This document shows, one piece after another, positions 1 to 64,000 of a stretch of 64,000 bases of DNA. The notes beneath the pieces were generated by a model, which saw only the letters and a program-made list of their open reading frames with translations, searched no databases and had not been told where the DNA came from. Position 1 is the first letter of the stretch, and each line of letters starts with the position of its first letter. This DNA comes from Eledone cirrhosa (taxonomy: Eukaryota), in assembly GCA_964016885.1 (NCBI GenBank), contig OZ024744.1, forward strand, positions 34,224,001 through 34,288,000, in the 5' to 3' direction. The translations under genes and the position numbers were made by a program.

Positions 1-78
1 GTCATTGAGCAGGTGACCCTGCTTCCAGGACGATCCCAGGCCTCGAACATTTAAACATCCTACTCTTAATACGGCCAT
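1..78 (-). CDS. N-terminus of LINE ORF2 (apurinic-like endonuclease), runs off the window
   Basis: ATG at 78-76 followed by the LNVRGL motif; starts 32 nt after the ORF1 stop at 111. Confidence 0.75.
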   Translation of the reverse strand, partial: MAVLRVGCLNVRGLGSSWKQGHLLND

Positions 79-2268
79 GTTGGCAGGTTAAAAAGAGAGA
101 GAGGAAAGGTTTACTTACCTTCCGGGCTCTTGTGAAAGTCGGGTTGTTCGACTTCCATAGTTGGTGGGGTTTCTTTTGGGAACCCCTTTAAAAGTCTTGA
201 AGTTGGTTTTACGTTCGCGGTTCCTACGTCTCGAGGAAAGCTGTCTCGTATTTCTTTGAATATATCGAGCGACATTCGCACCAGAACCAAATCTTCCGGC
301 ACGCGAAATGTGCTCGATTTAAAAATTTCCACCACTTTTTCTATATTTTCACTTCGTGCTACGAGGGCCATCAGTTTCTTGTTGGCCCTCCTGACGAGCA
401 CGAAGTTTTGTATGTTTTGTTGGTGTGATTTTATTTGTTTGCGTGGCTGTGGTGGTGATGGTTTTGGTTGTGTTGTTTCGGTTGTGTCTGTGTTTGTTGT
501 GAGTGCGGTGTCTGTGGTTTCAGATGTTTGTGTGTATATTTGTTCTTGCGTCTGTTTAGGTTGTTTGTGTTTGGGGGATTCTGATGATGGTGATGGTGGT
601 GTTGATGTTGGTGTTATTGGAGAGATGTTTGCGTGGGTGGTGTCTGCGTTTTTTTATTGTGGGTGATTTTGTGCTTTGTTGAGTTTTTTTTTTCTTTTTG
701 TGTTTCCATTTTTGTATTTTGGGGGATTTGGGTTTTCCCTCATTTTAACTACTGGTAGATGAGGGGTCTGTGTCTGTAAGTGTTTCTGTATGTATGTTTA
801 TGGTATTATTGGTGTGTGTATTTTTTTGGGGGGGGGGGGTGCCCCCCCTGGGTGGTCAATGTTGGTGGTGGTCTTTCTATTGGTTTTGCCCGTGCTGGTG
901 TTGGTTGTGGTCCTCGCCCCGGCGTCGGCAGCTGTGGAGCCTTTCGACCCCTTGCCTCTTTCAGCAGTTGAGGGCAGAAGGCTCGCAAATGGGTTTTTTC
1001 TCCACAAATAAAACACTGCGGCCTTTTGCCTTCGGTCATAATGTGAATGACCGTCCCATTCTGAAGGCGGATGTGGTCCGGGATTATCTTCACATTCTCG
1101 GGCCTGATCTGGAGAAGGATCTCCAGGTCAACCCCGGACCAGTCCTCTATGGCCGTTCTGGTCACTTCTATGTATCCGTCACTTAGGTAACCGTCCCCTC
1201 CACAATCACACATCCCCGAAGCCACCACATGTCAAGTCCTGGTGGGATTCTGGGAATGCGGAGACGGGCCGTTCCTTTTCCCATGTGGGAGGGGTACATT
1301 AAGACCTTGCTGGTTTTGCAAGGAGTCATAGCGTGTTTCATAGCGAGGGCTTCTGACTTGAACAACACCGAAATGGTGCCGTACTGTCTGCCCCTCTCTA
1401 TGTACTGGGTGTCTTCTCTGATGCACCTCAGCGCGACTTCGACATCTGCTTGTGGGATTAAAGCTGCCCTTTTGGTTTGTGCTGAGATGCATCTATAATG
1501 CACCGTTTTGCGCTCCACTGCCTCAATAGCTTCTACCGGGACAGTTAAGTTGGCCCAGGTTTGCTCTAGCTTGATGAGCTTCCATGCCTGGGCCAACTTT
1601 TCATCTTTGTTTGAGAGGTCCATGTTAAAGCATGGCCTCTTTTTTTGCTGCTGCCGCAGCGAAAGTGTTCTTCTTGTTTTCGTTGGGGTGTTGTTGTCGT
1701 TGTCGTTGTTCTTGTTGGTGTTGTTGTTAGCACTGTCGCTGTTATCATTGTTGTCTTTGTTGCCACCGTTGTTCTCGGTGCAGTTGGTATTGTTGCTGTT
1801 GGTGTTGTCGCTATTTGTTTTCATGTTAGTGGTGTTGATATTGTTGTTGTATTTGTTTTTTTGTTTTTTTGTTATCTGTATTTTCGTTGTCGCTGTTACT
1901 GTCATTTTTTTCAAAATTAGTGTTCTTATTGGTATCATTGGTGTCTTTGTTTACATTGTTTGTGGTGGTGTTTGCGTTATCAATGTGTGTTAATTTCGCT
2001 GTAGCGCTCCTCTCAACTTCCACGTCGTTGTAGCACGACAGCAGACATATCGCTGGGGGGCGTGGCTCAGCCATGTTTTTTTTTTCTCCGTAAATTTTTT
2101 AACATGAAAAAAAAGTTCAAATATTTGGGCCAAAAGGCCCAAATATTATACTTTCCCCTTCACAGGGCTTATATCCCTTACACAACAAGAAATATTTAAC
2201 AACAAATAATTTGAACAGGCAAATAAAGCGACTTACTGGGAGCGAGCCAAAAAGACGTCCGAACAGAC
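1..2268 (-). mobile_element. 5' part of a Tx1/L1-type non-LTR retrotransposon (5'UTR, frameshifted ORF1, start of ORF2)
   Basis: The minus strand from ATG at 78 reads MAVLRVGCLNVRGLGSSWKQGHLLND, an APE endonuclease N-terminal motif (LNVRGL). ORF1 pieces 111-2074 include a CCHC knuckle CFICGEKTHLRAFC (ORF 806-1228) and Asn/Thr-rich tracts. The 5'UTR is homologous to 31389-31860. Confidence 0.85.
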
Positions 2269-4195
2269 AATAATAATAATATCAATAATAATAACAATAA
2301 TAATGCTTTCTTTATTAACCACAAGGGTTTACATAAAGTAGACATTAAGGACAGTACAGGACAATACAGGACCGCACAAATAGGCATTTCTGCGTGTAAA
2401 AAAAACAAAAACAGAGGATGTAACAACAAAATAACAATGAAAAATTCCCCAATAGGGCGGAGACTTCCGAGGGACATTTGTGGAGAAAGCCCATTAAAAG
2501 GCCACAGTGACCCTGACCACCAGCGCAAGTGCCCTCTCCCAGTTTTCCACCTTTAATTTACAGACACATACATACTCAGAGTAGGCCCATTCACTCGGGC
2601 CATTCTTGCCTCTCTCACCCATCTTTCAACAAAATGCTGGGAAGAGAGCACTTCCCTCTCTACCCTGATTTTCCTTTTCAAATGAAATTTGAAAAAGTTA
2701 ATCAGGGCATCACCGAAGAGGTAAGTGCTCGTCTTCAGCCCTTTCAAACGTGTCCACCATACTCTCTCTTTCGCTATGGCCCCAGACAGATAAAAACTGC
2801 CTGCCCTTCCCGGCTAAAGAAAGAGGGCGGGGCAACCCTCACGATGGACTCAGCTGATAGCTGGATCTGTCCTACACGTGACAGCAGGTGTTCGACATAA
2901 ACCCACAAGTCAGCAATGCTCGGACACTGGACGAGTGCGTGCAGGACGGTTTCGTCGCCCTGCGCGCATCTCGGACATGCCCGGCTGACGGCACCTCCAT
3001 GCCTGTAGAGTTTATCCCGAACTGGCAAAGCTCCTCGGTAGCACTGCCAGGCCATAGATTTCTGGAAGTTGTCCATAGGCCCCGGCCCGAAAGTCCTTCC
3101 GAAGAGATTAGCTAGTTCATTTTCGTCGACACCTAGAGTTTCCCCAAGTACGTCGTCGCTCTTCCCCTCCACTAATCCTCTATAGAACGCCAAGGTGGAG
3201 TTTCCACCGATCCTATTGCACGAGGGCTGTGAGCGCCTGAAGACATTCCAGTCTCCAAGCGCTCCCTCTCGGTTTTCGCTTGACCCGGGACTGCAGTTCC
3301 GTCAAGGAGACGAGCTGGGGTAGACGCGTCTAGCAAACGGCGACCACACCCGATCACCGTTGAGGAAGAGGTGGAGATGTCGTAGCCTGAGCGCGTGCAT
3401 GCGCATCATCAGCCACGGCATGCCCAGCCCTCCACGTAGCGGGGGTTGACAGCAGATGGACCCCCTGACCATCGGAGCGCGTCCCTTCCACAAAAAGCGA
3501 AAGAGCAAACGCTCCAGCGCAGTCAGGCGAGGCTTAGGATAAGGCACGACGGTCAGGCGGTAGTATATGACGGACGCGATGTACGCGTTAGCCACCTCTG
3601 CTTGACCTTTCATAGATAGCTTCCTCTCCGCCCATTTCTGGGTGAGAGAACCCACCCTGCTCGTCACCTCGTCCCAGTTTTTGTCCGTCTGGAGGTCCGG
3701 AATCGAACCAGAGCCTTAGTAATTTAACCGGTCCGTCTGTCCAGCGTCCGACGACGCCGTTGGACGGCATGGACCTGCCTCTCCAGGTGCCGAGCTGCAG
3801 GCCCACCGACTATTCCTGGTTGATCATTGCTCCTGTCACCGCTTCGTATTCTCTTACTGTAGTACCGATCGCCTCGATGTGTTTGGCGTTCGACACCACT
3901 ACGGTGACATCGTCCGCATATGCTGACACGGATCTTCCGCATCCTAGTTCGCGCGGGACTCCCTTCAACGTCTCCAGTTTGTGCAGTAATGGCTCGAGAG
4001 TCAATACGTACAAGAGGGACGAGAGGGGACATCCTTGGCGGACCGAGCGCATGATGTTGAACGGTTCCGAAAGGTGACCGTTCACTCTCACCACAGAGCA
4101 GATGTTGCTGTGTATGGCAGTGATCCAGCCTCTGAAGACGGGCCCAAAGCCAGCCGCCCTCAGGACTGCCGCTAGGTAACGATGGTCGACCCTAA
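2269..4195 (-). mobile_element. 3' half of a Tx1/L1-type LINE (RT, C-terminal CCHC, 3'UTR, (ATT)n tail), frameshifted
   Basis: RT motifs SVRQGCPLSSLLYVLTLEPLL and AYADDVTV; GGLGMP; C-terminal ALPVRDKL...CPRC...ETVLHALVQCP; (TAA)n tail on + at 2269-2303. Confidence 0.9.
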
Positions 4196-4628
4196 AACTC
4201 ACTTATACGTATGACATACACACACGCGCACACACACACATACATACGCGCGCATACACCAACACTCATACATACAAACAAACACATACACGCTACTCAC
4301 TTACACACACATATATATATATCCTGTCTGTCACGCATATATACACTATTTACAAGTACATACATATATACACATGCGCATAAACACTCGCACACGAACA
4401 TATACCTACAAGCATATATATGCATGTACTCCCCAAAACACATGCAAATATGTATATATATAATTTATATATATACACACAAACATACACATAAATACAC
4501 TTATGTACCCACATACGTACATATGCATATATTCATACAAGACACATACACATACACATACATATACACATATACATACATACATACATATATACATATA
4601 TCTGAGCAACGCCGGGTACCTCTGTTAG
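4196..4628 (+). mobile_element. CA/TA-rich insertion ending in a Helitron-like 3' terminus
   Basis: Ends with GAGCAACGCCGGG-tacctctgTTAG, sharing the subterminal motif of the Helitron end at 7973-8000; truncates the Tx1 RT. Confidence 0.5.
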
Positions 4629-5084
4629 TAAGGTAAGAGGTCACGGAATAGAGGTAGGGGGAGCTTTATGTCTGGGGCCAGGTGGTGTTTATGCTACAGT
4701 CAGTGGACAAAACTGCAAAGACATTTCCGCGGACAATGGCCACCCCACCTATCGGAGTTCAGCAATGCGCAGTCTGAGGACGCCCGAGTTCTTGGCGTCG
4801 ACCGGTCCAAAGAGGATGCGGCCGGACAAGTCCCGCTATTTACATGTCTTCCTATCCTCGCCATTGTGTGCCGAAATACCGGGGTTTGTGGCGGAGAACG
4901 TATTACAGCCTCTAGCGTCTCAGATGAGGGATTTACCTCCTTCGACTGAGAACGACCCTGAACTCAGCTGGCTTCCAATCACAACTGGAGCCAGCAAAGC
5001 TCTACCGTGGTTAAGGAAAGCGCCACGGCGGGATTACCTTCTTTTCATTCGAATGAGGTAAATCTCTCATCTGGAACGCCATAG

Positions 5085-6170
5085 TTGTCGTTGTTGTTAT
5101 TTGTGGTGTTGTTGTTGGTGCTATTGTTGTGGTTATTGTTGTTGTTGTTGGCGTTGTTGTTGATGTTGTTTGTGCTGGTGTTGTTGGCGTTGTTATCTGT
5201 GTTAGTGATGGTGGTAGTGGTGGTGGTGTTGGCGTTGTTGTTATCTGTGATAGTGATAGTGATGGTGGTGGTGGTGGTGTTGGTGGTAGTGGTGGTGGTG
5301 TTGTTGTTATCTGTGATAGTGATAGTGATGGTGGTGGTGTTGGTGGTAGTGGTGGTGGTGTTATTGGTGGTGGTGTTGTTGTTGGTGGTGTTGTTGATGT
5401 TGTTGGCGTTGTTGTTATCTGTGATAGTGATAGTGGTGGTGGTGGTGGTGGTAGTGGTGGTGGTGGTGGTGTTGGCGTTGTTGTTGATGTTGTTTGTGCT
5501 GGTGTTGTTGGCGTTGTTATCTGTGGTAGTGATGGTGGTAGTGGTGGTGGTGGTGGTGTTGGCGTTGTTGTTATCTGTGATAGTGATAGCGATGGTGGTA
5601 GTGGTGGTGGTGGTGGTGGTGGTGGTGTTGTTGCTATTGGCGTTGTTGATGTTTGTGCTGGTGTTGTTGGCGTTGTTATCTGTGGTAGTGATGGTGGTAG
5701 TGGTGGTGGTGGCGGTGGTGGTGGTGGTGTTGGCGTTGTTGTTATCTGTGATACTGATAGTGATGGTGGTGGTGGTGGTGGTGTTGGTGGTAGTGGTGGT
5801 GGTGTTGTTGTTGGTGGTGTTGTTGGTGGTGTTGTTGGTGGTGTTGTTGGCGTTGTTGGCGTTGTTGTTATCTGTGATAGTGATAGTGGTAGTGGTGGTG
5901 GTGGTGGTGGTGGTATTGTTGTTGGTGTTGGCGTTGTTGTTGATGTTGTTTGTGCTGGTGTTGCTGATGTTGTTTTTGGTGGTGGTGGTGTTGACGTTGT
6001 TTATGGTGGTGATGGTGGTAGTGATGTTGTTGTTGTTGTTGTCTGTGGTGGTGGTGTTGCTGTTGTTGTTAGTGGTGGTGGTAGTGTTTTTGTTGTTGTT
6101 GTGTTCTATGTGGTGTTGTAGTTATTAGTGGTGGTTTTACTGTTGTTGTTATTGTTGATGTTAGTGCTGG
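5085..6170. repeat. Compound (GGT)n/(GTT)n trinucleotide minisatellite
   Basis: Recurrent blocks such as GTTGGCGTTGTTGTTATCTGTGATAGTGATAGTGATGGTGGT; the Val/Leu and Gly/Val ORFs are by-products. Confidence 0.9.
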
Positions 6171-7188
6171 TTGTTTAGCTGCAAGTCAATTAAGAACGAG
6201 AGTACCTTAAAAGGTGTCCTAACTGAACATAAAGTGTGTCCCCCACCCGAAAAGCAGTGGATTCGGCTGCTATTTCTAGCAAGTGGACCATCTCATTCAC
6301 TAGACTGAGACAAATTTCTATATTAAAACAGAACGCCCAGATATTTGAAGTGAAACTAGGTTAGTAGTTGTTGTTGAAAATAAACAGGACAGAATAGTTA
6401 ATGTCTGTTAGATATAAAATTTACTTCACTTCAGTTAGAAAAGGAATATGATTACTACTAATCATAAAAGTACAATGTTGTATGTAAACATTCGTAAATG
6501 AATACCGTGTTGTTGAAGTTTTGTTGAAGATAATTTGTTTTATGTTTTATGCTGAAATAGAAGGTGGCAGGCTATCGTCCGTCATTACTATCATCTAGGA
6601 AGTTAAAAGCCAAGTGACCAGGGAAGGTGTCGTCTCTTTTGTAACAGAAAATTCTCTCTCTGTCCTCGTTCCATGACAGCCTAGTTATCGAACGCTGGTT
6701 ATTTTTGTTCAAAGGTGGTTGACCTCCCGCTGCGTTCTCTTTCATAGGAATGGCCATGTCAGTGAGAGGAAACACTGGAACATTTCATTAGCTACACACC
6801 ATCATCAATTCAAGGGAATTAATTTGAAAAATGTAGGGGAAATAACTTCCATTTGACATTACGTTCTCTGTTGGCGTTATTGTTGATGTTGGTGATGGTG
6901 GTAGTGTTGTTGTTGTCAGTATTCCATATTGGTCGGCCTATTGGACGTTCCCTCTTTTTTTTATTATATTGTACGTTATATTTTGACGTTTATAGGGATT
7001 TTTATGAACCACGTTCAATATTCGCGGTTTTCCACTCTTCGCGGGTGCTCTAGGAACGTAACGCCCGCGAATATTGGGGGACAAATTTATATTGACAAAT
7101 AACTGGTCAGAAAGAAACAGACATACATATACATAAACAGCGGTCGTCAATTGCTGGTCCGATAGAAAAAATTTAGATATTTGCAATT

Positions 7189-8000
7189 TCTAATATAAAA
7201 CTGTGGTTGTCTGTCTGTCTATCGATTTTTGGCACACATCTCCTCTTAGAATCTCTGACGGAATTGCACCGAAATTGCTATACTTGTACATTGAGCCCTA
7301 GCGAAGACATCGGAAAAAAAATATTTCAAATTGACCCACCCTATGTGACGAAATCGAATATAATGTATCGATTTTTGAGCGTAAGTTATCAGTTATTTCC
7401 CTTTGTTCTGTTTACATTGAGCGTCTTACGTAAAAAATTACGCTGGCTTTCTCAGCGTTTAAAATGACATTAACACAATACACGAACAGTTGTCGAGCCA
7501 GCAAAATATTGACCTGCAAAATTCATCAGTTCGAACACTAAGCTTCCGTTTTGCTTCATTTCCATTTAAAAGCATTTTAAAACAATATTTTTACTTGAAA
7601 ACAAGTCTATTTAAAGACTACGTAAAACAAGCAAATATTTCAGGCGTGCAGACAGACAGTCGTGCAGAGAGGTGATATAGGCGTGCAGACAGACATAACT
7701 GATAATTTGGTTACGCTAATGTTTTTCTCTGCGTTGCAATGTTTACATTTTCGATCTTTGTTAATAAATAACCAGTGCAGTTTTTATCCCCAGCATCCTC
7801 TTTTGTTATAACATTGGGGTTATCGTTATGTTTTCTTAACTTCATAAGGCATATTGTTGGTTGAGGGAATATTAATCAAAAACACCACATGCAAGTCTGC
7901 ACAGTAGACACTACAGTTTTTAAGCCAAAAAAGAAACTTAACATTGTAACTTTAACACAGCTACTGAGCGACCCCGAGCAACGCCGGGCTTTACTGCTAG
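7189..8000 (+). mobile_element. Non-autonomous Helitron-like element
   Basis: 5' TC-TAATATAAAA followed by (TGTC)n; 3' GC-rich hairpin CCCGAGCAACGCCGGG about 8 nt before terminal CTAG (7997-8000), next base T; no TSD. Confidence 0.7.
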
Positions 8001-8039
8001 TTAATAATAAAACAAAAGTAACATTCAGTTAAAACATAC

Positions 8040-8750
8040 TTTATAATCCCACTAAAAATGTTTCTCCTCAGTAAAGAACTAACTACGTGTTCTGAGAATT
8101 AATCCAATGATGCCATGGAACTTTCGAAACTTGGAAGACACTTGCAATGAAAACACCCGGATTTAGTTAAGTAATCACTTGAATATTTTCAAAGAATGTG
8201 TGAATATATGTAGAAGGACGGAAGCGCTTTAACAAAAATGACTGCTAAAGACAAGTCTTTATTAAAGGGTTCTTATCTGATAGCACTTCAGGTCACGTAA
8301 AATAAAAAGCCGTATACGATTGGAGAAGAATTAATTGAAGAGATGGCTGAAGAAATTGAAAATCAAGTTATAAAAATGGTGAAACATTCAACATTTTATC
8401 TAATTCAACTTGACGAATTAACAGACGTAAGTAACAAGGCACTTCTCCTTTGTTTTGTGAGGGTTGGGTGTGAAGGAGAGTTAAAGGAAGAACTACTTTG
8501 TTCGCTTAACTTGAAGGGTTGAACAACTAGCACTGAGAATTTTGAAGTACTTAATAGTTATTTCCTGAAACATGGAATTGAATGGAAAAATATATTGAGA
8601 TATTTACAGACGGTACCGCAAACATGACTGGACATCTTTCAGGAATAGTTGCAAAGGTGAAAAATGTTGGTGACCCTGACATTTTGTCTACACACTGCAT
8701 AATACATCGTGAGCAACTTGCAGGGGAAAATGTCCCCAGAACTACACGAA
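8040..8750 (+). pseudogene. Decayed hAT (Buster/Charlie-like) transposase fragment
   Basis: Broken motifs KKPYTIGEELI, IQLDELTDVSNKALLLCFVR, TDGTANMTG and THCIIHREQLA, with stops and frameshifts. Confidence 0.8.
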
Positions 8751-9057
8751 GTATAGGTGGGATGATCTCCAGTCCGAGGAGCTGGGATGATTAGCTGAAG
8801 GTCCCCAACTACTGACTTAGCCGAGCCAATCATGGTCGTGTTTTTCAGGTACCAACACTTGAAGGGTGACCGGACAACGAACGACGTGGTCAACTGCAAG
8901 TCCAAATCTATATTACTTAATTATATACATTTCAAATAAATAGTTGTCATACAATTTAGCCTGATATTTCAGTTATTCTCTGAAAACCAGTCCTTAGGTA
9001 ATTAGTACCCCAGCTTGGCCGTAAAATACAGGTCACAACTGAAATATAGCTCAGAGT

Positions 9058-10110
9058 AGGTATACAAGGTAGAATGTGACAAGTGTAAGACTTCTACATC
9101 AGTAGCACCATCTGGCCACTGCATGCCTGTATTCCGTCGCTAACACTATGACAATGGGCCTTCCGTCTTTGTTTCTGCATTTGATTATATGTTTCCGGAA
9201 AGACAAGGCCCTAGTGTTGATGTGTTCCTTGATCCAGGCATGCAGTGACCAGATGGTGCTACTGATGTAGAAGTCGTTACACTTGTCACATTCTACCTTG
9301 TATACGACGTACGTGCGTAAGCAACAGTTCCTCTGGCACATCGGACAGATGCTGAGGGAACACGCGTCAGCCAATTTTTCGGGTTTCCTGGAGAGGCGTC
9401 TCCGTTGATAAGTGTAAGATTTCTACATCAGTAGCACCATCTGGCCACTGCATGCCTGGATCAAGGAGCACATCAATACTAGGGCCTTGACTTTCCGGAA
9501 ACATATAATTAAATTCAGAAACAAAGACGGAAGGCCCATTGTCATAGTGTTAGCGACGGAACACAACGTCAGCTCTTTAAGAATCTAGGAAGGACTTTGG
9601 ATCAAATGCCTCGGACTACAAATAAATAACCGATCCGAGAGAAGTGAGGCGAGATGGCTGGTGTAACAAATGAAACAACAACAACACACATACACAGCAG
9701 CAATCGAGAGATTGTTATTGTGTATATATCGTGTCCACCACCCACCGACTAACAGACAACAATCAAGCAGACTACCAATACCAACACCACACCTCCCAGT
9801 ATAAAAGATTGAATATAAGAAATTGACAGCGAAGGTGTGTACACACTGACACATCACCACCCCACTAATCTGGTATAGACGAACTGCCTCAACCTTTGTC
9901 TGACCGCAGCTATTCTGCACTCACGCGCATCCCACAGAGTAGTTCAGTTGTACACACACGATAAACAACAGAAGCCACGTGTTGTCCCTCTCCGACAAAA
10001 GAAAAACATTTCCCCCCCCCAGAAAACCCCCAGTTGATGTATGCGAAATCCGAAATAAAGGGACAATTAAATCACTTCCAAGGTAACTTTATCTCGTGTT
10101 AATATTTTTA
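9058..10110 (+). mobile_element. Penelope-like 3' fragment (GIY-YIG) with internal inverted duplication
   Basis: VVYKVECDKCNDFYISST...IKEH is present on minus (9131-9310) and again on plus (9058-9130, 9409-9660), followed by a C/A-rich 3'UTR. Confidence 0.65.
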
Positions 10111-10394
10111 TACTCTTTCCTACGTTCTACATCCTCTACGTCTCATTCTTTTTTTTATGTGAGGTAAAGCCTTTATTGTGAAAATACAATAGTATATATA
10201 TAGAGGAATTAATTCTTTTGGTATGCAGTACAACGGGAGGATAGCAAAACACAGAATACATATGACAGCCTTTCGACTAAAATAATAAGGATGTCGAAAC
10301 AACGTAAGTACACACCAGCAATATATATCAGTGCAGAAGTAAATGATAAAGTAGAAAATCAAACTTTCCAGTTGTTGTCTTCCTGTATCTTCTA

Positions 10395-10811
10395 CAACAA
10401 CTACAACGGTACGCGATGGGGCCCACCCACAGTCCCGGCGATCAGAAGGGAGAAGGCGTTTCTCCGGAGGACGGCAAGGGAGACGCACTGGAAAAGCCAC
10501 TCCTATTCGCAGGGCTCACACATGTGGTTGGCCAGCTCAGCGCCTATGGTGGTGTGTAAGGAGGTGGCCCTGGGGCCGAGGACACCAGAAATCTCCACTG
10601 GCAGGGGTACGACCGCAAACATGTCGGAGAGCGACCGGTGTATGAGGAGTTTGTCCCCCTCAGTCTGACGGGCAGCAGAACTTGGGTCAGTCGCAGACTG
10701 CACCAGGTTGCGACTGCAGAAAGTAACGATGCAAGTTGCATCCCAGACGAGGGGTTTGCCACCGCGGAACGGGAAGATGGTCATGCCATCTGGCCTTTTG
10801 CCGTCCCACAA

Positions 10812-10812
<1 letters not shown>
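10395..10812 (-). mobile_element. CRE-type (restriction-like endonuclease) non-LTR retrotransposon 3' fragment
   Basis: DGKRPDGMTIFPFRGGKPLVWDAT...VPLPVEISGVLGP...EWLFQCVSLAVLRRNAFS. Confidence 0.75.
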
Positions 10813-10855
<43 letters not shown>

Positions 10856-10864
10856 GATATTAAT

Positions 10865-11051
10865 TGTTTCTACTTTAGGCACAAGGCCAGCAATTACCCA
10901 GTGCATTACTGGTACTTTATTTTATCGACCCCGTAAGGATGAAAGGCAAAGTCAACCTCGGCGGGATTTGAACTCAGATCGTAAAGGGACGTAACTATGC
11001 TGGAAAGCATGGCGTCCGACCCTCTACCGATACTGCCAATCCACCGCCCTT
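10865..11051 (-). mobile_element. tRNA-derived SINE (dominant family) with 12-bp TSD
   Basis: B-box GAGTTCAAATCC; core GCCTTTCATCCTTACGGGGTCGATAAAATAAAGTACCAG; TSD TACGATATTAAT at 10853-10864 and 11052-11063. Confidence 0.9.
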
Positions 11052-11442
11052 TACGATATTAATAAATGGAAACTATATTTATAAAACCATATTTATTTCA
11101 TTATACATATTTCAGGGATACCACATTAAATTATGGTATGCCTTCATCAGACAAAATACAATATATAACAGTTTTACAAATAGCTTTGACGTACCCTTTT
11201 AAAATACAACCATTAGTTTTGGAGGCTGTCTGGATAGTGATTTGTTTACATTGTTTTAATAAGTCATAGTGTTAAGCACAATTAGAAAAAGACGGAGAGA
11301 AAGAAAAAGAAAAAGACGTTTTATAAATATAGTTTCCATTTATTAATATCGTATATCTACTCCAAAAACTTGTCGAGTGCTTTATATCAGTTATAAAAAT
11401 ATTTACTTGTTGTATCCCAACAACTTTAAATAGAACTTTTGC
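11052..11442 (-). mobile_element. Non-coding hammerhead-bearing Penelope-type terminal element (family A)
   Basis: Homologous to 16225-17166; short inverted repeat 11052-11087/11319-11354; (TA)n flanks. Confidence 0.7.
11094..11158 (-). ncRNA. Type I hammerhead ribozyme (family A)
   Basis: Minus: TATTTTGT-CTGATGA-aggcataccata..tgtggtatccct-GAAA-tatgt-ATA-ATGAAATA. Confidence 0.7.
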
Positions 11443-11494
11443 ATATATATATATATATATAAATATACATATATATACATATATATATATATAC

Positions 11495-13795
11495 ATATAT
11501 ACACCTAGTTAACCTTATCAACAACATCAATTTTCGTAAGTACTCTAACCCCTTTCAATCTAAATTATCTAATGATATTTCTACTTTCAAATCTTCTAAT
11601 AATAAGTTCATCTTCTCTGATAAAACTAAAAACCTATATGAAGTTAATAATAATTTACACGACCAACTATTAATAGATAATATCACCTCTAAATACCAAA
11701 TAGCTAATATAAATACGTACCATAATATAAATAAGGAAGCTAAAGAATTAGCTGTTTCTTTAAAAATAGATAATAGGACAGAAAAACTTGCTAAACGTTC
11801 TGCGTATATCACCCTTAAAGATCATAAACCCGACTTTATTAATCGTCCTAGTTGTAGATTAATCAACCCTGCTAAGACTGATATTGGTCTTGCCAGCAAA
11901 AAAATTTTAAATAAATTAAATACACACATTAGAAGTAAGTCTAAATTACTCCAATGGATAAATAGCTCTTCCGTAGTACATTGGTTTAATAATATTAAAA
12001 ACAAAATCAGTTCTAGATTCACCCAATTTGACATTGTAGATTTCTACCCATCTATTACTCAGACCCTTTTAGTGAAAGCTTTAAATTTCGCTAGAGGGTT
12101 CACTAATATCTCCGATATTGAAGAGAATGTCATCTTGCATGCTAGGAACACTCTACTTTTTAATGATAATGACACTTGGGTAAAAATATCTAACCCAGAG
12201 AACCCATTCGATGTCTCTATGGGCTCTTATGACAGTGCCGAGGTTTGTGATCTGGTCGGCCTATTCCTCTAACATACACTTAAAGAAAAATTTCCTAACC
12301 ATATTTTTGGGCTTTATCGCGATGATGGTCTAATACTTTCCCATACCACCATAGGCCATAACTTAGATAGATTAAAGAAAGACTTAATAAAAACCTTCGC
12401 TAGTTTTAATCTTAAAATTACTATTGACACTAACCTTTCCAACGTAGATTTCCTAGATATAAACCCAGATTTGCCTACTGCTTCTTATAAACCATACCAT
12501 AAACCTAATGAAAACTTAAAATATATAAATAAAGGATCTTGCCATCCACCTATAGTTTTTAAAAACCTTATCCCTAATATTAGCCGTAGGATCTCCACCC
12601 TCTCTTCCTCAGAAGCTATTTTTAATAAGGCATCCCCCTACTATAATAAAGCCCTCCAAAATAGCGGCTTTAGCGAACCGATTAAATACATACCTAACTA
12701 CACTAACTCTATTAAACATAAAAATAGGAAAAGAAAAATAATCTGGTTCACACCCCCCTACTCTCTAGCAGTTAAAACTAATGTAGGCAAAACATTCCTA
12801 GAACTCCTAGATAAACATTTCCCTAGAACACATAGATACTATAAGATCTTTAACAGAAACTGTGTTAAAATTAGCTATTCCTGCGGTCCCCCTATTAAGT
12901 CCTATATCCTCAACAAAATATCACCTAGAGAAAATCAAACTTGCTCCTGTAAAATCAAAAGTGAATGCCCATTACAAGGTAAATGCAACACCAAAGCCAT
13001 TGTATATGCGGCTAAAGTGACAACCATCAGCAACAACCATCCAGCCACCAGTGAACGATATGTGGGTATGACGCAAGACAGATTCAAAACGCGTTATTAC
13101 TCACATGTCGCATCCTTTCGACATCCAGAAAAAAGATTTACAACAGCTCTGGCTAGCAGAATTTGGGATTTGAAAGACCAAGGCATCCAATATAAACTAG
13201 ATTGGTCAATTTTGAACCAATCTAAAAAATATGCTAGAGGAACAAGAAAATGCACGCTCTGCATAAACGAAAAATTTTGGATATTGCAAAATCTAAAATC
13301 ACCAAAGACATGCCTGAACACAAAGACGGAAATTTTCACCAGTTGCCCACACATGAAATCACACCTGCTTTCCAGCTCATATAAACTTAACACACTCTTA
13401 TTATTCTCTTTTTAATTACCCTTTCTGACTTACTTTCATTTTTATCCTTGTCAATAATTTCATTTATTTTTACTTTTATTTTTACTTCACCCCCCCCCCC
13501 CCCCTTTATTCTCCGATTCACTTTCTATTTTTTACTTCCCCTTCTTTTACTTCCCTTTTTCCTCCACTAACTGATTACACATGTCTTTTGTGTTTTTCAA
13601 TCCAGATATATTTTTCATTTTCATTTTTATTTTTATTTTTATTTTATTTTTGCGCAGCCTATCTTACAATTTTATATTTGTACTTATTTATCCACAAGTT
13701 TTTTACACCCTGTATCAATATGGCTGAACGCCTTAATGTGTGAATACTTTTTATATATGTACATGAGTGACTACGTATGTGCGCGCGCGTGCGTG

Positions 13796-13856
<61 letters not shown>

Positions 13857-14790
13857 GTGTGTGTGTGTGTGTGTATGTATATATTATGCGTATGTGTACG
13901 TGTCTTTATATCCGTGTTTTTGACATCTCGGTTTTATGTTTTGTTCCTTATTTCTTCTCCCCCCCCTTCCTTTTTTTACTTACTCAGTTTCATGCGTGGG
14001 CATGCAAACAGGTTTATATGCGTGAGTATAAGTATGTCTGTGTGTGTGTGTGTATGGACGTATCGAACGTATGGATGTGTAAGTGCGCGTGTGTATATAA
14101 GCATAATTATTTTTACATTTCTTTTGTGAGACATGCGTGTCTGTGTATGTATGTACCCCTTTTTTGTCTTCTTTTCTTTAATGTTTTCTTTCTAAAAATA
14201 TTTTTTCTTTCTAATTCATCGTTATTATATTTTTATAAATATATCGAGACTGATACTTTTCTTTTAATTATTACACTCCCTTACCTCCTTTCTTTCCGCA
14301 TCTAAGTGTACGAGTGTGCAGGCGTTTTATGCGCGCGCCTTCATATTCATATATTTATGATGTAACCATTTCTGTCTGTATATTACAGACATATAGATAC
14401 ATTTGCCCTAAATTTTAGAAATACGCACACTTTCTCACTATACATATACATGTGCGTATATACATATATGCACATCTGTGAGCGTATATACATACATATA
14501 CACACACCTAACTATATTTCTTGATAGATTTTTATATATTTCAATTTCTATTTCATTTATCTATATCTTTTTTTGATTTTCTTGATGAGTTTTTCTAAGT
14601 ATTTACCCATGTTTTATATTGCCTCGTCTGACGAACGAATGAAGTCGTTTATTTCGTATTCGCCTCATTCGGGAAACCTCTGGTAATGAGGTAATTATAT
14701 TGTATTGATTTTTATACATTAAATTTTGCTCTGATACTTACATAGAGCACTCTTCATTTCTATGACCTTTTCTGTTTCCAACGGAAATTT

Positions 14791-14792
<2 letters not shown>
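11495..14792 (+). mobile_element. 5'-truncated Penelope-like element (RT + GIY-YIG + long 3'UTR/pLTR), YRDDGL-type RT
   Basis: RLINPAKTDIG, QFDIVDFYPSI, FDVSMGSYDSAEVCDLVG, GLYRDDGL; C-terminal CSCKIKSECPLQGKC..AIVYAAKV..YVGMT..FKTRY GIY-YIG ending at 13415; a stop at 12270; (TA)n on both sides. Confidence 0.92.
14618..14695 (+). ncRNA. Type I hammerhead ribozyme in the Penelope 3' pLTR
   Basis: Stem I ATTGCCTCGT/ATGAGGTAAT, CTGACGA, stem II CGAATGA/TCATTCG, GAAAC-CTCTG-GTA (GUA triplet). Confidence 0.8.
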
Positions 14793-14861
<69 letters not shown>

Positions 14862-14908
14862 AAGTAAAAGCGAAGTAGTTTCAGATGTTCAAGTCCTTTA
14901 ATAATAAT

Positions 14909-14982
14909 GCTGTGATATATATTTCAATGACGACACTGGCCACACTGTTCTGTGTGCGAGTGTCGTGACATCATCAGACAGC
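14909..14982 (-). ncRNA. Type I hammerhead ribozyme in a short (TA)n-flanked insert (about 14857-15030)
   Basis: Minus: GCTGT-CTGATGA-tgtcACGACACT...AGTGTCGTcatt-GAAA-tatat-ATC-ACAGC. Confidence 0.75.
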
Positions 14983-15026
14983 TTGTTACATAATAAGGTT
15001 GTTTCCGAGGCAATCCAAATTGAATC

Positions 15027-15104
<78 letters not shown>

Positions 15105-15435
15105 TACATATATATACATATATATATATACATATATATATAAAAACAAATAACGAAACGAAATTAAACTTCGTTTCGTTTGTAACTCACTTTTGTATGA
15201 CTGACGCTTAAACAATTAAGTTAAAGATGTACATCCATATATGTATACTGAAATACTAGTATGTATATGAATACACACACGTATACATATGTAGATGTAC
15301 CAAGTTTTTTCACTGGTCACTTTACTGTGAGTGGCCAGCTATTCTGTATGTAAACACACAGACAAACCGGTTTTTAGAGTCATACTGGTTTTTGAGGAAA
15401 CACCTTTCCTCTATTCTCCAGAAAGCCAGACAAGG

Positions 15436-15480
15436 AATATTGAACTAGTTTCGTTGTTGTTACAACTCATCAGCAATATT
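15436..15480 (-). ncRNA. Minimal type I hammerhead ribozyme
   Basis: Reverse complement of 15766-15810. Confidence 0.85.
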
Positions 15481-15765
15481 TACCTATCTTCCGGCCTCTC
15501 TAGAGAATCGTAAAAGCACATATCGTTATATGCTTTTTCTATGAAAATTAGTAGTGGGCAGACTAATTTGCATAGAGTGTGAGTAAGTACCGGTTCAACG
15601 GAGACGATAAAAACAAATAACGAAACGAAATTAAACTTCGTTTCGTTTTGAACCGGTACTTACTCACACTCTATGCAAATTAGTCTGCCCACTACTAATT
15701 TTCATAGAAAAAGCATATAACGATATGTGCTTTTACGATTCTCTAGAGAGGCCGGAAGATAGGTA

Positions 15766-15810
15766 AATATTGCTGATGAGTTGTAACAACAACGAAACTA
15801 GTTCAATATT
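15766..15810 (+). ncRNA. Minimal type I hammerhead ribozyme
   Basis: AATATTG-CTGATGA-GTTGT aac AACAAC-GAAAC-TA-GTT-CAATATT; 7-bp stem I and palindromic ACTAGT stem III. Confidence 0.85.
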
Positions 15811-16083
15811 CCTTGTCTGGCTTTCTGGAGAATAGAGGAAAGGTGTTTCCTCAAAAACCAGTATGACTCTAAAAACCGGTTTGTCTGTGTGTTTACATAC
15901 AGAATAGCTGGCCACTCACAGTAAAGTGACCAGTGAAAAACTTGGTACATCTACATATGTATACGTGTGTGTATTCATATACATACTAGTATTTCAGTAT
16001 ACATATATGGATGTACATCTTTAACTTAATTGTTCATATATATATATATATATACATATATATACATATATACATATATATAC

Positions 16084-16122
<39 letters not shown>

Positions 16123-16153
16123 CATATATATACATATATATATACATATATAT

Positions 16154-16228
<75 letters not shown>

Positions 16229-16355
16229 AAAGTTTTATTTAAAATTGTTGGGTTACAACGAGTAAATATTTTATAACTGATATAAAAGCACTCAACAAGT
16301 TTTGGAGTATTTTACGATATTAAATAAATGGAAACTACATTTATAAAACCATATT

Positions 16356-16421
16356 TATTTCATTATATATATTTCAGGGATATCATATTAAAAATATGGT
16401 ATGCCCTCTTCAGACAAAATA
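16356..16421 (-). ncRNA. Type I hammerhead (family A)
   Basis: Reverse complement of 17058-17123. Confidence 0.7.
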
Positions 16422-16717
16422 CAATATATAAACAGTTTTATAAATAAATTTGACATACCTTAAACTTTACAACTTCCATTATTTCTGAATATATCTCTTC
16501 TCCTCCTCCCTCTACACTTGACGGGACTTATGTATCGGCTGATTTAACTCTACCTCCTGTATCTCACCCCTCCCCTATCTCTCCCACCTCGTATAATAGA
16601 TATTACTCGACCTACCTCTTTTCTCCCACCACCTATATCTCTTTCTACCTCTCTTTATTTATTTTTATTTTTATTTTTATTTTTATTTCTCTCCGTATCC
16701 TTAACACTATAACTAAC

Positions 16718-16748
<31 letters not shown>

Positions 16749-17057
16749 ATTATTACAGTACCCCCTTCCCTCCTAAATCTCTCATTTGTACGTTATTCAT
16801 TTTTCACCTCCTCAATATTTCTCTCTCCCATATCTCTCTCTCTCTATCTCGCTCTGTTGTTTTTTCTTTACATACATTTCTTCATTTTCTTCGTCTTCCT
16901 CTTTAACTGTTCTTAGCACTATACACTTTCTTTCTTTTTTTCTCTTCGTCTTTCTTTCTAACTGTCCTTAACATTTTCACTACCAAAACAACTTTTTAAA
17001 TGGAAGTTGTAAAGTTTAAGGTATGTCAAATTTATTTATAAAACTGTTTATATATTG

Positions 17058-17123
17058 TATTTTGTCTGAAGAGGGCATACCATATTTTTAATATGATATC
17101 CCTGAAATATATATAATGAAATA
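17058..17123 (+). ncRNA. Type I hammerhead (family A)
   Basis: TATTTTGT-CTGAAGA-GGGcATAcCATAT..ATATGaTATCCCt-GAAA-tatat-ATA-ATGAAATA. Confidence 0.7.
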
Positions 17124-17287
17124 AATATGGTTTTATAAATGTAGTTTCCATTTGTTTAATATCGTATATATATATATATTGAGTATATGTTGGTTGCATA
17201 CCAACACCTCAGTATGCAGATTGTAATAAACTGTTTATATATATATAAACAGAACATGATGGAGAAACAAAACACACTTACCAACAT

Positions 17288-17473
17288 TGGATTGGCAGTA
17301 TCGGTAGAGGGTCGAACGCCATGCTCTGACGTATAGAGTTACGGCCCTTGCCATTCTGAGTTCAAATCCCGCCGAGGTTAACTTCGCCTTTCATCCTTAC
17401 AGGGTAGATAAAATAAAGTACCAGTAATGCACTGGGTATTTGCTGGCCTTCTGCCTAACGTAGAAACAATTAT
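17288..17473 (+). mobile_element. tRNA-derived SINE (dominant family)
   Basis: TGGCAGTATCGGTAGAG A-box, GAGTTCAAATCC B-box, same core and TAGAAACAATTATT tail as 10865-11051. Confidence 0.9.
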
Positions 17474-18049
17474 TTATTCTTTACATAATGTTTCATACAT
17501 AAATATAATCTAACACAGCGAATTTAAAAATAAATAGATGAATGTATAAATATATGGAAAATCTGAAGAAGTATTAATGAATTTTATCTTCCATTTGTCG
17601 ATATCTCAGCTCCTCTCTCTTTCAATCTCTCTCTTATTCACTCTCTCTTTCTATCTACTCGTCACGACCCCTCCCACCCACACTGGTGTTTGATGTTGAT
17701 GAGAGTAGGAGGAGGTAAATGGTGTTCATGCTATCTTTCACAGATACTCAAATGAAATTATATATATATTATATATACGCAAGGGTCAACAAACGCACAC
17801 CCCAAAACAAGGTGCATCCCTCCTTACTTTAGCAAGGACAGAGGCGACCCTAACCTAGCAGTCGAAAAACAGAATGCTGGAGTCTGAAGAAAAGGACAAT
17901 TAATGTTTAAAAGTTACGCTAAACAACTTTTGGTCTATGTTATAAAGTCCTCTCATCTTTAAATTTATACAAGGTGCCTTTTCTTTTATTTCATACAACG
18001 TGATTTGTATAGAAAGATAGAACGTTTTCAAATGTCCACACTTTTTTCA

Positions 18050-18967
18050 CTATATATATATATATATATATCTAAGTCCAAAATTAAGATAAATCAATTA
18101 AATGAATTTAATCTAAATTGAAATCGTGGGTGTCATGACATAATGCATGCGCCAATAAATCCTGAGAATTTAAGCTCAAAGATAAATACATCTGAGCATA
18201 TTATAATAACTAGAGATTGATTAACATATAAAAATACATGAATAATCACAGGAGATAATTCAAGCTTGCGTGTAACCGCGCATAGCTAGTTTAGGCAATA
18301 TTTACCTTTAAAAGTGATTAACATTCCTTGTATATATCCCATTAAAGAAATATATTTCACCAATTAATCAGATGGTAAGTCACGGAAAGTGGATATTATT
18401 GGATTGTCAACAAGGAAATGATAATAAAGCTTAAATTTCAGGATTTATTGCCGCATGCATTATGTCATGACACCCATGATTTCGATTTAGATTAAATTCA
18501 TTTAATTGATTTATCTTAATTTTGGACTTAGATATATATATATATATATATATATAGGGCTCCTTATCTGTAGAGCTATTTCTGTTGAGAAGAATTTTGA
18601 CTGCTATTTCTAGATGTCGAAAACTTTTTCACGCCACTGAAACGAAACCGCTATCTTGTGTGGACGCAACACGTGGTAACGGATAGTTGAAGATTTGATC
18701 TCGCCCTGTAAGCTCGAATAGCTGGATTTATTATCAATTCCTTGTTGACAATCCAATAATATCCACTTTCCGTGACTTACCATCTGATTAATTGGTGAAA
18801 TATATTTCTTTAATGGGATATATATACAAGGAATGTTAATCACTTTTAAAGGTAAATTTAGCCTAAACTAGCTATGCGCGGTTACACGCAAGCTTGAATT
18901 ATCTCCTGTGATTATTCATGTATTTTTATATGTTAATCAATCTCTAGTTATTATATATATATATATA
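18050..18967. mobile_element. Non-coding (TA)n-flanked element with two nested inverted duplications
   Basis: About 18060-18175 is inverted at 18432-18545, and about 18200-18428 is inverted at 18727-18955. Confidence 0.65.
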
Positions 18968-19178
18968 TTTCGTTTCTGAATTTGTTTAGCAAGATTCTTT
19001 ATCTGAAAACGTGTGTTGAAACCGATATTGTTATACTTTGGGAGGGTCATGTTGCCAATAAGAAACACACGCACCAGTTGCTTTCACTTCAATTTATTAT
19101 AATAAATTTATAAATTTAGGAAATTATAAATTTCCGGTTGGTTGGTTGGTTCCACAACCAGATGGTTGTTTATATATT

Positions 19179-19221
19179 GTCAAAGTTCTTTCGTCACACA
19201 TTCTGTGACCTCTTCAGTGAC
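19179..19221 (-). ncRNA. Minimal type I hammerhead
   Basis: Reverse complement of 20038-20080. Confidence 0.7.
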
Positions 19222-20037
19222 TGGGGATTCTTTTCTTTGTTTTTGTGCCTCTCCTTTGTTCTGTCCTACGCCATCTTGTTTCTGTGTGTGTGTTGTGTGC
19301 TCAGTCTGTGCATGCGCCACATCCGGGTGTCTGTGTGTGTTTATATTCGTTTATTTATTTGTTTATTTACATGTTACAGGCTGGTTGTTTGTTCTATGTG
19401 CGTGTGTGATTTCATTTTGTCCTTAATTGTAAGTTGTGATGTTGCTGTTCCATTCATGTTTTCTATTTAATTTTGGTTGGAGTTCATTTATATTTATTGC
19501 CTCTGTGATTTGTCTAAACATTGCGTCTTTTCTGTGTGTAGATTCTATTTTTATTTCTATGTTCTCTAATTTACCCTTATGTTCTATTTTAGCATGTTGG
19601 TAGAGTACAGATGATTCTTTACTATCTTGAAGGTCTCGCCAGTGTTCATTTATCCGTTCCCCTATACTACGAGCTGTCTCACCTATGGACACTATATTTT
19701 TGTCTCTACATTGTCCTTCAGTACATCTTATGCTATACACTACATTTCTAGTTTTACAGTTAATACATTTTACAGGTTATACATTTCTTATCTATACAGG
19801 GGGTTCTTTGAAAAGGGCATGTCTTGCTAATAAGTGTTTTTATGGAGGTACCTGGTGTTTCTACTATCTTAATATTGAGTTTATGTTTATAAACATAAAC
19901 TCAATATTAAGTTTATAAACACACACAGACACCCGGATGTGGCGCATGCGCAGACTGAGCACACAACACACACACAGAAACAAGATGGCGTAGGACAGAA
20001 CAAAGGAGAGGCACAAAAACAAAGAAAAGAATCCCCA

Positions 20038-20080
20038 GTCACTGAAGAGGTCACAGAATGTGTGACGAAAGAACTTTGAC
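20038..20080 (+). ncRNA. Minimal type I hammerhead
   Basis: GTCA-CTGAAGA-gGTCAC agaatgt GTGAC-GAAAG-aa-CTT-TGAC (CUU triplet). Confidence 0.7.
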
Positions 20081-21026
20081 AATATATATAAACAACCATC
20101 TGGTTGTGGAACCAACCAACCAACCGGAAATTTATAAATTCCTAAATTTATAAATTTATTATAATAAATTGAAGTGAAAGCAACTGGTGTGTGTGTTTCT
20201 TATTGGCAATATGACCCTCCCAAAGTATAACAATATCGGTTTCAACACACGTTTTCAGATCAAGAATCTTGGTAAACAAATTCAGAAACGAAATATCGTA
20301 AGCCTTAGCCAGGCTAACAAGATACTGAAAACCACCATGTTCTGTTGTCTACGAAAAACAATAACATCTCGACAACTACACTTCATAAAAGAATGTGCCT
20401 CGTCCCGAGTTTACACCAACACCATCAACACCGATGTAAGAAGATTACAGCTCACCAAAAAGCAAGCAGATAGGCTAAAACGAACACTAATTCTAAACAT
20501 AAAAAAAGAAGATCTATAGAGAATTAAGTCATCAAGAAAAACATAAGCGTAACCTAATACAAGAAATAACTAAGATCACCACACCAAGAGAAAAACTAAT
20601 ATTTATAAACCTTATACGTCCTGAAGAACAGTACATTGTACAAGAATGTGACAAGCACTTTAACAAGAAACTAAAGTGGCTTAAACAGATACAACTAAAT
20701 CAAGATACTTTAGAGAATACCAATAGATATCCCGACAAAATTGACGGTATAAATATGGCCGACACCTCAAAAACAGATGGAAAGCAATGGGGGGAGGGGT
20801 CGTGAAAAGTGGATAGAAAGAGAGAGTGAGAGGGAGGAAGATTGAAAGAGAGAGAACCGAAATATAGAAAAATGGAAGATAAAATTCATTAATACTTCCT
20901 CAGATTTGTCCATATTTTTCTACATTTATCTATTTATTTAAAAAATTAACTGTGTGAGATATCAAATCAGTTAATATTTGAAATAATTTACAGTGGTAGA
21001 TTCTCCGTACGTTTGAAATGACTGAC

Positions 21027-21689
21027 AACATTTATCTTCTCATTTGAACCACATGTAATGTCACTCTTTCTCAGATATCTCTGATAATGCCCTAAAAAAG
21101 TCTAGCTATACTTTTGTCATCATTACAAGGTCGCTGAGGAAGTCAATAAAATGTTTATTCTGGATTATGTTATGGAGTTTGTAATATAGAGTTTGATATT
21201 GTTGACTGAATTAAGTAGTTATAAATTTACTGTTGAAAACCTAAATAAGTTACTGAATAACATTTTACATGATGTTTAAATTATAACTTACACTTTTTAG
21301 TAGCGTCACGCTTGATTGGTGCACTGCGAGGTGACACTGTATTATGATCATCTAGAATATATAAACAAAATCATAGCAAACCTACATGTCTATGTCTAGG
21401 GCGGGTAAAATTCCCGAGATCCATGGACGAGTTCTCTCCAGCGGTCTCTGTCCCTCATTATCGTTGCCATGTCCTGCGTCTCCAACAGACCAGTGTCTGT
21501 CCTTAGGGCATCAATATACGTTAACCTTGGTCTTCTTCTTCCAGTGTATATATATATAAATAACATTCCTTGTATATAAATACAAATGACATTACAAATA
21601 CAGGAAACAGGTATTAGATTCATTATTTCTGATATATACATATATACACCAGGTCCAGACACAAATGGACCAAACTGCTGCTGTCTCTA

Positions 21690-21690
<1 letters not shown>
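21027..21690 (+). repeat. Copy 1 of a local duplication of about 480 bp, interrupted by an RTE tail
   Basis: 21027-21391 resembles 24121-24484 and about 21580-21690 resembles 24490-24600. Confidence 0.8.
21393..21545 (-). mobile_element. RTE-clade LINE 3' end
   Basis: GRRRPRLTYIDALRTDTG...MRDRDRWRELV; absent from the paralogous copy at 24484. Confidence 0.75.
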
Positions 21691-21749
<59 letters not shown>

Positions 21750-21904
21750 TTTACGTATCGAGAAAGAGAGAAAAAGGAGGGATAGGTGATACATATAGTT
21801 ATTTGCCAAGTAGCGTATGCCAAAGGTGCTCGATACTAGTGCCGGCAGTATTAAATATTCGAAGTGTTAATATTTAGTGGGCTAGAGAGTTAGCAGAACG
21901 TAAG

Positions 21905-23088
21905 CACGTGGGAAAGGGAAAAATCGGAGAATAGACCGTTAAAACATGTTTATTTAAAATATCACCTACGTACGTTTCGCCCAGTTGGGCTTCTCAAGGG
22001 CATAAATAATCACAAGTGTTCCTTATATAGTTCGGAAAGAGTTTTGGGGGTTAAATCCACATCAAGATTCATTGCTCGCAAAAATATCTTGTTTTGATTT
22101 TGCAGCAGGTCAAGGGAGGTAACTCTGGCCGGTGTTAGGGCAGTCTTTCCCGGATAATTTTTTTTTTTTTTTCTTTTTCCCGTTTGTCTGAGGCTGGGTC
22201 TGGTATGCAAGGATTGTTTTCTGGGTGTTATTTTGCTGCGCCTGCCCGCCGGGGTGTTAAGACTTGTTGCAGGGAGATCCAGTGTACTATTTCACTCTTC
22301 ATTCTTAACCCATCTAAAGAAGGATATTTTTAAGCGATGTGTACAACTTATCGCTGTTTCAGCTCTGCTGTTGATGAGCTCGTGGGGTGCAGTTATGATG
22401 TGGTAGAGCTCCATGAGGCAAAGATCGCATTTCTTCTTGAAGTTGTACGGTGCAGCCCTGCCGACAATCTCCCAGTGCGTGGAGAAGCTAATGTTTAAGT
22501 CTTTTAGTGATGTGATGTAGTCCGCGAGCGAGGTGGAGTGCCTTAGTTTTCTATTTGTGAAAGAGTGGAGATGTGTTCGAAACCTAATTTTGAACGGGCC
22601 GGAGGTGGCCCCTATATAATGTTTAACGCTATTGTGGCTAGTGCATCTATATATAACCCTATCGATCAAGCAGTATCCTCTAAGGGGGCAACGTCCTCTG
22701 TCGCGGCAGTTGCAATTTCTGTCGCGGTTCCGTCTATTTCCCACGATAAGGCTATCATTGTTGCTGCCTACGTTGCTAGCTGCGCTACCGCAGCTGTCGT
22801 TAGCACAATTACAACCCCCCCCCCCAAAAAAAAAAATTATCCGGGAAAGACTGCCCTAACACCGGCCAGAGTTACCTCCCTTGACCTGCTGCAAAATCAA
22901 AACAAGATATTTTTGCGAGCAATGAATCTTGATGTGGATTTAACCCCCAAAACTCTTTCCAAACTATATAAGGAACACTTGTGATTATTTATGCCCTTGA
23001 GAAGCCCAACTGCGCGAAACGTGCGTAGGTGATATTTTAAATAAACATGTTTTAACGGTCTATTCTCCGATTTTTCACTTTCCCACGT
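21905..23088 (-). mobile_element. Penelope-like 3' fragment (GIY-YIG) between inverted pLTRs
   Basis: ORF 22292-22744(-) CNCRDRGRCPLRGYC..VIYRC..YIGAT..FKIRF; 21905-22165 is inverted at 22823-23088. Confidence 0.88.
21961..22003 (-). ncRNA. Hammerhead variant with UUGAGAA core (U3-A8); second copy at 22991-23033(+)
   Basis: Minus: atgccc-TTGAGAA-GCCC aact GGGC-GAAAC-GTAC-GTA-ggtgat; stem I is weak. Confidence 0.55.
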
Positions 23089-23091
23089 GTA

Positions 23092-23124
<33 letters not shown>

Positions 23125-23140
23125 GTATATATATGTATAC

Positions 23141-23200
<60 letters not shown>

Positions 23201-23271
23201 GTATATATGTATACATATATATATATGTATACATATATATATATGTATATATATGTATATTAATATATATG

Positions 23272-23810
23272 TTACGTTGGTATGGACATGTGATGCGTAT
23301 GAAGGATGACAGCTGCATAAAAAGGTGCTGAGCACTAGAAATTGATGGAAGCCGCGGAGTGGGGAGACCCAAGAAGACCTTGGATGAAGTGATAAAAGCC
23401 GACCTTACCCAATTGCACCTCTCAAGGGCAATGACACACGCCCGTCACCTCTGGCATCACGCAGTAATACAGAAGACCCAACTTCCCACAGGAACAAGCC
23501 AAAGCTGAAGTATATAGACCATATGCCCCTCCACTGCAAAGTGTTTGGGGAGGTGCCACGGCAAAAAAGAACCCAGCCCACACTATGAAGTAGACATGTA
23601 GGTGCCACGGAAGAAAAGCACCCAGCACTCACTGTAAATAAGGTTGGTGTTAGGAAGGGCATCCACCTGTAGAAATCAAGCCAAAATCAGTTCCTGTATG
23701 AGCAAGACGAGGTCAGCCGCCTGGACACTGTCCAAAACAGGACAACCCGTCTAACCCATGCTAGCGTGGAAGAACGGACGTAAAACGGTGATGATGATGT
23801 TGATTATGTC
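23272..23810 (+). mobile_element. RTE-clade LINE 3' end with (GAT)n tail
   Basis: [19 protein letters not shown]...[17 protein letters not shown]; tail GATGATGATG at about 23790. Confidence 0.8.
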
Positions 23811-24120
23811 ATTTATTTAATCAACTATACGGTTTGTTCTGTCAATGACATGCCCACAAATCTAAAACTTCCGAAAGGAGATTACTCCTAGTCAAATGTG
23901 GGATGTCTAGAATTATGAGAGAAATATTCTACAGTTTCCCACTGGTCCTGAAGAACAGATATATATAGTGGTGTAACCAAATATTTAGAGTACTGGCTGA
24001 TGTAGTAGATAAGAGGATGCAGTGTATGAACAATGAAGGGAGACAAGCAATTGTGAAGTTTTGTGAAAGATAGGAATACTGATCTGTGAGATAATTCCCT
24101 CTACCTCAATGTATCTAGTG

Positions 24121-24600
24121 CAACATTTATCTTCTCATTTGAACCACATGTAATGTCATTCTTTCTCAGCTATCTCTGATAATGCCCTAAAAAAGTCTAT
24201 CTTTACTTTTGTCCTCATTACAAGGTCTCTGAGGAAGTCAATAAAATGTTTATTCTGGAGTATGTTAGGGAGTTTGTAATATAGAGTTTGATATTCTTGG
24301 CTGAATTAAGTAGGTGTAAATTTACTGTTGAAAACCTAAATAAGTTACTGAATAACTTATTAGATGATGTTTAAATTATAACTTACTCTTTTCAGTTGAT
24401 TTATGTTTGATTGGTGCACTGCAAGGGGACACTGTAATATGGTCACCTAGAATATATAAACAAAATCATAGTATACCTACATGTATATATACAAATAACA
24501 TTACAAATACAGGAAACAGTTATTAGATTCATTATCTCTGATATATACATATATATAACAGGTCCAAACACAAATGGACCAAACTGCCGCTCTCCCTGCC
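24121..24600 (+). repeat. Copy 2 of the local duplication
   Basis: Aligns by eye with 21027-21690 minus the RTE insert. Confidence 0.8.
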
Positions 24601-24605
24601 ATTTA

Positions 24606-24836
24606 TATCATCATCATCATCATCATCATCATTTTACGTCTGCTTTTCCTGGCTTGCAAGGGTGGGACGGGTCCTATTCAGCACAACATCTCTCCACTTG
24701 TCACAGTCCTTCGTCATCTCCACCGTGAGCTTCAGCAATCTGAGGTCTGCTCTCACCACCTCTGCCCATGTTTTTCGTGGTCTACCCCATCTACATCTTC
24801 CTTCAACTGGCATTTCCTGGCACTTCTTCACCATAT
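24606..24836 (-). mobile_element. RTE-clade LINE 3' end with (GAT)n tail
   Basis: VEGRCRWGRPRKTWAEVVRADL...DKWR; (ATC)n on + at 24607-24631. Confidence 0.8.
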
Positions 24837-25110
24837 AACTATAAGCTTATAGTTATAAGGTTAGTAATTTAAAACTCTACTTCAGATATTTGATTCTGAC
24901 TTAGTTTTTTCTATTTAATTGCTAACCTGTAGGTATTGTTCTCCATACAGTAACGGTTAAACTCACAAATTTTTTTACACACATCTCACTGTGTAACATA
25001 CTTCTCTCTGTGTAATATATTTGTATTTGAGCTCAGATGAAAATTCTCTGTTCTTCTTCGAGCTAGTATTATTATTACTGTGAACTGCGGAATACTTTAA
25101 TCCCGATCTT

Positions 25111-25173
<63 letters not shown>

Positions 25174-25178
<5 letters not shown>

Positions 25179-25284
25179 AACCAGTAAGACCCCGACAGCT
25201 GAGCTCAAGCCGTTTCGACGGCTAATTCAGAATTAGCCGTCGAAACGGCTTGAGCTCAGCTGTCGGGGTCTTACTGGTTCCTAT
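25174..25284. repeat. Perfect 111-bp palindrome (55-bp arms, 1-nt centre at 25229) between (TA)n tracts
   Basis: ATAGGAACCAGTAAGACCCCGACAGCTGAGCTCAAGCCGTTTCGACGGCTAATTC-A-GAATTAGCCGTCGAAACGGCTTGAGCTCAGCTGTCGGGGTCTTACTGGTTCCTAT. Confidence 0.95.
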
Positions 25285-25360
25285 TACCCACTCTACTACC
25301 TCAAGTATTGAGTACTTTGGTGCGTTATGGTCCACCTGGTTCCTTACCACATTTCCTTCG

Positions 25361-25442
<82 letters not shown>

Positions 25443-25630
25443 ATAATAAAGTATGTGTTCCTACCTGTAAAAAATACATATAGGGATACAAGTATTATCC
25501 AACCGTATGCCAATGTGGTTCTATGGCAGGTTAATAAATTAACGAGCCAGAACATATAAAATCAAGGTTTAGCAAATAGAGAAAAAGTTTTTAAATAAAT
25601 TTTAAAAAGTTCGCTGTACTTACTATATGT

Positions 25631-25714
25631 ACCTTTACCGCGCAGTTTCAAATCCCAAAATAAATGGATAATCCAGGCGGACTTTCATTGAGAAGGGGAC
25701 TTTCGTCAGAAGGT
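25631..25714 (-). ncRNA. Type I hammerhead with long stem II loop
   Basis: Minus: ACCTT-CTGACGA-AAGTCCC...GGGATTT-GAAAC-tgcgcg-GTA-AAGGT. Confidence 0.75.
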
Positions 25715-26164
25715 TCTTCTCGCTCGCTTGGAGAATATAAAATTCCCGAGTTTAAGTACAGCGAACTTTTTAAAATTTATTTTAAAACTTTTATTTTAAA
25801 ACTTTTTCTCTATTTGTTAAACCTTGATTTTATATGTTCTGGCTCGTTAATTTATTAACCTGCCATAGAACCACATTGGCATACGGTTGGATAATACTTG
25901 TATCCCTATATGTATTTTTTACACGAAGGAACACATACTTTATTATTATTAATCTCCCCTAAGGTTGAGATAACATTATCTGTCCTTTGAACTGGTGCTA
26001 TTTCTATATGCAGGACATTGACCTGTCCGCCCTTGCCTTCTGTCTTTACACACGGCACTAGACAAAATCGGTTCCTTCCTCATTGACTCTCATCCAGGAA
26101 CAGTTTTGTATGGCGCCAGTTTGTGATTTAAACTCGGGAATTTTATATTCTCCGAGCGAGAAGA

Positions 26165-26248
26165 ACCTTCTGAAGAGAGTCCCCTTCTCAATGGAAGTCC
26201 GCCTGGATTATCCATTTATTTTGGGATTTGAAACCGCGCGGTAAAGGT
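26165..26248 (+). ncRNA. Type I hammerhead with long stem II loop
   Basis: ACCTT-CTGAAGA-GAGTCCC...GGGATTT-GAAAC-CGCGCG-GTA-AAGGT; palindromic ACCGCGCGGT stem III. Confidence 0.8.
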
Positions 26249-26315
26249 ACATATAGTAACTACAGCGAACTTTAAAAATTTATTTAAAAACTTTTCCTCT
26301 ATTTGCTAAACCTTG

Positions 26316-26364
<49 letters not shown>

Positions 26365-26368
<4 letters not shown>

Positions 26369-28490
26369 ACAGGGAGAAAGAGACGATTATTAGGAAGAAA
26401 AATATACTTTTTTCCTTTTTTGTTTCTCTCTTTTTTCTGGGTTAGAAAATGATTAAAACGAAATGTTTTACTTTGTGTGAAGTGTTAAGGTATTAGTTGA
26501 TTTATTTATTATTTAACAATCGCATTTATTTATCTATTTATATATTTAATAATTGTCTATTACCGGTTTCAGCATTTTTATGCATTATCAAATGATAGTG
26601 AAATGTATTAGTGTGGTGTCGCACATGTTAAACAGAAGGTGCAGAAAGAATAATGTTATTTACAAACAAGGTTTATGAAGTGAAAAGAAAAAAGAAAAGA
26701 ACGTGCATAATGTAGAGCATAAAAAAATCAATGGATAGGGCCTGCAAGCAAGCCACAGAGGTTTACATCAATATAGCCCCCCCCCCCCTGATGACCTTAA
26801 ATTAAGACCCATAATAGCAGGCACCACATGTGAAATCCACCGCCTAAGCAACTTCCAAGATATTCTGCTTAAACCTTTCCTAAAACACATAAAAAGCTTC
26901 ATAAGGGACGACCTTGACATGCTCAACCACCTCCCAACAACACTCAATAATGAACATACCCTACTAGTAACCTTTGATGTCATCAATTTATATTCCAATA
27001 TCCCACACAACCTAGGTATAGAGGCAATACAATTCTGGCTTGAAAATTTCCCTAGTGAACTCCCACAGCGCATCCCTAAAGAATTTGTGTTGGAGGGACT
27101 CAAATTCATCTTGGAAAACAATTTCTTCGAATTCAATGCCCAATACTACAGACAGAAATCTGGGACTGCCATGGGCACGAAGGTGGCCCCCTCATACGCC
27201 AACATTGTCATGGGATATTTGGAAACCATTCTCTACCGCAAAGTTCTAGACAAATACGGCAACCACTTCTACCAACACATAGAAAAGAACTGGAAGAGAT
27301 ATCTGGACGACTGCTTCATCCTCTGGCATGAAAGTATAGATAGACTGATTGAGTTTAAAACCCTTCTGAATGGACTCAACACAAACTTACAATTCACAAT
27401 GGATCACAGCCATGAACAACTCCCTTTCCTATAGAAACAGACATATACTACAAACCCACAGACTCCAAACAATACCTTCCATTCAACTCGTGCCACCCTA
27501 GATACACCAAAATGGCAATTCCTAGCCAGAAGGATCTGCACAATAGTTTCAGATAAATACACATGCTACACACGACTAGAAGAATTAAAAAACACACTTA
27601 TCAGCAGAAACTACCCACCGTCTATAAATCACAAATTAAAATACAGGAATACAGAAAGATTGCATTTAGTGAACATATCACCAATTGTGCTCACAACCAA
27701 CATCCAAACTTTAACATTTTCTCCATTTACAAATTCATAGACAACGCTACTTTCATCCAACGTACCAATAAGGAAACATATTTCATTAACAAATTCCAAC
27801 CCCTACTTAATACTCTAAAAATCGGACCAATCTAAAACTGCAACAAACAATCAAACATTTACAAGTGTTACCTCCCTCACACCCTACCTAATCCTTTTTC
27901 TTAAATAAATTAAATATCATCCAGCAAGAATTGCTTCCCCTGCATATTAACTCTCTAAAAAGGGAAATCATATCAAACCTCAGTCCACCATTTGCCCCCA
28001 TCATGGAATCATGGATCAACTAAGCACTCTTGCTATATTAACACATTTTGATCTGCTTAACTTCAAGAACTATGCCTGTAAATAACATTATTTTTTCTTC
28101 CACATTGACTTTTCATGCTCTACATTATGCACGTTTTTTTTCCTTTTTTTTTTCTTTTCACTTCATAAACCTTCTTTGTAAATAACATTATTCTTTCTGC
28201 ACCTTCTGTTTAACATGTGCGACACCACACTAATACATTTCACTATCATTTGATAATGCATAAAAATGCTGAAACCGGTAATAGACAATAATTAAATATA
28301 TAAATAGATAAATAAATGCCATTGTTAAATAATAAGTTAATCAACTAATACCTTAACACTTCACACAAAGTAAAACATTTCGTTTTAATCATTTTCTAAC
28401 CCAGAAAAAAGGGAGAGAAACAAAAAAGGAAAAAAGTATATTTTTCTTTCTAATAATCGTCTCTTTCTCCCTGTTTTCATATATATATAT
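26365..28490 (+). mobile_element. Penelope-like element (RT core, internally deleted, GIY-YIG remnant) between about 365-bp inverted pLTRs
   Basis: LRPIIAG, LVTFDVINLYSNIPH, QKSGTAMGTKVAPSYANIVM, WKRYLDDCF, YFINKFQPLLN; 26365-26730 is inverted at 28105-28480; (TA)n flanks. Confidence 0.9.
28243..28284 (+). ncRNA. Hammerhead variant with UUGAUAA core (U3-A8); inverted copy at 26557-26598(-)
   Basis: CTAT-cat-TTGATAA-tGCAT aaaa ATGCt-GAAAC-CG-GTA-ATAG; palindromic ACCGGT. Confidence 0.55.
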
Positions 28491-29125
28491 AACCTAACTC
28501 GTGTGCTTCCTCTCCACATTTTATTATATATATATATATATATATATGTGTGTATGTATATATATATATATTTATGTATGTGTGTGTATGTATATACATA
28601 CATATATATACATACGACGAACATACACACGAACAAACAAATTAGTTGTCCGTGGCATTGGTACGGGTGCCACGGACGTTGCCTTCCTACTCACACGTGC
28701 GTATCCCCACATACACACACTCAGCATCCGGAATCCACACGCCCCCTCCCTCCTCTCCCTCCACACGCACGCACACACCGACTTACACCCCACCCCATGT
28801 ACACACCGGTTTGTTTTTTACCTGAACATGGAACCTCATTCTTCCCCCAACTGACATATTCACATACACACACACACATACACATACACCTACACACATA
28901 CACAAACACCACCTCAGCCCTCGCCTCCCCCCCAACCACACATCCACCCACCGCCACCCCTACACGCCTCACTCCTTGTTTATTTTTGTTTTTATTTTTA
29001 TTTTCATTTTTATTTGTACTTTTAAAAAATTTCCTTTACTCTTTAAAAATTGTTTTCATCCCCTTTTTTTAATGTTTTTCCACCACTCCCCCACACACCC
29101 TCGAAACTCTCTTCCTACTCACTTT

Positions 29126-29160
29126 TCTCCCGATGAAGAGCTTATGCCCGAAACGTCGCC
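29126..29160 (+). ncRNA. Degenerate hammerhead core in a Penelope-type 3'UTR (about 28500-29247)
   Basis: CCGATGA-agagc ttat gccc-GAAAC-GTC; core and stem II are mutated. Confidence 0.4.
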
Positions 29161-29243
29161 CCCTCCCCCACTCTCAAGCGTAAACCTAAAAACCATATCA
29201 ATTTTACTGTCTATCTGTTTTTTTGTTCTCTGTCCATTTATTC

Positions 29244-29323
<80 letters not shown>

Positions 29324-29391
29324 GTGTACATATATATCTATATATATATCTATCTCTCTATATATATTTATATATATATATATATATACAT

Positions 29392-29492
<101 letters not shown>

Positions 29493-29635
29493 CCAAATAA
29501 AAATATGGTTCATTGATTACTCAATCAATATAGTTTTACAATAGATTAAAAGCACTCTATAATGAAGTTTTCTGGAGTTATTAATATTATTCAAAATATT
29601 AATAAATGAAGACATTCACATAATCAAAATATATG

Positions 29636-29696
29636 TTTTATTATATATATTTCGGAGGTACTGTGCTGTTTTTTCAGTACGTCATCATCAGATAAA
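29636..29696 (-). ncRNA. Type I hammerhead
   Basis: Minus: TTTAT-CTGATGA-tgacGTACTG..CAGTACctcc-GAAA-tatat-ATA-ATAAAA. Confidence 0.75.
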
Positions 29697-29806
29697 TTAC
29701 ATGAATTGATGTATGACATACCTCTTGATGGTTCAATTCCAGTATTGGCCAGTACTGGAATTGAACCATCAAGACAGTTGAGGTATGTCATACATCAATG
29801 CATGTA

Positions 29807-29868
29807 TTTTATCTGATGAGGACGTTCTGAAAAAACAGCACAGAACCTCCGAAATATATATAATAAAA
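29807..29868 (+). ncRNA. Type I hammerhead
   Basis: TTTTAT-CTGATGA-GGAcGTTCTG aaaaaacagca CAGAACcTCC-GAAA-tatat-ATA-ATAAAA. Confidence 0.82.
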
Positions 29869-29928
29869 CATATATTTTGATTATGGGAACATCTTGATTT
29901 ATTACTATTTTGAATAATATATATATAT

Positions 29929-30536
<608 letters not shown>

Positions 30537-30659
30537 TCGACAGACGACAGTCGATCGACAAGATCCCTGACCTCCCGATCCGGGAATCGAAATCACAACA
30601 TCATGATTGCGAATCCATATAATCAATGTATTTGTGAGTGAATAATGATGATAATATAA

Positions 30660-31388
30660 TAATTGTTTCTACTTTTGGCACAAGGCCCGTAATTACCCAG
30701 TATATTACTGGTACTTTTTTTTATCGACCCCGTAAGGATGAAAGGCAAAGATAACCTCGGTAGAATTTGAACTCATCGGTAGAGGGTCAGACGATTTGCA
30801 GCATAGTTACGTCCCTTGCCATTCTGAGTCCAAATCCCGCGGAGGTTAACTTTGCCTTTCTTCCTTACGGGATCGATAAAATAAAATACCAGTCACGCAC
30901 TGGGGTCAATTTCATCGACTTTTCCCTCCCCCCCCAAAATTGCTGGCCTTGTGCCTATATAAGAAACCATTATTATTATTATTAAAGGGCGGTGGATTTG
31001 CTGTAGCGGTAGAGAGTCGGAGACCATGCTTTTCAGCATAGAGTTACGGCCCTTTACGGTCTGAGTTCAAATCCCGCCGAGGTTAACTTTGCCTTTCATC
31101 CTTACGGGGTCGATGAAATAAAGCACCAGTAATAAACTGGGCTCGATTTAATCGACTTTCCCCCCCCCCCCCCTTCAAATTACTTGCCATGTGCCCAAAG
31201 TGGATTGGCAGTATCGGTAGAGGGTCGGACGCCATGCTTTCCAGCATAGTTACGTCCCTTTACGATCTGAGTTCAATTCCCGCCGAGGTTAACTTTGCCT
31301 TTCATCCTTACGGGGTCGATAAAATAAAGTACCAGTAATGCACTGGGTAATTGCTGGCCTTGTGCCTAAAGTAGAAACAATTATTATT
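30660..31388. mobile_element. Cluster of four dominant-family SINEs (one partial on minus at 30660-30776; three head-to-tail on plus at about 30776-30982, 30986-31200 and 31200-31388)
   Basis: Repeated GAGTTCAAATCCCGCCGAGGTTAACTTTGCCTTTCATCCTTACGGGGTCGAT cores with (ATT)n tails. Confidence 0.9.
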
Positions 31389-31860
31389 GGGCTGCTCGGA
31401 CGTCTGTTTGCTCGCTCTCGTAAATCTCTTTATTTACCTGTCATAAACCATTTATTGTTAAATGTTATTGTTGTGTAAGGGATATAAGTGAAGGGGAAAG
31501 TATAATATTTGGGCCTTTGGTCCCAAATATTTGAACTTGTTATTTTTAAAAATTATCGAAAAGAAAACATGGTTGAGCCGCGTCCCCCCGTGATGTCTGC
31601 TGTCGTGTGACATGTCTGCTGTTGTGTGACAACGACGTAAAAGTTGAGAGGAGGGTTACGGCGAACACAGAAATTGATACAAGCACCACCACAAATAACG
31701 TGAACAAAGACAGCAATGACAACAACACTGAGAACACTAATTTTGAAAAAAATAACCACACCAACCACAACAGTAACAGGGACAACCAACATACAGACAA
31801 CAGAAAAAATTACAAATGCAACAACGATATTAAAACCACTAACAGTAATAATAGAAATAA
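31389..31860 (+). mobile_element. Isolated 5' end of the same Tx1/L1 family as 1-2268
   Basis: Matches the reverse complement of about 1830-2268 (GAAGGGGAAAGTATAATATTTGGGCC..CCCAAATATTTGAAC; ATGGTTGAGCCGCGTCCCCCC). Confidence 0.85.
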
Positions 31861-32081
31861 TTAATTTTATAATGATACCAGTAATTGAAATGTCCTCACA
31901 TATCCTAAAGGTATTAATAATAAATTGAAATTGGTGAAGTCTAGAATGAAGCCCAACAATCTCTTACTGTGTCTAGTGAAAGGTTTTGGTTGAAGTGAAA
32001 CAGACTGTAAAAACTGTAATGTATTGCTGGAAGTTATTTTATAGAAACCTGTATGTATTGAGTACAACATGTATCAGGGCG

Positions 32082-32256
32082 TTGGCAGTATCGGTAGAGA
32101 GTCGGACGCCATGCTTTCCAGCATAGAGTTTATGGTCTGAGTTCAAATCCCGCCGCGGTTACCTTTACTTTTCATCCTTACATGGTCGATAAAATAAAGT
32201 ACCAGTAATGCACTGGGATAATTGCTGGCCTTGTGCCAATAGTAGAAACAATTATT
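32082..32256 (+). mobile_element. tRNA-derived SINE (dominant family)
   Basis: Same boxes, core and tail as the other copies. Confidence 0.88.
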
Positions 32257-32289
32257 GAAACTGATTCAACTGACATGAGAGGTGGATAA

Positions 32290-34279
32290 CACCGTGTAAC
32301 AAAAAAAATGTTTTCTCTGTTCCTGGCTTGTAATCACTTTTTTGTGTTGCTTAGGTCCCAAATAAATAAAAAAGTGCTATTAAACAGTTAAAAGTTTGGG
32401 TTTGTAAAAACTCTAAGCTATTCACTAGAATTATTTGTATGCTGGATTTTACGTTGTATGTAAGTTTAATTGTCTTATGTTAAATGATTCTTTTTATATA
32501 TGTTTCAGGTTAAATTAAAATTATAAAATAAAGAGTAATACCTAAAGAAAATTATAAAAGTGCAATAAAGTATAAAATTGTTAAAAACTGGATTAAAGAG
32601 ATTTATTGATACTGGATTTTCGCACCCTGAATAAAGGGTAAGTTGTGTTTTAAGCACGAATTTTCATTAGTATGATTAGTGTTGTTTTATATTATTTAAA
32701 TATGTATTTCTCTTTCCAATATTTATTTTGTATTGCATATCAAATTTATTTTCCTAGACAAGTATTCTGATGAAGAGGAGGAGATGGATGCTGAGGACTT
32801 GGATTACCTGCCTGAGGTACCAGAAAAAGGTCTTCACTTCCCAAACCAAAAAGAAGTCAATGACTTGGTCAGGGATATGGGTCTGACCAAGTCCAATGCA
32901 GAGCAATTCGTCTCCAGAATGAAGCAGTGGAACTTGGTCAAGGAGGAAGTGCAGGTGACAAGTCAGAGAAGTTGACACGAACCTTTCTCAGGCTTTTACA
33001 CTCTTAGGGATGGCCTCTGCTTCTGCCATGACGTGCCTGGACTGTTTGACGTTATTGGGGTGCCGTTTGTGCGCAAGAAGTGGCGGCTATTTATAGACAG
33101 CTCCACCACAAGTTTGAAGGCTGTCCTCCTCCACAATGGAAACAAGTTCCCGACACTGCCCCTAGCTCATTCAGTCTGCCTGAAGGAAGATTACTACAGT
33201 GTGAAAGTCCTCTTGGAAGCTCTGCAATACAACCAGTACAATTGGGAAATAATTGGAGACTTCAAGATGGTGGCTTTCCTGCTTGGACTCCAAGGAGGCT
33301 TTATCAAATTCCAATGCTTCCTCTGCCTTTGGGACAGCAGAGCCACCTCTGACCACTACAAAAGAAAGAACTGGGAGCAGCTAACAGAATTTGAAGTTGG
33401 GACCCGGAACGTCATGTGGGAGCCACTGGTTGATCCCAGGATTGTGCTCATGCCGCCACTGCATATTAAGTTGGAGTTGATGAAGCAGTTTGTGAAGGCT
33501 CTCAACCAAGAATCAGCCGCTTTTAAGTACCTCCTTGAGTTCTTCCCCAAGTTATCTGAGGCCAAAATCAAAGGTGGAATTTTTGTTGGATCTCAGATAA
33601 AGAAGGGGTTTGAGTCTACCGAGTTCTCCACTAAGCTCAATAGAATTGAGAGAACAGCTTGGAACTGTTTCAAGGCAGTTGTTAAGGGCTTCCTGAGCAA
33701 CTACAGAGCTAAAAACTACCAGCAACTGGTGCAGGATCTGATAAAGGCTTTTGGCGCCATGGGATGCAGGATGTCGCTTAAACTCCATATGCTGGACGCT
33801 CACCTGGAAAAATTCAAGGACAATATGGGCGCCTACTCAGAAGAACAAGGCGAACGATTCCACCAAGATATGAATGAGATAGAGTGGAGGTACCAGGGCC
33901 ACTACAATGAAAACATGATGGGGGACTATATCTGGGGGCTAGTGCGGGAATGCGACCTGGACTACAACCGCAAATCCAGGAAATCCAGTCATTTCTGACG
34001 TGTATAAGTTGCTTTATAAGTGTTATTTGTTTTTACTTGTTTGCTTTTGATAAGCTTGTGTAATAAAATAAATATATACTCTGTTGATTTAATTATATGA
34101 ACTGATAATTTTAAAAAAATGTGTTTTTTCTTGAAAAATATGAACATTTCGAAATATCAAACTCCTGACCACAAACCCAAACTTCTGATTAAATAATAGT
34201 GTTTTTTTAATAATAATGGGATATAACAAACCAGTAAATGACACTTAGAACCGGGGAACAAAAAATATGTTACACGGTG
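32290..34279 (+). mobile_element. Chapaev3-type (CMC) DNA transposon with TIRs and 3-bp TSD
   Basis: Termini CACCGTGTAACA.../...TGTTACACGGTG, flanked by TAA on both sides (32287-32289, 34280-34282); transposase inside. Confidence 0.8.
32758..33998 (+). pseudogene. Chapaev3-like DDE transposase with one premature TGA (32973-32975)
   Basis: NQKEVNDLVRDMGLTK, WRLFIDSSTTSLKAVLLHNGN, GDFKMVAFLLGLQGG, CFLCLWDSR, PPLHIKL, LHMLDAHL, YSEEQGERFHQD; preceded by an acceptor-like TTTTCCTAG. Confidence 0.8.
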
Positions 34280-34356
34280 TAATTGGTAAAATCATTAGTG
34301 TTGTATGAAATAGGTATATGTATACACACACACATGTATATACAGTATATATACAG

Positions 34357-34387
<31 letters not shown>

Positions 34388-35599
34388 GAAATCTGAGTTT
34401 TTCGATTATTAATAATAATATTCGATTCATTTGCAAATATGCAAACAGCCTTTTAGAAAAAATATATTTTCACTAACGCTGACAGTTGGCAGGTGTGTGT
34501 GAGTGTGTGTGTGTGTGTGTGTGAGTGTGTGTGTGTATGTGTGAGTGTGTCTCTTCCTCTCTCTCTCTCTCTGTAGAAATATACGAATGTGTGAAAATGG
34601 AAGTAGGAAAACAGTGCTCAATCTAGAAAAGAGCTGAAATATTATATCATTTATTTATGTTAAACAAAAGCACTACCTAATGTTTCAAGGCCCAATATTA
34701 ACCACACCTCCAAAATATAAGAGAGATCAAAATTGTGACCTAATCTTCAGACACTTATATGAGTTTATAAGATAACCTTATAAGTAATGGGGATTGATAC
34801 GCTATTTTACGAAACACCTATTATAACAAATTGAAATATCTCCAAGTTGTAAATTTGAAATAGCGAAATCTTACCGGTGTTGTTATTCGCGGTCTATAGC
34901 ATAAATATGATATTATGTCGTGGTATTGAGATGGTAATTTTTACTAAGGTATGAGATAGAGAAGTATAGAATAGTATTATGTACACTTGAAAATTTGAAA
35001 AAAAGAAAGATAAACAGAAGATAATATGAAAATATGTAAATCAAATTAAGATGGTTGAAAATGAGTAGAATTTTTTTTAGTATTTCCTCTTAGCAAGCAG
35101 TTGGCTTTTAAGAGAGGCGCATCCTCCACAAATTTTGCTTTTCAGTTCAAATAGCTATTATTCGGAGATGAAAACCATGTAATATTCTAAATTTCTCACT
35201 AAGACAGAGACGTCATTTCATGGTACAATTGGTTTAAGGAAGTATCTTTCAAGTATCTTCCAAGTAATCTTATGTGGGACATCTAACTATTTTAATTGCC
35301 TGACCTTTTTACAAGGGCTGTACTGGTTCTCATATCAGGATTTCTGAAGTAGAGGGGATGCGAGTAAAAACGTCGTTTGAACGATCTTGCACAATACCGT
35401 CGTATTTTTCGCTAACTTCAGAATTTTCCGTCGTGCCGTGTGTAATCTCTGCCGCATACACAATGGATTTGATTGGGATACCTTGATGAAATTACAATTG
35501 AATATTTTACTGTATTTATGTTGTTTTGGAAAATGTCTATCTATAAAATCTAAAAACTACTTACCTACACTAGTCGTGACTTTAAAGGAAAGGGGGTAT

Positions 35600-36475
35600 T
35601 AACAAGATAACTCTTAATTTTCTGTTAACATTGTTAGTATGGTTGTGTTGGAAATGATGGGGTGTGTACTTAATTTTGTTCTCAACACCACAATCTATGA
35701 GGGCCCGATTGTAGTACGGCGTAGCCTTATCGAAAATAACCCGAGTTTCTGATAGATATGAGATACTAGGACTAATATTTGAAACTAGGTTTTTAAAAAC
35801 ACCAGGGAAGGCATGAAGCTTTATTGATATAGTTCAATTTTACATTAATTTTATGGTATGGTTTATACGAAGCTGTGGTTAGGTCTAAGTTTACACCAAA
35901 GAAGTTTGCCTCAGTAAGATTCGTATCTACCGTAATTTTAAACCCTAGTGCACGCGAAGTGACAATTAAATTTATAATGAATCTGCCCATAGCTTGTCTG
36001 TTACAATCATAAGAAAACGAAATTCTATCGTTACTTTATAGACTAATGGAGTGGATGGGGAATATAGACTTTGAGAATGAATAGCACTGTCATAGGAGCC
36101 CAAGAAGACGTCAAAAGTATCATCAGTGTTAGAATGTGTTACCCAAGAATGTGTTACCATTACTAAATAGAAGGGTTCAACGGTCATGAAATATAAGGTC
36201 ATATTCCATGTCGCTGGTGTATACAAAAGAACGAGCAAAATCTAAAGTGTTATTAAGAAGGGTCCTAGAAATAGAGGGATACAAATCTATAATATTAAAC
36301 TATATGAGTTTGGTGCTGTTCTTAAAGGGGATTTCGGTGAATCATGAGATGACATATGTTGTTTTATTCTACAGTGAGAGATTGGTGATTTTGATAATAT
36401 AACTATTGATGTTTCTTAAAACGTTTTTACTAGCTAGTCCTAACTTTGACTTTGCAGGGTTTATTAATCTATAGG
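35600..36475 (-). pseudogene. Old Penelope RT relic, same type as 11495-13415
   Basis: RLINPAKSK, FDVFLGSYDSA, GFKITVDTNL..NF..NLDLTTASYKPYHK..YINKASC, with many lesions. Confidence 0.75.
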
Positions 36476-36789
36476 TATATAGATATTAGGTCGGGTCACA
36501 CGGCTGAGTTCCTGCCGGTTCAACTTCTAATTCCAGGCATGTGATAAAACTACCTGCTGTGAAATAGCCATCTCGTCACAGGCGTGCTTAAGGTGATTGA
36601 CGTTTCAGTAAATAGATCAGTGGTCATGAGCACCTTAATGTGTTTCGTTCCACAAGAGATTCAAGATAATATGAAAATAATTTACCTTTTCCCTCATTTT
36701 GTGCGTTTTGACCAGATAAGTAATTAGCACTCCATTTCCTTCATTAAGTACAGAGAGATGAATACAACCACAAGGATATGGTCCGAATG

Positions 36790-36992
36790 TTGAAGAGCCG
36801 AACTCACACTGTCATCGCCTCCATCTCTCTCGCATCCCCATCTCTCTGTATGGTGAACAAATGGGGTCCCACGTGCTGGCCGCCCTACAGGCCCGACGAA
36901 CAGGATGGAGAAGGCGTTTTTCCGGGAGGATGGTAAGGGAAATGCGCTGGAAGAGCCATTCCAACTCGCGAGGCTCACATCTGCGAGGCTCA
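36790..36992 (-). mobile_element. CRE-type LINE 3' fragment
   Basis: Minus reads CEPRELEWLFQRISLTILPEKRL; 3' motif GCCAGCACGTGGGACCCCATTTG is shared with 50878-50900. Confidence 0.7.
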
Positions 36993-36999
36993 AATTTTG

Positions 37000-37700
37000 A
37001 CGTGTCAGTTCCTGGTAATAAGGTTAAATTTCGGGTACCCAGCGAGATATTAAACAGAACTCATGAAAGAGCGAACTCACTCACAAGAATCAATGACCAT
37101 CCAATATACCTTATATTGATCTTTGGTTGTCCTTCTCACAGCAGGTTATATCTTGAGTTGATGTAGTACCAGAGTCTTTAAAATGTTTGACAATAAAGCA
37201 TGATGATTCTTATTCAAGTGTTCCTATAGCATAACCATGCACTGTTCCTATGCTACCAAAGATAGAAAAGTTGTGGCTGGTCATACACAAGCCTTCTCCA
37301 TATTATATGCATCATCAGTAGGTTAGACAATACGTTTAGTAACCAGTTCCTCACAGCATCAAACAACAACAGACCCATAAAGAATAAATGGCAAGAGGAC
37401 AGGTAAAAGATGTTAGTGGAAGTCTCTAGTAGGTACTCAACATAGTTTCGAACTTTGGGTGATGGCCGTTCTACTACAGCCTATGAGAACTTGTGTTGTC
37501 TGTGTCCTCAAATGTTGACAAAGTAAGTGGTTTTAGACATAGTACTGCTTCCACCCTATCTGAAGAGGGAGTGAGAAAGGCAGAGTTATACATTGCTTAC
37601 TTACTTCACAAACTTGGCAGCCAGCTACATCTGTCTGGTTCTCTAGTATCTCTCCTAGGAATATACGAGACTTTAGTGACACGTCAGAGATAGCTATCTA
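37000..37700 (-). pseudogene. Possible highly decayed Penelope RT remnant
   Basis: Fragments resembling C..NF.F....G.AIGT and RYI on the minus strand; very degenerate. Confidence 0.3.
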
Positions 37701-38273
37701 CCAGGAGACTAAGCTATACTACTGGACACTAAACAACCGCAATATATGATTAAGTTATATCTGTATATCCTGGAGAGGAGATGGGCTCCACCAGGTTTTA
37801 AATACTGCCCTAGTAATGTCATATGTTAATACGGCACCCCTATGCCCCTCTCGGGAGTTACGGGATCCTATCCTACATATATCTGTATATATACAGTTTA
37901 AAGGTAACTGTCACTGAGTAAATGTACCAAATATATGGTTTTCTCTGTAAATTGAATAAATGATATATAACCTCACTCAGGATACTACTATAATTGGGTA
38001 TATAACACCCTCTGATACGTATTTCCTTGTGGTGATTTAGATGGTGGTCTTGCCGTCTTATGAGAGTCTAACTAAATCAAGATTAAATATATTTAACATT
38101 TATTTAATTGACATGGAAACACATATACTTGGTATGTTTACATACCAAGATACTAAAAATATATAAATGTATATACCACATTTACTTAATCTAAGTTAAT
38201 ACTATACTTTATATCTCATATAGTATTGTATCATAAGTAAACATTTATGTTTTTATTATTTCAATGTACGTGC

Positions 38274-38707
38274 ATGAATCAAAGAAAAATAATTGTTTCT
38301 ACTTTAGGCACAAGGCCAGCAATTACCCAGTACATTACTGGTACTTTATTTTATCGACCTCGGAAGGATGAAAGGCAAAGTTAACCTCGGCGGTATTTGA
38401 ACTCAAAGAAAAATAATGTTTATATTCATATGTCTAATGCTGGCAATAGCTAGAACCGAATATTTGACTCAGAAATTTATCAAGTTACCAGGTGGTAAAA
38501 ATATAGTACTTGATAGTGGAGCTGAACATGTGCTTCCACCAGTAAGCACTCCTAGTCGGATAGTTTGTACACAATATTATGCATCTCTAGTGGATTGCAG
38601 TTTTTTTACATTTCACGATAAACAGTGTGAAGTATTTCATGATTGGAAAGATAAAGTAACTGTAGAGGACAGCACCACACCATGGACATACTATAAAGAA
38701 TATAAGG
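38274..38707 (+). pseudogene. Exon of a secreted PAN/apple-domain-like protein, interrupted by a SINE
   Basis: Removing the SINE and one TSD gives MNQRKIMFIFICLMLAIARTE (signal peptide-like) then SRIVCTQYYASLVDCSFFTFHDKQCEVF (PAN-like spacing, one expected Cys is Tyr); donor G|GTAAG at 38707/38708. Confidence 0.55.
38294..38402 (-). mobile_element. 5'-truncated dominant-family SINE with about 15-bp TSD
   Basis: TSD TCAAAGAAAAATAAT at 38279-38293 and 38403-38417. Confidence 0.88.
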
Positions 38708-38737
38708 GTAAGTTACTTTACTATTGATATCTCATCA

Positions 38738-39130
38738 CGGTGGATTGGCAGTATCGGTAGAGGGTCGCACGCCATGCTTTGACGCATAGTTACGGCCCTT
38801 GCCATTCTGAGTTCAAATCCCGCTGAGGTTAACTTTGCCTTTCATCCTTACGGGTTCGATAAAATAAAGTACCAGTAATACACTGGGGTATTAGCTGGTC
38901 TTGTGCCAAAAGTAGAAACAATTATTATTATAAGGGTGGTGGATTGGTAGTATCGGTAGAGAGTCAAACACCATACTTTGCAGCATAGAGTTACGGCTCT
39001 TTACGGTCTGAGTTCAAATCCCGCCGAGAGTAACTTTGCCTTTCATCCTTACGAGATCGATAGATAAAATAAATTACCAGTAATGTACTGGGTAATTGCT
39101 GGCCTTGTGCCTAAAGTAGAAACAATTATT
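38738..39130 (+). mobile_element. Two head-to-tail dominant-family SINEs
   Basis: Full boxes, core and tail at about 38738-38931 and 38934-39130. Confidence 0.9.
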
Positions 39131-39134
39131 TGTT

Positions 39135-42100
39135 TCTCAATTTACCACGTATAATTTGCTCCATAAGATTTGTTGATTTCCCTTGTTTGTTACAAACTGT
39201 AAATTAGGCACCATACATTGCCCCCAGAAAAGGCAACCCCATTTGGATCTTAGAGCCAAATTTTGAAATTATATTTGCAATTTACGCCAACAGTGAAAGC
39301 GAGAAACTGCAAGAAAAAGAAAACATGCGGCATTTTGTCGACAACAACAAGAAAACAAAAGAAAATAAACCATTGTCACCACCACCGCCACCACAATCAC
39401 CAACTCAAATACAGAGACCAACACAAAACAACAACAACAGTGGCAGCAGCAACAAAAGCAACATCAATATAATTTACATAAAAGTTGACAAAATTCATAC
39501 ATGCTGCGACACGTTGTCGAGCGGAAAACTGGCCCGTTCGGCTACCAGCCCATGCTTTGCTGCCCACCAGGCTGAAGAGAGCAAACTGTCCAGGTATCGG
39601 CCACTCTCAAATAGGTTTGTAGTTGAGCCTGTAGCAGTGGGGGTCTTCCAGCGTTCTTGTACCCGGACCACACCCCTGATCACTGACAGCAGGTGCGAGC
39701 TGCGCGAGGTTGAGTGGCTGTTCCAGCGCGTCTCATTCAGGGTCCCCAGGGGCAATATATTCTCCATATTGTCGCATGGAACCATGAGGTAGAGGGTAAG
39801 ATAGTTGGAGGTGGAGGATACTCATTCGGACGTCACATATATATACATTTACAAATGAATGCAGATTTATCAAAGACGTATAGCGACCCGGCGTGTGACC
39901 CCTTTCCAATAAAATACAACACAGATGATCTCTCAAAATCAGTCGTTACCTTAGCAAGTGCAACAAAAAACAAAACGGAAACAATAACTGTCAACGAATA
40001 TAAGATAAAGGAAGCTAAGCAGGTGTTAACGAGAAGTCGGAGAATCAGCCTCACACCTCCATCTGATGAGCTGGAAAATGCAAGATGTTGTACACTTATA
40101 TACGGTTAATTTTGACTGAAGTAACCCTAGATGGAACGCACCACTGAGTCTCAGATCCAAAAGGTTTTCAATTGCATAAAACTCTTCGCTCGAGGCCGGA
40201 GATTTGGGACGGTAGACGTATTTTTGAAAACTCAAGAGGAAGCCAGACAACACTCCCTGGTACCACTGAGGAGTGAAGAACTGTCTCTGTCACCGACGTA
40301 AATATCAGAAAGAACCAGGTACCGCATATAATAGCTATTCCATGGCTAGTGGCAGCTGTCCACATGGACGTTGAGGATAGCACACAGATTATAGAAGTGA
40401 AAATAAATCAAACTGGTCAGGATCGGGGATGGATCTACTTTTTCAAATGAATCGAGAAAATACTGAAGCCAAACTCGATATAATAGACAATGTGGACGGA
40501 ACCCACCTCCGCCTGACCGTTGTGGACAGAAGTCCAAAGTGCACACACGTGATTCAAAAACCCACTTCAAGACTTTCTGCCCATAACAGGCAACGAAGGA
40601 AACAAAGACACCCAGCATTCTAAATCAATATTTCAAGAGAAAGTCATCAAAACAACCGGTGGCCACAATCAGCTCACCAACATCTACACCAACACCAACA
40701 CTAAAAATAACAACACGAGGAAGAACAGAACATGCTAAAAATCACAACTGTCCGAGCTGCTCTCAGAGTGACGAAACCGTCCAGCATGCAATCGTCCAGT
40801 ATCCATGTATTGCTGACATGTAGATTTACATCGAACACCTACTGTTACGGGACGTAACCGGCTATCAGATGAGTCCACTGTGAAGATTGACCCACCGCCT
40901 TCCTTTATCCGAGAAAAATATGCAGCATCAACAGTACCAACAACAACAACTGTACCTATAACAATAATAACAACAGCTGAAACATCAACAACAAAAGCAG
41001 TTGAGATAACAACAGCGCTATCAGCACCACAATTGACACAACAACAGATATCACAAGCACCAGCATCGTCATCCAGCCTCCGCAACAACAGTAAATACTA
41101 AGCCAACAAAAAGACACAACCTTCACAAATTATAGAGTCATAAACACAAGGCTACCTATTCAACGACCCCAGGTCACTGAATATAAGTGTGGTGACCATA
41201 AAAGACACCAAATTTCCGCCGCTTGAGCCTTCGCACTCATTTATGGGTGCTGCAAGGTGTACACATCTCCAAGCCGTCCAGAATCTGGAGGATAAGTCAC
41301 TTGTTGTTTCGGAAAGGCTTGGATCTCACGAAAAGGACAAACTTCCAGGACCCAGAAGGTAAGATGGTGGTACTAAATGTGACCAGCAGTGAACGGTATG
41401 CCTTTAAGCTTGTCTATACCCCGACAGGGGCCGAATAGCTAGATTTCTCCAGGCTCCGTGAGACGTTTCTCGGAACTTATTTCTCTTTAGTGTTAGTGAG
41501 CGGTTGGAGCGGTATCTTAGTCGCAGCCTGAGACTGTGATGATGTAGCAGAAAGGGGTGTAAAAGCCTCAGGCAGGTACCGAATGGATTTCTTGAATGTG
41601 CCAATAGATTGGTGAATTAATTAAGCAGGCTTTCACAACAATTGGTGGTTTGCCCTAAAAAGGGCGATTAGTGTACAATCGATTAGGTTTAGTAAGGGAG
41701 AAGCGATTGCGGAAACTAGACTAGAGGGTGAGCTAGTTGAAAAACTAGAAGAAGCGTTAAGGAAATGTGACAAAACTCACGTGCTATTAACGAGATTACC
41801 TCCTGAACAATCTTTCAATGCAATGGCATCAAGACATCGCTAACAAGGACATGGGCTCTTAGACAGGAGAGGACGAAAGTCGTTCAATAGACTCGAGCAG
41901 CAGAGGCACAACGTAGCAAAAGAGCCAGAATGCGGTGTTTGGAAGAACATGAGGGTCGCATGGTACTCAATCCCAAGTAGATTTGTGCGGATTTTTAGCA
42001 ACACTGTTCGGGAGCCGTGGTGGGCCGGATCACAGAATGGACCTTGACAGCCTACCCGGCTTTCAGCCATGGAGGCGGAGTATTGGGAAGCCAATAACAA

Positions 42101-42800
42101 CCACTAAGATACGGGAGGCAACATAACTGTCCGGGGGGTACGTCATTGTGTAAGCATAGTTTGCCCTAAGTGTTATACGCCTACATGCCAAGTCATGTCT
42201 GCTGACCTCTGTCAGACGTCTACTGCAAATGGCACGATTGCCAGTTCTGTGGGTACATTTTCAAGGTTGTATCACGTTATTTGTGTCGAACATCAAACAC
42301 ATTGAGATGATCAGCACCACTCTGAGGGAGTACGAAGTGGTAACAAAGAATTCCACGTTAGCGTGCTATAGGGGACTAGTGATGGGTAAGTGAGACGATG
42401 TTCTCATAGAAATTTTGGGCCTCAACGAACTCGAACTAATTAGTCTCTTCCAGAGAACTTTTGAGCCGGAGTCTATGGACAATTACTAGAAATCCCTGGT
42501 TTGGAATGCTACCAGGGAGCACTACCGTTTCGAAATATATTCCATAGACATGGAAATGCTGCCAGACGGACCTGTCCACGGTGCGCGTTGAGCAATGAAG
42601 CCGTTCTGTACACACTCGTCCAGTGTCCGTGCATTAATGTTTTCTGCAGTTTTGTCGAACAGATATGTTCGCATGTGCAGGATCTGACTATCAGTTGATT
42701 CATCGTGAGGATCACCACGCCGCCTTCTTCTGGCCTGGATAGACAGGAGGTTTTCCTGTGTGAGATGTCAATGGCAAAAAAGGTTTTCTCAGTTTTTTCA
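39135..42800 (+). mobile_element. Old, deleted Tx1/L1-type LINE relic, interrupted by a CRE fragment
   Basis: Thr-rich ORF1 remnants; endonuclease-like pieces at about 41150-41450; C-terminal WECYQGALPFR..HRHG..RTCPRC..EAVLYTLVQCP homologous to 2774-3193. Confidence 0.65.
39497..39790 (+). mobile_element. CRE-type LINE 3' fragment
   Basis: TCCDTLS...AAHQAEESKLSRYRPLSNRFVVEPVAV...EVEWLFQRVSFRVPRGNIFSIL. Confidence 0.72.
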
Positions 42801-43470
42801 AACACTTTTTGATTGGACTATTAGTTTTATTGTTTATTGTATATTTTAATATACTGTTTGTTGCTAAATCGACCAGAATCTCAAGGAATTGATCAGCTTT
42901 TTTACTTTTCCTGCCATTCCAGATAGTAATGTATTTTTACTCTTTATGATGTATATATACTGTTTTAGTCAAAATGTAGAAAACAGCACTATGACTACAT
43001 CACATGGAAAATTAAAATATTTGATACTACAAATTTTCAGAAGAATATGTCCTCTAGTAAAGATAGCATAAACATTTGAATTAACGACTCTGTTGTGAGA
43101 CATTTTGTACAAAATTATTTCAATGTTCTGAAAGTTAAAAGGGAATAGTTGGGGTTTTCTGGCAGTGGTGTTAAACCAGCCAATTAATTAGGATTAGGAG
43201 TGGTTCCTCCGTGAACATCCACACAGTTTCTGTCTTCACAATTTCCCTCACAATATTAGGGTCGATTTGATGTTTTCGTAGAAGGTACTTCCCGACATTA
43301 TTGCATTGTGAGATCAAACTAAAAACCATGTGATGGCGACAGCTATTAAAAAGGATCTAATAAGCATGTTGCAAGGTTTCTAATTAATCACTTAATGTCT
43401 TTACTTTAAAATATGAATATCAATTATACTTAATAAATAAATACATTTTCCATGACAAATTTTTATACAG

Positions 43471-43646
43471 GTTGTTATAGAACATTTATGTTGAAATCAT
43501 ATAGTTTTGTTATCTTCGGATTTATCTACAAAGCATTGGTACCCCGATATCACCATATTGCAAACGCCAGCTGTGTGGTGGAGACATGTCCACATTTTTA
43601 TCGAAGTTCTCTAATAGATTCTTGGGAGAAACTACCTATAGTAGAG
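43471..43646 (+). pseudogene. Candidate second exon of the PAN-domain gene (possibly C-type-lectin-like, frameshifted)
   Basis: Acceptor TTTTTATACAG at 43460-43470, phase-compatible with exon 1 (G|GT-TGT gives Gly-Cys); donor GAG|GTAAGG; ANASC...LIDSWEKLPIV. Confidence 0.35.
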
Positions 43647-43674
43647 GTAAGGTTTATGTATATATATATATATA

Positions 43675-44301
43675 TGATGAAATTTACTTTCCGTTGGAAA
43701 TTCTCTGAATTTCTAATCTTTTGTAAACGGAAACCGCCGGTAATAGCATTATGAACAGGTAGATATTTAGATAATTTTCTAATTTATTTAAAGGATTGTT
43801 TAATGTTTGTTTGTTCTGCTCATCAATTTTTATAGTTCTGGTATCTCGAATTAGTACCATAGAACAACAATTATATTATAGACACCCTATATATCTCTAT
43901 GGGTACTTAGTACTCAGAGAGATATTTACCTCATTTTTATATATTCTCCAATCTATGTAGAGAAAAAATTCGTTGTTGCTTACTGCTATTTTTTTAGCAG
44001 CAAAGCCATCAACACGTCTGTAATATTCCCGCTTTCACTAGCGGCCGGTTCACGTGTGGGGTACTTTAATGGCCATAACTCATACGAGCTGGTAGTTGGC
44101 ATTATATTTGCAGACCGTGGGTCTTAGTCCTATAGGATGGAAATAGCTATCTGATGAACTTTACTTTCCGTTGGAAATTCTCTGAATTTCTAATCTTTTG
44201 TAAATGGAAACCGCCGGTAATAGCATTATGAACAGGTAGATATTTAGATAATTTTTGTAATTTATTTAAAGGATTGTTTAATGTTTGTTTGTTCTGCTCA
44301 T

Positions 44302-44305
<4 letters not shown>
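43675..44305 (+). mobile_element. Retrozyme-like element: 477-bp non-coding monomer plus about 150-bp direct repeat
   Basis: 43675-43826 resembles 44152-44305; predicted GUA cleavage triplets at 43740-43742 and 44217-44219 are exactly 477 nt apart; (TA)n on both sides. Confidence 0.85.
44146..44224 (+). ncRNA. Type I hammerhead ribozyme
   Basis: GCTAT-CTGATGA-acTTTAC..TTGGAAATTC tct GAATTTCTAA..GTAAAtg-GAAAC-CGCCG-GTA-ATAGC. Confidence 0.8.
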
Positions 44306-44373
<68 letters not shown>

Positions 44374-44468
44374 GTAGAACACTGGAAGGTAATATCCGTA
44401 GTGGTAGAGCACTCAGTCCATGGGACGAGTTAGGTAGAATTGGTTACACAACAGTTAGTTCACCATAC

Positions 44469-44506
44469 CGAGAACAATTGTTTCACCTTAGCAGATCCTC
44501 AGCTCG
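44469..44506 (-). ncRNA. Minimal type I hammerhead
   Basis: Reverse complement of 46003-46040 with one substitution. Confidence 0.65.
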
Positions 44507-46002
44507 TAATGGACATGGTTATACGGAACAGGAAGGACAACCGTACGAACGCGCATGCGCAGAAACCGTCACTTCACACAGGCTAAAAAGCGTGCGAGAT
44601 TTGTAAGGGAGATAACTCCGAAAGTCCGAAAAGTTTCTAGTTGACAAGAAAATTAGGATGTTTTTGTGATTCAATCCGGAGCTTTGTAGTTATGTAAGAG
44701 GTGTTTCGAGACGTGGACAACGTGTGAAGAATTCATTTCTCGTGTTTAGGCAATCACTATTGCATAATCTCTTGAAGATTATTTATTCGTTCATCAATAC
44801 ATAGTCCACACGACGGATTGTCCCTTGTGTGTGGCTTGGACTTAGCGATGGCTTTCCATTGAATGGAGTAGTCTATACTTGAGTCCTTGAGGGACCATAC
44901 GCGGCTCGCGTGTTTCGTGGATGAACGTCTGTCCGGGTACCTAAAGGTCGACTGGTGGTTCAGGAAGCGTTCCTTAAATCGGCCCTCCGCGATACCCATA
45001 TATGATTTGACCTCCTGTGGTTGATTTGGTCGGTTGGAAGTGACCACAGCTTCATAAATTACAGCGGGTGTGTTGCAATGCTGTTGAAGGGGACAAGCTT
45101 CGGGCTTACGGCAATAGCACCCTGGTGGGGTGTTGCTCTTAGCGCTGTTGGTGATGTGGGCCTTCATGTTCTTAGCGCAGGAGTATCCTAGTTTTACTTT
45201 GTGTCGGTTAAAGATGGAGCGGTATTTATGACCTATTTACGAAGTTTCTAAAAACAGTGGGAGGGTGGCATGAGTCCTTGTGAATGTAATTGAGTTTTTC
45301 GTTTAGCTTATGGAAGGGTCTGTAGGTGTGTGTGCGAAGGTCTAAATTAATGTCTAAGAAATCTACGCTAGAGAGGTTGGTAGCTACTGTTATCCTAAAT
45401 CCTATCTCATTGAAGGTAGAAATTAAGTCTTTTTTAAACCGGTCGAGGTCGTGACCACTTTTATGGCTCGATAAGGTCAGTTCGCCGTCGCGGTATATTC
45501 CCGTGTGGAAGTCCGGGAATCTAACACGTAATATATCTAAAATAAATAGGCCAACCAAGTCGCATACGTCAGCACTGTCAAACGATCCCATAGAGACGTG
45601 GAATAGGTCTGAAGTTGTTGACTTCTTTGCCCAGGCTACTCCGTAGTTGAAGAGGAGGGTTTTCCGGCAGTGAGCGATGATTTCCCTGTCTAAACCATCG
45701 ACGGTGGTGTAAGTGGTAGCGAAGTCCAACGCTTTGTTTAACAGGGTCTCTGAGATCGACGGGTAAAAATCAACAATGTCAAACTGTGTGAACTTCGCTT
45801 TTTTGGATTTGAAGGAGTTGAACCACTTACATAACTTCAAAGCTCCGGATTGAATCACAACATCCTAATTTTCTTATCAACTAGAAACTTTTCGGACTTT
45901 CGCCTCTCGCATGCTTTTTAGTATTGCCTGTGTGAAGTGACGGTTTCTGCGCATGCGCGTTCGTACAGTTGTCCTTCCTGTTCCGTATAACCATGTCCAT
46001 TA

Positions 46003-46040
46003 CGAGCTGAGGATCCGCTAAGGTGAAACAATTGTTCTCG
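46003..46040 (+). ncRNA. Minimal type I hammerhead
   Basis: CGAG-CTGAGGA-tCC gctaa GGt-GAAAC-AATT-GTT-CTCG; palindromic AACAATTGTT. Confidence 0.7.
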
Positions 46041-46066
46041 GTATGGTGAACTAACTGTTGTGTATA

Positions 46067-48219
<2,153 letters not shown>

Positions 48220-50211
48220 CGAAGTTTGTAAGCCACGATAATGCCGGTCGGACGAAAAATAATTAAATCGTAAGAAACAGGGGTTGTTTTTGCCTTAATT
48301 TATTTCTGTTCTGATATCTCGAGATTAATATCTCTTCTTCCCAGGAAAATAAAGGAACTATTCCAGTTTCCAATGTGGCTTGCACATCGCCCACTGGAAT
48401 ATATATATAAATATAGCTATTTGTGGCAGCTTCCCCAAAAAGAAAAAAATATTTTCAAATTTTCAAATTTGAGAGAGAGTGTGAGAGACAGAGAGACTCA
48501 GTCGGAAGAGGAAGTGCAGTGTCTATGACATTTTTCGGGACTCCGAGACTAATGGAAGAATGTGGCGGAAAATATTATCTCTAAACTAGAAACTAACGAA
48601 AAGATCAAAACAGGTCAGGTGGTGGTGCTAACCCGGGAGACATTTTAACCCCACCACCCATGAAGAGCTACACTTCACTCGATGCTCTTCCACTCAGTTA
48701 ACGTCTTCCAAATTTTTTTAGGAAAGGCATAAATATTACAACAACGTATCTATCAGTTTTTACCTTAAATTGTTGAACTATGTGTTCAATCGAAAATGAG
48801 GACTAGTTTGAGGTGTTAGAGATAGAAACCAAGTCAATCTGGAATTACATTTTGTCTTAAAAGACAGAGACGCGTTGAATAATGTACGTATTCTTGGATT
48901 AGAACCAAAGTTATTGTATCTACACCCGGTTTCTGTCAGTTCGTTGCATGGTTAACCCACATCTGGCTCTAGATTAAATATGCATGAAGAAAAAAGAGAG
49001 AAAACCTAGAAATCGCGCCTGAACCACCCTTCATTACAAGATTGATTAGGGCTCTGAAATATCTAAAAGAAATATCATTAATAGTTCAATGTTTTCAATT
49101 CAATTCAATTATGTACCTTCTTTTCTGAAGAGGTTTGAAATTCTGTATTTCCACTGTAGTTAATTGGTTTTATTGAAAGGTGTTCTTGGACAGTAATTAA
49201 TGAGCAGGGGACCTAATTTCTTACTCAGTAGCAAAATCTTTATGAAGCCACAATTAATGCAGCTGCCAATGAATTTGAGCGGATTCTCTCACAGACTTAC
49301 ACATTTACAAGGCGATCAACAAGCACTTCGTTGGGATCCCATCATACAGCATTAAAAAAAAAAGCATCACCTCCCCACTAATCCATTGCACCTTTGGGCA
49401 GCCCATGCAATTGTTATTCGTTTAGTAAATCTGTTTATTTCACAGCGGGCCTCTATATCTAAAGCCCAATATGCACTACCTGTTTTAGATTCTTTAATTT
49501 CGTTCCTTACACTTCTGAATTCCATTTCTATTATAATTCCACAGGTTGAAAAACTACAAAATAACTGCCATTGTCACACTGGTCTTTGATTCAATAAACT
49601 AAAATAATTTAAAAGCAAAAAAAAATAATAATGATAAATAATAGTAATAATTGTTTCTACTTTAGGCACAAGGCCAGCAATAAATAATAGTAATAATAAT
49701 GCCGAGTCCAATAAAATAAATCCGTACATTTAAGGAGATACGTTGACGTCGTATGAAAATGGCCCCTGATTTCTTACGCTATCTACTTTCTAACGTCACT
49801 GTTCTGAGTTTAAATGTCACTACCATGTACTTTGCTATATTCGTAACAACTCTATTTATTTATTTATTTAGTTATCTATTTATTTATTTATTTATTTATT
49901 TATTTATTATCTAAATCGCAATTGGCGAACAATATATTTTCAAGGAATTTCAACTCACTCAACGCTACGATAGTATATTTACAAATGTTGTCACATTTAA
50001 AAAGCTGATATTTAACTTCTACGAAGAGCTGGATCATTTAACTCAGTCGAAACTAGAGAGGTCCACAGTTCGATTTTCTGTAGGGGCTGCTGGACACTTC
50101 TATTCCTTCTGTAGGGGTTATTTTACTCAATATTCTAAGTCATCATTTGTAACAATCAATTGTGTTCACAATTATTTCTCCCGTTTGAGATTCTCTACAT
50201 TTTCTAACTGT

Positions 50212-50617
50212 AGGCGCTTGACTTAGTGACTAAAGCGTTGGGTTTACTATTGCGAGGTTGTGAGTTCGAATCTAGGACTAGGCGGTGCGTTGTGTTCTTG
50301 GGAAAAACACTTTATTTCACATTGTTCCATTTTACTCAGCTGTAGAAATGAGTTACGACGTGACTTGTGCCAAGCTGTATCGGCTTTTGCCTTTCCCTCG
50401 GACACCAGTGGCGTGGAGAGGGAAGATATGCATGGGAGACTGGTGGTCTTCCAGAAACACACTTTTCCCTGCCTTGTGCCTCGGTGGAGGAACATTCTAG
50501 GTGGAAAACCATGGTTATTCGTGACTGAAGGAGGCCTACGGTGAACGATATATATAATTGACTTTCTTCTCCCCTTCAAATTGCTGGTTTTGTGCCAAAA
50601 GTAGAAAAAAATTATTA
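50212..50617 (+). mobile_element. Second, longer tRNA-derived SINE family (CORE-like central domain)
   Basis: TGACTTAGTGA A-box-like, GAGTTCGAATC B-box, TTGTGTTCTTGGGAAAAACACTTTATTTCAC; 3' tail shared with the dominant SINE. Confidence 0.65.
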
Positions 50618-50639
50618 TAAATAAACGTAATAATTAGAG

Positions 50640-50905
50640 TCTCCAGCGGCATCCTCGTGCAGTTTGCGACTGATAAACGCTCTGCTGCACTTCGGGCCGA
50701 AGAGAGTAAACTCTCTAAATATCAGTCGCTCTCCGACTCTTTTACGGTCGAGCCCATAGCAGTGGAGACTACAGGTGTGAGACTCGCGAGCTGAAATAGC
50801 TTTTCCAATGCGTCTTCCCACTCATCATCCTCTCGGGAAATGCCTTTTATATTCTGTCTGCTGGGGCTGCGGGGCGGCCAGCACGTGGGACCCCATTTGC
50901 TTATA
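50640..50905 (+). mobile_element. CRE-type LINE 3' fragment
   Basis: Homologous to 39497-39790 and 36790-36992; ends GCCAGCACGTGGGACCCCATTTG. Confidence 0.65.
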
Positions 50906-51789
50906 ATAATGGAGATAGGGAGAGCGAGAGAGAGAGAGACGGAGGCAATGAGTGAAAGCGAGAGAACATCAACACTTATTTACTTATCTATTTATTTATA
51001 TTAAGCTGTTAAGTGATTGGTATGATAGTATGAGTTACAATGAACAATAAATATGATACCACTAGCGGTTTTGCGAGATTCACAATATGCTTTCTCCTCA
51101 TCAAAAGAATTTCTGTTTTATTCATTCAACGTGTATCTGTTATATATATTTTTGAAATCATTTATAATTTTTGTGCTAGTACATGAGCAAATGCCAAAGA
51201 CAATTTTATTTTACAATGAAACCGAGCACCATGTAAAACTCCATATTGTTCTGAATGATCAACATGTAATTTTATATAAAAATGTCTTCTTCTTCTTCTT
51301 CTTCTTCTTCTTCTTCTTCTTCTTCTTCTTCTCTTTCAAGGTTAGCTTCCTCTCTACCCATTTCTGGGGGAGTGAGGCCACTCTGTTCGTCAAAATGTTC
51401 ATGTTTTGTGCTGTAAATGTTGTTTTTCATCTGTTTTCAAAGTGTTTTATTTGTTGATTTTGTCACAAAATGTCAATGGGCGCCAAACATTGCCATCAAA
51501 AAAAGAAGATACCATAATATTTAGACCAAAAGCTCAAATATTGTATATTTATTTCCAAGTCACATCCCTTGATTTAAAAGAAATGGAGGGGACCCCCTCT
51601 CCCCCACCTATCTACATCCAGAAATCCGAATAACCCCAACCTGCACGAAGTGGGCATGCGTCATATCATTGACAATGCCACAACCACCGCTATCAACAAC
51701 AAAGAGCAGCAACAATAACCGCTACAGCAGCAAATGCAAAAAAGAAATGAAACAAAACATGTGTTAACCGTTTAACCAGCTAGCCGCCC

Positions 51790-52560
51790 CTAAGTTAGTC
51801 AGCAAGCCAGCAAGCAAACCAGTAAGCAAGCCAGCAAGCAAGCCAGTAAGCAAGTCAGTAAACAAGTCAGTAAGCAAGTCATTAAGCAAGCCAGCAAGGC
51901 AGTCATAACAAGCCAGCAAGCAAGCCAGACTTAGCAAGCCAGTCATAGCAAGGCAGTAAGTAAGCTAGTCATATCAAGCCAGCCATTGCAAGCCAGCAAG
52001 CAAGCCATTCATAGCAAGCCACCAAGCAAGCCAGTCATAGCAAGCCAGTAAGTAAGCTAGTCATAGCAAGCCAGCAAGCAATCAATCCATAGCAAGCCAG
52101 CAAGCAAGCCAGCCATTGCAAGCCAGCAAGCAAGCCATTCACAGCAAGCCAGCAAGCAAGCCATTCATAGTAAGCCAGCAAGCCAGCAAGCAAGCCAGTC
52201 ATAGCAAGCCAGGAACCAAGCCAGTCATAACAAGCCAGCAAGCAAGCCAGTCATAGCAAGCCAGCAAGCAAGCCAGTCATAGCAAGCTAGCAACCAAGTC
52301 AGTCATAGTAAGCCAGTAGGTAAGCCAGTCATAGCAAGTTAGCAAGCAAACCAGCAACAAAGCCAGCTATAGCAAGCCAGCCATAGCAAGACATCAAGCA
52401 AGCCAGCCATAGCAAACCAGCAAGCAAGTCAGTAAGCAAGCAAGCCAGCAACAAAGCCAGCTATAGCAAGCTAGTCATAGCAAGACATCAAACAAGCCAG
52501 CCATAGCAAACCAGCAAACAAGTCAGTAAGCAAGTTAGCCCACTAGTCAACTAGCAAACA
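51790..52560. repeat. AGC(A/C)-based minisatellite (CAAGCCAGCAAG / CAAGCCAGTCATAG units)
   Basis: Direct inspection of the tandem 4-nt-period variants. Confidence 0.9.
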
Positions 52561-52819
52561 ACGAACGACACGGTTTCAAAACAAACTGAGACCGCTGTCA
52601 GCAACACTAAAAAGATCCCCTCTTAGCTTCCTGCGGGGGACGACAAAAATTTAGAAAAAGTAATTTTCAGAGTATAGGAGGCAAAAAGGATTGCATAAAA
52701 GAAGAGTGACAGGGTAAGCCCCAAATATCCGTCCAACTTGATGGAAAACACCCTTAGTTGTAGTCACATACCGCACAATTGAAGCTAAGTCATGCAAGGT
52801 GGAGCGGGCAACCGAGGCC

Positions 52820-53873
52820 CGAATCCCCAAAGCTTTTGATAGGATCAATTATCGGCTGTCCTTAGAGCGGCTGGTTTCGGGCTCATTTTTAGGAGCTGAT
52901 GGCGATGAACTATAGAGAGCAGTGGATGACATCACCACGTTAGTTTCGGAAACCACGGAATCGGATGTGGTCGACAATGGTTTAAATTAGTGGGCTTGTG
53001 GGATGGCACCTGGGAAGGCAAATCCATGTCGTCGGATAGTGTCGTGGGACACAGGACCGATGGCCCAGTTAAACCCCTTGGTGGTCTGGTTAATCCAGAC
53101 CTCAAGGGGGACAGGAACTGAGATGAGGTTATGAACAAGTTCACAGGTTTCACTCAGAAATCGACTAAGTGGAAGCTATCCCTGAAACGTCGGGCACATA
53201 TAATGAATTCTTGTTTCCTCCAACATCCTTTATCGGCTGATCCCCATGCCTTGTCAGTCCTCATCAAACCAGATAGAGGCGTCTGTTCTTCCACTTCTCG
53301 TGGAAAGGCTGTGTCCCACTGATTAGGTGATCCGTCTACTGCCAACACCCACTGCATGGGGGACTCGACATGCTGTGGTTGTTGATTCGGAAACATGCAC
53401 CATGGTTGAAACATTTGAAGACACCTGGACGGCGAGCGAGTGTGGTCGCCTTTTGTCAGATACACTTACCCGCAACTCATTTCTCCGAGGAAAGAAAAGA
53501 CCAAGGCAGGCTACCTGACACCTAGAATGTTGTCAGACGCTTAAACGTCTCTACTAATCGGTGGATAGTGGTGTAGAAGTGTGACAACGCTCTCGACGAA
53601 AACGAACTGGTTTGTCTGTCCCGGAGCACTTTCGGTTGGGCGACGGTTGATAATTTCCAAAAACAATTGACCAAACAGTACTATCTGTACTGATTTGAGA
53701 TAAACTTTACATGGATGAAAATTCTGTCTGAGAAGCATGCAGAGTGACGGGACTGCTCTGCACACACTAGTTCAATGTCTGTGTACTATTGACTTATTGA
53801 ATAACTGTTGATGTGTGTAAGATGGTTCTGACTATCGACAGAGTCCACGGGGGCTATGGCGAAAGAAGTTGTC
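52820..53873 (+). pseudogene. Decayed Tx1/L1 RT and C-terminal region
   Basis: KAFDRINYR, WEGKSMSSDSVVGHRTDGPVK, WKLSLKRRA and TLVQCL, collinear with 2774-4195. Confidence 0.75.
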
Positions 53874-56800
53874 TATCTCAGCTTCTAATACTAGAGTTGT
53901 ATTACAATGTAAGCTGTTCACTACCAGTGAACTGAGATAACACTACTTATCTCAGCGTCTAACACTAGAGTTGTATTACGGTGTTGTTCACTACCAGTGA
54001 ATTAAGGTAACACACCTTATCTCAGCGTCTAACCCTAGAGATGTATTACAGTGTTGTTCACTACCAGTGAATTGAGATAACACCCCTTCTCTCAGCTTCT
54101 AATACTAGAGATGTATTACAGTGTTAGATGTTCACTACCAGTGAACTGAGATAACACCCCTTATCTCAGCTTCTCATACTAGAGATGTATTACAGTGTTG
54201 TTCACTACCAGTGAACTGAGATAACACCCCTTATCTCAGCTTCTTATACTAGAGATGTATTACAGTGTTGTTCACTACAAGTGAACTGAGATAACACCCC
54301 TTATCTCAGCTTCTAATACTAGAGATGTATTACAGTGTTATATATTCACTACCAGTGAACTGAGATAACACCCCTTATCTCAGCTTCTCATACTAGAGAT
54401 ATATTACAGTGTTGTTCACTACCAGCGAACTGAGATAACACCTCTTATCTCAGGTTCTAACACTAGAGATGTGTTACTGTGTTGTTCAATACCAGTGAAC
54501 TGAGATAACACCCCCTATCTCTGCTTCTAATACTAGAGATGTATTACAGTGTTAGCTGTTCACTACATGTGAACTGAGATAATACCTTTATATCTGAGAG
54601 TCTAACACTTGAGATGTATTACAGCGTTGGCTGTTCACTACCACTGAACTGAAATAACACCCCTTATCTCAACGTCTAACACGAGATGTATTACAGTGTT
54701 GTTCACTACCAGTAAACTGAGGTGACACCCCTTATCTCAGCTTCTAATACTAGAGATGTATAACAATGTTAACTGTTCACTACTAGTGAACTCAGATAAC
54801 ACCCCTTATCTTAACTTCTAATATTACAGATATATTACAGTGTTAGCTGTTCACTACCAGTGAACTGAGGTAACACCTCTTATCTCAGCGTCTAATACTA
54901 GAGATGTATTACAGTGTTGTTCACTACCAGTGAACTGAGATAAAACCCCCTCATCTCAGCTTCTAACAATAGAGTTGTATTACAGTGTTGTTCACTACCA
55001 GTAAACTGAGATAACACCCCTTATCTCAGCTTCTAATACTAGAGATGTATTACAGTGTTAGATGTTCACTACCATTGAACTGATGTAACACCCCTTATCT
55101 CAGCGTCTAACACTAGAGATGTATTAAAGTGTTAGCTGTTCACTACTAGTGAACTGATATAACACCCCTTATCTCAGCTTCTAATACTAGAGATGTATTA
55201 CCGTGTTAGCTGTTCACTACTAGTGAACTGAGATAACACCCCTTATCTCAGCTTCTAATACTAGAGATGTATTACAGTGTTAGATGTTCATTACCAGTGA
55301 ACTGAGACATCACCCCTTATCTCAGCTTCTAATACTAGAGGTGTATTACGGTGTTAGCTGTTCATTACCAGTGTACTGAGAAAACAACCCTTATCTCAGC
55401 TTCTAATACTAGAGATGTATTACAGTGTTGTTCAATACCAGGGAACTGAGATAACACCCTTATCTCAGCTTCTAATAGTAGAGATGTATTACAGTGTTAG
55501 ATGTTCACTACGATTGAACTGATGTAACAGCACTTAGCTCAGCGTCTAAGAGTAGACTTGTATTACATTGTTGTTCACTACCAGTGAACTGAGGTAACAC
55601 CCCTTATCTCAGCTTCTAATACTAGAGATGTATTACAGTATTGTTCACTACCAGTGAACTGAGGTAACACCCCTTATCTCAGCGTCTAACACTAGAGATG
55701 TATTACGGCGTTAGATGTTCCCTACCAGTGAACTGAGGTAACACCTCTTATCTCAGCGTCTAACACTAGAGATGTATTACAGTCTTGTTCACTACCAGTG
55801 AACTGAGAGCACACCACATATTGCAGTTTCTAATACTAGAGATGTATTACAGTGTTGTTAACTTCCAGTGAACTGAGATAACACCCCTTATCTCAGCTTC
55901 TAATACTAGAGATGTATTACAGTGTTAGATGTTCACTACGATTGAACTGATGTAACAGCACTTAGCTCAGCGTCTAAGAGTAGAGTTGTATTACAGTGTT
56001 GTTCACTACCAGTGAACTGAGATAACACCCCTTATCTCAGCGCCTAATACTAGAGATGTATTACAGCGTTGTTCACTACCAGTGAACTGAGATAACACCC
56101 CTTAACTGAGCTCCTAATACTAGAGATGTATGACAGTGTTAGATGTTTATTACCAGTGAACTGAGATAACACCCCTTATCTCAGCTTCTAATACTAGAGA
56201 TACATTACAGTGTTAGCTGTTCACTACCAGTGAACTGAGATAACACCCTTTATCTCAGCTTCTAATACTAGAGATGTATTACAGTCTAAGCTGTTCACTA
56301 CCAGTGAACTGAGATAACACCCCTTATCTCAGCTTCTAATACTAGAGATGTATTACAGTGTTAGATGTTCACTAACAGTGAACTGAGACAACACCCCTTA
56401 TCTCAGCGTCTAAGAGTAGAGTTGTATTACATTGTTGTTCACTACCAGTGAACTGAGGTAACACCCATTATGTCAGCGTCTAACAGTAGAGATGTATTAC
56501 AGTGTTGTTCACTACCTGTGAACTGAGATAACACCCCTTATCTCAGCTTCTAATACTAGAGATATATTACAGTATTGTTCACTACCAGTGAACTGAGGTA
56601 ACACCCCTTATCTCAGCGTCTAACACTAGAGATATATTACAGTGTTAGATGTTCACTACCAGTGAACTTAGATAACCCCTTATCTCAGCGTCTAACACTA
56701 GAGATGTATTACAGCGTTAGATGTTCCCTACCAGTGAACTGAGGTAACACCCCTTATCTCAGCGTCTAACACTAGAGATGTATTACAGTCTTGTTCACTA

Positions 56801-59800
56801 CCAGTGAACTGAGAGCACACCACTTATCGCAGTTTCTAATACTAGAGATGTATTACAGTGTTGTTAACTTCCAGTGAACTGAGATAACACCCCTTAACTC
56901 AGCTTCTAATACTAGCGATATATTACAGTGTTAGCTGTTCACTACCAGTGAACTGAGATAAAATCCCTTATCTCAGCGTCTAATACTAGAGATGTATTAC
57001 AGTGTTGTTCACTACCAGTGAACTGAGATAACACCCCTTATCTGAGCTCCTAATACTAGAGATGTATGACAGTGTTAGATGTTTATTACCAGTGAACTGA
57101 GATAACACCCCTTATCTCAGCTTCTAATACTAGAGATATATTACAGCGTTAGCTGTTCACTACCAGTGAACTGAGATAACACCCCTTATCTCAGCTTCTA
57201 ATACTAGAGATGTATTACAGTGTAAGCTGTTCACTACCAGTGAACTGAGATAACACCCCTTATCTCAGCTTCTAATACTAGAGATGTATTACAGTGTAAG
57301 CTGTTCACTACCAGTGAACTGAGGTAACACCCATTATGTCAGCGTCTAACAGTAGAGATGTATTACAGTGTTGTTCACTACCTGTGAACTGAGATAACAC
57401 CCCTTATCTCAGCTTCTAATACTAGAGATGTATTACAGTGTGGTCACTACCAGGGAACTGAGATAACACCTTTATCTCAGCTTCTAATACTAGAGATGTA
57501 TTACAGTGTAAGCTGTTCACTACCAGTGAACTGAGATAACACCCCTTATCTCAGCTTCTAATACTAGAGATGTATTACAGTGTTAGATGTTCACTAACAG
57601 CGAACTGAGACAACACCCCTTATCTCAGCGTCTAACACGAGATGTATTACAGTGTTGTTCACTACCAGTGAACTGAGGTAACACCCCTTATCTCAGCTTC
57701 TAATACTAGAGATGTATTACGGTGTTAACAGTTCACTGCCGGTAAACTTAGATGACACCCCTTATCTCAGATTCTAATACTAGAGATGTATTACAGTGTT
57801 AGCTGTTCACGTTCAGTGAACTGAGATAACACCCATTATCTTAGCTTCTAATACTAGAGATATCTGATAGTGTAAGCTGTTCACTACCAGTGAACTGAGA
57901 TAACACCCCTTATCTCAGCGTCTAACGCTAGAGATGGATTACAGTGTTGTTCACTACCAGTGAACTGTGATAACACCCCTTATCTCACTTTCTAACAATA
58001 GAGTTGTATTACAGTGTTGTTCACTACCAGTGAACTGAGATAACACCCCATATCTCAGCTTCTAATACTAGAGATGTATTATAGTGTTAGATGTTCACTA
58101 CCAGTGAACTGAGATAAAATCCCTTATCTCAGCGTCTAATACTAGAGATGTATTACAGTGTTGTTCACTACCAGTGAACTGAGATAACAGCCCTTATCTG
58201 AGCTCCTAATACTAGAGATGTATGAGAGTGTTAGATGTTTATTACCAGTGAACTGAGATAACATCTCTTATCTCAGCTTCTAATACTAGAGATATATTAC
58301 AGTGTAAGCTGTTCACTACCAGTGAACTGAGATAACACCCCTTATCTCAGCTTCTAATACTAGAGATGTATTACAGTGTTAGATGTTCACTAACAGTGAA
58401 CTGAGACAACACCCCTTATCTCAGCGTCTAACACGAGATGTATTACAGTGTTGTTCACTACCAGTGAACTGAGGTAACACCCCTTATCTCAGCTTCTAAT
58501 ACTAGAGATGTATTACGGTGTTAACTGTTCACTGCCGGTAAACTCAGATGACACCCCTTATCTCAGATTCTAATACTAGAGATGTATTACAGTGTTAGCT
58601 GTTCACTAGCAGTGAACTGACATAACACCCCTTATCTCAGCTTCTATTACTACAGATGTATTACAGTGTTAGATGTTCACGTTCAGTGAACTGAGATAAC
58701 ACCCATTATCTTAGCTTCTAATACTAGAGATATCTGACAGTGTAAGCTGTTCACTACCAGTGAACTGAGATAACACATCTTATCTCAGCGTCTAACGCTA
58801 GAGATGTATTACAGTGTTGTTCAATACCAGTGAACTGTGATAACACTCCTAATCTCACCTTCTAACAATAGAGTTGTATTACAGTGTTGTTCACTACCAG
58901 TGAACTGAGATAACACACCTTATCTCAGCTTCTCATACTAGAGATATATTACAGTGTTGTTCACTACCAGTGAACTGAGATAACACACCTTATCTCAGCT
59001 TCTAATACTAGATATGAATTACAGTGTTAGATGTTCACTTCCAGTGAACTGAGATAACATCACTTATCTTAGCGTCTAACACTAGTGATGTATTACAGTG
59101 TTAGCTGTTCACTACCAGTGAACTGAGGTAACACCCCTTATCTCAGCGTCTAACCCTAGAGATGTATTACAGTGTTGTTTACTACCAGAGAACTGAGATA
59201 ACCCCCTTATCTCAGCTTCTAATACTAGAGATGTATTACAGTGTTAGATGTTCACTACGATTGAACTGATGTAACAGCACTTAGCTCAGCGTCTAAGAGT
59301 AGAGTTGTATTACATTGTTGTTCACTACCAGTGAACTGAGGTAACACCCATTATGTCAGCGTCTAACAGTAGAGATGTATTACAGTGTTGTTCACTACCT
59401 GTGAACTGAGATAACATCCTTTATCTCAGCTTCTAATACTAGAGATGTATTACAGTATTGTTCACAACCAGTGAACTGAGATAACACCCCTTATCTCAGC
59501 TTCTAATACTAGAGATGTATTACAGTGTTAGATGTTCACTAACAGTGAACTGAGACAACACCCCTTATCTCAGCGTCTAACACGAGATGTATTACAGTTT
59601 TGTTCACTACCAGTGAACTGAGGTAACACCCCTTATCTCATCTTCTAATACTAGAGATGTATTACGGCGTTAACTGTTCACTGCCGGTAAACTCAGATGA
59701 CACCCCTTATCTCAGATTCTAATACTAGAGATGTATTACAGTGTTAGCTGTTCACGTTCAGTGAACTGAGATAACACCCATTATCTTAGCTTCTAATACT

Positions 59801-62800
59801 AGAGATATCTGACAGTGTAAGCTGTTCACTACCAGTGAACTGAGATAACACGCCTTATCTCAGATTCAAATACTAGATATGTATTACAGTGTTAGCTGTT
59901 CACTACATATGAACTGAGATAACACCTTTATATCTGAGAGTCTAACACTAGAGATGCATTACAGTCTTAGCTGTTAAGTACCAGTGAACTGAGATAAAAC
60001 CCCTTATCTCAGCGTCTAACACGAGATGTATTACAGTGTTTTTCACTACCAGTGATCTGAGGTAACACCCCTTATCTCAGCTTCTAATACTAGAGATGTA
60101 TAACAGTGTTAACTGTTCACTACCGGTAAACTGAGGGGACACCCCTTATCTCTGCTTCGAATACTAGAGATGTACTGCAGTGTTAGATGTTCACTACCAG
60201 TGAACTGAGATAACACCCCTTATCTCAGCGTCTAACACTAGAGATGTATTACAGTGTTGTTCACTACCAGTGAACTGAGAGCACACCACTTATTGCAGTT
60301 TCTAATACTAGAGATGTATTACAGTGTTAGATGTTCACTACCAGTGAACTGAGATAACACACCTTATCTCAACGTCTAACACTAGAGAAATATTACAGTG
60401 TTGTTCACTACCAGTGAACTGAGGTACCACCCCTTTATCTCAGCTTCTAATACTAGAGATGTATTCCATTGTTAACTGTTCACTACCAGTCAACTGAGAT
60501 AACACGCCTTATCTCAGCTTCTAATACTAGAGATGTTTTACAGCGTTAACTGTTCACTACCAGTGAACTGAGGTAACACCCCTTATCTCAGCTTCTCATA
60601 CTAGATATGTATTACAGTGTTGTTCACTACCAGTGAACTGAGATAACACGCTTTATCTCAGCTTCTAATACTAGAGATGTATTAGTGTTGTTCACTACCA
60701 GTGAATTGAGATAACACCCCTTATTTCAGCTTCTAACACTAGAGATGTATTACAGTGTTGTTCACTACCAGTGAACTGAGATAGCACCCCTTATCTCAGC
60801 GTCTAACACTAGAAATGTATTACAGTGTTATCTGTTCACTACTAGTCAACTGAGGTAACACCCCTTATCTTAGCTTCTAATACTAGAGATGTATTACCGT
60901 GTTGTTCACTACCAGTGAACTGAGATAACACCCCTTATCTCAGCTTCTAACACTAGAGATGTATTACAGTGTTAACCTTTCACTACCAGTGAACTGAGAT
61001 AACACCTCTCATCTCAGCGTGTGACACTGGAGATGTATTACAGTGTCAACTGTTCACTACCAGTGAACTGAAATAACACCCCTTATCTCAGCTTCTAACA
61101 CTAGAGATGTATTACAGTGTAAGCTGTTCATTACCAGTGAACTGAGATAACACCCCTTATCTCAGCTTCTAATACTAGAGATGTATTACAGTGATAGATG
61201 TTCACTAGCAGTGAACTGAGACAACACCCCTTATCTCAGCGTCTAACACGAGATGTATTACAGTGTTGTTCACTACCAGTGAACTGAGGTAACACCCCTT
61301 ATCTCAGCTTCTAATACTAGAGATGTATTACAGTGTTAACTGTTCACTGCCGGTAAACTCAGATGACACCCCTTATCTCAGATTCTAATACTAGAGATGT
61401 ATTACAGTGTTAGATGTTCACTACCTGTGAACTGGGATAACACCCCTTATCTCAGCGTCTAACACTAGAGATGTATTACAGTATTGTTCACTACCAGTGA
61501 ACTGAGATAACACCCCTTTCTCAGTTTCTAATACTAGAGATGTATTACAGTGTTAGATGTTCACTACCAGTGAACTGTGATAACACCCCTTATCTCACCG
61601 TCTAACACTAGAGATGTATTACAGTCTTGTTCACTACCAGTGAACTGAGGTACCACCCCTTTATCTCAGCTTCTAATACTAGAGATGTATTCCAGTGTTA
61701 ACTGTTCACTACCAGTAAACTTCGATAACCCCACTTATCTCAGCTTCTAATACTAGAGATGTATTACAGTGTTAGATGTTCACTAACAGTGAACTGAGGT
61801 AACACCCATTATCTTAGCGTCTAACAGTAGAGATGTATTACAGTGTTGTTCACTACCTGTGAACTGAGATAACATCCTTTATCTCAGCTTCTAATACTAG
61901 AGATGTATTACAGTATTGTTCACTACCAGTGAACTGAGATAACACCCCTTATCTGAGCTTCTAATACTAGAGATATATTACAGTGTTGTTCACTACCAGT
62001 GAACTGAGATAACACACCTTATCTCAGCGTCTAACACTAGAGATGTATTACAGTGTTGTTCAGAGTTAACACCTCTTATCTCAACGTCTAACTCTGGAGA
62101 TGTATTACAGCGTTGTTCTCTACCAGTGAACTGAGAGCACACCACTTATCGCAGTTTCTAATAATAGAGATGTATTACAGTGTTATTAACTACCAGTGAA
62201 CTGAGGTACCACCCCTTATCTCAGCTTCTAATACTAGAGATATATTCCAATGTTAACTGTTCACTACCAGTGAACTGAGATAACACCCCTTATCTCAGCT
62301 TCTAATACTAGAGATATATTACAGCGTTAACTGTTCACTACCAGTGAACTGAGGTAAGACCCCTTATCTCAGCTTCTCATACTAGATATGTATTACAGTG
62401 TTGTTCACTACCAGTGAACTGAGATAACACGCTTTATCTCAGCTTCTAATACTAGAGATGTATTACAGTGTTGTTCACTACCAGTGAACTGAGATAACAC
62501 CCCTTATCTCAGCGTCTAACACTTGAGATGTATTACAGTGTTGTTCACTACCACTAAACTGAGATAACACCCCTTATCTCAGCTTCTAATACTAGAGATG
62601 TATTACAGTGTTGTTCACTACCAGTGAACTGAGATAACACCCTTTATCTCAACTTCTAACACTAGAGATGTATTACAGTGTTGTTCACTACCACTGAACT
62701 GAGATAACACCCCTTATCTCAGCTTCTAATACTAGAGATGTATTACAGTGTTGTTCACTACCAGTGAACTGAAATAACACCCCTTATCTCAGCGTCTAAC

Positions 62801-64000
62801 ACTAGAGATGTATTACAGTATTGTTCACAACCATTGAACTGAGATAACACCCCTTTCTCAGTTTCTATTACTAGAGATGTATTACAGTATTGTTCACTAC
62901 CAGTGAACTGAGATAACACCCCTTATCTCAGCTTCTAATACTAGAGATGTATTACAGTGTTAGCTGTTTCACTACCAGTGAACTGAGGTAACACCCCGTA
63001 ACTAGCTTCTAATACTAGAGATGTACTACAGTGTTAACTGTTCATTAACAGTGAACTGAAATAACACCCCTTATCACAGCTTCTAACACTAGAGATGTAT
63101 TACAGGGATGTTCACTACCAGTGAACTGAGATAACACCCCTTATCTCAGCGTCTAACACTAGAGATGTATTACAGTGTTATCTGTTCACTACTAGTGAAC
63201 TGAGGTAACACCCCTTATCTCAGCTTCTAATACTAGAGATGTATTACCGTGTTCTTCACTACCAGTGAACTGAGATAACACCCCTTTCTCAGTTTCTAAT
63301 ACTAGAGATGTATTACAGTATTGTTCACTACCAGTGAACTGAGATAACACCCCTTATCTCAGCTTTTAATACTAGAGATGTATTACAGTGTTAACTGTTC
63401 ACTATCAGTGAACTGAGATAACACCCCATATCTCAGCTTCTAATACTAGAGATGTATTACAGTGTTGTTCACTACCAATGAACTGAGATAACACCACTTA
63501 TCTCAGCTTCTAATACTAGAGATGTATTACAGTGTAAGCTGTTCACTACCAGTGAACTGAGAGCACACCCCTTATCTCAGCTTCTAATACTAGAGATGTA
63601 TTACAGTGTTAGATGTTCACTACCAGTGAACTGAGATAACACCCCTTATCTCAGCTACTAATTCTAGAGATGTATTACAGTATTAACTATTCACTACCAG
63701 TGAACTGAGGTAACACCCCGTATCTCAGCTTCTAATACTAGAGATATATTACAGTGTTAACTGTTCATTAACAGTGAACTGAAATAACACCACTTATCTC
63801 AGCATCTAACACTAGAGATGTATTACAGTGTTATCTGTTCACTACCAGTGAACTGAGGTACCACCCCTTATCTCAGCTTCTAATACTAGAGATATATTCC
63901 AATGTTAACTGTTCACTACCAGTGAACTGAGATAACACCCCTTATCTCAGCTTCTAATACTAGAGATATATTACAGCGTTAACTGTTCACTACCAGTGAA
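53874..64000. repeat. Satellite DNA array, 70/74-bp monomer, about 140 copies, runs off the window
   Basis: Consensus GTTCACTACCAGTGAACTGAGATAACACCCCTTATCTCAGCTTCTAATACTAGAGATGTATTACAGTGTT with or without a 4-nt AGCT/AGAT/AACT insert; period checked at 54201 to 54271. Confidence 0.98.

Follow-up and report, generated by a model that had tools for sequence, protein, structure and literature searches.

A 477-nt hammerhead-bearing repeat of Eledone cirrhosa as a putative non-LTR retrozyme, probably mobilised by Penelope elements

The window analysed here is a stretch of 64,000 nucleotides from the genome of Eledone cirrhosa (assembly GCA_964016885.1, contig OZ024744.1, positions 34,224,001 to 34,288,000). 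It contains an insertion of 631 nt that is quite probably a 5'-truncated non-LTR retrozyme, inserted in trans by a Penelope RT-endonuclease and copied from a putative circular RNA. Judged by its sequence, the 477-nt family to which this copy belongs is a new metazoan non-LTR retrozyme: it has the fold, occurs in tandem, is non-coding and, at the loci sampled, is unattached to coding elements, while cleavage and the circle are predicted. The family bears on the way in which animal retrozymes are copied into the genome and on the origin of the partial tandems, inverted arms and tails of Penelope elements, and it is of value for tests of the copying of ribozyme circles by Penelope enzymes. It yields base-level predictions for the in vitro Penelope system that already exists: the two RNA sites at which priming would occur, the use of a different one by each DNA end, copying across the ligated junction and the requirement of the ribozyme for a dimer.

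The copy in the window and its predicted ribozymes

The insertion is a single arm of 1.32 units between two (TA)n tracts, with the following features (positions in the window; strand in brackets, where there is one):

43655-43674: left (TA)n target tract
43675-44305 (+): whole insertion, 631 nt, single arm, 3' end of class A
43675-43747 (+): first hammerhead, truncated within CUGAUGA; opening pair of helix II A.C; intact substrate strand
43740-43742 (+): first GUA triplet, predicted cut after 43742
43743-44219 (+): 477-nt monomer, 34.6% G+C, non-coding, strongly folded
43753-43820 (+): long hairpin (unit 11-78) on the 3' side of the cut site, retained in the 466-nt sister family through compensatory changes
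43819-43834 (+): internal copy of 3'-end site A (CUCA..U-run-AUA), then a conserved hairpin; putative reverse-transcription start 1
43929-43944 (+): internal copy of 3'-end site B (CUCA-U-run-AUAUAU), 110 nt downstream of A; putative reverse-transcription start 2
44146-44224 (+): second hammerhead, complete, type I, core intact
44170-44194 (+): upper hairpin of helix II, 10 bp and a closing G-U, beyond a 5x5-nt internal loop; covaries
44217-44219 (+): second GUA triplet, predicted cut after 44219
44297-44305 (+): 3' end of the insertion at site A
44304-44370: right (TA)33.5 target tract

A preliminary description of this DNA had placed a non-coding insert of about 1.3 tandem units with (TA)n flanks at 43675 to 44305, and our measurements agree with it in coordinates, unit number and lack of a reading frame. 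It was also right in setting the GUA triplets 477 nt apart and in seeing the first ribozyme as cut short inside CUGAUGA: the sequence begins with TGATGA immediately 3' of (TA)n, leaving this ribozyme with neither C3 nor the 5' strand of helix I. The extra 10-bp hairpin in stem II of the complete second ribozyme was found again (44170-44180/44184-44194, plus the closing G-U). However, the monomer was called clean, and it is not: the first ribozyme is incomplete, and in each of the two the first pair of helix II is a private mismatch (A.C in the first; C.U in the second, after an A.G opposition), where the rest of the family has A-U, C-G or G-U. Likewise, two hammerhead cleavage sites were said to bound it; both triplets are present, but only one of the ribozymes is whole. 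At the other end, the match to the unit stops at about 44305. The repeated 154 nt differ by three substitutions, a 1-nt indel and the terminal T-run, a separate comparison gave 96% and 95%, and a rare variant at unit position 28 is common to both rounds. The copy is a truncated and damaged but ordinary member of its family, probably a weak one, and its first site is predicted to be one that could be cleaved only with the core of the second ribozyme.

The second ribozyme comprises a 5-bp helix I (44146-44150/44220-44224), CUGAUGA at 44151-44157 followed by an unpaired A, a helix II of six positions (44159-44164/44200-44205) with the internal loop above it, an unpaired G, GAAA at 44207-44210 and a helix III of 3 bp. 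The helix III sequence, ACCG-C-CGGU, is a palindrome. Folded into a hairpin it is calculated to yield -0.6 kcal/mol, against -12.2 kcal/mol for the duplex, as expected for ribozymes working as dimers. Rfam gave no hammerhead match here, both at gathering and at E<=10, and folding of the isolated ribozyme reached z = -1.8 only. Among 23 distinct copies, 96.9% of the cells are paired and 17 changes are double-sided, values that none of 500 shuffles attains, while pair-count and pair-type measures do not beat the shuffles (274/500 and 53/500), all these tests being of a kind that the relatedness of copies inflates. The mismatch rate is 1.2% in the core and 4.8% elsewhere, and the core is intact in 116 of the 133 copies that span it. 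The covariation of the helices and the conservation of the core indicate that the ribozyme is under selection.

Helix II opens with an A.G opposition in 104 and with A.C in 27 of the 138 copies listed; the foot is U.U in the sister family and a canonical G-C in a relative of about 690 nt. In the PLE ribozymes described in PMC4209133 the G10.1-C11.1 pair is conserved, and the axolotl ribozyme HHR_Amex2, with a U.U mismatch at this place, is described as active (PMC7229834; 10.64898/2026.07.22.740005). From the atypical foot and this active precedent, we predict that the ribozyme is likely to be active, but slow or factor-dependent. According to the account in 10.64898/2026.07.22.740005, eight of nine retrozyme dimers tested did not cleave. 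An alternative helix that would hide GAAA (UUUCCGUU/AAUGGAAA) was rejected: it is the best fold only for the truncated first ribozyme and one longer segment, and not for the family majority.

Fixed 3' ends and inverted arms in the family and its relatives

As a monomer, the unit folds with z = -5.4, and none of 100 shuffles is equally stable. The longest ATG frame on the sense strand of the looped unit has 25 aa, and Pol III boxes and TATAAA are absent from the unit. Searching the assembly (3.0 Gb) with the unit gave 2557 first-look candidates, 40 of which were scored, and an exact 21-mer spanning the cut site has 314 copies genome-wide (reversed control, 0). Three sequencing runs, DNA-like in their behaviour, confirm that the unit is highly repeated. 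The loci sampled are the 30 best full-length ones, five more from the similarity list and most of the C1/C2 exact-motif places, with six duplicates left out; 20 additional loci were obtained by a third motif that lies between sites A and B, and are therefore biased to B arms. Arms diverge from the family majority by a median of 3.5%. Two whole ribozymes are held by 10 of 113 loci, the window copy not among them, and these ten are candidates for a better source than that copy.

A single-copy locus, or copies always attached to a coding Penelope ORF, had been named beforehand as observations that would speak against a retrozyme. The exact ribozyme 21-mers show a dispersed, multi-copy unit, and a Penelope ORF fused in sense to the 5' end of the copy was found in none of 133 sampled loci. 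The copies were also expected to be circular permutations of one another. This holds for their 5' ends, which are variable, but permutation is not free, as the 3' ends are fixed at two sites, A at about +88 and B at about +198 nt past the cut site.

The 114 non-redundant loci comprise 53 single arms (35 ending at A, 17 at B and one elsewhere), 53 simple head-to-head inversions, seven complex cases and one without a hit. The simple inversions consist of 42 A+B, two A+A, no B+B and nine with one end unclassified; A is hence paired with B in 42 of 44 classifiable cases (p = 6e-11 against an even split). Loci from the motif lists alone give 31 A+B, one A+A and six unclassified inversions, and the 20 further loci, biased to B and read by eye, add 10 A+B pairs and no B+B. 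Sites A and B both consist of CUCA..UUUUUAUA followed by a hairpin, and the genomic ends lie within the U-run, a position that would fit a pairing of about 6-9 nt with a (TA)n primer. (TA)n occurs within 40 nt on both sides in 98 of 133 loci and on at least one side in 131, and because the insertions lie in (TA)n, target-site duplications, which exceed 4 bp in those metazoan non-LTR retrozymes that have them, are not readable. At the inversion joints the arms overlap by 1-24 nt in 27 of 42 cases. Opposite arms cover common unit positions in 41 of 42 inversions, which argues for two separate cDNAs and not one flipped piece. Arms exceed one unit in 62 of 113 loci, with a maximum of 2.04 units, and the long ones continue into the previous unit. 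Taken together, the two fixed 3' ends and the A/B-paired inverted arms read as the Penelope 'tail' signature and, with the (TA)n targets, they support the earlier suggestion of mobilisation in trans by a Penelope RT.

A relaxed search recovered a 466-nt sister family, 70% identical, with the same fold and the same two 3' ends. Independent folds of the 477- and 466-nt units have 81 of 145 pairs in common (10 with double-sided and 22 with single-sided changes, 17 broken); helix I has changed on both sides, and the palindrome of helix III is kept with its middle base changed. By eye, 10 of 10 sister-family inversions are A+B, in a sample biased to B-ended arms. An exact motif shared by the 466-nt family and a young 457-nt relative has 808 copies. 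This relative is 69% identical to the 477-nt unit, and its locus L210-L211 (G000:C1:156425774-156438447) is a very young two-armed array of 18 + 8 full units, with the A end at +81, the B end at +192 and 19 cut sites in one arm. In the array 17 of 26 units are identical, and two variants present in all 26 were seen in none of the other five 457-nt loci examined, as would be expected after many laps round a single monomer. We also observed a T-to-G change at site B in five of the 26 units, distributed over both arms; the start site may be a hotspot of copying errors. The third relative (L168-L179), with the unit of about 690 nt, has the same palindromic helix III; its cut triplet is GUU, and about 120 nt separate its two ends.

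Template and mode of copying

At 31 subfamily-diagnostic positions, tandem rounds differ in 17 of 360 comparisons, opposite arms in 32 of 488 and different loci in 17640 of 45094, i.e. about 5-7% within a locus and 39% between loci; the values within a locus are close to background mutation (3.9% for tandem rounds and 3.3% for opposite arms). Since tandem rounds and opposite arms share their alleles, each insertion stems from one RNA lineage. A pile-up of 5' ends at the cut site, the sign of a cut linear template, was absent among 179 arms (two at +1, two at 477). The 5' ends are thus not gathered there, suggesting that the template was continuous across the cut site, either as a circle or as an uncut multimer. 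Moreover, at the C1/C2 loci, which were not selected for length, the rate at which arms end rises about 4-fold past 477 nt, both in A arms (41 endings in 15371 nt before, 22 in 2081 nt after) and in B arms (25 in 7271 nt before, 19 in 1425 nt after). The change point lies at 480 (range 470-485) for B arms and at 520 (range 330-545) for A arms, and between the two kinds of arm the step coincides in arm length (KS p 0.89) but not in template position (KS p 0.04). The step is compatible with a polymerase that runs into its own hybrid on completing a lap, and equally with later deletion between tandem repeats. A-to-G editing scars are not in excess among 137 loci of the family (53 A>G and 64 T>C among 567 rare changes) or among 29 of the sister family (25 and 26 of 202). 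As template we favour a circle over an uncut tandem RNA.

The unlikely alternative to a circle is that Penelope copied linear multimeric RNA, uncut and made from tandemly arranged source loci, with no circle and with a ribozyme that is conserved but dispensable for insertion. The anole Penelope provides a precedent, its dominant substrate in vitro being uncut RNA and its ribozyme mutants having no effect on insertion, as reported in PMC11167929; the alleles shared within loci fit a homogeneous tandem transcript, and the atypical helix II foot suits a ribozyme that is not needed. However, such a source should be a long tandem, and no arm in 113 loci exceeds 2.04 units, nor is there a longer array in the exact-match list, which covers all C1 and most C2 places. 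The 5' ends lack a fixed start, the step falls at the same length and not at the same template position in A and B arms, the 26 units of the young 457-nt relative share locus-private variants, and the catalytic core is conserved. We also considered a repeat spread at the DNA level, i.e. a minisatellite or fold-back element moved by recombination and local tandem duplication, in which the hammerhead would be a look-alike by chance. Rfam finds no hammerhead here, and local amplification by unequal crossover is proposed for tandem retrozymes in 10.64898/2026.07.22.740005, but the polarity of the ends (fixed 3', ragged 5'), the strict A+B pairing, and the covarying RNA helices and invariant catalytic core across families only 69-70% identical make this scarcely credible.

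It is also very improbable that the copies are pseudo-LTR fragments of an autonomous coding Penelope element in truncated partial tandem, and for the sampled loci this reading appears largely refuted. The tail, the inverted arms, the (TA)n targets and a ribozyme with palindromic helix III are all described in coding Penelope elements (PMC4209133, PMC3846280, PMC8557442), and at locus L120/L141 a B-ended piece of 45 nt stands head to head with a truncated Penelope ORF. Nevertheless, no sense-fused ORF was seen in the 133 loci, the long arms enter the previous unit and not a coding region in 62 of 113 loci, and the unit has no reading frame. At L120/L141 the terminal repeat of the L141 element itself has no homology to the 477-nt unit, and the small piece carries a private end variant of the neighbouring insertion; a fold-back at the TA tract explains it equally well, and we do not take this chimera as proof of a partner. 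Three loci have a same-strand endonuclease upstream, with (TA)n tracts in between, and Penelope protein matches flank 26 of 133 loci, a consequence of many families using the same (TA)n tracts. None of the 19 Penelope 3' regions lying in the sampled loci represents an autonomous partner homologous to the unit. A start signal shared with a coding Penelope family was discarded (the best match is only 21 nt, on the opposite strand), as were the ORF neighbours at L118 and L103, which belong to other families.

For the retrozyme copied from a circle, we propose that a source locus with two whole ribozymes would be transcribed, and that the ribozymes, dimerised via their palindromic helix III, would release a 477-nt monomer to be ligated into a circle. 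The Penelope protein would cut (TA)n and, as the ends suggest, prime reverse transcription within the RNA at A (+88) or B (+198), U-rich UAUA sites each just 5' of a hairpin. If both DNA ends are used, each would start at a different site, one at A and its partner at B, and microhomology would join the cDNAs head to head, in the architecture observed in the inversions; otherwise a single 5'-truncated arm would be left, as observed in the window copy, which may have started at A and stopped after 1.32 units within the first ribozyme. The observed arms do not stop at the cut site and may be longer than a unit, presumably reflecting continuous copying. More tentatively, with a chance that we put a little below even, the whole clan of 457-690-nt retrozymes may be copied in a two-headed rolling-circle manner by a Penelope dimer, with pausing after a lap and a slow ribozyme. 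One circle, or two sister circles, would then be primed at two fixed sites from both ends of the (TA)n break and copied for one or many laps, after which the two cDNAs would be joined head to head. The length step at one unit would correspond to an RNase H-less reverse transcriptase meeting its own RNA-DNA hybrid, and the A.G or U.U foot of helix II to a ribozyme tuned to be slow, so that the circle stays intact.

Comparison with known elements and neighbours in the window

The 477-nt family has in common with the metazoan non-LTR retrozymes described in PMC7229834 and 10.64898/2026.07.22.740005 one type I hammerhead per non-coding unit, a G+C content <50%, head-to-tail copies, a strongly folded monomer and the coexistence with Penelope elements. 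Its unit is longer than the 170-400 nt given in PMC7229834 and within the 51-972 bp of 10.64898/2026.07.22.740005. It differs from them in its long helix II with internal loop and upper hairpin, and in its copies, most of which are single or inverted arms that are truncated at the 5' end and have their 3' ends fixed at two sites; for retrozymes we found no description of fixed ends or inverted arms in these two articles or in the literature searched. Both articles propose Penelope mobilisation and a circular template without demonstrating either.

For Penelope-like elements, two internal start sites defining an optional tail are described in an endonuclease-bearing Penelope (PMC11167929), and a tail on one of the inverted pLTRs in PMC3846280 and PMC8557442. 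The family resembles such elements in having two start sites downstream of the ribozyme, a tail on one arm, 5' truncation, AT-rich or (TA)n targets and no discernible target duplication in microsatellites. In contrast to them, its unit lacks an RT or GIY-YIG ORF and its tail is about 110 nt, compared with 30-40 bp; its UAUA start sites are able to pair with (TA)n, whereas those of the anole element are given as non-homologous to the target (PMC11167929). With the minimal PLE hammerheads of PMC4209133 it shares a 5-bp helix I, a palindromic helix III, an unpaired base after CUGAUGA and a longer helix II, but in place of G10.1-C11.1 it has A.G or A.C, and its sister family U.U, and helix II bears a second hairpin of 10-11 bp. 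Chlamys elements such as MRC1, as presented in PMC8557442, are likewise non-autonomous, carry pLTRs and are inserted in multicopy head-to-tail form; their dependence on Penelope is the one proposed for the 477-nt family. However, Chlamys is a green-algal clade mostly without canonical hammerheads, and its 3' ends resemble those of autonomous partners, of which none was found for the 477-nt family among the 19 Penelope 3' regions compared.

Several other elements lie in the window. A damaged coding Penelope-like element occupies 44371-46064 on the minus strand, with RT motifs at 45226-45864, a Cys linker and GIY-YIG domain at 44757-45236, its own hammerhead near 44470-44510 and an inverted terminal arm (45822-46064) whose end falls 74 nt before that of the other arm; by its sequence, this is the same two-end pattern in a coding family. 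As source or partner of the insertion it was rejected, as the 3' regions of its relatives have no homology to the unit and its ribozyme is, by eye, of a different type. The plus strand at 46050-47960 holds the 3' part of a second Penelope-like family, whose GIY-YIG (46415-46987) is about 30% identical to that of the former element; a scan of its 1.1-kb 3' region, which ends at (TA)n, gave no hammerhead. Another Penelope-type RT fragment (26739-27434, Pfam RVT_1 E 5e-8) is found within 26365-28480, an element with inverted terminal arms that lies between (TA)n tracts. Other families contribute eight more type I hammerhead motifs, which include three inverted pairs, and one of the eight has the same A.G foot of helix II:

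14623-14690: single motif
14909-14982: single motif
15438-15478/15768-15808: inverted pair
25631-25714/26165-26248: inverted pair
29637-29696/29808-29867: inverted pair

A short palindromic element with a hairpin motif (25177-25360) is of a type also seen beside TA tracts in L007, L020 and L103, and at the 3' end of GIY-YIG-coding elements in L012 and L077. A tRNA-like element at 30071-30142 on the minus strand (Rfam tRNA, 47 bits) is possibly a tRNA-derived SINE, and a similar sequence follows the TA tract in L141. Finally, satellite arrays extend over 53874-64000 and 51801-52534, with units of 70-74 nt and 26 nt, respectively.
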